Origin: Histomonas meleagridis 2922-C6/04-290x
Lineage: Eukaryota > Protista > Parabasalia
Direction: 5' to 3'
Assembly (NCBI GenBank): GCA_020184695.1
Contig: JAANOX010000116.1
Coordinates: forward strand, 76,750 to 140,749
Length of the DNA: 64,000 nt
The notes beneath the pieces are model-generated. The model worked only from the letters and a program-made list of their open reading frames with translations. It made no database searches and was not told where the DNA came from. The stretch's first letter is position 1. Each line of letters opens with the position of its first letter. A program made the position numbers and the translations under genes. This document shows, one piece after another, positions 1-64,000 of this stretch.

Positions 1-1
1 T

Positions 2-841
2 TCAACACTTCGAAAACCACGTGAGCAAATAACGCCACAAGATTTCGAGCCATATATTTTAGCCATTTTCAACAAAGATTATTATAAATTCATCACTGCA
101 TCTATTGAACAAGATCAACTTCCATTTTCATTACAAGTTATACATTCATTTGGGAAATCAATTGTATCAAAGAATGCGCGAAAAGCTAAAGTTACTTCAA
201 GTAAATCATTATGGGAATATTTCACATTTAAGCCAAAGATTCCGGAGCCATTAAATTTACTTTTCACGGAAGCAGCGCAACAAAAGTATACATTTCTATT
301 CAGACATATGTTGTTATGGAGAAGACTTGAACAAAAGTTTTGTCACGATTGGAAACTTAAAAAGACTATAAAAGAAATTAGTGTTGCGCGACACTCAATG
401 CATGTGTTTATTACCGCTTATTTAAACTTCATGACAACTATAATCGTGCATCCTTATTGGAGTACGTTCGAAAAACAAATCCAAGAAGTCGATGATATCG
501 AACACTTATGTTCTGCTCATGAACAATTATTACAACAGTTGATAAAAGGATGCTTCATCTTGAATGAAAAGATTTATAAAAGATTAACTTATATATCAAC
601 ACTTTGTTGGCATTTCGCAAAGGAGTTGAAAAAATGGAACAGATCAATAGCTAATGAAATGACAGAAATAGAAACAATGAAAAAACTGGCTGAACCTGTG
701 CTGAAGTTTTATGAGAGATTTAAAAAGGCTGTGAAGGATTTGATTCAAGAATTAACTGTTCAGGCCGAAAGAGACGTCGATCAATGCTATTTGAACTTCG
801 TTTTGTTGTGTATCACTGTAAATCCGGAATTCCAAAAGTAA
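2..841 (+). CDS. Gamma-tubulin complex component (Spc97/Spc98, GCP family), C-terminal part; 5' end lies outside the window
   Basis: Frame is open from position 2 to the stop at 841, upstream of the track start at 308. LWEYFTFKPKIPEPLNLLFTEAAQQKYTFLFRHMLLW and HSMHVFITAYLNFM...IEHLCSAHEQLL match the GCP C-terminal (GRIP2) pattern. Confidence 0.8.
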   Translation, partial: STLRKPREQITPQDFEPYILAIFNKDYYKFITASIEQDQLPFSLQVIHSFGKSIVSKNARKAKVTSSKSLWEYFTFKPKIPEPLNLLFTEAAQQKYTFLFRHMLLWRRLEQKFCHDWKLKKTIKEISVARHSMHVFITAYLNFMTTIIVHPYWSTFEKQIQEVDDIEHLCSAHEQLLQQLIKGCFILNEKIYKRLTYISTLCWHFAKELKKWNRSIANEMTEIETMKKLAEPVLKFYERFKKAVKDLIQELTVQAERDVDQCYLNFVLLCITVNPEFQK

Positions 842-1094
842 ACAAATGTTTTCATATTAATTTTTATCCTGTTTTAAGCTTCGGAATTAGGAGGCAGAAG
901 AAGAATAAAAGAAGTAAAATTTATGCATTTTATGATCAATTTAAAGTTACTTTATGTAATTCATGCCAATTTGTTGATTAAAAATACTTCTAAAGAATAC
1001 ATTTATAAATGATGAAAAAATTTCAGAGGTAAATGCAAAACTGACATGGCCAATTCGGAGGAGGTTTGAGCGGTTATTGTAGGCATTGCAAAAA

Positions 1095-1466
1095 ATGACG
1101 TCGAACCCAACCGATATCCGATTTCGTCTTAAGTTTCACAAACCTCATTACCAAATATTTGTTGGTGGTGTTAGATACTCAGCAAAAGAGGAAGAAATAC
1201 GAAATCTTTTTTCGCAATTTGGAAAAGTTATATCCGTGATAATCCCCCTCTCGAGATCAGGATATACAAAAGGATGTGCTTACGTAACTTTCACAAAAGA
1301 AGCTGATGCAAAGGAAGCTATTGCACACCTTGATAAAACAACCTTCCAAGGGAGAACTATCTATGTCGAAGAGAAAAGAGAGTACGATGAAAATCTCCCA
1401 AGGATAGATCCTAGAAATCCCGATCAACCAGGAAAATATTTCCCTCGAAAAAAATCTGATGATTAA
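1095..1466 (+). CDS. Single-RRM RNA-binding protein
   Basis: RNP2-like IFVGGV and RNP1-like KGCAYVTF. First ATG is at 1095; the track start at 1086 is TTG. Confidence 0.85.
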   Translation: MTSNPTDIRFRLKFHKPHYQIFVGGVRYSAKEEEIRNLFSQFGKVISVIIPLSRSGYTKGCAYVTFTKEADAKEAIAHLDKTTFQGRTIYVEEKREYDENLPRIDPRNPDQPGKYFPRKKSDD

Positions 1467-1940
1467 AAAATTGTTATTGAAACTTTACAATAAACTTCCA
1501 TATATTACCTGTTTTCTCCAGGGTTTGTTCATTAAGGAAAATTTGTATTTTTAGATATGGTTGCATACTTATCATTTGATTTAAATTTCTATGCTTATTT
1601 GACATAATTGAAGAAGCTATATCCTGACTACATAATGATAAGAAAATTAAAATTTTGATTCAACATTATTTGGTATTATTTTTTTATTTTTCTAATTTGA
1701 GCAATATTACACTGAGCCAAACTTAGTGTATTGTAAAATGGAAAAGGGCTTTGATTTGATGAAGAAATAATAAATATTAATTTTTTTAATCAATTATCCA
1801 AAATGGTAATTTACTTAAAAAATTATTTATTTCGTGTCGTACGACTGAAATAAAATATATAAAGAGAAGCATATATTTCTAATTTTTATATACTAAAAAT
1901 TAATATCGAGTGTTTTCAAAATAATTTTTACTGGCTAAAC

Positions 1941-2381
1941 TTAAGACTTAATTTCACGCATCAACAAGTAAACATTACGAGCAATTGGGATTTGACTTAA
2001 TGCATGTTGTTCGCCAGTCAACTTCATTAATAATCCGCCAAAAGAAACATACACAGTAGCTTTATGGTTAGCACTATCTTCTTCATAGCGGTAAACTTTT
2101 CCATACATAATATAATCAAATTTTGAAGCAAACGTTGAGTTTTGTAACATTCCTGGATGCCAGTGTGTAGAATCACTTGGTGCTTCTGTTGATATTTCTT
2201 GGGAAATAACAAGGGAAAAATATTCATCTTGCCTCATTTCATAGAGTTGTGAATTAATATCTAATATAAGTTGTGAATCACCGCTTTCGTTGCTGCAAAC
2301 AATACGTTGGATGTTATCAAAAGATCTTCCTTCAGGATCTATGGCATTTACAGTGAAGTTATCAGTAAAAAGTTCAGTCAT
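1941..2381 (-). CDS. RPB8: RNA polymerase I/II/III shared subunit RPB8 (RPABC3)
   Basis: 146 aa from ATG 2381; motifs LFTDNFTV, LILDINSQLY, FDYIMYGKVY, YVSFGGLLMKL. Confidence 0.93.
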   Translation of the reverse strand: MTELFTDNFTVNAIDPEGRSFDNIQRIVCSNESGDSQLILDINSQLYEMRQDEYFSLVISQEISTEAPSDSTHWHPGMLQNSTFASKFDYIMYGKVYRYEEDSANHKATVYVSFGGLLMKLTGEQHALSQIPIARNVYLLMREIKS

Positions 2382-2680
2382 GTTGGAAAATGCCCGACCA
2401 ATGCAATTGCCCTTAAAAGGGTAATTTCCTCGAGTCCGTTTATTATATCCAAACAAAAACAGCTTTCACCCACCAGAATCAAATGATTCCATGCAAACTT
2501 AGTCATTTTTGGTGATTGTTAATATTGGTACAATTTTTATTTAATTTCTTTTGAATCTTGTTAATTAATTTTCTATTCGAAAATTCAATATAAGACATTA
2601 CATGCCTGCTTTACTTCGAAAACACAAACCAACCATCAGATCTTAACAAGCAAGACAAAAAAATATTACCTTTATTTTAT

Positions 2681-3523
2681 CTACTTATTATCATTTTCCA
2701 GTGAATCAAGTAACTCTTGGTTACGGGAGATTCTGTTAGTCCTTCTGACCCTCCTCTTTGTTCTTGTAATTTCTTGAGAATCATCATCAGTTGGAAATGG
2801 TTCTACCAATTCCATTGGCTTCCCACCGAGCTCCATGAGCCTTGTTTCGATCTGTTTCGGTGTGTCCGGGACTTCGGCCTTTTTCCACAAATCTCTAAAA
2901 TATTGTGGCGCTTGTCTTGCTTTGAGCTCTGGGTCGAAGTAATAGTAAAGTTTGTTCTTTTTATCTTCGTCAGAGTTAAACTGACCAATTTTTCCTTCTT
3001 CTACAAGTGCAGCCAAATCTTTCTCAAATCCTTTGTATGCGCCTTGTAGGTCAGATAATTTGACGCTTTTCTCTTGTTCAAGAGTTTCTAGTAGTTGGTT
3101 GCGATCGAAAATTTCTAAATCAACACGATATGAATATAATTTTTCATTATATGTGATTCTTGGATTGTTCTTTAAAGCTTTTCGAAGACCTGGTATTGAC
3201 TTGATCTCGAATTTTTTGTTGCCCTTTTTTTGGAAATGTTCGTTGATTTCTTCTTCTGAAACTGGTGGTTGCCCATTTTCTGATCTTTCTTTTAAGTAAT
3301 TTTGAATGTTCATAATATGATAAGTAGCCATAAGGCCTTCATCTTGCGCATCTTCGGCTTGCCTACGATTTATTCCTGAAAGAAATGCTCCAGCATTCAC
3401 AGGTAATTCTGTTGATTCTGAGTTTTTTCTCCTATGTGACTTCTTCTTTTTTCGTGAGCTCATGTTTGAGTTGATATCATTGAGAAATTGTTTTGTAATG
3501 TCTTCTGTTGATTTAGCTTTCAT
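2681..3523 (-). CDS. GTF2E2: Transcription factor IIE beta subunit (TFA2/GTF2E2-like), divergent
   Basis: Tandem winged-helix pattern LKNNPRI..., IFDRNQLLETL, FRDLWKK, IETRLMELG and a basic tail RRTNRISRNQEL; this parallels TFIIE-beta (LKNNPKI, FQKLWRS, IEEYL..G, KTHNEHL, recalled). Confidence 0.72.
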   Translation of the reverse strand: MKAKSTEDITKQFLNDINSNMSSRKKKKSHRRKNSESTELPVNAGAFLSGINRRQAEDAQDEGLMATYHIMNIQNYLKERSENGQPPVSEEEINEHFQKKGNKKFEIKSIPGLRKALKNNPRITYNEKLYSYRVDLEIFDRNQLLETLEQEKSVKLSDLQGAYKGFEKDLAALVEEGKIGQFNSDEDKKNKLYYYFDPELKARQAPQYFRDLWKKAEVPDTPKQIETRLMELGGKPMELVEPFPTDDDSQEITRTKRRVRRTNRISRNQELLDSLENDNK

Positions 3524-3575
3524 TTAGCACTTTTATTGAATAAACTAAACAAATATGTCACTTTTCAATAACCAG

Positions 3576-4112
3576 ATGTGCACAAAAAGCGTTGATCAAA
3601 TTTCACAAGAAGAAAAATTAATGCACGAAAAATATATGAGAGAAGCATTAAGTATAACAGATAATGCTTATGATGAATGCGAAGTAACAATTGGGTGCGT
3701 TATTGTTCATAATTCCGAAATTATAGCTAAAGGATGGAACTTAACAAATCAACTTAACGATGCAACTAGACATGCAGAGCTTGTTGCTTTTGATGAAATC
3801 ATCTCTAAATATCCAAATGGCAAAGAAATCATACGAGAATCTACATTATATGTTACATGTGAGCCATGCATAATGTGCGCTAGCGCTATAAAAATGCTTG
3901 GTATCAAACTTGTTGTGTTTGGTTGCAAAAATGATCGCTTTGGTGGTTGTGGTTCTGTATTTTCAATTAACACAGACAAGCACATGCCGAAACTAAAGTC
4001 GTACGACTGCATCAGTGGCGTTTTGGAGGAAGAAGCTATAAATGTTTTACAGAAGTTTTATGGAAGAAAGAATCCAAAAACGCATGAAGGCGAAGAAAAT
4101 TTAATGAAATAA
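3576..4112 (+). CDS. ADAT2: tRNA-specific adenosine-34 deaminase catalytic subunit
   Basis: HAE and PCIMC zinc motifs plus NDRFGGCGSV. An Inr TCACTTT at 3558-3564 favours ATG 3576 over ATG 3555. Confidence 0.9.
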   Translation: MCTKSVDQISQEEKLMHEKYMREALSITDNAYDECEVTIGCVIVHNSEIIAKGWNLTNQLNDATRHAELVAFDEIISKYPNGKEIIRESTLYVTCEPCIMCASAIKMLGIKLVVFGCKNDRFGGCGSVFSINTDKHMPKLKSYDCISGVLEEEAINVLQKFYGRKNPKTHEGEENLMK

Positions 4113-4333
4113 GAATTATTGTTTATAAACATGTATAATAACCAAGCATTTTAGTATTTAGTTTAAAAAAAAATTGATGTGATTTCTTATTTTACTAAAA
4201 AAAAAAAAAAATTAATAAAATATTGTGCATTTATTCGGAAAAAAATGTTTTCACCGGGTCAAAGTTAAGAGTTTGGTAATAAATAATATCAATTTTGTGA
4301 AATTTGATTCGAAATTTGAAATTTCTTTTATTT

Positions 4334-4657
4334 TTAATGCGACTTAGCAGCTTCAATGAAGCCTTTAGTAAAGTCTTTGATTTGATCAAACGTGGCAAAT
4401 TTTGAAGGATGAAATGATAAAATAAAAGTTATTGTTGGTGTTGAAAATTGTTTGGCTAATTGCATTACAAGGAGATTAAGCATTTCATTTTCTTGACCCA
4501 TAAGTTGTTGTAATTCAATATCATTATCTTTTTCAGTCATTATAATATTTCCTATGCCAGGTATAGAATTGTGAATAATAACAACTGCGTTGTCTGCATA
4601 AAAAGAAATAGATATCTCAAATTCGCCTACTTGGAGCTTGGTTCTGTTTTTTTCCAT
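4334..4657 (-). CDS. Proteasome assembly chaperone 3 (PAC3/PSMG3)-like protein
   Basis: 107 aa with beta-strand pattern FYADNAVVIIH...GIGNII and LMGQENEMLNLLVMQL, resembling PAC3 LLGQDEPLIHVFAKNL (recalled). Confidence 0.5.
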   Translation of the reverse strand: MEKNRTKLQVGEFEISISFYADNAVVIIHNSIPGIGNIIMTEKDNDIELQQLMGQENEMLNLLVMQLAKQFSTPTITFILSFHPSKFATFDQIKDFTKGFIEAAKSH

Positions 4658-5138
4658 TTTGTGTCACTTTTGACTGGCTAAAAAATAAAAAACAAAATAA
4701 AAAATTCTCGTGTTCTGGCTGACTTCTGATAAAAATCCAAATCAAATATTCAAAGCTAAAATCAGATGAAATACTTACTATCTATTTTCTAAGGAACAAG
4801 GGATGACTTTATAATGATAATTATCAGATGAGAAGAATTTCACTTTTGGTAGGTGATCATAATGAAGCTTAATTACATTGAATGTATTCTACAATCAAAA
4901 TGATCTGTACTTAATAAGTTATTTGCCAATTAACTTACCCTCTCTATTTTTGGTCAAATGTTTTATCGGTTGCGGTTTTTTCGGTGAACGAAATTTAAAT
5001 GTTTGGAAATTTTTATTGAAAAATTTTGTAAATAAAATCTTGCTTTTTAATTTTAAACTGATCCAATGAATTAACTGCTGAAAAACGCGGTAGAAAAACT
5101 GTTGTGTTTAAACGGTTCAACATCATATCACAAAGAAT

Positions 5139-5759
5139 ATGCAACTAAATGTAAGAGTTATTGAAGCCCAAGGGCTTCCAAAAATGGACAAATTTGGAAA
5201 AGTTGATGGATATGTCGTTGTACAACTTAAGGGGGAAAGTCTTCAACGTAGAACAAGAGTAATTCAAAAAGAATACAATCCAAAATGGAACCAAGAATTC
5301 TCATTCCCACTTAGAAATCCAGCTACGCAGTCAGTTTTATTTACACTCAAGGATCAAGATGCTGTTGGTAATGATGATACAATTGGAACAATTGAAATTC
5401 CTATATCATCAATTCCAGCAAATATTGTTGTTGATCGTTGGTTAGACCCACGGCCAGCTCGTGGTGTTAAGAATCCAGGTAAGATTCACTTGCTATTACA
5501 TGTTGCGGATAAGAAAGTTAAACCATTTTCTGCGCCTGTTCAACCACCACCAGGTGTATATCCGCCAGCGCCGGCACCTGCAGGATATGGTGCTCCTCCT
5601 CCGCCTCCACAGCAACAAATCTACGGAGCACCACCTCCAGGTTATCCTCCTCCAGGCTACGGAGCACCTCCACCACCAGGATATGCTCCACCAGGTTATG
5701 CTCCACCTCCTCCAGGCCACGGAGCTCCACCGGGTTATGGCGCACCGTATCATCATTAG
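5139..5759 (+). CDS. C2-domain protein with C-terminal XYPPX proline-rich repeats
   Basis: N-terminal C2 domain (VRVIEAQGLPKMD...DGYV...NPKWNQEF...DQDAVGNDD) followed by repeated GYPPP/GYAPP units. Confidence 0.92.
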   Translation: MQLNVRVIEAQGLPKMDKFGKVDGYVVVQLKGESLQRRTRVIQKEYNPKWNQEFSFPLRNPATQSVLFTLKDQDAVGNDDTIGTIEIPISSIPANIVVDRWLDPRPARGVKNPGKIHLLLHVADKKVKPFSAPVQPPPGVYPPAPAPAGYGAPPPPPQQQIYGAPPPGYPPPGYGAPPPPGYAPPGYAPPPPGHGAPPGYGAPYHH

Positions 5760-5842
5760 TAAAATTCTTTTCTCTTTACCAAAAAATTGATGTACAAAAT
5801 CTAAATATTTTATATAAAAACAAATTCTATACTAACAAACAA

Positions 5843-8800
5843 TTACCAAAACGGAGCCCAACCATAATACATTTGAGCCAGATTCAACTCGTCTGTTGCC
5901 ATTTCGATTAATTTTTGCACTTGGTCATGGACGTTTAAGATCTCTCCGAATTCTTGGCCGCATAACTTATCGTTAACTCTTGCGATTGCTCTTTTCAGCA
6001 TTGCGCCTTTTTCTTCTGTTTCTCCATTCCATTTTGTTGTGAAGTCGACTGCGTTTTTATACCAAATTGTATCAGTAATCGGATCTTGAACGAATATATC
6101 TAAGAATGCCAACAACGCGTCCTTGTTCTTCCTCATTAACTTCATTACATATTCCGCCGTCATTGAGAAAACGCCATTTACGCCACTTGCGCCAAAAGCT
6201 CTTACTATCATTCTCGTCAATCTAAAAGGTACAGTTTCATGTACATAAGCTCTTAAATTTGCCTTTTCGAAACAATCACTAAAGTCAATATGTACAACAT
6301 TTCCAGTACCTTTCATCACTAATATATTCGATGGATGTCTATCGCCAATACCCATAATATAACCAATGATAGACATTAACCCATTTGATCGAGAGAAATT
6401 TGTGATTTTGTTTAACCAAATTTCGGCGTTTTGTGACTTTAACCAAAGTGTTTCACGGATGTCATCATCAGGATAACATGAACATACTTCTCGATGTAAT
6501 TCAAGTTTTTGGACAATGTTTAATCTTAAAGTCGCTTCTTTTTCACCTATGATATGATTATTCCCAACGTATTCCCTTAACATTTGTTGTTCCTTATTTT
6601 CGATAATACCTAAAACTTTCCGATGCCATGAAATCATTGAATATAATGTTTCTCCTCCTTCTGCCCAAACAATTAAACCAGCGTTTGGTGCTATAGGTAC
6701 AATTGGAACTTGTCGAATATGTAAATGTTTTTCTATTCCGAACTTATCATCATGTAATATCGAATTGGCTAATGAAAACAATTGCATTATTCGTTGATCT
6801 AATCTTAAGTCTTCTCTACCTTTTAATAAATATTTATAATTAATTCCATCGCTACCAATAATCCGTAATTTTCTTGGACGTTTTGCAGAAGGAATTAATT
6901 TCATTACATGGCCAATACTTTTAATAGTTGCTGGAGCTTTATTCACTGAATAAAACCCAGGAATAGCTAATGAGAATGGTTGATCGACAATATTTAAATC
7001 TAATTCATTAATATCAATTGTAGTAATTGCTTCCATTCGAAGTTGTAATATTGATTTAATACCATGTGATGTATTATATAATAAAACTTTATCTTTAGGC
7101 TTAATATTATTAATATTATTATTGTTTTGAAATATCGATGATAATCGATCATGATAATATGAGATTTTAGAAAATGTAAATATGTTCTTAACAAATTGTG
7201 ATTGTGTAGAATCCATTATATTTAACACTTGTTTTAATAAGTCCATAACTTCTTTCTCATATTTTTCATTCTCAGAACATGCAACTGCTCGTTCTAATAA
7301 TACTATAGCTTCTTCAACTGCTGTCACTGCTATATGTAACATAGCATTTGTAAATATTTCGGCATCTTTCATTACTTCATAATGTTTTTCACCCATTTGT
7401 TCAATAAATGTTAATAATGTTTTAGATGAAGTTGGCGTTCTTTTAACTAAACATAAAGGCATAGCTAATGCTTGAAAATGATTTATGGAAAAGTTTTCGA
7501 CTATTTTATATACTACTTTTCGTACTTCTTCATTCTTATGATCAAATTGTACCATTAATTGTGGAATGATTTGTATCACTGAAGAAGGTGATAAAGAGAT
7601 TAAATTCTTTGAGACATTTTTAAAATTTGTTAAATGTGATCCGAAAGTAAAAAATAAATTACATAAATGACATAAGAAATGTAATGATGGTCGAGTTAAT
7701 GATATTAACTTAGCAAAGCCATTAATTGCATTACTTGCATAATTAACTCGATCAATTTCATTATATTCATTATTTTGTGCACAACCTAAATTAAAAAACG
7801 CCCAATTTTTCCATGCTCTAATTTTCGTTGGTTGAATTTCAATAACTTTTTTAAGTAATGGTATAGCATTTGGATTAATAGGACATCGATTAGTATAAGA
7901 ACAAACTGCATCACAATAAATTTCATCATTAATATTCTCTTTGTTAATGATTTCAATGAATTCATCATAATTATTAATTAATTGATTATCATAACGATAT
8001 TTAGCTTGAAGTAATTTAATTTTATCATTTTCTTTTGCGTTATTATTCGTAAATAAATTATTATAACAATTATTAAATAATGTCCATTCTTGTGATCTTC
8101 TTAATGAATTAACATAATCGAAATTAATTTCAAACATTTCTTCTTCATTACATTGAAGTAATTCTCGTACTTTATGTATATAACCTAATTGTGTTGGATC
8201 ACGATTAATATAATTTGCTTTAGATTTCCATATTAATAAAATTTCTTTTGATGTAATTTTGTTTTCACGTTGATATATTATATCTTTTAACTCTTCAAAT
8301 ATCATTGATTTATAAATAATTGGTATCGATGGTTCATAAGTACCTGATAAAAATGACGAAAAATTCATTGATAACATTTTTAATCCTTTTTGTACCCATT
8401 TTTTAGCAGTATTTAATTGATTAAAATCTAATGCAACTAATGTTCTAAAGATACATGTTATAGGATCATCATTTTTAATTGACAATAAAAACTCATGTGG
8501 ATTTAACTTCGAATTTCGTGCAGCTGCTACAAAGATTATCGCTAATTGTGCTTGAATATCTTTGGAATATGTTTTAAAGTCATCAAATTTCTCGATAATA
8601 CTTTGCCAATCTTCAATTAACATTGAACATGATAAATATTTAATTAAATAATTCTCATTACATTTCGTTTCTTTCAGTTTTTGTGAATATACATCACGTG
8701 CTTGTTTCCACATTGATAATGCTTCAAGTAATTCACAATTAGAATTCGGAGATTGAACTATTGATAATAATCCTAATGCACATTCTTTACGCTTTAATAA

Positions 8801-11800
8801 TGATTGAATACGTAATAAATGTTGAATGGTTTCAATGTTTAATATCGAATTCTTTTCATAAAAACGTATTGCTATAAACCATGAATTACATCGTTCTGCA
8901 ATTTGCCCAATAATTAATGGATCTGTAAATAACGTAAATTGTGCTCGATCCATAGCTTCACATGCAGATATAATTATTTCTAAGATATTTGTAGGTGTAT
9001 GCGAATTATGTACAATTTCTAATAAATAATTGCTTAACGTACTCCTGTCGTTTTCACTTGATATGTCCCAAACAGATACAATTACAAAAGGAAATAATCC
9101 TCGTTCAAAATCAGATGAAACTCTTAATAATGGATGTGAAGCACGAATAGCAGGAGAATTAGAACATAATACAAGCTCTTGAGTAATTTGTAATAACCAA
9201 GAAGACCAATCATTTTCACTTACAGAACTTTGAAGTCTTCCACGACTAAATACTTGTGATAAAGAAGAAGGTTTTATCGAAGGTTTTGACCTAATTGGAT
9301 AAGGATCAGGTACAGCGTCGAAATTCCGTAAGAATTCAAATGCCGAATTTGAAGTAATTTCATTTAAAAACTTTGAAATTTCAGGATGTAATTCAGATAA
9401 ATTTATAGGTAATGAAAACATTATCGAAGTAAAACGTATTATTAATAATTCGATTAAACGAATTGATATATATTGTAAATGTGTTTCAGTGTTTATAAAA
9501 TTACAAGCTAAATGAAATGATGGTAAAACTATTTGAGGAAATGAACAATTACGTAATGTTTGACATAAAAATGTTATTGCGAATTCAGATGTGATATCAT
9601 TCTTATATACATATTTTTGGATTAAATCGAAATATAATCGAATTGATCCATCAGCATATATTACTATTAATGTTAATGCTAATAAATAATTTATTATGTT
9701 GTTCGAATCTTCTTCTTTTTGTATTAAATCATATATAATTTTAAATGTGTTTGGTCCATATTCTTTAAAGTTACATTTAATAGCAAAAATTAATGCACAT
9801 AAAAGTTTAATTGCATCAATACTTGTGTTCTCTTTTAAATAAGGTAAAACTAATTTATAAATATCATCTTTATATGGTAATATTGCAACATCTACAACTA
9901 ATATTATCGTAGTTAAAAAATGTAATAAGTCATCAGATGCAATTAATTCTGGTTTTACATGAAATGAATTTATTAATTTAATGACATCTTCTAAATATAT
10001 TAAACATTTTTGTGAATCACTTTGAAATATATATGTTAAAGCATTAATCAAAACAGGTAATTCATGTGGTTTGCCATCTTTTAATTGACCTAAAATATAT
10101 TTCATTACATAATTTAATGTACTTTGTTCTCGATTAGTACTATCATATAATGGATATGATTCATTAATTGGTATTGGTGTCTTAGGATTATGAAATTGAT
10201 GTGGATCTAATGCTCCAATAGTACCTAATAATTGTAATATTAATATGTTAACTCGTGAATTAGTTGATGTCTTTAAAAATTGATATAATCGTTGATGAAA
10301 TTTAACAATTTTTTTACTACTGATTAATTTAGTAATAGGAAAATTACGAAAAAGTGATTTTAACGATTCTGTAGCTGATAAATGTATTGACGTCTTTTTA
10401 TATATAAAAAATTGTTCAACAATCGATGATATTATCGAAAATAACATATCTTTATCACACGCTTTTTTATTTGCTAAAGCTGTGATGCTTTTTAATGAAT
10501 ATATTCGAATCTTTTGATCATATTTTTGTTCAAATTTATATATAACTCTTTTTGGTAATGTTAATGATGTTTCAACTTTTGAATTTAATATTTCGATTAT
10601 AAATTTTATTAAATCTGTTTGATGTGATCTTGCAAATGATCCACTGCTTTGTATGATTAATGGTAATAAAGATATTTCTTGCATTCGATCACGTTTTAAA
10701 GGTATTTGAAAATAGACAAAAGGAAATTGTTTAAGTTTTGTTTGAAAAAATTTCATTGTCGATAGCGGCGTAAAGTTCTGAATTCTGGAAATTAAATCTA
10801 ACGTTGAAATTTTGACTGAATAATTATCGTCTTCGTAAAGTTGTTCAGCCATAAAAAACAATGAATGATCTGAGAAATGTGATAATAATGAATCATCAAT
10901 CGAATTACATAATGTGATTTTTAATTTAGATGAAAGATTATTTTGGAGTGATAATAATAAAGAAAGTAATTTTTTTTGTTTTTCATAATCAAATCTATGA
11001 ATGATTATAAATAATGTTTGAATAGAAATAATTTTTATATTTTCATTAGAACTATTATTAAATATATTAAAAACAAATTCCCAATAATCTTCAATTGGAA
11101 ACTCTGTTATTATTGATAATTTCGTGATAAGTTGAAGAATACATTTTATTGAGTTATTATTCTCAAATGATTCATTAAGTTTCGGTACAAATATACTTAT
11201 AATTCGAAATGAATCTTCTTTAAATGCTGTAAAATATGACGAACAAAAATTAATTGAATACTCATTAAATTCCATATGTTGCATTTTATCTAAAAACAAA
11301 TTCCTATCAACTAACTCTGGTGAACAATCAATAATGCTAGTGGCTATAATGAAAAAACAATCCATATTATTGACTAAAGTTGGAAGAAGTGAATTACCAA
11401 AAAGGCTGAACGTTTTTGGCATAACCCTCAGAATTTTTGAATAGATCATACAAATTTTTGGGTTTTTGAAATCTATTTGATCGTTGTTCTGAAAAAGCGA
11501 TAAAATTGAGTTTGAAATTTCTTGCGCTTTATCATTGAGGACTTTGCATAGTTTAACAAGGATTTGAAGATGTTCTGGAATTGGACTTGTGTTTAAAAAT
11601 GAGATAATACTTGTGAAAATGTCGTTTGCCTTTTCATTACATACATCATTATTATTTTTGAGAAAAGATTTAAGCAGTAAAAGATATCTTGGTAATTCAG
11701 TTGGTGGGCTGTATATAATTGTGGTGATTTCTGTGGAAACTATTTGATTACCTTGTGGACTGATTTCAATAAATTGTTGAAAAAGATCAACTGCTGGCTT

Positions 11801-12361
11801 TTGAGTTTCTTCTAATCCAATCTTTAAAAGTGCTGTGATTGCTGTTGTGAATTCACTTGAGAATTTGATGAAAAAATTGGGATCAATTGTAAAAAGATGA
11901 TGCATAAGAAAAACTGATGACAATACACCAGACCTTGTAGTTCTTGCTGTTAACCAAGAAAAACACCTTTCAAAGAGTTTTGGAATTATTGGAATTGAAA
12001 TAACTCGAGATATTCGTTTAACAAGGTGGGCAATTCCATCAATTAATATTACGGATTCTAATGGTAGGATTCTTTCGAGATTTTGATTGATTAATATTAG
12101 TTGATTATGATCTTCTTCAATATCAACATAATATGAAAAACCTACTAGAGCAGCAAGACGATCTTCAGTTTTCCTATAATGGAGTTTTTCTTGAGACCAC
12201 CGAAAAAGTTCATTTAGAAAATTTCTTTGATTTTCTTCATTCGCATTTTTGAAAGATTTGGTAAATAAAACTCGTGAGTGTGTAAAAGCTTCCTTAAACG
12301 TGCTCATGGAAGATATTTCATTTTCAATATTTTCGAAGCTTTGCGAAAGAAAAGAATCCAT
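5843..12361 (-). CDS. TOR: TOR-family PIKK kinase (HEAT-FAT-degenerate FRB-kinase-FATC)
   Basis: 2172 aa; YLLKGREDLRLDQRIMQLF, GIGDRHPSNI, HIDFSDCFE, VPFRLTRM, and terminal YYGWAPFW FATC. Confidence 0.9.
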   Translation of the reverse strand: MDSFLSQSFENIENEISSMSTFKEAFTHSRVLFTKSFKNANEENQRNFLNELFRWSQEKLHYRKTEDRLAALVGFSYYVDIEEDHNQLILINQNLERILPLESVILIDGIAHLVKRISRVISIPIIPKLFERCFSWLTARTTRSGVLSSVFLMHHLFTIDPNFFIKFSSEFTTAITALLKIGLEETQKPAVDLFQQFIEISPQGNQIVSTEITTIIYSPPTELPRYLLLLKSFLKNNNDVCNEKANDIFTSIISFLNTSPIPEHLQILVKLCKVLNDKAQEISNSILSLFQNNDQIDFKNPKICMIYSKILRVMPKTFSLFGNSLLPTLVNNMDCFFIIATSIIDCSPELVDRNLFLDKMQHMEFNEYSINFCSSYFTAFKEDSFRIISIFVPKLNESFENNNSIKCILQLITKLSIITEFPIEDYWEFVFNIFNNSSNENIKIISIQTLFIIIHRFDYEKQKKLLSLLLSLQNNLSSKLKITLCNSIDDSLLSHFSDHSLFFMAEQLYEDDNYSVKISTLDLISRIQNFTPLSTMKFFQTKLKQFPFVYFQIPLKRDRMQEISLLPLIIQSSGSFARSHQTDLIKFIIEILNSKVETSLTLPKRVIYKFEQKYDQKIRIYSLKSITALANKKACDKDMLFSIISSIVEQFFIYKKTSIHLSATESLKSLFRNFPITKLISSKKIVKFHQRLYQFLKTSTNSRVNILILQLLGTIGALDPHQFHNPKTPIPINESYPLYDSTNREQSTLNYVMKYILGQLKDGKPHELPVLINALTYIFQSDSQKCLIYLEDVIKLINSFHVKPELIASDDLLHFLTTIILVVDVAILPYKDDIYKLVLPYLKENTSIDAIKLLCALIFAIKCNFKEYGPNTFKIIYDLIQKEEDSNNIINYLLALTLIVIYADGSIRLYFDLIQKYVYKNDITSEFAITFLCQTLRNCSFPQIVLPSFHLACNFINTETHLQYISIRLIELLIIRFTSIMFSLPINLSELHPEISKFLNEITSNSAFEFLRNFDAVPDPYPIRSKPSIKPSSLSQVFSRGRLQSSVSENDWSSWLLQITQELVLCSNSPAIRASHPLLRVSSDFERGLFPFVIVSVWDISSENDRSTLSNYLLEIVHNSHTPTNILEIIISACEAMDRAQFTLFTDPLIIGQIAERCNSWFIAIRFYEKNSILNIETIQHLLRIQSLLKRKECALGLLSIVQSPNSNCELLEALSMWKQARDVYSQKLKETKCNENYLIKYLSCSMLIEDWQSIIEKFDDFKTYSKDIQAQLAIIFVAAARNSKLNPHEFLLSIKNDDPITCIFRTLVALDFNQLNTAKKWVQKGLKMLSMNFSSFLSGTYEPSIPIIYKSMIFEELKDIIYQRENKITSKEILLIWKSKANYINRDPTQLGYIHKVRELLQCNEEEMFEINFDYVNSLRRSQEWTLFNNCYNNLFTNNNAKENDKIKLLQAKYRYDNQLINNYDEFIEIINKENINDEIYCDAVCSYTNRCPINPNAIPLLKKVIEIQPTKIRAWKNWAFFNLGCAQNNEYNEIDRVNYASNAINGFAKLISLTRPSLHFLCHLCNLFFTFGSHLTNFKNVSKNLISLSPSSVIQIIPQLMVQFDHKNEEVRKVVYKIVENFSINHFQALAMPLCLVKRTPTSSKTLLTFIEQMGEKHYEVMKDAEIFTNAMLHIAVTAVEEAIVLLERAVACSENEKYEKEVMDLLKQVLNIMDSTQSQFVKNIFTFSKISYYHDRLSSIFQNNNNINNIKPKDKVLLYNTSHGIKSILQLRMEAITTIDINELDLNIVDQPFSLAIPGFYSVNKAPATIKSIGHVMKLIPSAKRPRKLRIIGSDGINYKYLLKGREDLRLDQRIMQLFSLANSILHDDKFGIEKHLHIRQVPIVPIAPNAGLIVWAEGGETLYSMISWHRKVLGIIENKEQQMLREYVGNNHIIGEKEATLRLNIVQKLELHREVCSCYPDDDIRETLWLKSQNAEIWLNKITNFSRSNGLMSIIGYIMGIGDRHPSNILVMKGTGNVVHIDFSDCFEKANLRAYVHETVPFRLTRMIVRAFGASGVNGVFSMTAEYVMKLMRKNKDALLAFLDIFVQDPITDTIWYKNAVDFTTKWNGETEEKGAMLKRAIARVNDKLCGQEFGEILNVHDQVQKLIEMATDELNLAQMYYGWAPFW

Positions 12362-13090
12362 GATTTGCCTAGGGATTTTGGCGTTGAACCCGTTTAATAT
12401 TGTCCTTAATAACGGTTTTTACTTGTCCATCGAGCCATTCAAAAAGTTATGATGTAACGAGGAACGTCATTTTACATATCTCTCATGTTTTTTCTTCTAC
12501 TAAGAATTATAACAAAAATGCTTGTACAATATGCATGTTATTCGAAAGCCGTTTGGAATATTCAATAAAAACAAAATAATTTTTTTACAAATTTATATTT
12601 GATATTTCCATTTCTTGAAATTCTTATGATTCAGAGTACCAAAATCATATTGTTTTTGTATCAACAACGAAATGTTATATATTAATTATAAAATGAAAAT
12701 TCAATTGAATGTCAGACCGAACGTGTAAATAAACTTAAAAAAAAATATGTTTTATGCAAATATATATAAACTTAACTCAAAATGGACTGAATTCTAATGA
12801 TTTTAGATATATTTATTTAATCAAGATTAAGAAAATCTGATACTATATTTTATGATTGTAAATACATGAATTCTCAAATAAATACATATCATATTATTAT
12901 TACTCACGGAAATACAAACATAGTACGTAATGTTTTGACTTAGAACGTCTCCAAACACAAGACTTACGATTGCAGAAAGATTAGTCAGCAAAGTTATTAG
13001 ATTGAGTGCAATTTGATCGTTCTCGTTTTCAAAAAGAATAGTCAGATATAAAATTTACTCTTTAGTTCTAACGTATTTAACAATAAAAAT

Positions 13091-14859
13091 TCACTGTAGT
13101 TGGTACTTAACCAAATCGGCATAAAACCCGTTCTTTGCCAATAGTTCTTTATGTGTACCTTCTTCTAAGATGTGTCCATTTTGGAACACCAGAATTCTAT
13201 CTGCGTTAATCACAGTAGCCAATCTATGTGCGACCAAAATGGCAGTCTTTCCGTGTCTGAACTTTTCGAGTGATTCGTGCACCAATTGTTCACTTTCTGT
13301 ATCCAAAGCAGCAGTTGCTTCGTCCAAAAGTAGAATTGGTGCATTAGCAAGAATAGCTCTTGAGATACAAATTCTTTGTTTTTGTCCACCACTTAAACTT
13401 GTTTGGTGTACAATAGAGTTATGACCTTTTGGAAGATCAGTAAGTTATGAGCATTACCAACTTGTGCAGCCTTGACAATTTCTTCCTTGGTAGCATCTGC
13501 TTTAGAGTAACGAATATTATCAAGAATTGAGACAGAAAACAATACAGGTGTTTGAGGTACAACAGATATATTCGACCTTAAATTAACACATGATAATTCG
13601 GAGATATCTTTTCCATCAATTAATATTTGTCCACTTTCGATTTCATAAAATCGTTGAATCAATTGAAGTGTTGTTGATTTACCACAACCACTTTCACCTA
13701 CAAAAGCAACAGTTTCACCAGCATTAATCTTAAAACTTAAGTCTTTAACAGCATAATTCTCTGCTGATTCATATTTGAAACATACGTTCTTGAATTCGAT
13801 TGTTCCATCAACTCTATCCAATGTGTCTCCTTTCTTTCGATCTATTTTAGGTTTCATTTCGATTAATTGTATGATTTTCGCTGATGATATTGCAGCTTTG
13901 TTCATATCATTACTTACTGCAACTGCTTGTGTAAGTCCAAAGATGCCCATAATCATTGAGAAGAATACAATGAAAATATCACCGCTTGTGTAACCATAAT
14001 ACATTTGATTCATTACCATGTCACTACCAAAATAACAAATTGCCGCAACCATTAAGTTGGCAAGTAATGATATTGTTCCATCTTTAATCCCTTGTGCTAT
14101 ACTTGTCTTGAAGAATACTTTATCAACTTCAATAAGTTGATCCTTATATAAGGATGATTCATATAATTCATTATCAAATGATTTAATTGTTCGGAAACTT
14201 GCAATTGCTTCTTCTGCTTTGTTGTTTGCTGCTGATGAACTTTCATTATATGTGATCCATATTTTATCAATGATTTTGTCTCCAACACCATAAACTATAA
14301 GACATACAATTAACACAGCACCACCAATGATGGATAAGCGCCAACATGTAACAAATGCTAAGATAACCCCTGCAATGGCTTCACCTGCCATTTGAAGTGC
14401 ATTTAAAAATTTCTCAAAATAAACATCATGGATAATTGTTACATCTTGTGAAAGTCGGCCAACAAGAATTCCTGTGGGTGTTCGATCAAAGTAATCAATT
14501 CCTTGTTCAACAACATTTTTGTAAACACGTTTTCTTAGATCTTCTGGTAATGATGAATTACAATACGATCTAAGACCATAAGCAATACTAGATGCGAAGA
14601 ACATTCCAACAACGAAATATGCCATATCGCATATAATTGGAACAAATTCATCCATGAAGTTTTCGCTTGCAAAGACAGTAACCATATCACCAAGCATGAT
14701 AGACATCATAACAGGTAATGCCCCTACAACAAAATGAAGAATAAATGTTAATATGTATGGGACTTTATGTTCTAAATAGCCCATGATCTTGAAATATTCA
14801 CCTCCTCTTCGCATTTTTTCATCTTCCTTACTCACAACATTCCTGAAAGTCGATTCCAT
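13091..14859 (-). pseudogene. ABCB (MDR/TAP-type) half-transporter, TMD-NBD, with one frameshift at ~13442
   Basis: Walker A GESGCGKST and Q-loop VPQTP are in frame 1. After ...AHN+tt the frame changes to TDLPKG...LSGGQKQR...[11 protein letters not shown]...VAHRL. This is either a true pseudogene or an indel error. Confidence 0.85.
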
Positions 14860-15004
14860 TGTTCTGATTGGCAATGGCCAAAAATTTTGATTGAAAAAAG
14901 GGTTAAACCGTTCACAAATTTTATCGTAAAATTGAAAGTCTACAGAAAAAATTGAAAGCACTTTCAAAAATCACATTAAATTTCAGTCTTAACGACCAGA
15001 TTTC

Positions 15005-16897
15005 ATGCAGTCTTCAAGCTTAGCCTACCGTCATCCTTCTGAATATTCATCAATAGACATGACCCTTTCTGTTCATAAGGAAACAGGTGACTATAACCAG
15101 AAAGAAGAGTTTCATGCAAGAATCAAATTATATGGAATGTTAATGAAATATCCTAAAGCAATAATTGGTATTTTTCCATCAGTAATCTTTGGTGCAGTAC
15201 CAATTCTTTCATTTCTTTTCATCGGTAATGTAATTAATGCACTTACAAATTTCGAAGCAACACATGGAGAAGTTAAAGATTTCGAATCCGTCAAAAACAA
15301 TGTGTTGTACTTAGTTATAGTTGCCATTGTTGTCGCAATTTGTAAGTTTTTAGATAGTTTTCTTTGGATTAAAGTTGGCTCTGAATTTGTTAACGACTTA
15401 AGAGGCAATGTCTTCCAAAAGATCATGATGAGTGATGTATCATTCTTTGATGTAACGCCAATTGGTGAAATCTTAACATTACTTGGTGAAGAATCTCAAT
15501 CAGTTCAAGATAATTTCGGCATTACAAAAGGACAACAATTCCAATTCATTGGACAATTTCTCATTGGAATCATCTTTTCATATGTATATTGTTGGAAAAT
15601 GGCACTTATAGCCACATGTGTTGTCCCATATTTCATAGCTGTCATTGCCATTTGTAGTAAATACATTGATCGCCATTTCAATCTTAAATTCATCTTCACA
15701 GGCAAAGAGATTACTATTGCTGATGAAACATTATCTAACATTCGAACTGTTCGAGGATTTAATCGGGAAGATGCTGAATTCGAGCGATTTATGGTAGAGA
15801 CACGTAAAGCTGCGCATGAAGATCGAATGACAGCATTATTCATCACTATAATGTTTGTTCTTGTTGATCTTGGAACGTGGGCCATGATTGTAGGTAATAT
15901 ATATTATGGAGGACAACTTGTTGATTCAGGAGAACTTAACTCAGGAAATTTGTTATCAATTTTCGGATATTTAATGTTTAGTTGTATAGCTATCATTAGC
16001 TTACAAATGTCAATGCAAGGTGAAGAACAAGCAATTCATTCTGGTAAGAAGATATTAGAAATTATGAACAGAGAACCAAATGTACCATTTGAAGGAGGGG
16101 AAATAATCGAAAACTTTAAAGGTCATATTCAGTTTCTAAATGTATCCTTCAAATATCCGACACGTGATGTCTACGTCTTAAAGAATGTATCATTTGAAAT
16201 CAAACCAGGTCAAATGGGTGCATTAGTTGGACATTCAGGTTCAGGCAAGTCGACATGTGTACAATTGTTAGAAAGATTTTATGATGTAACTGAAGGTGTT
16301 ATATTACTTGATGGTAAAGATATTAAAACACTTGATCCACGTTGGTTACATCAGAAGACAAGTTTAGTATCACAAGAGCCGATTTTGTTCCAATTATCTG
16401 TTAAAGATAATATTAAATATGGTGTGAGAGATGCAACTGATGAAATGATTAGAGAAGCTGCGGAGAAAGCTAATGCACTTAAGTTCATTGAGAAATTGGA
16501 TGGAAAATTCGATTATTTCGTTGGCGAAAAAGGTGATACTGTAAGTGGCGGACAAAGACAAAGAATTGCAATCGCAAGAGCTTTGATTAAGGATCCAGTG
16601 ATACTTATCACTGATGAAGCAACTTCTGCTTTGGACGCGGCAAGTGAAAAGAAAGTCCAAATCGCTTTGGATGAAGTAATGAAGAATAGAACTTCTGTCG
16701 TGGTGGCGCATAGATTAAGTACAATTAGAAACGCAAACATAATTTACGTGTTCGATGCTGGAGAAATTAAAGAAATTGGTAACCACGAATCACTAGTGAG
16801 GAAAAGAGGTTACTATTATGAACTGGTGAGAAGGCAAATGACAGAAGACGACGAAAAGATTATAAGTAAGGAAAAGAAGAAAAGCAAAAAGAAGTGA
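15005..16897 (+). CDS. ABCB (MDR/TAP-type) half-transporter, TMD-NBD
   Basis: Six-TM region, GHSGSGKST, VSQEP, VSGGQRQR, ITDEATSALD, VAHRL. Confidence 0.93.
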   Translation: MQSSSLAYRHPSEYSSIDMTLSVHKETGDYNQKEEFHARIKLYGMLMKYPKAIIGIFPSVIFGAVPILSFLFIGNVINALTNFEATHGEVKDFESVKNNVLYLVIVAIVVAICKFLDSFLWIKVGSEFVNDLRGNVFQKIMMSDVSFFDVTPIGEILTLLGEESQSVQDNFGITKGQQFQFIGQFLIGIIFSYVYCWKMALIATCVVPYFIAVIAICSKYIDRHFNLKFIFTGKEITIADETLSNIRTVRGFNREDAEFERFMVETRKAAHEDRMTALFITIMFVLVDLGTWAMIVGNIYYGGQLVDSGELNSGNLLSIFGYLMFSCIAIISLQMSMQGEEQAIHSGKKILEIMNREPNVPFEGGEIIENFKGHIQFLNVSFKYPTRDVYVLKNVSFEIKPGQMGALVGHSGSGKSTCVQLLERFYDVTEGVILLDGKDIKTLDPRWLHQKTSLVSQEPILFQLSVKDNIKYGVRDATDEMIREAAEKANALKFIEKLDGKFDYFVGEKGDTVSGGQRQRIAIARALIKDPVILITDEATSALDAASEKKVQIALDEVMKNRTSVVVAHRLSTIRNANIIYVFDAGEIKEIGNHESLVRKRGYYYELVRRQMTEDDEKIISKEKKKSKKK

Positions 16898-17449
16898 ATG
16901 ATTCAAAGAAAAAATCGATAATTTCTTTGATCCTTTTATATAAATTTAATAAAATATCTTAGATTAAGCAAATAAATTTTTGTGGTATTGCAATTGTTCA
17001 AGGAAAAACATAAATTTGGTGAGAAACTTGGAGATAATGAAAATTTGAGCAAAAACACCTCTTCTGAAATTTCAGAGAATTTTTCTGATGGTTTTGAAAT
17101 TTGTTTGAAAACAGTTTATGACGAAATTGACAGAAACTTACAAAAATGAGGAGAAAAAGTTTTTTGGAAGAAAACATACATCTCGGTCAAGTCAAACAGA
17201 TGACCTTCAATCAAACATGTCAAAATAAGTGATGAAGCAACTCAACTTGAAAATGAAGGGAAAACAGAAGAAGCGAACGGACTTTTGGCTAAAGCACAAG
17301 AAAACGAAAACATATTTGCTTAGAGAGAGATTGGATGATGAGATCAAAAAGTTGGTAAAGATAATAAATAATATTATTTGAAAGAGCATTTGTGCAATTT
17401 ATGATGTATCATTGGAACCGATTAATATTAATGAAATTAGGATAACGGG

Positions 17450-18150
17450 CTATTTTTCATTAAATAATTTAACTATTTCTGTATGACCATTTTAGATGCT
17501 TTCATAAGTGCTGTTCGAAATAATTTAAATAATTTCCAATTATTATTTAGAAATCCAAAATTATTAAAATAAATTTTAAATAAAACAAATAAATATTTTT
17601 AGCATTAATATCAATTCCTTCTTGTTCAAGAAGTAATTTAACTATTTCTGTATAACCTTTTTCTGATGCAATATTAAGTGCTGTATTAAATATTTTAAAT
17701 AGTTTCCAAAAATTATATTGAAATCCAAAATTATTAAAATAAATTTCAAATAAAACAAATAAATATTTTTAGCATTAATATCAATTCCTTCTTGTTCAAG
17801 AATTATTTTAACTATTTCTGTATAACCTTTTTCTGATGCTCTAATAAGTGCTGTTTTAAACAATTTAAATAATTTTCAAAAATTATATTGAAATCCAAAA
17901 TTATTAAAATAAATTTCAAATAAAACAAATAAATATTTTTAGCATTAATATCAATTCCTTCTTTGTCAAGAAGTAATTTAACTATTTCTGTATAACCTTT
18001 TTCAGAAGCTAAAATAAGTGCTGTTTCAAATAATTTAAATAATTTCCAAATATTATTTTGAAATATCAAATTATTAATATAAAAACTTTTAGCATTAATA
18101 TCAATACCTTCTTTTACGAGAATATATTTAATCAGTTCAAAATTACCTGA
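17450..18150 (-). repeat. Tandem ankyrin-encoding repeat with periods of 150, 170 and 170 bp
   Basis: The anchor agcattaatatcaat recurs at 17601, 17771, 17941 and 18091. Confidence 0.95.
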
Positions 18151-19300
18151 TTCCATGCCAAAAATTAAAATATTTTTTGGAATTTTTGTATTTTTGAGAA
18201 AATATTTAATAAGATATAAGTTTCCAATCTTTGCTGTTTCATGAATGATATTATCATTAATTATCATTCCTTTTTCTCCCAAAAATGAAAGAACTTCATA
18301 ATTTCCACTGTTAATACAATAAACAATCAAATCATTGTCTGATTTTTCTTCCAATTTATTTTCATAAAGATATTTAAAGATATCATTATGATGAAATATA
18401 ATTGCTGTTTTATATGCATCTTCAAATTTCGAATGATTTTGTTCACATAAATGAATTATTTCTTCATTTCCTCCTGCAATTGCATATTTACCTGTGTTTT
18501 CTATTTTAGAACCATTCATAAGTAAATGTTTAAAACATTTAACTGCAGAAAAAAATGCTGCATAATCAATTAATGAAACATTTTTATGATTAATAAATGA
18601 ACATCTTTCATAAAGTGATGGCACAATTTTTTGATTAAAATCAAAATTTGTTTGTGATGTTATTTCTTGAAGTTTTTCGATTTCATCATTTCGAATTATT
18701 TTTGCAATTTCATTTGGATTATGCCCTTCTTTAATTAATTGTTTATGAAGTTCCCAATCATTCTCTGAAAGTTTCATATAATTATCATTATAGTAAAATT
18801 TATTATGAAATTTTTTTTGTTTTTTGTTTTCATTTTTTTCCTCTATAATGTGAAAAATATTTTGATTTAATGCTTTTAACAATATCTTTATGAATTAAAT
18901 TGCATTCAATCATTTTATCAATTAGATAATATGCATCTTGTGATTTAATTTCATATATATATTCATAAAAAAATTCAATGATTTTTGGAATGTTTTTATA
19001 CATTTCTTCTTCTTTTTGAATTGATTGTAGATAATTAACATAAATAGAACTTTCTTTATGTTGTGAATAAAATGCAAAGTAAACTAAATTACTTATAATA
19101 TAATTAAATGAATATGGAAAAGTTATATCAAATAATTTCATTGTTTGTTGGGTTGAAAAAACAAGATTCTCTTCTGCTAAATTAAATATTAATTGCTTGA
19201 GAGAAATAAGTTCTTCTATACTAATGGTTTGACTTTCAAAATTAATATTATCTCTTTTTAAATTATTTGTAGTTGAAGAAAAATCATGAATATCATTCAT
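17450..19300 (-). pseudogene. Parabasalid DUF3447-like/ankyrin-repeat gene, fragmented by a homopolymer frameshift and loop inserts
   Basis: ORFs 18830-19321 and 17812-18882 join if one base is removed from the T7 run at 18833-18839. Ankyrin cores TAL..ASEKGYTEIVKLLL..EGIDINAK continue to a TAG at 17450. An Inr TCATTT precedes ATG 19300. Confidence 0.75.
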
Positions 19301-19551
19301 TTCTAAATGACACTTTTTCATTCACAATTTTTTTTTAATTTAAATCTCAAGAAACAATAAAGTTTCAATATTAAAAATTGAGACATAATAACATTAATTT
19401 TTAGTAAACTCTTTCAACCGGGGGCAAATGACTAAAGCCGAAACAAAACGCTTCCTAAACGAAAAGCAGGCATGTGGCAAATAAAGTATTTAATATTTTC
19501 ACTGTATCTGTTAAAAATTTGTGTCAACGATGTGAGTGAAGTTCACTTATT

Positions 19552-20466
19552 ATGGCGCTGCTTAAGGATGAGCTCCAAGAGAAGTTTAATTCTTTATTTA
19601 GTGGATGTAATTTATGTACAGATATTGATTTCGCACAAATGACAGCAGATCAAATGACTGATCCGCTTCAAAAGAAAAAAGATATGTATATCAAATGCAA
19701 AGATTTTTTATTTAATGGATATAATCATTTAATTAAAGCGGATTTAATTCAAGAAAGAGATCCTATATCAACATCAATGGATTTTTTATTCGGAGGGCCT
19801 TTTTATCGTGGAGAAGTTACAAGTATAGAAGGATCTTCAAGTACTGGCAAAACTCGACTTTGCCTAAAAATTGCTCACGAAGTTTCACAGGCAGGTCGCG
19901 TTTTGTACATCGATTCTGATTTTACCTTACAACCAAATATATTAGGAAAAATAAGAGAAACATTAGGTCTTGAAAACACTGTACAACCAACATATGGTGT
20001 TGCTGATATTACCAACCCCAATGACGTTTCCTCTTTTCATATTTGTAGTTGTACAAATATCATCGAATTATATGATTCAATTAATCAATATTTTTCACAA
20101 GCTAATGCAGACTTAATTGTTATAGATAGCTTAATAGCACTGTTTCAAAGTACAACATCCAAAGATGGCCCTGGATCTGCAATGCTCCAAGAATTTGCAA
20201 TAGAACTAAAACATCTCGTTCAAGAAAAGAATTGCGTTGCCATTGTTACAAATGTTCTAAGGCGCGACCCTGGAAATAGGAAACCTTTTCTTGGGCGTTT
20301 ATATTGTTCGTTATGGCATCAACGTCTTCAATTATTTTCTCGTAATTACATAACAAGTCAGTGCAAACTTGTAGCATCGCAGCGGTACAGAGAACAGATG
20401 CACTTGCTCTCATTGCAAAGGATGACTGAATGTCATGATGAAGTTGGTGATTTTGAAGAGGTTTAA
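19552..20466 (+). CDS. RAD51D: RAD51 paralog, RAD51D-like
   Basis: Walker A GSSSTGKT, VLYIDS, Walker B IVIDS, and AIELKHLVQEKNCVAIVTNVLRRDPGNRKPFLGR resembling RAD51D [26 protein letters not shown] (recalled). Inr TCACTT at 19543-19548. Confidence 0.7.
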   Translation: MALLKDELQEKFNSLFSGCNLCTDIDFAQMTADQMTDPLQKKKDMYIKCKDFLFNGYNHLIKADLIQERDPISTSMDFLFGGPFYRGEVTSIEGSSSTGKTRLCLKIAHEVSQAGRVLYIDSDFTLQPNILGKIRETLGLENTVQPTYGVADITNPNDVSSFHICSCTNIIELYDSINQYFSQANADLIVIDSLIALFQSTTSKDGPGSAMLQEFAIELKHLVQEKNCVAIVTNVLRRDPGNRKPFLGRLYCSLWHQRLQLFSRNYITSQCKLVASQRYREQMHLLSLQRMTECHDEVGDFEEV

Positions 20467-20985
20467 ACGGTCGACATCAGCTTTTTAAATGCTTATTTGG
20501 CTTTGCACCCATAAACGAACTCCAACTCAAAAAGTCGTATCGGGAAAGTCACTTTTTTGTGATTTTTAGGGCGCCTCGTTTTGTTCAAAAGATGGAAGTG
20601 TATCTCAAAAAGTTAAAGAAAGGAGTGCCCTTTTTCAAAATATGATCATATCATTATAACATCGGCAAAATAGAATATGTAATTGATTAAAATTAAATTT
20701 TCATTGATTTGATTTCGATGATTATCATTTTTTGTATCTTAAAATTTTTAATTAGTTAAAATTAAATTTTCATTGATTTGATTTTGTTGGTTATCATTTT
20801 TTTGTATCTGAAGATTTTGTTATAATTTAACAATTTTGATGTATCATTTTTGTATATTTGCCCGAAATTATGGGTTTGGTAAAATGAATGTCAATTGAAA
20901 CATTCCCCATCGTTATTTTCAAAAAGCCATGTTTTTCACAATATTGAATGTGTTGTAAAATATTTGAAAGAAAATTCTTGGATTG

Positions 20986-22044
20986 ATGGAAAGGATAGAG
21001 GAACCACTTATCGATGAAACAACATCAAATGATAATTTAACCAGTTACTCAGACTCGTCATCAGATAAAAGCACTCAAACAAAGAAAAAATCTTCATCAA
21101 TTTGGAAAACAATAAATATGATAAGTTTTTTCGTATGTATTAGTCTTCTTATATTTTTCACAATTCTTTTTCCGTTGATATACTTAATTCCTCTATCGGA
21201 GTATCAGGAATCCAAAAGGCTTCATCCAGCTCAGGAATTTCTTGAGGTACCATCCATTCTTAATTTCTTTCATTGGTTCTATTATGCTGTTGCATTTATT
21301 GTTTTAATGGCGATTCCTTTTTCCAAAATTCGAGATCCAAATCTTAAATCACAAAGATTTTGCGTACTCACATTTTTTGGAATTATCTTAGGTTGCATCA
21401 CTATACTGTTTCCCATTATTACTACGTATCGCTACATTGATAAATATATCGATAATGCAAAACAATACACAGAATACAATCGAAACATCACTCATATGAT
21501 TTCATGGATTCCGAACATTATTTTTAGTGCCAATGGTTATACCTACAACGAAACAACGAAACAAAAAAAGATATGTACACCTGAAACAATAATTATCCAA
21601 GGAATAAATGCGACGACAATTAGCAACATCACTGATATTGAAGAATATGGCTTTATACGAATGAATCTTGCAATTACATTAACAGCAGAACAACGGCGAT
21701 ATATATCCGATTATTCTTCTCGATATAAAAAGGCTTTGCCTATTACAATTGATGGCGAAAAGATTCATTGGGATTACAAATTTGGAGTTCGAATGTTCGA
21801 ATATCCAAAAGATTTGTTTTTGGTACAAAAACATGAATTAAATGGAAAGTTAAGTAAGGCGAGTTATGTATCAATGGGAATGTTTTGGTCATTGATTGGT
21901 TACACTTATCGCTTGTACGCGATTCCGATATATAAACATAAGATACAGAAAGTGAATATGACATTTGACATGAAAGAGATACCAAGCGAAGGAGATCAGC
22001 TGTGGAAGACACTGGCGCAGACAAAGTGTCGCCCGACTTTGTAA
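20986..22044 (+). CDS. Multi-pass membrane protein, TMEM151-like
   Basis: Three N-terminal TM helices, a soluble region (IPNIIFSANGY...FIRMNL) and a C-terminal TM followed by YTYRLY...IQKV; family inferred from the overall pattern. Confidence 0.45.
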   Translation: MERIEEPLIDETTSNDNLTSYSDSSSDKSTQTKKKSSSIWKTINMISFFVCISLLIFFTILFPLIYLIPLSEYQESKRLHPAQEFLEVPSILNFFHWFYYAVAFIVLMAIPFSKIRDPNLKSQRFCVLTFFGIILGCITILFPIITTYRYIDKYIDNAKQYTEYNRNITHMISWIPNIIFSANGYTYNETTKQKKICTPETIIIQGINATTISNITDIEEYGFIRMNLAITLTAEQRRYISDYSSRYKKALPITIDGEKIHWDYKFGVRMFEYPKDLFLVQKHELNGKLSKASYVSMGMFWSLIGYTYRLYAIPIYKHKIQKVNMTFDMKEIPSEGDQLWKTLAQTKCRPTL

Positions 22045-22177
22045 AAATGTATTATTCGTATTATTGTTGTTGTTGAAGGAAATTTGATATTTTAATAATC
22101 TTTCGCTTTAAATTTGAGTTGTAGACGTATTAATTTCTGTGTGATGTTCCTATGTGGTTTTATTAGTACTGTAAGAA

Positions 22178-22198
22178 ATATATATATATATATATATA
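22178..22198. repeat. (AT)n microsatellite
   Basis: About 10 dinucleotide units. Confidence 0.9.
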
Positions 22199-22306
22199 AC
22201 ACAATGATTATCCTTTATTTAAAATTAATCTACATTTTAATTTGAACCAGTCCTTGATAATGCATATGTGTTTTTAGAAGATGGACTACATGATTCATAA
22301 AACCTG

Positions 22307-22328
22307 TATATATATATATATATATATA
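22307..22328. repeat. (TA)11 microsatellite
   Basis: Read directly from sequence. Confidence 0.9.
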
Positions 22329-22779
22329 GAAGCTTGAATTATGTAAGATTTTTGATTTGATATCTTTCTCATTTTTTCCAATCAAATTTGCTCAACCACA
22401 CCAAGCACTCTTTGAATCTCGAGTCATTTTTATTTTTTATATGTAATTGATTTGTATTTAAAATTACATCTCAATCAAAGAACAAACATCAATTCTTCTT
22501 TTGTGGTTCCAATCGTTTTTGTTTGTAATTTGTCATCTTATGATTAAATTGATTTTTGATTATAAAAAAATAGAAAAATTTGTGCTATAACTTCATAGAA
22601 AAACCACAGTTACAAGATTACTTCTTTTGTTGTGTATCCACAACAATGTTTGTATATTTTCTTTTAATATCTTTTTGTATATCAATTCCTTGTTCATTAA
22701 CAAATATTTTATACTCAATGCAATTCGAATATTTATCGTTAAAAATGACTTAAAAGAATATTTTAATTATTTTATTATT

Positions 22780-24717
22780 TTACTTTACTTCGATTTCAAA
22801 TATTGGGTTACAATTTTCGAACTTCACATTAATTCTCTCTCCTTCCTTCCACTTCGACAACGCTATTGATGACTTTACTATGTTCATCAATATTTCTGTT
22901 TGCCACTTCGATCTCTTTCCTCCGTTAATTTTTGTAGCCTTAGCGATCATTTCCTTTGCGCTATTAAACTTTCTTGTTATTTCATTTCTTAGCACGTTGA
23001 GCGGCAAATTTTTTGCTTCGTACAACGCCTGAAAGTTATTATATGGTATAGCAATTGGCTGTATGAAGTATCTTAAAGCTGAAGTTCTTTCTTCGTAAAT
23101 CTTTTGTTGACATGTAAACATTCCGTTAACTTTATTATATAAATTTTCTTTGTTTATAAGTCGCATCACTTGGAAACTCGCGTCCATATACAATGAATAT
23201 GCTTGCGCTTCGATTTCTTGAATTGATTCTTCTTTACGTTGCCTTTGTATGTCTTGCGTTGATATCGCTGAACGATTTCCTTTACGTCGTTGATGTATCG
23301 TATAGATCGATTGAACGGTACGTTCGTTCTCATAATATTCCGAAAATTTGGACCATATCGATGATAAGTTCGAAAATATTGTTCCGTAATCATTAGCATT
23401 ATATAGATTTGAGATGATTGCAAACTTAATATATGTGTCGGATAAGATTAATGAGGTTAAACGACTCCAATGAATCGTTGGATTTGCGATTAAGTATCGA
23501 TATGAATCAGAAGTAACTTTAGGAAAATGATTCGAATTGACTGCCTTAAGTTGAAGTTCATGTGTTATTTGTTGGATGTGGCCCCAACATTTAAGTGTAT
23601 ATTCGGATAATATTCGATGCGCACAACAAATTGGTTGTATTAAGGCACGAATACAATGCTTTACGAAAAAGTAGTACTGGCTATCAAATTGTTTCTGATC
23701 AATTAATGTGGCTTTGAGAATTGATGTAGGAACATGATACTGTTGAAATTCATGTTCAAGTAATTTTAATGCTGAGGTCTCAAAAATAAGTTGGTCATCA
23801 CTTTGTGGGAAAATAATGGAATAAAGAACGATACGGACGAACGTTAAGGCGTTTTGATGCGAAATGCTCCAATTCGAAGCTGTGGCAATTAGGTCGCTAG
23901 TATTGGTGCTACGTGGATATTCACGAAGGGAAGATAAGTCAGAAAGCATTTGAGTACAAAGTGAACAGGCTGTTTCATGATCTGGAATTTGAAGTTTAGA
24001 TGGAGCACAATGAGACGGGAGTTGACGATTATGAATAGTCATACAAAAACCAATTGCAGCTGAATCTTTTGGATAATTGGGTGCTGTTGGTGGTTCAATT
24101 GATGTGGGATTCTCAACATATTTTGCAAGATTTACTTCATATTGACAAAAATCAAGTATGTCAGAAAGTTGTGGGTTTTCGGATTTTAATTTTTCTATTT
24201 TAGAGATTTCTTCTTCGATATTGTATTCATTAAAATATTTTTTGATTTCTTCTAATTCTTTAAAATCTTGCGTCCAAATTGCACTGTTAATAATACTATA
24301 TTTTATTGCATACTCTTCAATTGTTAATGTTGCATATGTAAAAGAAAAAATTATGGATTTAAGAATTTCGTTTTTAATTTGATAATCTTTGTGAATGTAA
24401 ATACAAGTTAAAATGCTTTGGAAAATGCTGTAACCTTCTAAGCGTGACATTTGACAATCAAATAAATATCCAGTAATTTTTCTAATTTTATCATCTGTTA
24501 TATTTTCATCAGGAATTTGATTTTTTCCCATATAATCAGCAACGCTAAATATTCCATTTGATAGTAGATGACCATCAATTCGTTTTGAACCAACAGGTAA
24601 ACAGCTCATTGTGGTTTTTGCATTCATTTTTTCATTTGATATATATTCATCATACTTTAGTTGTGCTTGACATTGTTGAAAGATGGAAATTGGTATTTCA
24701 GTCCAATTTTCTTCCAT
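22780..24717 (-). CDS. NAA35: NatC N-alpha-acetyltransferase auxiliary subunit (Mak10)
   Basis: N-terminal WTEIP...CQAQLKYDEYI...TTMSCLPVGSKRIDG and LFDCQMSRLEGYSIFQSILTCIYIH match the Mak10 pattern. First ATG is at 24717. Confidence 0.75.
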   Translation of the reverse strand: MEENWTEIPISIFQQCQAQLKYDEYISNEKMNAKTTMSCLPVGSKRIDGHLLSNGIFSVADYMGKNQIPDENITDDKIRKITGYLFDCQMSRLEGYSIFQSILTCIYIHKDYQIKNEILKSIIFSFTYATLTIEEYAIKYSIINSAIWTQDFKELEEIKKYFNEYNIEEEISKIEKLKSENPQLSDILDFCQYEVNLAKYVENPTSIEPPTAPNYPKDSAAIGFCMTIHNRQLPSHCAPSKLQIPDHETACSLCTQMLSDLSSLREYPRSTNTSDLIATASNWSISHQNALTFVRIVLYSIIFPQSDDQLIFETSALKLLEHEFQQYHVPTSILKATLIDQKQFDSQYYFFVKHCIRALIQPICCAHRILSEYTLKCWGHIQQITHELQLKAVNSNHFPKVTSDSYRYLIANPTIHWSRLTSLILSDTYIKFAIISNLYNANDYGTIFSNLSSIWSKFSEYYENERTVQSIYTIHQRRKGNRSAISTQDIQRQRKEESIQEIEAQAYSLYMDASFQVMRLINKENLYNKVNGMFTCQQKIYEERTSALRYFIQPIAIPYNNFQALYEAKNLPLNVLRNEITRKFNSAKEMIAKATKINGGKRSKWQTEILMNIVKSSIALSKWKEGERINVKFENCNPIFEIEVK

Positions 24718-25232
24718 GTAGCCAAATGTCAATAATACAACAGTTCAAATTTTCATGACACAAAAATTATTGAATATGTGAAATTTGAATGACAGTTGGA
24801 ACTAAAACCACATTGGGAAAATCTGTTTGAGGATAGTAGAATCCAGGAGGACTAAAGCTTTAGGTTTGGACAACTTCAAAGCCGCAAAGCCCTCTAGTCG
24901 GGCCTACTTATAACATTACAACATGATTTTTCACATCTTCTAATAACTGAATTGCGCCATTTTTCCTCTATCAGAATATTATTTCTATTAAAAATATTCG
25001 TCAATTTGGGGTGCCCCTATTGAGCAGACGTTTATGGGGGAGACGTTAAACTTTTTTTTGAAAAACAAAACTTTCTAACTTTAATGTTAACATTATAATT
25101 ATCAACCTAATTTTTTTGCCAGTATTATTATTCATTGTAAGTATGAATGTGCGTATTTTAGAAATTTTTTAATAATAATAAATAATTCCTTATGAAACAT
25201 TTGTAAATAGGTCTTACTCACATGAGAACAAT

Positions 25233-25688
25233 TTAATTTGGCACAGAGATACCACACTCTTCCATAAGTTTGTCAGTATCAAAAACAACATCTTTTTCTA
25301 AATCGACACTTGGAGTCTGTGGCTTTTTGAAAAATTTCCCTAAAATCTTGTTGGTTTTCCTTCGCCTTGTTTCTTTTTCAAGAAGTGTTAGCCTTCCTTT
25401 AACTTTTTGAACAAAATTGAGCATGCAATTAATTGATTCAAAAATCTGATTTAACTTTTCCGTCAATTGATGTGGATCCCCAAGTTGATCAACTGCAGCG
25501 ACCTCCTCAACCAAAGCTAGCATCTCATTTAAGCGAATGAGAATTGGTTCACATTTTTGACGTTCTTTGACTCTGAATCTGATAATTGCTTCATTATTTG
25601 GCCCAATTAGCTGTACTAATTCCTCACATAGATCTTCAAGAGAAACATTGCATTCTTCGATTTGTTTTTCTGTTTCTTGGGTGCTCAT
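25233..25688 (-). CDS. BLOC-1 subunit 4 (cappuccino)-like coiled-coil protein
   Basis: LIRLNEMLALVE...LNQIFESINCMLNFVQKVKGRLTLLE...VFDTD parallels the CNO pattern (recalled). Inr-like GCACTTT precedes ATG 25688. Confidence 0.55.
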   Translation of the reverse strand: MSTQETEKQIEECNVSLEDLCEELVQLIGPNNEAIIRFRVKERQKCEPILIRLNEMLALVEEVAAVDQLGDPHQLTEKLNQIFESINCMLNFVQKVKGRLTLLEKETRRRKTNKILGKFFKKPQTPSVDLEKDVVFDTDKLMEECGISVPN

Positions 25689-26206
25689 TTGAAAAAAGTG
25701 CAATTATTAAAACCGCGAAAACCGTTGCGGTTATGCATATGTGGAAGTTGTTCTGAAGGATTATAAATCGAAATCTAAGAGTCAAAATACTTCAAGAACA
25801 AAAGGGATTGATTTAATTCATTACGTGTTTTATGTATGATTTAATGTTTATATATAATATTTTAAGATAAATTTATCTTAATTTTAATATTAAAATTATT
25901 TAAATCAGCACTTCCAAAGCATTTGTAAATGATCACCCTAAAGTCACTGGTTTAATAATAATAAATAAATCAATGTATCAAAACAAAAGTATGTACATTG
26001 TTGATTAATCATTTTGATAAAAACGAAACTTGGGCTAAATACTCTTTAAAAAAAGACTTTTGTTGTCTTTGTGATTTGTTAAATATACAGATTTAAAATA
26101 TTTTAAAAATATTTTTTTCCTCTTTATTCTTCTATTGGGCACCCGAAAACGGTTTCTTTAGTTTTGGGCGGGAAAACGCTTGACAAGACGTTAACTATTT
26201 GTTGGC

Positions 26207-26785
26207 ATGAACGTAGATGATTTAAGCAAACTCAGTTCTGATATATTAAACACAAGCGATTTAAGTCCAGATGCATATGCCCTTGCAAAAGTCATTCAAG
26301 AACTCCTCCCATTATTCAAAGAAAATGCGGAATTATATTCAGACATGAGGAAAAAACTCGTTAATCATTATCTTAATCAACCATCACTTGAAATTGAAAA
26401 ATCTTTTTCATTCGAATTAACAGATAAAATAGCAGAAGAAACTCCAAAACCAGATAATTCAAAATTAAAAGATCAACTATTAAAATTAGCTAAACAACTT
26501 TCTCAGTTTAACCAGCAGTCAATTGAAACCAAAGCGCAAACAGAAAAAACAATTGAACAACTTGATAAAGAAATATCTGATTTAAAGGATCAAGTTAAAA
26601 ATTACCAAATGTTAATAGAAAGATTGTCTAGACCTAATTCAGAAATGCCAACGCCAGCGCGAGTCTCTTCAAAATCGTCAGAAAGTTCCCTATTTCAAAG
26701 CACATCTACTCCCAAAAGAAGATCATATACACCTCGAATATCACCATCTTCAGGACAAAGAGTAATGTTTTCAATGCCTAATTAG
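26207..26785 (+). CDS. Hypothetical coiled-coil protein with S/T/P-rich tail
   Basis: 192-aa ORF with ATG start and heptad-rich middle region; no family recognised. Confidence 0.7.
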   Translation: MNVDDLSKLSSDILNTSDLSPDAYALAKVIQELLPLFKENAELYSDMRKKLVNHYLNQPSLEIEKSFSFELTDKIAEETPKPDNSKLKDQLLKLAKQLSQFNQQSIETKAQTEKTIEQLDKEISDLKDQVKNYQMLIERLSRPNSEMPTPARVSSKSSESSLFQSTSTPKRRSYTPRISPSSGQRVMFSMPN

Positions 26786-26907
26786 TTTTGTAAATAAAAA
26801 TGTATTTATTTTTCATTTAAATCAAACGTTATGAAAAGTTTTGGAATTTGTTATATTCTTTAGCAACAATTTTATTTAAAAAAAATAATAAAAACAAATT
26901 TAACAAT

Positions 26908-28881
26908 TTATTTAAGTATATTATGCATATAAAGTTCTGTTGTATATATCTTTTCATAAAACTCCTGCTGAGCAGCGTTCATTGTCTTTTTTAATGTTTT
27001 GCTTTGCAACGTTTGTTCGAATTTATCTTTTGCAGTTTTCAATTGCTTAATTAGAATTTCGTCATTAGTTTTTTGCAACTCTTCGACCAAAACGTTATAC
27101 TTTGGGATAAATTCGTTTAATTCCAATTGCATAAACTTAATGATATCGTCTGTGTTCTGTTCAATGAGAAAATCTTTTTCAGAAAAAATAATTGGAAAAT
27201 TTAATCCATTATTTGATATAACTTCCATAAATACATTTACATCGATTTGTTTATCTTTCGATATATTAATTGCCTCTCCGAATAATTCACTAATTATATT
27301 CGGCTTTAAATCAAATTTTAATTTTTTAAGTAAATTCTCAAATTGTGAATAAGTTATAATTTTATTTTTCTGTAAAATTTCATTACATTTATCTTTGAGC
27401 GATTCATTGATCTTCATACATTCTTCATTATAAGCTGTTAATATAAAGTCGATTATCCCATCAAGTTGTACTAAGTTCTTTCCACTAAATCGTATCAAAT
27501 CGGCGCCGGAGATTTTGATAAGGCGCTCGATATAAAACTCTAAAATTTTACCATTCGAAAATCGTTTTAATACAATTTCGGCTGCGTTACATGCTGATGG
27601 TATTGGTATTAAACTCGTCGTTTCTTTGCCACTGCTAATGTCGGGAAACAATGGCCCTGGATTTGCTTTGTTCATCATTGTAAGTGTATATAAATAAAAA
27701 TGTAAAGTTTGGATCGGTAATGGATCAATTAACCCGAAAAATCGTGCAAATAATGTAATTCGTGAAATGCCACTTTCAATATATTCTTTAATTGTCTCTA
27801 ATAAATCATATAACGTTCGTTCTGTATAAAAACGTGAACCATAAACGTTTAATAGAATATCATATACAATATTACAAAATGGTTCGCGTAAAAGAGATTT
27901 ATCATAGGTTTTATATGAAAAATATGTCATGTAATTACTATAAATATAAGAAATAATAGAAAATACCCACTGAAGAGAACGTTTGTTGGGCTTCGTATCA
28001 GATGGTAACGATAGGAAAAGTGGCGGGAACTTTTTGAGCGGATCAAATGAACTGTTTGGTGAAAAATCAACAAAATGCTCAACATCATTTAAAACATTGG
28101 CAATATCTAAAGGAGATACTACATTTTCTCGCATTTTCCAGCGGAAATTTTGAGAACGAGATTCAAGTTCACAACTTGAAAATGAAAAAGTCGGTTCATC
28201 TTTAATTTCTTCTTCTGGATTTGTATCTGTTATCTTTAACTTGGCTTTAAGTGCTTTGATTTCTTCGTTGAGCTTGTTACAGAGTTGAACTTGTTCATCA
28301 ATCTTTTTTTGGATATCAACAAGCTTAAAACCATCATTCTCTTGAGTACTATTCCAACTGGCTTTATCTTCTTCATATGCGGATTGAACAGTATTTAATT
28401 GAGATTTAACATATTCTAAATCTGTCTTCAAAAACTGCATTCGATCTTTGTGACATGTGAGAATATATTTGCATTCTTCTTTTTGAACTTGAAAAAGCTT
28501 GGTTAAAAATTGTTGGTTTCGTTTCCATAAAACAGCAAATAATCTACCTCGCTCTGCACAATCAATAGAAACTTGACGAACAAGTTCATTGAAAGCAACA
28601 GAAAACCAATGTTGAGCTTGAACGCAAACATCTAAAGGATTGTCGTTTTGTTCAAGATTTTCTGCTAAAACTGAATTAAGCCATTCTCCTAGTAATTCTA
28701 CTTCTCGCCTTGAAGCAGGTGCTGGTGTTGAAAAGTTTTTCTGCCTCCAATTTTTTGCTGTGAAAGATGAACGAGCAATAGATGGTTTTGAAAATCCTAC
28801 CGGTTTGGAGCTAAGTGGCTTAATTATTTTTGAAGTATTACTTTGCTGATAGACTGGGAAAGGTTGTCTAACAGCCCTCAT
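26908..28881 (-). CDS. Axonemal dynein light chain domain (p28/AXDND1-like) protein
   Basis: AFNELVRQVSIDCAERGRLFAVLW motif, then coiled coil and an EF-hand-like C-terminal region. Confidence 0.65.
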   Translation of the reverse strand: MRAVRQPFPVYQQSNTSKIIKPLSSKPVGFSKPSIARSSFTAKNWRQKNFSTPAPASRREVELLGEWLNSVLAENLEQNDNPLDVCVQAQHWFSVAFNELVRQVSIDCAERGRLFAVLWKRNQQFLTKLFQVQKEECKYILTCHKDRMQFLKTDLEYVKSQLNTVQSAYEEDKASWNSTQENDGFKLVDIQKKIDEQVQLCNKLNEEIKALKAKLKITDTNPEEEIKDEPTFSFSSCELESRSQNFRWKMRENVVSPLDIANVLNDVEHFVDFSPNSSFDPLKKFPPLFLSLPSDTKPNKRSLQWVFSIISYIYSNYMTYFSYKTYDKSLLREPFCNIVYDILLNVYGSRFYTERTLYDLLETIKEYIESGISRITLFARFFGLIDPLPIQTLHFYLYTLTMMNKANPGPLFPDISSGKETTSLIPIPSACNAAEIVLKRFSNGKILEFYIERLIKISGADLIRFSGKNLVQLDGIIDFILTAYNEECMKINESLKDKCNEILQKNKIITYSQFENLLKKLKFDLKPNIISELFGEAINISKDKQIDVNVFMEVISNNGLNFPIIFSEKDFLIEQNTDDIIKFMQLELNEFIPKYNVLVEELQKTNDEILIKQLKTAKDKFEQTLQSKTLKKTMNAAQQEFYEKIYTTELYMHNILK

Positions 28882-29139
28882 TTTGGTTCAATATCTCGAA
28901 ATTCTTCCCAATGTTAAAAAACGTATTTTGGAGCACACCTATTTCGGCCGTTTATTTGATTATTAAACGTGCATTTTTTTCATCATTCTGTTTTGTTCTA
29001 TATAAGCAATATGTTGGCTCAAAGTAAATCAAAATGATAATACTTTACGTATACTTTAATTAAATATAAATATTAGTAATAATTAAATATTAGTAATAAT
29101 AATAAAGTATACTTTAATTAAATATTATAAACATATTGT

Positions 29140-32100
29140 TTATTTTTTATTATATACTGATAATTTATCCTTAAAAGATTGACTCACATTTTTATTTAGT
29201 ATTACTTTTGGTGGTAGAGTTGATGCATTTGTTGTTGGCTTTAAATTAACTTTATGAAGATCTTGTTTTTTCTGTTTTTTCTTTTTGTCAATTGGTTTTA
29301 AATGCACATTTAGTGCAGCATATGCAATGTTTTCACTACGAATCTCTTTTTTGTTTGCTTTAATCTGTAAATTTGGTGATGAATGTGTTATATTTGGATT
29401 ATTTTGAGATTTGATTTGTATATTCGTTTCAGATTGAGTTAAATTATTATCATCACTAATTGCACTATCATCAATTTGTGCATTTGATATTGGAAATAAT
29501 TTTGGTTTTGTATGGGCTGAATTATCTTGTTTTAAATTAAAAGATTTTGCCTTTTTTAAGATTGATTTCTTTGTAGTTTTTTCATCATTTTCACTTGAAT
29601 AAAGTGCTATTTTAGTAAGAATTGTTTTTGATTCATTAATATTTGTTGTTACATTTCTTGATAAAGCTTCTGATTGTTTAAATTCTACTTTTCCTTGAGG
29701 AGGAGATTCTGATGGATTACAAAATTTAGAAGGAATTTTTAAAATGAAAAATGAATTTATTTGAATTTCATGATTTTTATCATATCCGCCATAACAAATA
29801 ATTTCTTTTGTACTTTCGACATATTGACAAGCAAATCTAGAAAATCCTTTTATAAAATTTCCTTCAATATTTATTGATTCTGTGTTTAATGTTACAAGGT
29901 TAACAACAACTATTGGTATATCATCGTTTGTGTTATTAATCCCACCAATTAAAAACATATATCTTTGAATAATTATAGCTTTATGCATTGTTCTTGGAAT
30001 TGAAGCCATTTCTCCTGTTAAGTTTAATTTTATCCATATATTGTTTATTAAAGAATATGCCCAACAATCATCAAATACATTAATACCATCATCTCCGCCA
30101 TATATTATCATATAATCTTTATATAAAACTGCAGAGTGACTTTTTCTTGGTGCTGGTTGTGGTGAATTTTCATTTGGTTTAATCTTTGTTATTTTATTTG
30201 TTTTTTGATCATATGATAAAATTCTATTAATTACTTGACGCGATCTTGGATACATACCACCAAATATTAAAAATCCTGTTTTAGTAGGAATCATCGTATG
30301 ATATATTCGAGAAAATTTTTCATTTTGTGGAGGCCGATATATATGTTTCCATTTATTTGCTTCAAATATTGCAATATGAGAAGATGGACCTCCATAAATA
30401 TATATTTTTTTCATAAAAACAATCATTGATGTAGTTATAGAACGAATAGTGATTAATTTATCAACAGATATAGTTTTATTTGTAATATTATATGTTATTA
30501 AAGGAGTTGGAACTTTACCTAATATATTTCCACCAGCAAAGTATATAATATCATCAAGAATCACGGATGATAAATCGGATATTGAAGGTAAAATTGACGA
30601 ATTTTTTACTTCTTCACATCTTATAACATTTTCTAAATTCTCAGAAAATTGTGAATTTCTTAAATTAATAAAAGTATCAAGCCACTCATTCTTTATAGTA
30701 ACATTTTGAAACTCTATAAAATACCATTTATCTTGCTGACTTTGAAATTCAATAACCTTTTCTGATTTTGAAGGAAGGAAACTTATATTTTTTAAAACTT
30801 CAAAAAATTTTGGTATTTCAGGATCTGAACCTTTTGTTAATAAAATCATATCATTAAATGTATATAAAGTTCCTTTGTTAGCAGTGTTTAAAATATTAAT
30901 TGGTACTTCACTAATTATCCTTCGATCTTCAGTAACTAAATTTAATTGTTTTGAAAGTCGATAATCTATTTTACTTACTTGTTGTCTTTGTCTAAATATA
31001 TCACCTGCTGTTTCCATTTCATGCGTTATTTTTTCAATTGAATCTAAAGCAATTGGCAAATCAAAACTATCAGGATGACTCAAAGGTGTATACTTAATTA
31101 ATTCTCTAATTAAAAGAATATAACGTGGCATTCGTTGTATTGGCATTATTAAATAACCATTAAAATCAAGGCCTGTTTTATATGGATTAGATTGAACAAT
31201 TTCAAGCATTTTTTTATCATTACGTAAATTTCCAGCAATATTATTGATTTTATCATAATCAACGATATATTGTTGAGAAGCCATAAATCTAGATGAAAAA
31301 GTAACAAATGTTTCAGATAATATTGATGAATACTTGATTCCATTTTTCTGTAAGCTATTAAGAAAATTAACATGACAATCAATCATTTTTGGAAGTTGAC
31401 CAAAAATTAGATTCATATTTGATTCATTAACAATCTTGGCTTCAATCATTTTTTGGCGAAAATGATTATATAATGTATTAAGACCAAAGCAATATGTTAC
31501 TTCAGTATCATATAACTCTTTAAGTATTTTTTCTCTTGTTTGTATAAGTTTAATTGATTCTGGTTTAAGAGAACAAGAAAAACTAAATTGGAATTTTTCA
31601 GCAAGATCAAAAATTTCATAAGCTGAAAGATTTTGATTTAATAAAGTTTTCCCAACAAATACTTGAGGATTATTAACTTCAAGTTCAAATTGTTCAACAA
31701 TACGAAAAAACACATCTTTTCCTGTTAACTTTTTAAACTCAGTATAAATGAAACGTACTACAAATGGAGGAATATCAATATTATCTTTACATATAACTTG
31801 TAATATTAAAAAGAAGAATTTTTTATCTGATTTTGGAATTATTTGAAACGCATAATCTTTTGATAATGATTCTGGATCAGGATCTTTAAGTTGTTGTATT
31901 AGTTGTGGATATTTCGAACTTGGGATAAAGTTATTATCAATTAATGGCTTAATAAATGTTGGCGTTTTGATGGCAAGCATATAACCTTCAGGAATAGATA
32001 AGGAAGTTGAAATATTTAAAACAGTTTTATTAATAACGATGTTTTGATGTTTATATTTAGGTGGAAACCCAGATTGAAGGATTGCAACAACTGAAGCCAT
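29140..32100 (-). CDS. RhoGEF (DH-PH) protein with Kelch repeats
   Basis: DH motifs ILKELYDTEVTY and YLIMPIQRMPRYILLIREL; Kelch GG units (YIYGG, LIFGG, IIYGG, FLIGG, CYGG). Confidence 0.88.
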   Translation of the reverse strand: MASVVAILQSGFPPKYKHQNIVINKTVLNISTSLSIPEGYMLAIKTPTFIKPLIDNNFIPSSKYPQLIQQLKDPDPESLSKDYAFQIIPKSDKKFFFLILQVICKDNIDIPPFVVRFIYTEFKKLTGKDVFFRIVEQFELEVNNPQVFVGKTLLNQNLSAYEIFDLAEKFQFSFSCSLKPESIKLIQTREKILKELYDTEVTYCFGLNTLYNHFRQKMIEAKIVNESNMNLIFGQLPKMIDCHVNFLNSLQKNGIKYSSILSETFVTFSSRFMASQQYIVDYDKINNIAGNLRNDKKMLEIVQSNPYKTGLDFNGYLIMPIQRMPRYILLIRELIKYTPLSHPDSFDLPIALDSIEKITHEMETAGDIFRQRQQVSKIDYRLSKQLNLVTEDRRIISEVPINILNTANKGTLYTFNDMILLTKGSDPEIPKFFEVLKNISFLPSKSEKVIEFQSQQDKWYFIEFQNVTIKNEWLDTFINLRNSQFSENLENVIRCEEVKNSSILPSISDLSSVILDDIIYFAGGNILGKVPTPLITYNITNKTISVDKLITIRSITTSMIVFMKKIYIYGGPSSHIAIFEANKWKHIYRPPQNEKFSRIYHTMIPTKTGFLIFGGMYPRSRQVINRILSYDQKTNKITKIKPNENSPQPAPRKSHSAVLYKDYMIIYGGDDGINVFDDCWAYSLINNIWIKLNLTGEMASIPRTMHKAIIIQRYMFLIGGINNTNDDIPIVVVNLVTLNTESINIEGNFIKGFSRFACQYVESTKEIICYGGYDKNHEIQINSFFILKIPSKFCNPSESPPQGKVEFKQSEALSRNVTTNINESKTILTKIALYSSENDEKTTKKSILKKAKSFNLKQDNSAHTKPKLFPISNAQIDDSAISDDNNLTQSETNIQIKSQNNPNITHSSPNLQIKANKKEIRSENIAYAALNVHLKPIDKKKKQKKQDLHKVNLKPTTNASTLPPKVILNKNVSQSFKDKLSVYNKK

Positions 32101-32503
32101 TCAAGAAAAATTAGACACAATTGGTTTTGGTTTTTATTGAATAATGAAATGCTACATAAATATTTTTAATTGAAATATTTTCGATATTCCGTGACAACTT
32201 AAAGAAATTATTTAATCAAAGAAGTATTTGGTTTTATTCAATAAAATATTTGATGATGAAAAGTATTATATTTTTTTGCTTGCCTAATGACATGAATAAA
32301 TCTTTAAAATATTACTGTGCATTTCTGCTTTAATAAGTCATTTATTTATAATAGCATCAAATGATAAAGAAAAATCAAAATTAAATATTGAGTAATATTA
32401 TGTATCAAAACTTTTTGAATTTTATGTTTTAAATAAATTTTTATAATTTTATAAAATTTACTTCAAAAAGCTGGTTTTACATTGGCACTTTTATAACGGT
32501 CAT

Positions 32504-32531
32504 GGCGGTTTGCGGGTTTGGTCGTTCCTTT
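32504..32531 (+). promoter_or_regulatory. M3 (Myb-like) and M5 (CCTTT) core promoter of RPL3
   Basis: GGCGGTTT at 32504-32511 and CCTTT at 32527-32531, 6 nt before the ATG; matches the Trichomonas M3/M5 core promoter motifs. Confidence 0.65.
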
Positions 32532-32537
32532 TTTCTA

Positions 32538-33725
32538 ATGTCTCATCGTAAGTACAGTGCTCCACGTCGTGGTTCTCTTGGTTTTCTTCCACGTGGTCGC
32601 GCCTCCCATGTTCGTGGAAGGATAAGGTCATGGCCAAAAGATGATCAATCCAAGCCACCACAACTTCAAGCATTCCTTGGTTATAAAGCTGGTATGACAC
32701 ACGTTGTTCGTGAAGTTGTTCGTGCTGGGTCCCGTCTTAACAAGAAGGAAGCTGTTGAACCAGTTACACTCATCGAAACACCACCAATGGTTGTTGTTGG
32801 TCTCATCGGTTATAAAGAAACAGTCCATGGTCTGAAGCCAGTTACTACTGCCTGGGCTAGCTTTGTTGGTGAAGAAATGAAGCGTTGCTATTACAAGAAT
32901 TGGGCTCAATCCAAGCAAAAGAAGGCCTTCGGTAAACTCGATAAGAAGGCTGATGACATGAAGAAACGTATCCAAGACATCAAGGAACAATCCTCAGTTG
33001 TTCGTGTTATCGCTCACACCCAACCAAAACTTGTCAAACTTGGTTCCCGTAAAGCCGAACTCATCGAAATCCAAATCAACGGTGGTGATGTTGCCGCTAA
33101 AGTTGACTATGCAGTCAAGCTCCTTGAAAAGACAATCAATGTCGGAAACGTTTTCGCAGAAGGTGAACAAATCGATCTCATCTCCGTTGGCAAAGGCCGT
33201 GGTTGGGAAGGTGTTATCCATCGTTTTGGTGGCAAGCGTCTTCAAAAGAAGACCCATCGTGGTCGTAGGAAGGTTGCCTGTATTGGCCCATGGCATCCAA
33301 TGAGAGTCCTTTGGACCATTGCACGTGCAGGTAACAATGGTTTCCACCACAGAACCGAAATGAACAAGAGAATCTACAAGCTCCAACTCGTCGAAGGCGG
33401 AAAACTTGATGAAAGTGGTTCAACTGAATATGATATCTCCAAGAAGTCAATCAACCCAATGGGTGGCTTCGCTCATTATGGTAACATCACAAACGATTTC
33501 GTTATGATCAAAGGATCTGTTTGCGGTGCTGTAAAGAGAACCATTACACTCAGAAAGACAATCAACGCTAACACAAAGAGAATCGCAACAGAAGATATCA
33601 ACCTCAAATGGATCGATACTGCATCCAAGTTCGGCCATGGAAGATTCCAAACAAAGGAAGAACGCAACAAGTTCCTCGGAAAGCTCAAGCTCTCAAAGGT
33701 CGCTGCTGAACAAAAGAAGGAATAA
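32538..33725 (+). CDS. RPL3: 60S ribosomal protein L3 (uL3)
   Basis: MSHRKYSAPRRGSLGFLP, GYKAGMTH, RKVACIGPWHP, KFGHGRFQT. True ATG is at 32538. Confidence 0.98.
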   Translation: MSHRKYSAPRRGSLGFLPRGRASHVRGRIRSWPKDDQSKPPQLQAFLGYKAGMTHVVREVVRAGSRLNKKEAVEPVTLIETPPMVVVGLIGYKETVHGLKPVTTAWASFVGEEMKRCYYKNWAQSKQKKAFGKLDKKADDMKKRIQDIKEQSSVVRVIAHTQPKLVKLGSRKAELIEIQINGGDVAAKVDYAVKLLEKTINVGNVFAEGEQIDLISVGKGRGWEGVIHRFGGKRLQKKTHRGRRKVACIGPWHPMRVLWTIARAGNNGFHHRTEMNKRIYKLQLVEGGKLDESGSTEYDISKKSINPMGGFAHYGNITNDFVMIKGSVCGAVKRTITLRKTINANTKRIATEDINLKWIDTASKFGHGRFQTKEERNKFLGKLKLSKVAAEQKKE

Positions 33726-34092
33726 ACAACCACAAATTATTAACCGAAATCTTTTCTTAACTTTATTTGAAAGTGTAACGCATAAACGTTCTCTAATATG
33801 TGGAAATGAATTCGTATTGACATCATAACATTTAGTGTGACTTTGTTCCTTACAAGGAAAGCAAAAATTAAATGAAGTTGAGTTACATCTAATTTTTTTG
33901 AATCCAGTTTGAAATCAAAATTTAGATAATTAAATCTCATATCAAATAATCTTAAAACAATTTCAGTTGAAGAATTAACTTCAAGTTAAACAAGAAATTC
34001 ATTACAGCTTCTTTTACTAAAAAAATTTTATGATTCCATTTTTCATAAAAGATTTTCAAAGCTTTGAAGAAACTGTACTGACCAAGCCAATA

Positions 34093-34284
34093 CTAGTTTG
34101 GCGTTTCTGATGATGTGGTACCTTGTTTTTGTTGTAATAATTCCTGAAGCATTTTGACTTGTTCCCACCTACTTTTAGAATTAATAACGTCAGCAGATAC
34201 TCCAATTTCTAACAATCTTTCTTTTAATTCAGCAAGAGTTAACGTACGAAGGTCTCCACCGGTGGAGACAGATCCGGATGACAT
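34093..34284 (-). CDS. 63-aa mini-protein homologous to an internal helical segment of TAF1
   Basis: TGGDLRTLTLAELKERLLEIGVSADVINSKSRWEQV aligns without gaps to TAF1 [36 protein letters not shown] (recalled). Two Inr-like elements (TCATTC, TCATTTT) lie immediately upstream of the ATG. Confidence 0.7.
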   Translation of the reverse strand: MSSGSVSTGGDLRTLTLAELKERLLEIGVSADVINSKSRWEQVKMLQELLQQKQGTTSSETPN

Positions 34285-34544
34285 TTCAAAATGAAAGAAT
34301 GACAGGTGATATAAAAAAGTGCAAAATTTTGAAGTCTGATTTTGCCTTTCACGCGCACACTGCTGATATTCTCTTACTAAAAATATTAAAATGACTGATA
34401 TAACTAAGTCTATTCAATTCTTATTTTTCTTTTTTGCATTATAATTAATAATTGAAATAATTAATTAATTGTTTTTGTAAAGTCAGAAGAAAAATATAGA
34501 ATAAGTTAAATTACAAACAAAAACAAAAATTTACTCAAAAGACC

Positions 34545-35342
34545 TTAGAAATCCTTGTAAAGTTGTTGCATTACTTCGCGTGCAGAAGGTCTTTCCTTTG
34601 GATCTTTCTTGAGCATTCCCATTATTGCTCTTGTAAGTTCGGTTGATACCTTTTTCTCTTCGAGGAGTTTAACATTTGGTTCATTGTATAAAACGTTGAT
34701 ACTGTATTCATATTCATTTCCGCCATCATATGGAAACCTTCCTGTGAGAGTTGCGTATAAGCAAACACCTAATGAGTATATGTCTGACTTGTAAGAGTTT
34801 GAACCAATTCTGATTTGTTCGGGAGCTAAATACATATATGTTCCACGTCTACCGTTAAGAGGGCCACCCTCAACAATTTGTGAAAGACCAAAGTCACAAA
34901 GCATTAATTCATCGCAGTTTTGTTTTGCTTTGAGTATTATATTTTCGAGTTTGATGTCATGATGAATAATTTTGTGAGAGTGCATAAAATCAACGGCCAT
35001 AAAAATATTACGAAATGCTTTCCTGACCTTTGTTTCTTTTAATGGCCCGTTTTTATTAATGAATTCGTTAAGATCAATTGATCCTGGTTCCATAACAATC
35101 ACAAAATGTTTTTTTGTTTTAAATGAATCAAGATACTGAACTACTCCAATAGTGCTACATTGCATGTGGATTTTTACCTCGTTTTGGAATTGTTTTTCAT
35201 TAAATTTATCAAATGGAATTTTTTTTAAAACGACTTCTTTGTTTAAATCTGTGCTCCTACATAAGTAGCATTCTGAATATGCGCCATCCCCAACTTTGCA
35301 AATTTTTTCGTATCTTTTTTCCGATGTATTTGTTCCGTCCAT
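34545..35342 (-). CDS. CAMK-group Ser/Thr protein kinase (non-RD)
   Basis: GDGAYS, VVLK, HHDIKLEN, DFG, GTYMYLAPE, DIYSLG. Confidence 0.9.
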   Translation of the reverse strand: MDGTNTSEKRYEKICKVGDGAYSECYLCRSTDLNKEVVLKKIPFDKFNEKQFQNEVKIHMQCSTIGVVQYLDSFKTKKHFVIVMEPGSIDLNEFINKNGPLKETKVRKAFRNIFMAVDFMHSHKIIHHDIKLENIILKAKQNCDELMLCDFGLSQIVEGGPLNGRRGTYMYLAPEQIRIGSNSYKSDIYSLGVCLYATLTGRFPYDGGNEYEYSINVLYNEPNVKLLEEKKVSTELTRAIMGMLKKDPKERPSAREVMQQLYKDF

Positions 35343-35772
35343 TTTGTGATTTGGCTAAAATTTGCCTTCAAATTTTTGATCCATTTGAAATTTCAAAGGC
35401 CTGTCAAAAGCTGGTACGAAAAGGTTTCAATTCAATTATGAAAAAAATTCTGTATTAATTTTGACGTGATTTTATTTGGTCGGACACTTTTGGTTTTGAA
35501 TGGGAAATTTCTTCCTGTTTAGGAATGGACAATGTTTAACGATTTATAAATCGTACTCAATAATGCGCTGTTCTATTCTTCCACTATGTAAATCTTTTTA
35601 TCCCTTGGTATCAAATTATCATCTAAATTCAAAAAAAAAAATTTCTAATCAAATAAACTCAATTGTGACTACACAGTTAAACAACTTCTAAACTTGGATA
35701 ACATTTTGCTAACAAAAACAAACATACATCAAGCTTTATGATTTCTTTTAAGAACAGAATTTGTATTAAATA

Positions 35773-35896
35773 AAATGTTGGATTGGGCCAGGTGTCTCGC
35801 GATAACGACAATCGGAAACGTTTATCCCACCATTAATTATGTAGAGTGTCTCATGACTTTATACGGAACGTAACGCTAAAGGTAGTAGGCACTCCA
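35773..35896 (-). ncRNA. Candidate box H/ACA snoRNA
   Basis: Two hairpins, with hinge H box ACATAA (35842-35837) 14 nt from the base of the upper stem of hairpin 1, and ACA (35778-35776) directly after hairpin 2. GC-enriched island in an AT-rich intergenic region. Confidence 0.42.
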
Positions 35897-36273
35897 AAAA
35901 TTGGTACGGCCATAACCGAAAAAACCGATATTTGGATTGAATTTTTTTTGTTTGTTTTAGCGTTCACAACACTAATGTTTTAAAAGGTTTTGTAGTTTCA
36001 AGTACTTTTGCTTTAATAACAACTAAAACATTATGTTTTTATGATTTTAAGTTAAGAGTTTAATTGAGTAATTTTAATTCATGGAAGACTTTTCAAGTTT
36101 AAAATAGCTTTAATCATTAAGAACAAATTTTAAATATAAAACTTATTCTTTACGCTTTTATATTATTTTTAAAAATAGTTTTATTTAAAATGTATAATTT
36201 TTGGAATTCGTTTTTTTAAAAAAATCTTTTTATAATGAAGTTTTTTCAAATTGGTTTTTTTTTATGATTTTTA

Positions 36274-37278
36274 ATGATAGAAGTTGAAAAAATAATTGCA
36301 AAGCTATGGGCAATCGAAAATGAGCCAATTAGCATGCCAGCAGGTTTAACAGCTAAAGAAATTAAATGGATTCTTAAGAAAGTTCGAAAAATATTTCTTG
36401 AACAGCCAATTCTTCTTGAGCTTGAACCTCCATTAACGATCTGTGGGGATACTCATGGACAATTTCATGATACTCTCCGCATTTTTAAAACAGGAAAAAT
36501 TCCACCACAAACAAACTATCTTTTTATGGGCGATTATGTTGATAGAGGTGCACAAAGCATTGAGAATGTTTGTCTTATGTTTTGTTATAAGATTCTTTAT
36601 CCAAACAATTTTTACTTACTTCGTGGTAATCATGAATGCTCATACATCAATCGTGTTTATGGTTTCTATGATGATTGCATTTGTCAATTCAGCCTTTCTA
36701 TTTGGAAAAAATTTTGTGATGTATTTAACTGTTTACCAATCGCAGCGATTGTTGCAAAGAAAATTTTTTGCATTCATGGAGGAATATCACCAGATATAAC
36801 AGACCTTGATGATATTAGGAAACTAAAAAGACCTTTAGAAGTGCCTGAAGAAGGATTATTATGTGATTTGTTATGGTCTGATCCTTCACCTTTAGCTGAG
36901 TTCTGGGAACCAAGTGATAGAGGAACAAGTTACTATTTTGGGTTGAAACAAACTGAAGATTTTCTTCATAAGTTTGGCTTCGAACTAATTTGTAGAGGAC
37001 ATCAAGCAGTAATGAATGGATATGATTTCCCTTTTTACCCAAACCAAAGTATTGTAACAGTATTTTCAGCTCCAAATTATTGTTATGAGTTTGAAAATAA
37101 AGGTGCAATGTTGAAAATAGATGAAAATTTGTTTTGCTCTTTCTTAACATTGGAACCAGTTATAGTGGATATAGATATAATAATTGAAAGACCAGGAACT
37201 CCTCCACCCAGAATATGTAACTCACCTGAAAATAAGCTTATTCAAATTTCATGTGAACTAAAAAAATCAAATAATTAA
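36274..37278 (+). CDS. PP1-like Ser/Thr protein phosphatase (PPP family)
   Basis: GDTHGQ, GDYVDRG, RGNHE, RGHQ, SAPNYC; C-terminal RPGTPPPR resembles the PP1 CDK site. Confidence 0.93.
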   Translation: MIEVEKIIAKLWAIENEPISMPAGLTAKEIKWILKKVRKIFLEQPILLELEPPLTICGDTHGQFHDTLRIFKTGKIPPQTNYLFMGDYVDRGAQSIENVCLMFCYKILYPNNFYLLRGNHECSYINRVYGFYDDCICQFSLSIWKKFCDVFNCLPIAAIVAKKIFCIHGGISPDITDLDDIRKLKRPLEVPEEGLLCDLLWSDPSPLAEFWEPSDRGTSYYFGLKQTEDFLHKFGFELICRGHQAVMNGYDFPFYPNQSIVTVFSAPNYCYEFENKGAMLKIDENLFCSFLTLEPVIVDIDIIIERPGTPPPRICNSPENKLIQISCELKKSNN

Positions 37279-37489
37279 AAAATTATTACATCAATTTGAA
37301 AGATTGGATAATTTAATATTATAAAATTATTAAATTAAGTAAACAAGTAAATTTCTAAGTGGTATAAATCCTTTGTGATTTGATTAGAAAATAAACGTAT
37401 TTTTTTGAATGCATAAATAATTGAAAAAGTTGTAATGAATGAATTGTGATATGATATGATTTTGGTCGAAGAGAATCTTTGGGTTCCAC

Positions 37490-38224
37490 ATGAGTTCAAG
37501 CGAGATACAAAGATTTCTGAAAGCATCAAATTATTATGAATCCCTTAAAATATCAAGAGGATTTTCACAAAAAGAATTAAAGGAATCATATTATAAATAT
37601 ATTAAATTGTTTCACCCAGACAAATGCAAAGATCCAAATGGGATTCAAGCGTTTCACCTATTGAAGAAGGCATACGAAACTCTCTCAGATCCTGAAAAGC
37701 GAAGACAATATGATATATCAATTGATCCAAAGTCAAAACCAATAATTGCAGAACCATATCAACATACTCACATTCTCAATCCAGCATCATTTGAACAATT
37801 CTTCCAAAAGAGTAAAAAGCCAAAAAAGCAGCCAACAAAAAGTCGCGTTTCAATCTTAATTTCGATGATTATTTTACTCATAATCATTTTGTTTTTCGCA
37901 AGTGCAGAACCAAACAAAACCAAGTTAGCTAAGAAGGAAATCGAAAAGAATATACGTTTTGGAAGTGGCGGATATTTTGATTCAAAATTTGTTAGTAAGA
38001 ACTATAATCAACAATTTTATGTGAGTAACGAATTTATTGAAAAACAACAATTTACAAGTGATGCTGATGAAAACAAATTTATTGATTATCTTACAAAAGT
38101 TGCTGATGGTATGTACATTGAAGACTTGAAGAAAAAATGTAAAGAAGAAAGAAGACAGTATAGTAACATTAATTTTAGGAAAAGCTGTAAAAAACTTGAT
38201 TCTTTATCCATTCGACATGAATAA
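37490..38224 (+). CDS. DnaJ protein with TM segment and DUF1977-like tail (DNAJB12/14-like)
   Basis: J-domain with HPD, KAYETLSDPEKRRQYD; TM ILISMIILLIIILFF; C-terminal Cys pair (KKKCKEE...KSCKKL). Confidence 0.8.
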   Translation: MSSSEIQRFLKASNYYESLKISRGFSQKELKESYYKYIKLFHPDKCKDPNGIQAFHLLKKAYETLSDPEKRRQYDISIDPKSKPIIAEPYQHTHILNPASFEQFFQKSKKPKKQPTKSRVSILISMIILLIIILFFASAEPNKTKLAKKEIEKNIRFGSGGYFDSKFVSKNYNQQFYVSNEFIEKQQFTSDADENKFIDYLTKVADGMYIEDLKKKCKEERRQYSNINFRKSCKKLDSLSIRHE

Positions 38225-38371
38225 ATATGTATAGATTTAATAAATATTTTGTTTATAAAAGTTGTTCTCCATTTTATAGAATAATGAGCTTCTTTAAATA
38301 ATGATTAATTCATAAAAGGGAATTTTAAGTTTAGTTTAAATTGAAAGTGTTTGTTCGAATAAAAAATACAA

Positions 38372-39424
38372 ATTGACCCTTTATTAACGAAAAGCGCCCC
38401 CCAAACATCTTTAAAAAAGTTTAGTAAGACAGATCAACCAGCTTTTGCACAATCACTAAAGACAGTTGATGATCCATTAAGTAGGTTTCCATTTGACTTT
38501 AGCTCAAAAATTTCTAACGAATATGATAAAGAACCTAAAAAATTAGTTTCTCCGATTACTGTTCCGGGTTACAAAGTTGTTCGATGCATTGGTTCTGGTG
38601 CAGAGTCAGATGTTTTTGAAGTTATTCAATATTCTGGTACAGAAATGGAAGCAAAGTCATATGCCTTAAAACGATATAAAAAAGGTGTGTTTCCTGAAGG
38701 TAGTTTACCACATGAATTTATTATAAGCAAAATGCTTAATCATCCAAATTGCATACAATTCCATGATAATTTTACAATTGACAATTATCACATATTGATT
38801 ATGCCTCTTTCCAAAGCCGGTTCTTTTCAACCACCTAAAGATCCAGAACATCCAATTCCATTAATATCCATTTTTATGGCCATATCATTAATTAAGCAAA
38901 TTTCATCAGCACTTAACCACATGCATAAGCAAGGCATTGTCCACCGAGATATCAAGCCACAAAACATTCTCATATTTAAAGGTTTATTTCAATTATGCGA
39001 TTATTCAGTATCGCAAAAACTGAAAAGAGAAGACGAGAAAATCGGAGGAGCGATTGGCTCTTATCCTTTTATGGCTCCTGAGATCTTTAGTGGCCTTCCA
39101 TATGATCCGAAATCTGCTGACATTTGGTCATTTGGCATCACAGTGTACTCTTTGATATTCGGAACTTATCCGTTTCATATTAACGAAGCGATTGCGTCAA
39201 ATGAACAACAAAATAAAACATTGGAAAAATTCATTTTGGGATTTCCGCTTTTGTTTCCGAAAAATCCTCATTTGCCAAAAGAATTGAAAATAATAATTTC
39301 GGAAATGTTGGAAATTGACCCGAAGAAAAGGATTCAAGCAAAAGCAATCGAGAATAATGAATGGATAAATGAACAAATCGATGAAAACAATTCAATTTTC
39401 GAGAATATATTTAAAGAAATATAA
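38372..39424 (+). CDS. Ser/Thr protein kinase (CAMK-like); frame extends upstream of the first ATG (38645)
   Basis: The Gly-loop IGSGAESDV at ~38588-38614 is in frame upstream of ATG 38645. HRDIKPQN, DYS, GSYPFMAPE. The frame is open back to TAA at 38360-38362 with no ATG; the start given (ATT 38372) is tentative. Confidence 0.75.
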   Translation: MDPLLTKSAPQTSLKKFSKTDQPAFAQSLKTVDDPLSRFPFDFSSKISNEYDKEPKKLVSPITVPGYKVVRCIGSGAESDVFEVIQYSGTEMEAKSYALKRYKKGVFPEGSLPHEFIISKMLNHPNCIQFHDNFTIDNYHILIMPLSKAGSFQPPKDPEHPIPLISIFMAISLIKQISSALNHMHKQGIVHRDIKPQNILIFKGLFQLCDYSVSQKLKREDEKIGGAIGSYPFMAPEIFSGLPYDPKSADIWSFGITVYSLIFGTYPFHINEAIASNEQQNKTLEKFILGFPLLFPKNPHLPKELKIIISEMLEIDPKKRIQAKAIENNEWINEQIDENNSIFENIFKEI

Positions 39425-39802
39425 TGCATATAAATTTGCTTTAAATTTTTTTTTAATTTGTAAATTATTTAACAATGATTTTGCATTCGTTTCTGGTGAA
39501 ATAGAATTTCTTCATCTTGTGATTCATGAAATGTGATAATCATTAATGCAAGTAAAAAGATCAAAATGACATATGAAATTTTTATCTCTCATAAAGATTA
39601 ATGTCTTTATTTTGATATAAGATTATCTTGAATTTTATATTTCAATAAACAATGGATTTAAGATAAAATTATTTAATTTGTAAATATTTGAATATGATTG
39701 AAAGAAGAAAGAAGTCAATGATAATAATTTAGGCATCAATCATTTCAATCTTGAATTTCAAGATTAATATTGCGTATATAAAGTTTTTGCGATTTTGAAA
39801 TT

Positions 39803-39852
39803 AACGGTTTCATGTGCAACGACCGTTTATTTTCGGTTTTGGTCCTTCCTTT
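39803..39852 (+). promoter_or_regulatory. M3 and M5 core promoter of RPS11
   Basis: AACGGTTT at 39803, GACCGTTT at 39821, and CCTTT at 39848-39852 just before the ATG. Confidence 0.6.
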
Positions 39853-39854
39853 AG

Positions 39855-40322
39855 ATGTCTGACATCCAAACCGAGCGCGCTTTCCAAAAGCAAAAACAAA
39901 TTTGCCTTGCATCAAAGAAGTACCGCGGTTCCGATAAAAAACCACGCTATACAAAGAACATCGGCCTTGGAATTAAAACACCAAAGACTGCAATTGAAGG
40001 AACATATATTGACCATAAGTGCCCATTCACAAGCGACGTCTCAATCCGTGGTCGTGTAATGCGTGGAATCGTTGTTTCAACTAAGATGAAGAGAACAGTT
40101 ATCGTTCGTCGTGATTATCTCCAATACATTCGTAAGTACAAACGTTTTGAAAAGCGTCACACAAAGATCCCAGCTCACTGTAGCCCATGCTTCATTGTTA
40201 AGGAAGGCGATATTGTTCAAATTGGTGAATGCCGTCCACTCTCAAAGACAGTTCACTTCAATGTCATCTCTGTCAAACCATGCGCTGTCGGTGCTGACAA
40301 GAAGCAATTCAGGGTCTTCTAA
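39855..40322 (+). CDS. RPS11: 40S ribosomal protein S11 (uS17)
   Basis: [43 protein letters not shown]. Confidence 0.98.
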
Positions 40323-40464
40323 ACAATTAAAATAATTGATTTATTTAATCAAAATTTTGAATTGACTCACTCTAAGTTTTTTATATCAAAATAAACTATT
40401 GTCTCCCTAATTGGAAACATCTTCAAGTAATGAAAGTCTGGTTCAAAACATGCTTTTTTTTAAA

Positions 40465-41111
40465 ATAAAAGTGACCATAAATTCATAGTTTATTTGGTCA
40501 GTTAATCTATTTAACGGTCATCCAAGATTTTTAAAAATTTAAAAATGTTTACTCTTTTTGATGGAATTATTCATAAAATTATTGATAGTCGAACTAAAAA
40601 CGACAGTTTTAATCTTAGGTATTGATGGATCAGGTAAAACTACACTTAAAGAAGTTCTATGTAAACACGCAAACCCAACACGAAAACCTAAAAATATTTC
40701 CAACATATGGACTTAATACAGAGACCATTAAAGAAGGGAATATAATGATTCGAATTTGGGATCTCAGTGGACGCCAAAATTTTCGAAGTCTTTGGGAAGA
40801 TTATTATCGAAGTTGTGATTTAGTTCTTTATTTAGTTAATGGACATCAAATTGAACGTATTCATGAGACACGTAAAATATTTGATGAACTTTTATGTCGT
40901 TCAGCGACAGCAACAACAACAACAACAGAAACATCAACAACAACATCAACAATGAAACCAATGATTGTGCTTTTATTTAATCAATGTGAGAATGATATTG
41001 TTGATATCTTTCCGAGTTCAGAACGTGTTCCAACATTTTTTATTGATTTAGAGAAACATCAAAATATTTCAGAATTATATGAATATATCAAATCTACTTC
41101 ACACTATTAAT
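40465..41111 (+). repeat. Direct duplicate of 43422-44075 (promoter plus ARL CDS)
   Basis: Near-identical ~650-bp segment at an offset of ~2957 bp; differs by a few SNPs, two A-run lengths and the (ACA)n tract. Confidence 0.95.
40545..41110 (+). pseudogene. Frameshifted copy of the ARFRP1-like GTPase
   Basis: A5 at 40596-40600 and A5 at 40690-40694, versus A7 at both sites in the intact copy. Confidence 0.75.
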
Positions 41112-41189
41112 TTATATAAGCATATGTGGATATAAATATATTTTTGTTTAATAAACCATAAATTTTATTTTTTATTATTAATGGTAAAA

Positions 41190-41700
41190 AAATTTATTTA
41201 CTCGTAAATTATGAATATTTTTAGCATTAATATCAATTCCTAATTGTTCAAGAAGAAATTTATCTATTTGTATTATAAAAATAAAAGTGGTATATAAAAT
41301 AATTTGAAACATAAAACCATCAAAACAAATTTTAATAAAACAAATCAATATCTTTAGCATTAATATCAATTCCTTCTTGTTTAAGAAGTAATTTAAATAT
41401 TTCTATATGACCATTTTGAGATGCAAGCATAAGTGCTGTTTCAAAGTAATATATGCTTAAGAAGGAGTTTGACTATTTCTGTATAACCATTATTAAATGC
41501 ATTCATAAGTGATGCATTAATTATTTTTTAGAAATTCCATGCATTGTATTGAAACATCAAATTAAAAAAAATAAACTATAAGAAAAAGATTGAAATGTCT
41601 TAATCATTAAAATTAATACCTTTTGATCAATAAGAACCTTTGCAACTTCATTAGAATGAAGTACTGTTTTAAAAATATTTGATGAACTTCAAAAAGATAA
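41190..41700 (-). pseudogene. Decayed ankyrin-repeat relic of the same family as 17450-19300
   Basis: Fragments NAFNNGYTEIVKLLL, FETALMLASQNGHIEIFKLLLKQEGIDINAKDI, LGIDINAKNI and KTVLHSNEVAKVLIDQK, broken by stops and frameshifts. Confidence 0.75.
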
Positions 41701-42031
41701 ATAAAACACCAATCATTTAATAAAACCATATTTTTCATTGAGATTAAAGATAAGTGAGATCCTCAAGCGATTATTAATTTTATTAACAAATCATAAAAAT
41801 CAAACTACCTTATGTTTATATCATTATTCTTGTTTCAAATGTTTTTTCTTTTATTTTCTTTACACTTCCTTTTCTTGTATATTTAAAAAAAAATAGTATA
41901 TAAACATTTGTTTTCAAATCATGATTCTTAACACATCAAATGAAATTATTTTATGAAAATCCAAAAATCACTTTTATATGTTTAAAAAAATTTGAAAATT
42001 AAATAATTTTTATTTATAAAATATATTTAAG

Positions 42032-43423
42032 TTATTTAGTGAAACCTCGAAGCGAAAAAACGCCGAATAACAAAACTCCGATTGAAGCAATTGTCAAAAG
42101 GTTATGAGATTTAATCTTTTTCCTTTCATTACTCTTTTTCTTTGATATATTATTTCCGGCAATTTTCAACAGTTCCAATTCTTTTTCATTCATATTATCT
42201 TCAATTAAAATGAAATCCGGATATCCATATTTATAACATTTAGACAAAATGTAAGCAGATTCTGAATTTCCTTTTTCTGCTTCTTTTTTAAGGATATAAA
42301 ACCAATTTTCATTAGCCTTCATAAGTGTTTCTATTCGTTTTAAATCAGTGTATTTCTCGTAATAAAATATCGATTCAATTAAATCCTTTGAAACTCCTTT
42401 ACCAAGTTCTAACATTTGTGAATAATACTTACAACAATCAATCGAATTTAAATCCGCAGCTTTTTTATAATATTTAGCTGCTTCTTCAATATTTTTGATT
42501 TCGTTTTCAAGGATAAAAGCACAATTGACTGTCGATTGAACGTCGTCGAATTTTTCAGAACACTCTTTGAAATATTTGAATGACTCTTTGATGTCTTTTT
42601 TGACTTTTTCAGTGCCGATAGCAAGCGATAATCCGTAGTTGAACAACGATTGCTTGTGACCACTATCAGCGCCAAGCTTGCAATAATGTAATGCTAATGT
42701 TTCATCAATAGGTATACCTCCAAGTCCATAATGATAAATTTGCCATAATTTATAATGTGCCTCTTGAAAGCCTAAATCTGAAGCTAACTTATAATATGAA
42801 ACTGCTAATTTTTCGTTAATGGGAACACCAATGCCATACCAAAGGTGTTCCGCATAGGCATATGCACCATTGCTATTTCCTTTGTCTGCTGATGATTTGG
42901 CATAAAAAGATGATTTTTGTAAATCTTTTGTACAGCCAACTCCATTTTCATACATGGTACTAAGCTGAAGATCAGCATCAGAATGACCGAGAGATGAGCA
43001 TTTTTCAAATATTGAAAGTGCTTGCTTTTGTGATTGCAAATCTGATTGAAGAAGACATTTTCCATACATATAAGTGGATTCAAGGTCCCCTTGATCTGAG
43101 CATGTCTTGAAGTATTTTAATGCATTCGTAAAATCATTTGATTGAAAATATTTCATCCCTAATTGGAATTGTGATTCGATGTTGTTTTCATCAACTTCGC
43201 CCGTTTGAGAATAAATTTTTTCATTAGATTCTGTTTCGTTTTTTGTTGCCTGTATTTTAGAAAAATAGCGAACATGTTTTGTGTTAATCTGTATTTCATA
43301 AGTTTTTAATAATTTTAGTTCAACACCTTTGAGAGAGCTTTTCCCATTGGAAAATGATATCTTGGGGTTGATTAATAAATTTTTTGCTTTGAACTTAGCA
43401 AAGCAACATTTTTGGGTAAGCAT
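42032..43423 (-). CDS. Sel1-repeat protein with C-terminal TM anchor
   Basis: Repeated A..G...A...L...Y..G.G units (MYENGVGCTKDL, LWYGIGVPINEKLA) and a hydrophobic tail. Inr TCACTTT just before ATG 43423 favours it over ATG 43435. Confidence 0.85.
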   Translation of the reverse strand: MLTQKCCFAKFKAKNLLINPKISFSNGKSSLKGVELKLLKTYEIQINTKHVRYFSKIQATKNETESNEKIYSQTGEVDENNIESQFQLGMKYFQSNDFTNALKYFKTCSDQGDLESTYMYGKCLLQSDLQSQKQALSIFEKCSSLGHSDADLQLSTMYENGVGCTKDLQKSSFYAKSSADKGNSNGAYAYAEHLWYGIGVPINEKLAVSYYKLASDLGFQEAHYKLWQIYHYGLGGIPIDETLALHYCKLGADSGHKQSLFNYGLSLAIGTEKVKKDIKESFKYFKECSEKFDDVQSTVNCAFILENEIKNIEEAAKYYKKAADLNSIDCCKYYSQMLELGKGVSKDLIESIFYYEKYTDLKRIETLMKANENWFYILKKEAEKGNSESAYILSKCYKYGYPDFILIEDNMNEKELELLKIAGNNISKKKSNERKKIKSHNLLTIASIGVLLFGVFSLRGFTK

Positions 43424-43501
43424 AAAAGTGACCATAAATTCATAGTTTATTTGGTCAGTTAATCTATTTAACGGTCATCCAAGATTTTTAAAAATTTAAA
43501 A

Positions 43502-44074
43502 ATGTTTACTCTTTTTGATGGAATTATTCATAAAATTATTGATAGTCGAACTAAAAAAACGACAGTTTTGATCTTAGGTATTGATGGATCAGGTAAAACT
43601 ACACTTAAAGAAGTTCTATGTCAACACGCAAACCCAACACGAAAACCTAAAAAAATATTTCCAACATATGGACTTAATACAGAGACTATTAAAGAAGGGA
43701 ATATAATGATTCGAATTTGGGATCTCAGTGGACGCCAAAATTTTCGAAGTCTTTGGGAAGATTATTATCGAAGTTGTGATTTAGTTCTTTATTTAGTTAA
43801 TGGACACCAAATTGAACGTATTCATGAGACACGTAAAATATTTGATGAACTTTTATGTCGTTCAGCGACAGCAACAACAACAACAGAAACATCAACAACA
43901 ACAACAACAGCAACAATGAAACCAATGATTGTGCTTTTATTTAATCAATGTGAGAATGATATTGTTGATATCTTTCCGAGTTCAGAACGTGTTCCAACAT
44001 TTTTTATTGATTTAGAGAAACATCAAAATATTTCAGAATTATATGAATATATCAAATCTACTTCACACTATTAA
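43502..44074 (+). CDS. ARF-like small GTPase, ARFRP1-like, atypical
   Basis: G1 GIDGSGKTT, switch TYGLN, G3 WDLSGRQ, SLWEDYY; degenerate G4 NQCE; poly-Thr insert. Confidence 0.8.
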   Translation: MFTLFDGIIHKIIDSRTKKTTVLILGIDGSGKTTLKEVLCQHANPTRKPKKIFPTYGLNTETIKEGNIMIRIWDLSGRQNFRSLWEDYYRSCDLVLYLVNGHQIERIHETRKIFDELLCRSATATTTTETSTTTTTATMKPMIVLLFNQCENDIVDIFPSSERVPTFFIDLEKHQNISELYEYIKSTSHY

Positions 44075-44357
44075 TGAAATTTTTGTTTTGTTTTAATTTG
44101 TTTTTATTGTCAAAACAAAAATTCATATTTTAAGTGTTGGATAAAATATATTTTTCCTCATTAATTTTGTACATAAATGCTCAATGAAATTAATAAAAAT
44201 GTTTGAATTTGTCTATTTATTAAATTTTACACTTTTGAATATCTTTGCAATCAGTTGGTTTTATAAATAAATAACCAATCAATATCAATTTTCTGACTTT
44301 TGGATGCAATAATAAATGCATCTTTCTCATTAGTAAATAAAAGAACAAAAAGAACAA

Positions 44358-44631
44358 ATGCAAATCAAAAAGAAAACATTTTTTTTCGGATGTTGTGCAA
44401 TCCAGTACATCCGGGATTGCACAACAAAAGTCTCAAAATGTGGATTTGGATGCTCAACCAAACCAAAGTATACAATTGCCAACAATTCGAAAGTTTTCTT
44501 CAACACCAAACAATGCTGTTGCTTCTGATGAATGTGATAACAGTAATACAGACAATAATAATAACGTCGTTCATAGGACAGTTAGGATTTCAAAGTCACA
44601 GAACTTTAGAAGAGTGATCCTAACACAATAA
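44358..44631 (+). CDS. Possible small low-complexity protein; needs a 1-nt correction in a T8 run near 44380
   Basis: ATG 44358 joins ORF 44395-44631 if T8 is read as T7; three overlapping frames make the call ambiguous. Confidence 0.25.
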
Positions 44632-44941
44632 AAAATAAATAAACCTCAATACATTCCTGGATGTTGCTCTTTTTATAATGTAATTGGTTGGTGTAATGCG
44701 CTTTGAATAATGCTTAGAAAATTTGATTTGGATTTAAATATATAAATTAAAGAGTATTTTGATTACCAAAAGATGCTGTATGGAATGCGTTTGGGAAAAA
44801 CTAGTATTATTGTTCAAATAGAATATAATGAAACATTTATAATCATTTTTTAGTGCATTTGTAAAGGCACAAGTTTCATGTTGTTGTTAAGGCAAAATCA
44901 AAATGCTTGTGATAATCAAAAAAAAAATTAAAAATAAGATA

Positions 44942-45654
44942 ATGGGAGAAGAAAAGGAAACAAAAAATTGCAGCAGCCGTTTAAAAGACGTTTATTTGCA
45001 ATGAAGAAATTTAAGCACGAATGGAATGGTCCAACTGCAATTGGATTTGATGAAGATGAACAAAATGAAATAATTGAAATTCGAAGGAAACTTCGTAAAG
45101 CACTTTCACGTCGCCGCAGTCGTTTGGAAAATATTCAATCTCTTCAACAAAAGCAAAACTACATAGAAAACAGGTTCAATCAAAATTTAATGACATTAGA
45201 TCTTCATAGCGCTGCTCTTAAATATGATAAAAGAAAACTTCATGGTATTAATATTGGAATTGCAGAATATTTAGTAGATTCTTCCTTCCAAATCAAAGAA
45301 TTTGAGTCGGAATCTCGTGGCCTAATTACAAAAAACAAAGAAAAGTTAAAACAATTGGAAGAAAAGAAAAAAGCAGATTTTCAAAATGATATGAAACCGC
45401 TAGAAAAAGAGCTACAACAAAAAAGGCAAAAAGCTGAGGAATTAGAGGCAGAAGCAAGAAGTCTTGATGAAAAGGCTCGCCAAAAACAAAGGCAAATGGA
45501 GCAATACAAAGAATACCAAGAATGGGTTTCATTAAGTAATGAATACAACAGACTTTGTGATGAAGCGATTGCACTGGAAAGAAGCCTTCCAAAGGAAAAA
45601 AGTATTTCCAAACCAATGCAAAGGAAAAACTTACACACAAGATTCTTTGATTAA
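44942..45654 (+). CDS. Hypothetical coiled-coil protein
   Basis: Long K/E/Q heptad ORF. First in-frame ATG is 45001; ATG 44942 joins if A6 at 44962-44967 is really A7. Confidence 0.65.
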
Positions 45655-46051
45655 ATTGTTATATAAATTCGTATTAATATTTATTTCATTATAACTTTTT
45701 TGATATATTAGAAAAGACGCGTAAGTTATAAAATCTGTTTACTTTCATACAACTACGAAGAATTGCTTGAAAAAAATATATAATGATCCTTGTGCTAGAA
45801 GATATTTATCACCGAAAATGCAGAAGATTTTAACTTTTACAAATGCATCAAATTGTAAGTTGTTAAAAATGAAAGGCCTTAAACAACAGCTTCTTCAAAA
45901 AAGAATTATGAGTGAAATAAAATGGTATAATTTAACATCTGTTCATTTAACTTTGTATGTATATATATACTTTTTTTATTTGTTAATAAAAAGCTCCTAA
46001 TGAATGACACTCTTATCAAGGTAGACAGTTTTCCATAGTGTCTTTTAATAC

Positions 46052-48110
46052 TATATATTAAACTCGACTTGCGATTTCCACCCATCGTATATAGCGATCA
46101 TCCTACGATCTTGATATCATGAATATATAATATATATACATTATTACATCTATGATTAATATATATCTAAGAATAATATCATAATTAGCACGAGATAGAT
46201 CTATTCTTTCATACCAAAAAGTGACAAAAAAATTGACTTTTTGTATGGTTTATATCAAGCGATAGCAGCAACGATAAGTGACGATAGCAGCGAATTTGAA
46301 TGATGGTAAATTTCACGATATTTTTACCCTTTCCTCGAAAAGATATTTATTTACATCATTGTAATTTGTCAACAGCCAAATTAAACGATTCTTGGTTTGT
46401 TAAAAAATAAAAATATTGATATTTTATCATAGAATCGTGATTTGTTTTTTATTCCAAATAATTATATGAAATCTTGATTTTCTTGAATTTATTGAAAAAA
46501 TGAATGATGTGATAATTTTCGTAATACCTTAATGATGTACTTATTTAACCTGATTAATGATTTATTATCAATAAAATAGTTTCTGTAGAATTACATATTC
46601 TTGAAATATCTTGAGACAAACGATACATTTTTTTCTGAAAAAAACGATTCTAAAGCATTGAATTTATTTGATGATTTTTTAATTTTTGTATTTTAGCAAA
46701 ATGTTTAATTTTATTGAATGAATATTATACAAATTCAATTAGCAAATTATCTTTAAAATACTGACTTGAGATAAATTTATCGATATCTCATATACTCATG
46801 TGCTTTCAAATTTTAAATATATTACATTTTTCGAATTATCCGACATTATATGTAATGATGTTGATTTCTCTATTTTTCCGAATATGATTCGATACCACCG
46901 CTTCCTGAGCAAACAAAATTCGAAAATTGTTTTTGAGAACGATACGAGCTGATTGAGTGATTTTTATACGTCATTGCCCAAATAATTTCTGAATTTTTAA
47001 TTTCTAAATAGATTAAGATATTATTCTTAGTTTTAAATTAATCATAGATGCAACTATGTATTTATATATTATATGTCCATAATATCAAGATCGTAGGATG
47101 ATCGCTATATACGAACATAAGTTATTAATATCATTCTACATGTTCAAGCGGTTCGAAGTCAAATTTGAATGAGTGGACGTATAAAAATCACTCAATCAGC
47201 TCGTATCGTTCTCAAAAACAATTTTCGAATTTTGTTTGCTCAGGAAGCGGTGGTATCGAATCATATTCGGAAAAATAGAGAAATCAACATCATTACATAT
47301 AATGTCGGATAATTCGAAAAATGTAATATATTTAAAATTTGAAAGCACATGAGTATATGAGATAAAAAAAATCGATAAATTTATCTCAAGTCAGTATTTT
47401 AAAGATAATTTGCTAATTGAATTTGTATAATATTCATTCAATAAAATTAAACATTTTGCTAAAATACAAAAATTAAAAAAAAAAAAAAATCATCAAATAA
47501 ATTCAATGCTTTAGAATCGTTTTTTTCAGAAAAAAATGTATCGTTTGTCTCAAGATATTTCAAGAATATGTAATTCTACAGAAACTATTTTATTGATAAT
47601 AAATCATTAATCAGGTTAAATAAGTACATCATTAAGGTATTACGAAAAATTATCACATCATTCATTTTTTCAATAAATTCAAGAAAATCAAGATTTCATA
47701 TAATTATTTGGAATAAAAAACAAATCACGATTCTATGATAAAATATCAATATTTTTATTTTTTAACAAACCAAGAATCGTTTAATTTGGCTGTTGACAAA
47801 TTACAATGATGTAAATAAATATCTTTTCGAGGAAAGGGTAAAAATATCGTGAAATTTACCATCATTCAAATTCGCTGCTATCGTCACTTATCGTTGCTGC
47901 TATCGCTTGATATAAACCATACAAAAGTCAATTTTTGTCACTTTTTGGTATGAAAGAATAGATCTATCTCGTGCTAATTATGATATTATTCTTAGATATA
48001 TATTAATCATAGATGTAATAATGTATATATATTATATATTCATGATATCAAGATCGTAGGATGATCGCTATATACGATGGGTGGAAATCGCAAGTCGAGT
48101 TTAATATATA
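46052..48110. repeat. Long near-perfect inverted repeat (arms 46052-46972 and 47176-48110, ~200-bp spacer)
   Basis: Left arm tatatattaaactcgacttgcg...ttttatacgtc is the reverse complement of right arm gacgtataaaa...cgcaagtcgagtttaatatata; the differences I found are homopolymer lengths. Confidence 0.95.
46085..47114. mobile_element. Putative non-autonomous TIR element (MITE/foldback-like) with ~100-bp imperfect TIRs
   Basis: 46085-46184 is an inverted match to ~47014-47114 (first 33 bp identical, the rest roughly 80-85%). No ORF and no clear TSD. Confidence 0.4.
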
Positions 48111-48802
48111 TGTATCAATATATATTATAGTTGCAATATCAACTATTTAATATCATTAACCACCTGTTCTTGTAGATATACAATATATATATTATAAATT
48201 AATAAAAATATTATTTGAATAAGATCGTTTTTTTGTTTCAAATACATTTTCAAAAAATGATTTTTTTCTTATGGAAAGTAATTGATTCAGTTTCCTATTA
48301 CTTCATGAATATACAAACTTATATAAATAAATATTTCAATGAATTATATCAATACACAACTTTCAACCATTTAAAACATTTCAACCTCGATCGGAAGAAT
48401 ACATTTCATTAGTGATAACTTAATAAATTGATTATGATTTATATGTAATTTTATGTTTTGATATCTCTACATGATGTTAGTCCATCCATTATTATACATT
48501 TTCGATTAAATTACTTATCTTTCAAACATAATTTACTTCAAATATAATATATTCAAACAATTTATAAGATGTTTTAAAGCATTCACATGAAATTATAATT
48601 CATAGTATATTATTATACTATTATTATACTAGTAATATTACAAGTTTCAGATTCGATACTTTGATCGATTTATAATTGATTACCGATTTTACAAATGAAT
48701 CGAAACAAATTTTAAACAGAAAGAATTTAATTCAGGAAAATTACGTAATTTATATTTAATTCTCAATTTGACACGTATTTCCATATGATGAAAGAATTTT
48801 TA

Positions 48803-49843
48803 TTACTCTGCTGGATGCACTTCGTATGCCGAAGTTTCCTTAACCTTATTTCTGTTAGCGTATTGTTGGTAATTCTCCAGCACTCTATGTATCACAGACT
48901 TTGCTGTAAATTCCGGATAATCTGATTGTATTTCCTTGAATATTCCGAGTTGCTTCGGCACTCTAAACGCATCTTCGCCATTTAATCTCGATGGCGACGA
49001 ACCCTCGACAACGAGCGATGGATTGATTTGGTCCATTAACTCTTTGGTGATTACATATGGCGCGCCAATGATGACATCGTCGACGTATTTCATCGCAAGG
49101 ACATTAAGGACTCGTTCTTGGAGAGTAAGAATTGGCATCGATGGGCACATAAGGGCTTCCATTGTTCTGTCATCGTGAACACCAACAACTAAGTAATCGC
49201 CTAATTCTTTGGCTTTACGAAGAAATGAGACATGTCCCGGATGTAAAAGATCAAATGTACCATCAACATAGATGACTTTATCGCCATATTTGGGCTCTTT
49301 TTGATTGGAAAATTGGGCAATCCGATGGGTTGTTGGAATGTATGTATAAAGGGAAGCTGATGAACCAGCTATTTCACGAATGGCTGGAAGATTGATTCCT
49401 TCAGGTAACTCGGATTCAGGAAGACGAAGCATACGGCCAATGATGTTGGTTGTTGAGATGGCTTTGGTTCTTGGAACTGTTGCGAACATATTTGCTTTAC
49501 GAATTTCTTCATAACAATCATTACCATCACCATTTAAAACAATGTCATCGCCATGAACACAAGCTTCACATCCAAGATTTTTAACATAATCTACTTGAGC
49601 AGTATATGGTGCATTAGGAATTACTTTTGTAACCCATTTACAAGAAGAAACAATTTCCAATCTTTCTTGGAGAGTGAAAACAGGAGGACCTTTGTTAAGT
49701 TTAATTTCTTCATCATTATGAATTCCGACATATAATTCTTTTCCAAGTTGAGAAGCTTGCCTAAGGAAGTTAAAATGTCCAAAGTGAACAAGGTCATAAC
49801 ATCCATCGACATAAACACGATTATATTTAGGTTTTTGTTCCAT
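48803..49843 (-). CDS. PCYT2: Ethanolamine-phosphate cytidylyltransferase (two CT domains)
   Basis: DGCYDLVHFGH and DGTFDLLHPGH HxGH motifs, RTKAISTT. First ATG is at 49843. Confidence 0.92.
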   Translation of the reverse strand: MEQKPKYNRVYVDGCYDLVHFGHFNFLRQASQLGKELYVGIHNDEEIKLNKGPPVFTLQERLEIVSSCKWVTKVIPNAPYTAQVDYVKNLGCEACVHGDDIVLNGDGNDCYEEIRKANMFATVPRTKAISTTNIIGRMLRLPESELPEGINLPAIREIAGSSASLYTYIPTTHRIAQFSNQKEPKYGDKVIYVDGTFDLLHPGHVSFLRKAKELGDYLVVGVHDDRTMEALMCPSMPILTLQERVLNVLAMKYVDDVIIGAPYVITKELMDQINPSLVVEGSSPSRLNGEDAFRVPKQLGIFKEIQSDYPEFTAKSVIHRVLENYQQYANRNKVKETSAYEVHPAE

Positions 49844-50177
49844 TGAAGGCCTGAGCAAACGGTTAATTGAACGAAATCAGTGCTGTGACAAATTTGACAT
49901 GTGATATCAAAAGATCCTTGAATCCAAATTGCTTAATTCATGTTCCAAAATTGATATTTTCAATAATATTTTCATAGAATTGATTTGTTATTAATGTTTG
50001 TTAATCGGAAATTTGAATATTATTTCAATATATTTTAAACTGAGAGGATGAATGGTTAATTCATCACTTCATTTTATAACCGTCATTTCTAACAAAAGTG
50101 AATTCTGTCATCTCATCTTTTCACTGCTTTATTTTGAAATATATTCAAAAAGTAAACCGATTATTTTTAATGGAAAA

Positions 50178-53100
50178 ATGGCGGCTATTCATTCTCTAAT
50201 GGGTGAATTGAATATAACCCTTTCTGTTCCTTATTCTAGCGAACCGACAGTCCAAGCAACTGTTTCTGCAAGCTCAACAATTGGAGATCTGTTTCAAAGG
50301 GCAGTACATGTTTTCAATGCAATTCCAAACATTTCATCCTATGAAATCCTTGTGTCTTTAACTGATGGAACATATGCTTTCGCAGGCAGTGAAGAAGCTC
50401 TCGGTAACTTCAACATACCTAAAGCAGCTAAGGTCATACTTGTTCCTAAAGAATATGAAGTCGAAGTCACTTATGAATCATTAAAACCATTCAAAATCAT
50501 GGTTGCAGCTCGCGAGCCAACCCAATCTATTGTCACTCACGTTTGTGAACAAATAGGTTCAATGAATCCAAAAGATTTCATTTTAGCAGATGGTGACTTT
50601 GCACTTATTGATTCTCTTTCACTTGCTGAGCAACGCCCAGGTGTTACCAAACTCCAGATTGTTGATTCATCTTCCGAAAGCATCAAAGTTAAATTCATGG
50701 ATGTATATCTTCGAGGTCCAGTTTATTTATCATATTCAGATGCTCTTAATCTTTCAGCTTATCTTCTTCAAGCCACAAAAGGACCTTCCAGATGTTATAA
50801 AGGTACGTCAGCAGCATTAAATAATTACATGCCAAAACGTTTCCAATCTATAGCAGGTGCAGGTGAAGAACTTTTCATTCATTGGGAATTTCTTCGTGAT
50901 ACCACACGTACCAAAGCCATTAAATTATTTACATCCAAAGTTCAATTACTTCCATTGTTTAACTGTACATCATTTTCAGGTGAACGTATGCGTAAAGACA
51001 AGACATCCAATTTACCACAAGAATTTGAAATCATTGTCACTGATAAGCGTCTCATCTTTTTGGACTATAAGTTATTTAAGACACGTATCTCAATTGCGTA
51101 CAGAGATCTCTTAGAGATTGAACGTGATGATGATGAAATTGAGATTACATATAGTGATGATGCAGAAAACATCAAGAAAGTCAAATTTGAGACCAACACA
51201 TCAAAGTCACTTTTGCGTAAACTTATCGAAGTCAACAAATCCGAAGAAGAAGCCGAAAATTATGAAATTTCAGGAAGCACACAAAACTATGTATTCCATA
51301 AAATTGAAGAATTAAAAGAAGACAAGAACCGAATTCAATTTTTCCCCACCGATTTCATCTATAAATTTGTTAACACTGATGAAACAGAACCACGAATTAC
51401 ATATTTTGAATTAATGCATGCGTTATTAATTCGAGCCGATAGTTGTGCATGGCATTTATCAGTTTTAATTGGTAAAGCTAAGAACCAAACATTAAAATCA
51501 TTTAAGAATGAATTAGTTGCATATTACAAACGAATGATGGCTTATTTAACATATTTAACATATGATTATCGACCATATGATACTGCAATAGATTTAGGTC
51601 CAGTTTTATTAAATTTAGAGAATGAAACTAAGAAAGCTAAAGAAATCATTCAAGAAGTTCTTAAGAATTTATCATTTGTTAAACAAATGTTTATCCCAAT
51701 TTCATCCGACGCTATTTATGTCTCATCGAATAATGTTATTGCATATGTATTATCACATTTATTCTCAAACATTGAATTTAAATATGCGACAACAGAATCC
51801 AATAAGTTAGAAGTCTTTGATCAAATAATTAAAGAATTTAATGATAATTTTATCCAAATGAAAGAATATATTCGTCAATATATCTTCTCAGTAGGTTCAG
51901 TTGACTTTAAGAATGATTTACAAAAGACATTAGACTTTGTCTTTACACATTTCTTATTATCATTAGATAAATTATCAATTATTGTTGATACATCTGAATT
52001 TAAACAATTAGATCCATCAATAATATTACATCAAGATTCTTGTAATATAATGATGGAAAACATTGTTCAATTCTCACATTTAATTTGGGCTGATCGTCAA
52101 GCATTATCACAAGATCATTTAGCTAAGTTCCTTGAACAAGCAGCAATGTTAGCTAATTCATTATTAAGTGATACGACTAAATATAATTTACATGTATCCG
52201 CAATTTCACAATTCTTAAAGATCGCACGCTTAAATTTAGTTGGATTAAATTCTACACTTAAATCAATCTTTACACATTTCGTAGTATATGCAGAACGATT
52301 TATTTCTACATATGAAAGAGTTCCATCATTTGAACCACCACATATGATGTTAAAGTTATTACAAATCTCTTCATTACTTGTAGTAGCACAACCATTAATC
52401 CATCCAAAAGAAATTGATATTATTCTTAAACAATTAAATCGAATAGCAGTTGAATCATATAATAAAATCATTGAAGATATTCCTACATTTGATTTATTAC
52501 TTGAAGAAGGACGTAATTCAAATATAGCTGCATTAAAATGTTATATTGTCGATAACTTAAAGAAATGTGAAACAGAAAAACCAATTTCTGAAATCATTAA
52601 TGATTCATTACCATTATTTGCATTACAACAATTAATAGGACGATTAGTAAGTGAATGGTGTCCAATTTTATTAAATATTTTCTTCTCACATTTAACATTT
52701 ATTCAAGCATTCTTTGCACATTTAATATTCCAAGCTAAACAAGATGTAATTTCTGGTAAAATTAAAGTTTCGCCATTATTACAAAAATCTATTGAAGGAT
52801 TAACTAAATTTGATGAAAGTTCTTTATGGTTACCTGAATTAAATAATGAAACATTAAAGAAAACTACATTAATCTTTGAAGGTGATAATGAACATTTTGG
52901 AGAAATATTAAAACTTTTAAGAATTGGTAGTGATGCTTATACCGGATTGATAATACCAAAGATTACTACACATGAACAAGTTAAAATATTAATCGATGCA
53001 ACATGTTGTATCTCACAACAAGCTTATAATGCTGTTAGTATGACATTACAAAATGATATCTCTAAAGCTATGGCTTCATTTGCACCATTATATTTAATGT

Positions 53101-55403
53101 CTAATTTCATGATGAACTTATTACATGATATCGCATTACAACCATCATATTTCACAGTACCTGCAATATACTTAAAACAAAAAGAAATTGTCGAATCAAT
53201 GAATTATGGTGCAGCTTCATTCTTTAGTAGTTTTAATATGAATAATGTATACATTACAAAGATTCATTCATTTGGAGAATTAATTAAAGTTATATATAAC
53301 ATTACATATTATTCTGATTTAACTATATTATATCCAATACAAAAATTCGACTTTAAAGTTGAACTTAATCAAAAAGATGTTATTGATCATCGTATTGATA
53401 TGACTGATTTAATATGTAATTATCGAACACTTAAAAGTGATTTAGTTGAATGTTTATTATTAAATGAGAAATCAAATCTTGAAATCATTGCAAATAAAAT
53501 TGCAGAAGTATCTACAAAAGTTATTGGATTATTAAATTATATTGATTCAAGTAATATTATAACACAACGTATTGTTGAAGGATATTCTAAATTTGCAGAA
53601 TCTTTACCACGTATTTATACATATAAATTAAGTTCAATACATTTACGAGAATCTTTAGATTCATTAGATGTAGCTATTGATGAATCAATTGATTATATAG
53701 CAGTTAAATTATATGAAACTATTAACCAAGAAATGATTAATGAATTAATTAATCAAATTAATAATAAAACATTTCAACCTAATGAACGTAATAAGTTCAT
53801 ACATAACTTTACTAATTTAATTAAAGAGATATTAAGTAATAATGAAAATGATGAAGAATTACTTCAAACATTAAATGAAATCTTAATGTTAATTGAAGAT
53901 AATGAAATATATGAAGTTAAATCATTAGTTAAAGCATTACCAGATGATATTAATAAGTCATTACTTAAATGTATTAAAGATTCTGATTATTGTAAATATA
54001 TCATTAAAATAGAGAAATATAATGATGAAATTAAATATAGTAATACATATATATGGTATAAATATTCCATTAAGAATATCATTGATAAATTAAAGACAAC
54101 AGAATTAAATAATGATATAGTTAAATCAATTGATGAACTTACAAAAGATTTAAATGTTTTATCAATCGATAAAATCGAAAAGAATATTAATAAGTCATTA
54201 GACAAATCAAAGATTGAAGAATTAAAAGAATTACAAAAACAATGTGAAAGAGTTAAAACATATTTAGTTAAACTTCAAAAAGATTACGATAACTTTATCC
54301 AAACAATATCGACATCAACATCAACTAAAGGCCCAGCATTAATATATAAGAACTCAATCAAACAAATCATTCATATGTTTTATAATGAATATCAATTACA
54401 AGATTGGGATAATGAATCATTCGAAAGTTTATGTAAAATTGCTATATCACCAATTGAAACTAATTTCTCATCTGATTCAATTGCTGACTCATTAATCTTT
54501 TCTCGAAGATTAATGCGAAAACTTCGATTAACTAAAACTACAGTTCAAAGTAAATTCGTTACAAACATTGACTTATTATTAACATCAGCAGAGAAGTCAT
54601 TACGTGAATTATATATTGGTATCCAAAAGACGTCAATGGAATTAATGAAGAAACAAAAGATTGTTGTTGATAATTATGTCGAAACATTTAAGAAATTAAA
54701 GGATTCACAAATTAAGAAGTTTGTAGTACGATTAATGAATAACTTATCATTAGATATCGCTACAATGGATGACTTTAATGCTTCTGTGATATCTCAAGAC
54801 GTGAAAACTTTATACGAAGAAATGAATTCTGCAATAGATAAGTCAATACAAATTCAAGCATTAATACATTTCATTGAAGGTATCGAAAAGTCGATTTTAC
54901 CCGTAGATTATGATCGACTTTTAGAAATACTTCATAAGTTATTAGAGAATATGAATAGTCGAGATGAAGTGATTTTCGATTATGAACAAGACGCAATCAT
55001 TGAATTGGCATTGAAATTGTCCGATTGTTTGGCTCAATTGTATTCAATTAGGAATTCGTTAATGTTAGTTAAAGATATGCACAAATTGATCGCTATAAAG
55101 GATAAACTTTTCAAATTCATATCGGAATTGATCTTAACGTACGAAACTTACGCTGAAGAAATTAACGTCTTCAAGAGCACAGGGCACCCCATATTGGGCG
55201 TGTTAAATACAATACCAGTGATGTGCGAAAAGTTGTCAGCTTTGATCGAAAAGTCGTTCATGTTACAAATGAAGAAAGAAGACGTAGAAGCTGTCATCGA
55301 TGCTATGAAAGAATATGCTAAATCATGTCCAAAGGAAATCGCGCAAACTATGGAAACAGCAGTGAATGAAACAATTGATGTGATCCAAAAGTTAAATAAC
55401 TAA
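50178..55403 (+). CDS. Large FERM-domain protein with long helical rod (talin-like architecture)
   Basis: N-terminal ubiquitin-like lobes, FERM-central ALNLSAYLLQATKG...QLLPLFNCTSF, PH-like F3, then over 1200 aa of amphipathic helices. First plausible ATG is at 50178. Confidence 0.6.
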   Translation: MAAIHSLMGELNITLSVPYSSEPTVQATVSASSTIGDLFQRAVHVFNAIPNISSYEILVSLTDGTYAFAGSEEALGNFNIPKAAKVILVPKEYEVEVTYESLKPFKIMVAAREPTQSIVTHVCEQIGSMNPKDFILADGDFALIDSLSLAEQRPGVTKLQIVDSSSESIKVKFMDVYLRGPVYLSYSDALNLSAYLLQATKGPSRCYKGTSAALNNYMPKRFQSIAGAGEELFIHWEFLRDTTRTKAIKLFTSKVQLLPLFNCTSFSGERMRKDKTSNLPQEFEIIVTDKRLIFLDYKLFKTRISIAYRDLLEIERDDDEIEITYSDDAENIKKVKFETNTSKSLLRKLIEVNKSEEEAENYEISGSTQNYVFHKIEELKEDKNRIQFFPTDFIYKFVNTDETEPRITYFELMHALLIRADSCAWHLSVLIGKAKNQTLKSFKNELVAYYKRMMAYLTYLTYDYRPYDTAIDLGPVLLNLENETKKAKEIIQEVLKNLSFVKQMFIPISSDAIYVSSNNVIAYVLSHLFSNIEFKYATTESNKLEVFDQIIKEFNDNFIQMKEYIRQYIFSVGSVDFKNDLQKTLDFVFTHFLLSLDKLSIIVDTSEFKQLDPSIILHQDSCNIMMENIVQFSHLIWADRQALSQDHLAKFLEQAAMLANSLLSDTTKYNLHVSAISQFLKIARLNLVGLNSTLKSIFTHFVVYAERFISTYERVPSFEPPHMMLKLLQISSLLVVAQPLIHPKEIDIILKQLNRIAVESYNKIIEDIPTFDLLLEEGRNSNIAALKCYIVDNLKKCETEKPISEIINDSLPLFALQQLIGRLVSEWCPILLNIFFSHLTFIQAFFAHLIFQAKQDVISGKIKVSPLLQKSIEGLTKFDESSLWLPELNNETLKKTTLIFEGDNEHFGEILKLLRIGSDAYTGLIIPKITTHEQVKILIDATCCISQQAYNAVSMTLQNDISKAMASFAPLYLMSNFMMNLLHDIALQPSYFTVPAIYLKQKEIVESMNYGAASFFSSFNMNNVYITKIHSFGELIKVIYNITYYSDLTILYPIQKFDFKVELNQKDVIDHRIDMTDLICNYRTLKSDLVECLLLNEKSNLEIIANKIAEVSTKVIGLLNYIDSSNIITQRIVEGYSKFAESLPRIYTYKLSSIHLRESLDSLDVAIDESIDYIAVKLYETINQEMINELINQINNKTFQPNERNKFIHNFTNLIKEILSNNENDEELLQTLNEILMLIEDNEIYEVKSLVKALPDDINKSLLKCIKDSDYCKYIIKIEKYNDEIKYSNTYIWYKYSIKNIIDKLKTTELNNDIVKSIDELTKDLNVLSIDKIEKNINKSLDKSKIEELKELQKQCERVKTYLVKLQKDYDNFIQTISTSTSTKGPALIYKNSIKQIIHMFYNEYQLQDWDNESFESLCKIAISPIETNFSSDSIADSLIFSRRLMRKLRLTKTTVQSKFVTNIDLLLTSAEKSLRELYIGIQKTSMELMKKQKIVVDNYVETFKKLKDSQIKKFVVRLMNNLSLDIATMDDFNASVISQDVKTLYEEMNSAIDKSIQIQALIHFIEGIEKSILPVDYDRLLEILHKLLENMNSRDEVIFDYEQDAIIELALKLSDCLAQLYSIRNSLMLVKDMHKLIAIKDKLFKFISELILTYETYAEEINVFKSTGHPILGVLNTIPVMCEKLSALIEKSFMLQMKKEDVEAVIDAMKEYAKSCPKEIAQTMETAVNETIDVIQKLNN

Positions 55404-55633
55404 GTAAAAAGTACACTGCCATTAGTTTTGTGATGATTCAAAATTTTTGATTATGAAAAAAAAAAAATGAAAACTGTGAAATTTTTGTTCGTTTTCTTCG
55501 CGTTGTTCCAATAATAACTTTGGATTTGTTGGAATGATTTTGTTCTTTGAGGATGAGATTAAACTTTTTAAATGACGATTCGATCGGTGAACAGTTAATG
55601 ATTCAAAAAGTGGAATTGGGGCGCCCCGGTACA

Positions 55634-56425
55634 ATGGCGCTCGTTGTTTTGTCTGGGGTTCCTGGATCAGGAAAAACTCGACTAGCACAACATTTAAAGC
55701 CGATTTTCGAAGCTACTGGAAGAGAATGTGTAATTGTTTCCGAACCTAGCGTTGAAGATGGTACGTTTTCTGCATCAAGACGTGAAACTGCTGGAAGAAG
55801 TGATTTTAAGGCTGCTATTCGGAGAAACATCTCACCAGAGAAAATTGTTATTGCAGATGGAATGAATTTTATCAAAGGTTTTCGTTATGAATTATACGCA
55901 ATGGCACGTGAAATTGGACTTGGTTTTTGTTGCGCATTTTGTGATGTCCCTGAAGAAGTGGCAAGAGAAAGATCAAAAGATAGATATCCAGAAGCAACAT
56001 TATCTGATCTTATTGGAAGAATGGAAAAGCCAAGTGAAAGAAACAAATGGGACCGCCCATTAATAATCGTTAAAGATGCAGATGATAAATTGGTTCAAGA
56101 GCAAATTGTTTCACATGCATTATCAAAATCATCAAAATTAGCACCAAAGAAAGCAACATCAAAAGCTATTGGTTCATCAGCACAAGTTAACACACAAATT
56201 GATCAAGCAATTAATGCTTTTTGCAACGAATTGTTAAAAGTTCAACAAACAGTTCCTCTCGGATCAACGATTGTTGTCTGCGGCGCAAAGTTTGTGCTCA
56301 AGAAACAACTTAACTCTGGACAGCTAAAGAGAGCACGAAGAGATTTTGCAGCTCGTGCAAAAACTATAAGCGATGCGTCAAATATAACACAACTCTTTGC
56401 AGATTCTTTGGAAGTGCTTTTCTGA
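55634..56425 (+). CDS. KTI12: KTI12 (Elongator-associated P-loop protein)
   Basis: MALVVLSGVPGSGKT, IVIADGMNFIKGFRYEL, EKPSERNKWDRPL. Confidence 0.9.
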   Translation: MALVVLSGVPGSGKTRLAQHLKPIFEATGRECVIVSEPSVEDGTFSASRRETAGRSDFKAAIRRNISPEKIVIADGMNFIKGFRYELYAMAREIGLGFCCAFCDVPEEVARERSKDRYPEATLSDLIGRMEKPSERNKWDRPLIIVKDADDKLVQEQIVSHALSKSSKLAPKKATSKAIGSSAQVNTQIDQAINAFCNELLKVQQTVPLGSTIVVCGAKFVLKKQLNSGQLKRARRDFAARAKTISDASNITQLFADSLEVLF

Positions 56426-56961
56426 TATTTGATTTACGAACTTGAAAAACTAAAATAAAAGTATGTGAAATAAAACAAAAAAAAAGACAAATTTTTATTC
56501 AAAAATATCATTAAAACATTTTTGTTCATTCGAATTCTTCAGGAAATACGTTTCTGTTTTCTACAATATGATTCATATTCATTACAGAGCCATTATGCTA
56601 CTTTAAAATGATCGATGGAGTACTTTGAAAATACATTTTTTCCAACATACAAAAATTATCATTGATGAGATTTTACCCATCAAATAACAATGAAGTTTCT
56701 CATTTAATCTTTATTGGTTTACAATGTACAAATATAAAAAAGCTCATAATCAAAAAATTATAACAATAAGCTTCATATACAAAAATGCTTTGATTTTAAA
56801 AATAATTAATTTTTGAATATAAGAGAATATGCTAACGTTTCTCCCTTTACATTCACACCATAATGTTGGTTATAAGAGAAATATAAAAAAGCATAAAAAA
56901 AATTGAGATAATATTTTATCATTCTTCTCTCAATATAAAAAGAAAGAATTTGTTTTAGAAT

Positions 56962-57276
56962 TTACCAAGTTGGTTCTGCATGCTTCTTCTTCTTGTCAAC
57001 CATCCATTCGAACTTCCTGAGACGACCAAGGCAATACATTGATGATTTCTTGCATTGTTGGCATGTGAAACGAAGGCTGATCTTCTTTGATGTCTTCTTG
57101 CTACGACGAAGGAATGGTTTAACACGACCCACGAAACCTTCTTGCTTACGATCATATCTACGACGACCAAGTGCAACCTTACGTTCTTCGCCACGACTTG
57201 CTTGTGTAACCTTAACTGTGGTGTGCTTCTTGCAGAATTTGCAGAAGAATTTCTTTGTCTTTGGGTAATGAACCAT
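56962..57276 (-). CDS. RPL36A: 60S ribosomal protein L36a/L44 (eL42)
   Basis: MVHYPK...C..C.KH, GRRRYDRKQ, KTSKKISLRFTC..C. CCTTT (M5) lies 6 nt upstream (forward 57283-57287). Confidence 0.95.
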   Translation of the reverse strand: MVHYPKTKKFFCKFCKKHTTVKVTQASRGEERKVALGRRRYDRKQEGFVGRVKPFLRRSKKTSKKISLRFTCQQCKKSSMYCLGRLRKFEWMVDKKKKHAEPTW

Positions 57277-57846
57277 CGAAAGAAAGGCCAAAACCTCCAA
57301 AACCACTACGATAGATCAAACGATCGTTTTTAATTCAAAATACTTTCCAACGTTAAATTTAAGGCACCCCAAAACACAATTCCAGTCACTCAATTGAGTT
57401 ATTTTTAAAAACAAAAAATTTGATAAATGTATTTTAATATTTACTTTATTTTTATATTAAAGCTAGAAAAAACAAAAAAATTAATCTTTAGATTTCAATA
57501 ATTACCATTAATAAAATAGATTATACATCAAAAATAATTAGGACTGGTATCTAAAATCATATATTTTGAAAAAATGATTTCAATATTCATCAATTTGATA
57601 GCAATTTTTTATTTTTGTGATAAGGATTTAATAAAAATCAAAAAATTCACCAGAATTTTAACTACTCATTGAGGAACTCTATTTTTTCTTTCCATAAAGG
57701 TCGAAAAGAAATTAGATAATGGAACCTGTGTTATAAGAAGATGATATGGAATCCATAATAAAATCAAATATTAATCAGTTACACATAAAAATCATGTTTA
57801 TATCTCTGGTTCCATTTAATTAGAAACATATAAAAATAAGGTTTAG

Positions 57847-57866
57847 TATATATATATATATATATA
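57847..57866. repeat. (TA)10 microsatellite
   Basis: Read directly from sequence. Confidence 0.9.
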
Positions 57867-58200
57867 TTAAATGTTTTATTAAAATCCATTAAATTTTAAA
57901 AATACGCTCTAAAATATCAAGTAAGAACATGTTAAATCATAATTTTCCTGAATAAATCTATGCATTACAAGAAATCTATTTAATAAATTGAATTCTTTAA
58001 AGAATTCACTGATTTTTAAATAATATAAAACTTAAAACTTCTTTTCGTTTTGATATTGAAGTTAAGTTAGTTAATCTATATTCATATTCTTAATGAAATA
58101 TATTTAATTTATAGAATTTATTTATGTAAACATGTTTTTTGTTCTATTTTTAAACACATGGAAAATGTATTGCTTTTTCTCCAAGCAAATTTTTTCCTTC

Positions 58201-58554
58201 TCATTCATCCGAAAAGTCGTCAAAGGTGAAATCTGAATCAGAGAAATGAAACTCATTGTCTCCGGATTGGTTTTGATCTTCATCTGTAGCCGCACGAATA
58301 TCGTTACTAAAAGACATATCATCAAGTAATCTGAAGAATTCTCCATTTTCTTGATGTGTATTTTGCCCATTATTTATTTGCGCTTGATTGCTTGTGGATC
58401 TTCTTGTTTCGGCATATGTTTTAATTTCTTCCAAGAGTTGAATTGAATCTTCGGTAAATTTATTATTCTTAAAATAAAGGGTATAAACTTTACCGCAGGG
58501 TAATGAAAATGTTATAGTATCATGAACTTTTATGAATCTTGATCTTCGACCCAT
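58201..58554 (-). CDS. Hypothetical small protein with acidic tail
   Basis: 117-aa ORF with Inr-like TCATTTT just upstream of the ATG; basic N-terminus and D/F-rich C-terminus. Confidence 0.6.
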   Translation of the reverse strand: MGRRSRFIKVHDTITFSLPCGKVYTLYFKNNKFTEDSIQLLEEIKTYAETRRSTSNQAQINNGQNTHQENGEFFRLLDDMSFSNDIRAATDEDQNQSGDNEFHFSDSDFTFDDFSDE

Positions 58555-59148
58555 GAAGAAAAAATGAAAATCTGTTTACGTGACTTGACATTCTGACAGA
58601 TGCATTGAATATTTTGACCAATTTGATTGTTTTGCCAGAAGTTTAATAGGTTATTGACAAAAGATGTCAAGAGTTGTGCAAAGAAACCGTTAACAAAAAG
58701 GGGAATATGAAACAAAATCCCATCAGCAAATTGTTAAATAATTGCTATAAATTATGAAATGATATCATTGATCTTGAAAAATTTTTAAGTGGAAGGTTTG
58801 AGGATACGTCAAAAACCATTAAGCATTTCATTTAATTACAAAGAGTTATTAATAGGTAATTCATTATTTTTGATTATTTCATATGAAATAATATTTGTAG
58901 ATGGATAGATAGATTATTCTTCAATCAATAAGATTATTATATTTTGAAAGAATTTGCTTTATGTTATACACTATCTTCCGTTAGTTCCATTTGTGTTTCC
59001 TACCATATGCACCCTGTGTAAATTACAAATCAGTGTAAAACAAATGCGTTTGAGAGTGCCCAATTCGAACCTTCTGCTTGAAAAAGTGCTATTGGCAAAT
59101 TTCGGTTTATTCAAATACGATCAGTTGCGCTTAAGATTTTTTGCTTCC

Positions 59149-60339
59149 ATGAATACAACCATCATTTCGTTAATTGCATCTAGTTTAGCAAAAAGCCCAT
59201 TCATTTCATTAAGAGGAGAAACTTTAATTTCTAAATGTATTTTTTCTCGTCATTTTGCAACAATACTTCATGGAGGTTATAACTTTAAATCAAATGCAAA
59301 AATTTCTTCAACCACATTTCGTGACACTCTTGGTACAGCCATAAGAATTTCAAATAGTGGCTTTGAAGATTTAATATTTAATTCACCACAAGAAATAACA
59401 AATTCCTCAAACCTTGAAATAACCCATTGCTTATTTATAAATTGTAACTCAAATCAGCAAGGAGGTGCTCTCAAGTTTGGTACAACATCAACAATTGGTA
59501 CACTTCGAATATCTAAAACAGGATTTCACAATTGTCGAAACACAAAAGAAGGAGGAGCTTTCTATGTCAAGTGCACATACTTTGAGATGTCTTCTGTATG
59601 CATTGATCAATGTTCAGCAGAGACATATTCAGCCGGATGTTTCTTTGGCAAGTATAACAAAGCCATAGTAGAAAACTCCTACATAACCAGCATATCTGGG
59701 AGTGAGAGTGGCGCCGTTCTCCTCATCGAGAACAACGAGCCTTCTCTGCGCGCATCGAATATAACATCCGTCACATGCGCAAACGGTCGCTCTATCGCTG
59801 AGTTCGGCGGTTATTCCAGTCAATGTCTGAAAGTTTCGAATATTCTTTTTCTTCGATGTTCTGCGCAGAACATCCTCTATTTTAGTGAGCAATATGCTGC
59901 GACAATCAGCACAATTAACTTTATCAAGAACAGGGGCACAAAGAACTTAGTTTATTTGCACCCGAATTGTTTGACCGTGACCGAATGCGCATTCATCGAA
60001 GACGAATCCGAAAGATTCTTTAACGACGCTTGCTTCCTGAAGAACTGCGTCTTCAGCGGAAGTGACCAGGCGAAGATTCCCGATGCGGCCGTGAAGCAGA
60101 GCCTCACGTTCGACGCCGGCTTCCAAACGTTCCAATTTAACATTCCCAACAGCGACGCGTGCTGGAACTTGATGACAAAGGACACGGCAGGCACTGGAGG
60201 AGGAGGATCTTCCGCGTCAACGATTTTGGCGTTCTTGCTGCTGACTGTCGCTGTCATTGGCATCGCATTCGTGGTGTACAAGTTCTGGAAGAGCCGCCGA
60301 CAAGGCGAGGCACTCCTCAAAATGTATTCGTCTGTCTAA
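59149..60339 (+). CDS. Type I membrane surface protein with right-handed beta-helix (Pmp-like) repeats
   Basis: Signal-like N-terminus from ATG 59149, GGA(L/F) and F.NC motifs (FINCNSNQQGGAL, FHNCRNTKEGGAF), C-terminal TM and short cytosolic tail. Confidence 0.75.
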   Translation: MNTTIISLIASSLAKSPFISLRGETLISKCIFSRHFATILHGGYNFKSNAKISSTTFRDTLGTAIRISNSGFEDLIFNSPQEITNSSNLEITHCLFINCNSNQQGGALKFGTTSTIGTLRISKTGFHNCRNTKEGGAFYVKCTYFEMSSVCIDQCSAETYSAGCFFGKYNKAIVENSYITSISGSESGAVLLIENNEPSLRASNITSVTCANGRSIAEFGGYSSQCLKVSNILFLRCSAQNILYFSEQYAATISTINFIKNRGTKNLVYLHPNCLTVTECAFIEDESERFFNDACFLKNCVFSGSDQAKIPDAAVKQSLTFDAGFQTFQFNIPNSDACWNLMTKDTAGTGGGGSSASTILAFLLLTVAVIGIAFVVYKFWKSRRQGEALLKMYSSV

Positions 60340-61031
60340 AGGAGTTCATAAATGATAATGATCATGCTGTGAAAAATTTGTACTTTTTGAAATTGTGTTT
60401 TTGAGTGTTGTTGTCGCATTTTTTGGAGGAGAAAATTTTTTTATTTTGTGCCAAATAATTTGACAACAACAAAAAAAGAATTTTTGAAAGCAAATTTTGC
60501 CGGTTCTATGAAGTGATGTCATAATTATTTTGACACGTCAATTTTATTTTTTGAGCGGTTTTTTCTGGATATAATTTTGTTTTAAAATGTTTACTTAATA
60601 CAATATTGTGTGGTACGTTGGGTTTAAACGTATGAGTTTTTGTACAAAATGCCATGGATTAGAAATAATGAAGTTTAAACTTAAACTTGCAACTTTTGTA
60701 TATATCATGGGCTAAATGATAAAAGTTTTACTTGAATATATATAGGCATCAATTTTTAAAATTTTTATTTTAATTTTCATATATACACAAAATCCTGGAT
60801 CTCCCAAAATATATTATTAAATAGGGAAACAGTTCTTTGTACAAGCTCAAAAGATCTTTGAAAGTATTTTAAAAAAATTCGTAATGAATGAAATTCACAG
60901 GTTAAGTTAGAAGCCAAGGAAATAAAAAAAGAAGATTATTACGAACTAAGTCTTTCGAGAATGACTTAATAAAACTTTAAAAGTAATATTTGATGAATCA
61001 AATAACCAATATTTTGACTAAAAAATATACG

Positions 61032-61132
61032 GCAGCTGACTCTAGCAACGACACTAGCCGGAGCTATCAAAACTGCAGCTTTGTTAGGGATTTTGAATTG
61101 GCTTCCCCACGAAGATGGCCAGGCCAAATCCC
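61032..61132. ncRNA. Candidate structured RNA (two GC-rich hairpins)
   Basis: Hairpin 61032-61076 (gcag/ctgc, ctag/ctag) and hairpin 61087-61132 (gggattt/aaatccc); no clean H box. Confidence 0.25.
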
Positions 61133-61231
61133 AATTGCTCGTTCAAACAAACCTCAGTCAATTTATTGAATATCCATTCTATCGTCCTTCTCATAAAAAA
61201 TTGAATATCTCTGTTTGGCTTTCCTTTTTTC

Positions 61232-61813
61232 ATGCAAGACGTGAAACTCTTCGGAAAGTGGTCTTATTCCGACATTGATTTCAGCCTACTTGACAAAGCC
61301 CTTGTCGACTACATCTCAGTCCACGAAAAGCAACAAGTTATTCTCCCACATACAGCCGGACGTTATCAACATCAACAATTCCACAAGGTTAGCTGCCCAC
61401 TTGTTGAACGCTTTGTTTGCTACCTCATGTGCCACGGTCGTAATGCAGGTAAGAAGCTTATGGCTATCCGCATTGTTCGCCAAGCTTTCGATCTCATTAA
61501 CCTTGTTACAGGTGAGAACCCACTTGTTGTCTTTGTTAAAGCTGTTCAATACTGTGGCGCCCGCGAAGATTCCACCCGTATTGGTGTAGGTGGTACAGTC
61601 CGTCGTCAAGCATGCGATGTTTCTCCACTCCGTCGTATCAACCAATCACTTGCTCTCATAACAGAGGGAGCTCGTAAGTCAGCTTTCCGCTCATCCAAGA
61701 CAATTGCCGAATGTCTTGCCGATGAACTTATTGCTGCATCAGGAAACACAAACGATAGCTATGCTGTCCGCAAGAAGGATGAACTTGAACGTATTGCCAA
61801 ATCTAATCGTTAA
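61232..61813 (+). CDS. RPS5: 40S ribosomal protein S5 (uS7)
   Basis: [50 protein letters not shown] at 61223-61227. Confidence 0.98.
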
Positions 61814-61892
61814 ACAACTCATCAATTAATTTTACTTATTCGCCACTTTTTCGATTTAATAAAAATTCATAACTTTACAAAAACCATTTCAA

Positions 61893-63233
61893 ATGTCCTC
61901 TCCAAAGAGAAAAGAAGACAAGAAAAAATTCGATGTTTCAACACCATATGAATTGCAAAAAGGAGTATGCGTAACTTTTGACGAAACAACAGGACAACTT
62001 AAAGATGTTCCGAAAAAATTGGTGGCAGTCTTGGGACCAAGAGTTGCTGCAAATGTTGTAGAAGATCAAAATATTGACTCTTCATTATTACCTCCAGCAG
62101 CTACAATGTATAATGGAAATCTTATTACTGATCCAATTTCTTGTGAACACGTAGTTCACGTAGATTTTAATAGCGAAATGGGATTTGTTGGTCTGCCTCC
62201 AGAATGGGAGAAACTTCTTAAAGTTAACGGTATCAAAAAAGAAGAAATCATCCAAAATCCTCAAGATGTAATTGATACAATGAACTTCGTGAATAATCCT
62301 TCCCAAATGATATCTACAGTAAACCAAGTTGTCAATGGAGACGTACCACCACTTCCAGAACTCAAAGATTTTCTTCGAAGCGATAATCCAAGAACTTTTC
62401 TAACAGACATTGAAAAACTCGATGAAGGTTCCACATGTACTGTCTACACAGCAAAGCTTGATGGCAAAACTGTTGCTCTCAAAGAGATGATAATGACAGA
62501 AAAAAATGAAAAGACACTTCTTGAAGAAACACGATTTATGAAAAGCATGAACAGCCCATACATAGTTGAATTCTATTCTGCGCATCGCATTGACAATCAA
62601 TTGTGGATTGTAATGGAATACATGAATGGCGGGTCATTAACAAATGTAGCCACATTTTGTGATTGTCAAGAACCCCACATTGCATTCTTTGCTGACAAGA
62701 TTCTTCGTGCTCTTGAATACATGCATAGTCAAAATAAGATTCATCGTGATATTAAGACAGATAATGTCCTTCTTACAACTGACGGTAAAGTCAAGCTTGC
62801 TGACTTTGGGTATACAGCACAACTATCATCTAGTGGTGAAAGTCGTAAATCAATTGTTGGCACGCCATATTGGATGGCACCTGAATTAATTCGATCACAA
62901 CCGTACACTTTTTCAGTTGACATTTGGTCACTTGGCATTTTATGCAGAGAACTGGCAGAAGGTGAACCCCCCTATGTTGAGGTGCCCCCAATGAGAGCAC
63001 TTTTCCTTATCGTCTCTCAGGGGCTCCCCGAAATTTCCAATATCGAAAGTAGGTCACCCCAATTTTTGGACTTCTTGAATCAATGCTTAAATCCTGATCC
63101 AGCTAAAAGACCAACTGCAACAGAACTTCTAAAACATCCATTCTTGAAAATGGCCTGCGATATAAAATACATTCCTCCACTTCTCCAACTTGCAGCAGAT
63201 CTTGCAAAGGAAGATGACTTTGAGGACTTTTAA
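61893..63233 (+). CDS. PAK/STE20-family kinase with CRIB/PBD
   Basis: ITDPISCEHVVHVDF...GLPPEWEKLL CRIB; HRDIKTDN, DFG, GTPYWMAPE. Confidence 0.92.
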   Translation: MSSPKRKEDKKKFDVSTPYELQKGVCVTFDETTGQLKDVPKKLVAVLGPRVAANVVEDQNIDSSLLPPAATMYNGNLITDPISCEHVVHVDFNSEMGFVGLPPEWEKLLKVNGIKKEEIIQNPQDVIDTMNFVNNPSQMISTVNQVVNGDVPPLPELKDFLRSDNPRTFLTDIEKLDEGSTCTVYTAKLDGKTVALKEMIMTEKNEKTLLEETRFMKSMNSPYIVEFYSAHRIDNQLWIVMEYMNGGSLTNVATFCDCQEPHIAFFADKILRALEYMHSQNKIHRDIKTDNVLLTTDGKVKLADFGYTAQLSSSGESRKSIVGTPYWMAPELIRSQPYTFSVDIWSLGILCRELAEGEPPYVEVPPMRALFLIVSQGLPEISNIESRSPQFLDFLNQCLNPDPAKRPTATELLKHPFLKMACDIKYIPPLLQLAADLAKEDDFEDF

Positions 63234-63458
63234 TTAAACTTCTATCACTTCTTGAATCTATCTTTTTATCATCATTGTCTTTTTTAGTGTTTCCCAATTG
63301 CTTTGTATGACATTTGACGATGCAATTCTAAGTACAAAGTTAAAAGAATTATCACAATTTTAGATATCCAGCGCACGAAAATTTATCTTTTATCGATTAT
63401 TTCTATGTTCAGCATGTGACTTATTCATGAAAATTACTCAAAAACATTTTATTTTTAT

Positions 63459-64000
63459 TTAACCAAAATTTGAAACACGTAAATATTGAACACAACTCGA
63501 AACTGTTTCTGAGAATGATTTGAATCCTTTGTACTGCAGCTGCGTAATTCCGTTGCTGTCTTTTCTCAATATATAACCACTCTGATCCATCAATTTGTCC
63601 AATAAATCGAACAAATTCGTCGTTCGTTTGTTCGAATGTTGTCGTGTTCTCAAATGTGATTTTGTCTTTGTTACTGTTACTGTTATTGTTATTGTTCGTT
63701 TGTTGTTTCCGATTAATTGTGTTCGTAAGTAAAAACTTTTGATCAAAATGCGAATTCGGAATTGTGACAGCCAATGTTTTCAAACGTAGCACTGCAATAA
63801 ACTTCTGAGCCAAGACTTTTAAGACATGTAAAATATTGATCTGTTTCAAAATATTCGCATTCTTTACTTGATCGAAAATCTCGACAAAATCCTAAAAATG
63901 TAAGATATAAACCAACTTCGTTATATTGTAAGTCTACAAGTTTAGTTGTTGGATAATAATAATAAACTAAAGGATCTGCGCCTTCTTCTTTTGGTGGAAT
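63459..64000 (-). CDS. CCZ1/INTU/HPS4-type longin-domain protein, partial and frameshifted; 5' end lies outside the window
   Basis: The frame from 64000 reads DPLVYYYYPTT...QYNEVGLYLTFLGFCRDFRSSKECEYFET, resembling CCZ1 longin 1, and stops near 63745. One extra base in the A4 run (63745-63748) continues it as FLIKSFYLRTQLIG to the TAA at 63459. Confidence 0.4.

Follow-up and report, generated by a model that had tools for sequence, protein, structure and literature searches.

Previously, the initiator-touching part of TAF1 was recognised solely as a stretch inside one very large TFIID subunit. In human TAF1, it spans residues ~992–1039 (1872-aa numbering), where the DUF3591 region (PF12157) has its C-terminal end, and it is contained in the structures 6MZM, 6MZL, 4RGW and 7EGH of the Protein Data Bank (PDB). 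Domains with a small helix-extended loop-helix fold, namely SAP (PF02037), LEM/HeH (PF03020, PF12949) and Rho_N (PF07498), commonly bind DNA or RNA. A further point of comparison is IBP39, the initiator-binding protein of trichomonads, which is a far larger, two-domain protein. IBP39 binds the trichomonad initiator and interacts with a TBP (PMC8871863).

Here we describe a mini-gene of the parabasalid Histomonas meleagridis whose product resembles the TAF1 segment alone. It lies on contig JAANOX010000116.1 of assembly GCA_020184695.1, one of two H. meleagridis genomes (PMC9615429), within a 64-kb window, by which we mean the whole stretch of DNA analysed. The ORF of 63 codons and the unrelated flanking genes named in the original prediction are both present. 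The ORF occupies positions 34093–34284 of the minus strand, opens with ATG and encodes 63 aa before a TAG stop, which is included in the span. RPL3 (32502–33725, plus strand) converges on its 3′ side, and a protein kinase gene (34545–35342, minus strand) ends 260 nt upstream of its ATG. The suspicion that gene callers could miss such an ORF proved justified, as the NCBI annotation of GCA_020184695.1 leaves it unannotated, with no gene call between RPL3 and the kinase, and an exact look-up in a collection of 15 billion proteins does not contain the 63-aa protein; a word search with the same protein returned no match either. The locus is one example of a conserved micro-protein gene overlooked by annotation. 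We consider it probable that this is a transcribed micro-protein gene, in which a paralogue of the TAF1 module has turned into an independent gene, rather than a piece cut from TAF1. Its product would be one autonomous TAF1-type module with short disordered tails.

Resemblance to TAF1 and predicted fold

The TAF1-type helix-extended loop-helix module, as delimited by alignment and fold model, covers residues 11–47 of the mini-protein (34144–34254, minus strand). The original prediction had aligned the ORF without gaps to human TAF1, counting 15 identities in 35 positions; phmmer against the PDB reproduces this alignment. Residues 7–51 of the ORF align gaplessly with human TAF1 990–1034 (1872-aa numbering), and the 15 identities fall within ORF positions 7–41, including DLR.L.L, GV and SRWE. 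At E values up to 10, human TAF1 chains alone were matched in the PDB (E 0.023–0.057). No similarity to IBP39, structures of which are in the PDB, was seen in this search, and the likeness to IBP39 would be limited to a possible common target.

A profile search had been proposed as a check on the relationship, and it gave a significant match to TAF1. Profile A2, made from ten mini-protein modules with no TAF1 included, matches human TAF1 residues 992–1039 in the PDB over profile positions 5–52 (E 2.7e-11). The next natural protein after TAF1 is the SAP domain of Hcc-1 (E 0.035), and the hits to a few designed helical repeats are confined to 20 residues. The signature of the module, DLRxL[ST]xxELxxxLxxxGxxxxx[IV]xxxxRW[EDQ]x[VI], is shared with human TAF1 in its DLRxL...G...RWE framework. 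TAF1 modules from metagenomes reach 41–59 bits with A2, and reversed sequences give no match. Because most of these metagenome TAF1 loci were preselected by a pattern derived from the signature, it is the PDB match that serves as the independent test.

Among 1.84e9 representative proteins, phmmer with the 63-aa protein finds a TAF1 (P0008) at E 2.7e-4 and ~49–50% identity. This protein carries the JGI name TFIID subunit 1 and has both DUF3591 and a bromodomain, with the module where the DUF3591 profile comes to its end. A degenerate DNA pattern of the module, run on JGI metagenomes, returned 11 loci, nine of which look like TAF1 proper by their flanking sequence, and further mini-genes were not found by this pattern. 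Five of these loci were scanned with Pfam; the DUF3591 profile ends inside the module in four of them. In the fifth, L013, an exon fragment holds the module and a downstream bromodomain, as is also the case in L015. The claim that only the module from the C-terminal end of DUF3591 is present is upheld by these scans together with the A2 match. Language-model features of the mini-protein point independently to DUF3591 fragments. A Pfam scan of the 63-aa protein at E up to 10 does not report DUF3591 (PF12157), of whose 444 profile positions the protein can span only ~the last 40. Taken on these profile comparisons, the homology of the 63-aa protein to the TAF1 segment is real.

Unlike human TAF1, the Histomonas protein consists of the module alone. 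The DUF3591 core, the TAF7-binding barrel and the winged helix are missing, and TAND, zinc knuckle and bromodomain(s) have neither a Pfam match nor room in a protein of this size, encoded by an mRNA of ~300 nt without joints. Within the 64-kb window, DUF3591 was not found in the six largest ORFs (a TOR-like PIKK, a RhoGEF-Kelch protein, an ABC transporter and others), and the module occurs only once. The degenerate DNA pattern matches the window once, at the mini-gene ORF, and gave 0 matches in 100 shuffles.

A single-sequence AlphaFold2 model of the mini-protein has a pLDDT of ~90 for residues 11–50, with helices predicted at residues 17–27, 31–35 and 39–55 and disordered tails. This three-helix arrangement is like that of human TAF1, the predicted model superposing with an rmsd of 1.3–2.0 Å over 41–44 residues. 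The best Foldseek match is TAF1 in TFIID lobe C (7egh_A, rmsd 1.3 Å, 41 columns, 34% identity), followed by SAP domains. VIA likewise places TAF1 first (6mzm_A 992–1035, Z 6.5, rmsd 2.0 Å), with the Rho N-terminal domain and the Hcc-1 SAP domain (both Z 6.4) as near-ties and the emerin LEM domain at Z 5.4; an Atlas shape search returned Rho_N and SAP proteins. The predicted fold of the module is of the SAP/LEM/Rho_N type.

In contrast to these families, the Histomonas protein stays below every Pfam threshold. LEM (PF03020) scores E 0.06 with 13.4 bits vs a cut-off of 24, and SAP (PF02037) gives no match at E up to 10; one relative (P0011) meets the SAP model at E 0.065 only. TAF1, and not the SAP, LEM or Rho_N families, has the DLR start and the invariant RW pair as well. 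A separate observation concerns P0010, a JGI protein of 238 aa with three Rho_N/SAP repeats, whose opening DLRxLTVxxLKE is common to the mini-protein family; this sequence likeness hints that the TAF1 module and Rho_N/SAP domains may be more deeply related.

Relatives of the mini-protein and its possible function

The Histomonas gene would belong to a small family that comprises single-module proteins, tandem two-module proteins and one multidomain protein. Single-module proteins obtained by phmmer from the 1.84e9 representatives include P0007 (61 aa), P0009 (56 aa) and P0011 (72 aa); the family members P0012–P0016 come from a profile search. The single-module relatives span 53–72 aa, which is a Histomonas-like length, and they have in common an N-terminal MSxGS tail, 44–51% identity and the invariant G, R and W. 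Two modules in tandem are found in P0003, P0006 and P0012 (~103 aa) and in P0005 (155 aa); P0003, P0006 and P0005 are phmmer matches as well. A linker rich in Q and E connects the two modules of these proteins, whose contigs, among them loci L007 and L008, are short, AT-rich metagenome sequences from eukaryotes.

The single-module relatives are stand-alone ORFs at metagenomic loci L002–L005, on eukaryotic contigs of 25–43% G+C, mostly AT-rich. Two of them, L003 and L005, show stand-alone relatives in genomic context. Pfam identifies a Rab-like GTPase, present with L003, and a GH5 cellulase fragment as neighbours on the mini-gene contigs. A TCAT motif stands 10–35 nt before the ATG in most of the metagenomic mini-genes, which only hints at a parabasalid origin. 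The close variants L002 and L005 differ by five synonymous and five non-synonymous codons overall, and by four vs two within the module core.

The module has also been found in an unrelated setting. On a metagenome contig of 64% G+C, an open frame of 1281 aa (L012:27-3869, plus strand), one of the 11 loci returned by the degenerate DNA pattern, has the order R3H, module, EH/EF-hand, with the module at residues 694–741 (46.7 bits to A2). The tandem proteins and this R3H/EH frame show that the module exists outside TAF1. The segment is now seen as an autonomous, mobile domain, which occurs as free mini-proteins, as tandem pairs and within an unrelated R3H/EH protein.

As regards function, the original prediction had noted that this TAF1 segment was proposed to contact the initiator, and the segment does hold residues listed as contacts. 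TAF1 residues 972, 996, 1022 and 1023 are given as initiator-binding from PDB 6MZM, the list being that of a review figure legend and a medium-resolution cryo-EM model (PMC7111264). R13, R39 and W40 of the ORF align with human TAF1 R996, R1022 and W1023, and the numbering of 6MZM itself, in which VIA puts the module at 992–1035, agrees with this residue numbering. R39, W40 and one glycine are invariant in the family alignment, and almost every member also has the DLR arginine. Of the four initiator contacts listed, three are thereby, on this alignment, hallmark residues of the family.

The best-supported role suggested by these comparisons is that of a small nucleic-acid-binding factor, possibly acting at the start site. 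The mini-protein would bind nucleic acid, with promoter DNA close to the start site as the likeliest target, and the contact would be made by the conserved arginine of DLR together with the RW pair. It may work alongside the lineage's IBP39/TBP machinery or a reduced TFIID. On the other hand, folding rather than DNA contact could be the reason why the DLR and RW residues are conserved. The Histomonas protein has a pI of 5.2, within a family range of 4.8 to 11.1; this lack of a conserved net charge argues against strong unaided DNA binding.

A role in protein docking, in which the mini-protein is an adaptor or regulator and the module binds a protein partner instead of nucleic acid, is rather less probable, and yet it is a serious rival. 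It is modelled on the SAP-like C-terminal domains of MANF/CDNF, which bind BiP, and on LEM domains, which bind BAF; CDNF/MANF SAP-like domains with BiP and the emerin LEM domain with BAF are among the structural neighbours of the module. The acidic to neutral character of the Histomonas protein and the variable pI of the family are in keeping with such a role. Against it, the nearest relative by sequence is the very TAF1 segment listed as a DNA contact, the module of L012 adjoins the nucleic-acid-binding R3H domain, and tandem duplication would be typical of weak DNA-binding modules. The mini-protein is a small, tractable reagent for finding what the module recognises alone.

Independent gene or split subunit

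A free copy of a TAF1 segment might be a subunit fragment or a repurposed module. Since the tandem forms and the R3H/EH protein indicate that the module behaves as an autonomous domain, a repurposed module is likelier than a split subunit; with the module found outside TAF1, a split is unnecessary to explain the free copy.

If TFIID were nevertheless split in this way, parabasalid TAF1 would no longer have the final ~45 residues of DUF3591, and the mini-protein would supply them in trans by docking on the TAF1/TAF7/TAF2 lobe. We regard this as unlikely, even though the module coincides exactly with the C-terminal end of DUF3591 and the residues listed as initiator contacts are retained in it. 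The Histomonas ORF is also as close to the TAF1 P0008 (~49%) as to the other mini-proteins (44–51%), and TAF1 is reported for Trichomonas vaginalis, along with several further TFIID subunits (PMC3218828), so a complex on which the mini-protein could dock may exist. A simple split, however, does not explain the tandem two-module proteins and the R3H/EH protein. Moreover, the TAF1 chain runs on past the module into zinc knuckle and bromodomains, and therefore a split would need three pieces. A search for long module-bearing proteins (A4, with P0008 as first row and all 623 columns scored) returned only P0008 and its relative P0017, and reached no parabasalid TAF1.

A broader proposal is that the start-site-contacting element of parabasalid TFIID is a separate polypeptide of 6–7 kDa. 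This free module would either make up in trans for what a truncated TAF1 lacks, or work against or together with IBP39 at the initiator, and the tandem versions of other protists would be its higher-affinity forms. We hold this to be improbable as it stands. The mini-gene gives a concrete test of TFIID rearrangement in parabasalids.

Transcription of the mini-gene and its surroundings

The mini-gene is represented by a discrete poly(A) transcript. A 294-nt RNA contig, found in both of the runs X3 and X4, comprises 271 nt templated by positions 33998–34268 and a 23-nt tail. Seen on the plus strand, the tail is a run of 23 T before the templated part, absent from the genome; it marks a minus-strand RNA that ends at 33998 and is polyadenylated there. 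The 3′ UTR accordingly measures ~95 nt (33998–34092, minus strand) up to the poly(A) addition site. A TAAA at 34013–34016 (minus strand), 15 nt before the cleavage site, is a candidate trichomonad-type polyadenylation signal, which we take to follow the rule for T. vaginalis mRNA 3′ ends. Contig depth over the mini-gene (122 and 75) is comparable to that over the kinase (289 and 99). These transcript data are assembled contigs from a single study, in which the mini-gene contigs stop at 34268, 16 nt short of the ATG.

In X3 the kinase mRNA is polyadenylated at 34511, apart from the mini-gene transcript. In X4 the kinase contig extends down to 34352, and a gap at 34269–34351 remains before the mini-gene contig; the stretch 34352–34544 covered by this contig would be an alternative 3′ end or read-through towards the mini-gene promoter. 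The mini-gene contigs show no splice joints and no loose end at 34268. In the RNA runs over this stretch, RPL3 has a depth of 1e4–8e4 vs ~1e2 for its neighbours, intergenic DNA is uncovered in X3 and X4, and the runs behave as poly(A) RNA. On present evidence, the mini-gene is a real transcribed gene, and it stands alone as originally claimed, with no link to a longer ORF.

The tandem initiator-like elements of the original prediction are present as described, though they are common by chance. Upstream of the ORF, the minus strand reads ...TGTCATTCTTTCATTTTGAA-ATG. It includes TCATTTT (34288–34294), the A of which is 8 nt before the ATG, and a second motif, TCATTC (34297–34302), with its A 16 nt before the ATG. 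Of random 40-nt windows, 24% contain the pentamer TCA[CT][TA] at least once and 2.7% contain it twice. It stands before six of the 23 long ORFs of the window, the first ATG being a crude proxy for the true start; as this is the background rate, the motif lends no independent support. Likewise, the window holds 63 ATG-ORFs of 50–90 aa, and a length of 63 aa is not unusual in DNA of 30% G+C. ORF length and initiator-like motifs are each weak alone; it is the discrete transcript together with the profile homology that raises the observation above chance level.

That the ORF is non-functional, either a decaying TAF1 fragment or a chance ORF in a non-coding or read-through transcript, is very improbable: the many short ATG-ORFs of this AT-rich window, the initiator-like motifs that are insignificant by themselves and the one contig of run X1 that spans the whole intergenic region would fit it, but the mini-gene has a discrete poly(A) mRNA with a depth similar to that of the kinase, an intact frame with a confidently predicted fold, same-length relatives that keep the MSxGS tail, 44–51% identity and the invariant G, R and W, and synonymous changes at conserved core positions (L002 vs L005).

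Several observations concern the neighbouring RPL3 gene. Its open frame contains a first ATG 12 codons upstream of the NCBI start (395 aa, MSHRK...), at 32502–32537 of the window, and the longer form is probably not real. The stretch before the start of the NCBI model (~32495–32537) and the stretch before RPS17 at another locus (L001, ~1489–1530) have a motif in common, GGTTTGGTC[CG]TTCCTTT, which sits a few bases before the ATG of both RPL3 and RPS17, with CGGTT further up. Both upstream stretches are without a TCA-type initiator motif, and the common motif may be a promoter element of ribosomal-protein genes. Finally, the 3′ part of RPL3 (33400–33716) shows many alternative letters, fragmented short contigs and very high depth in all four runs, which suggests several RPL3 copies or strain variants.
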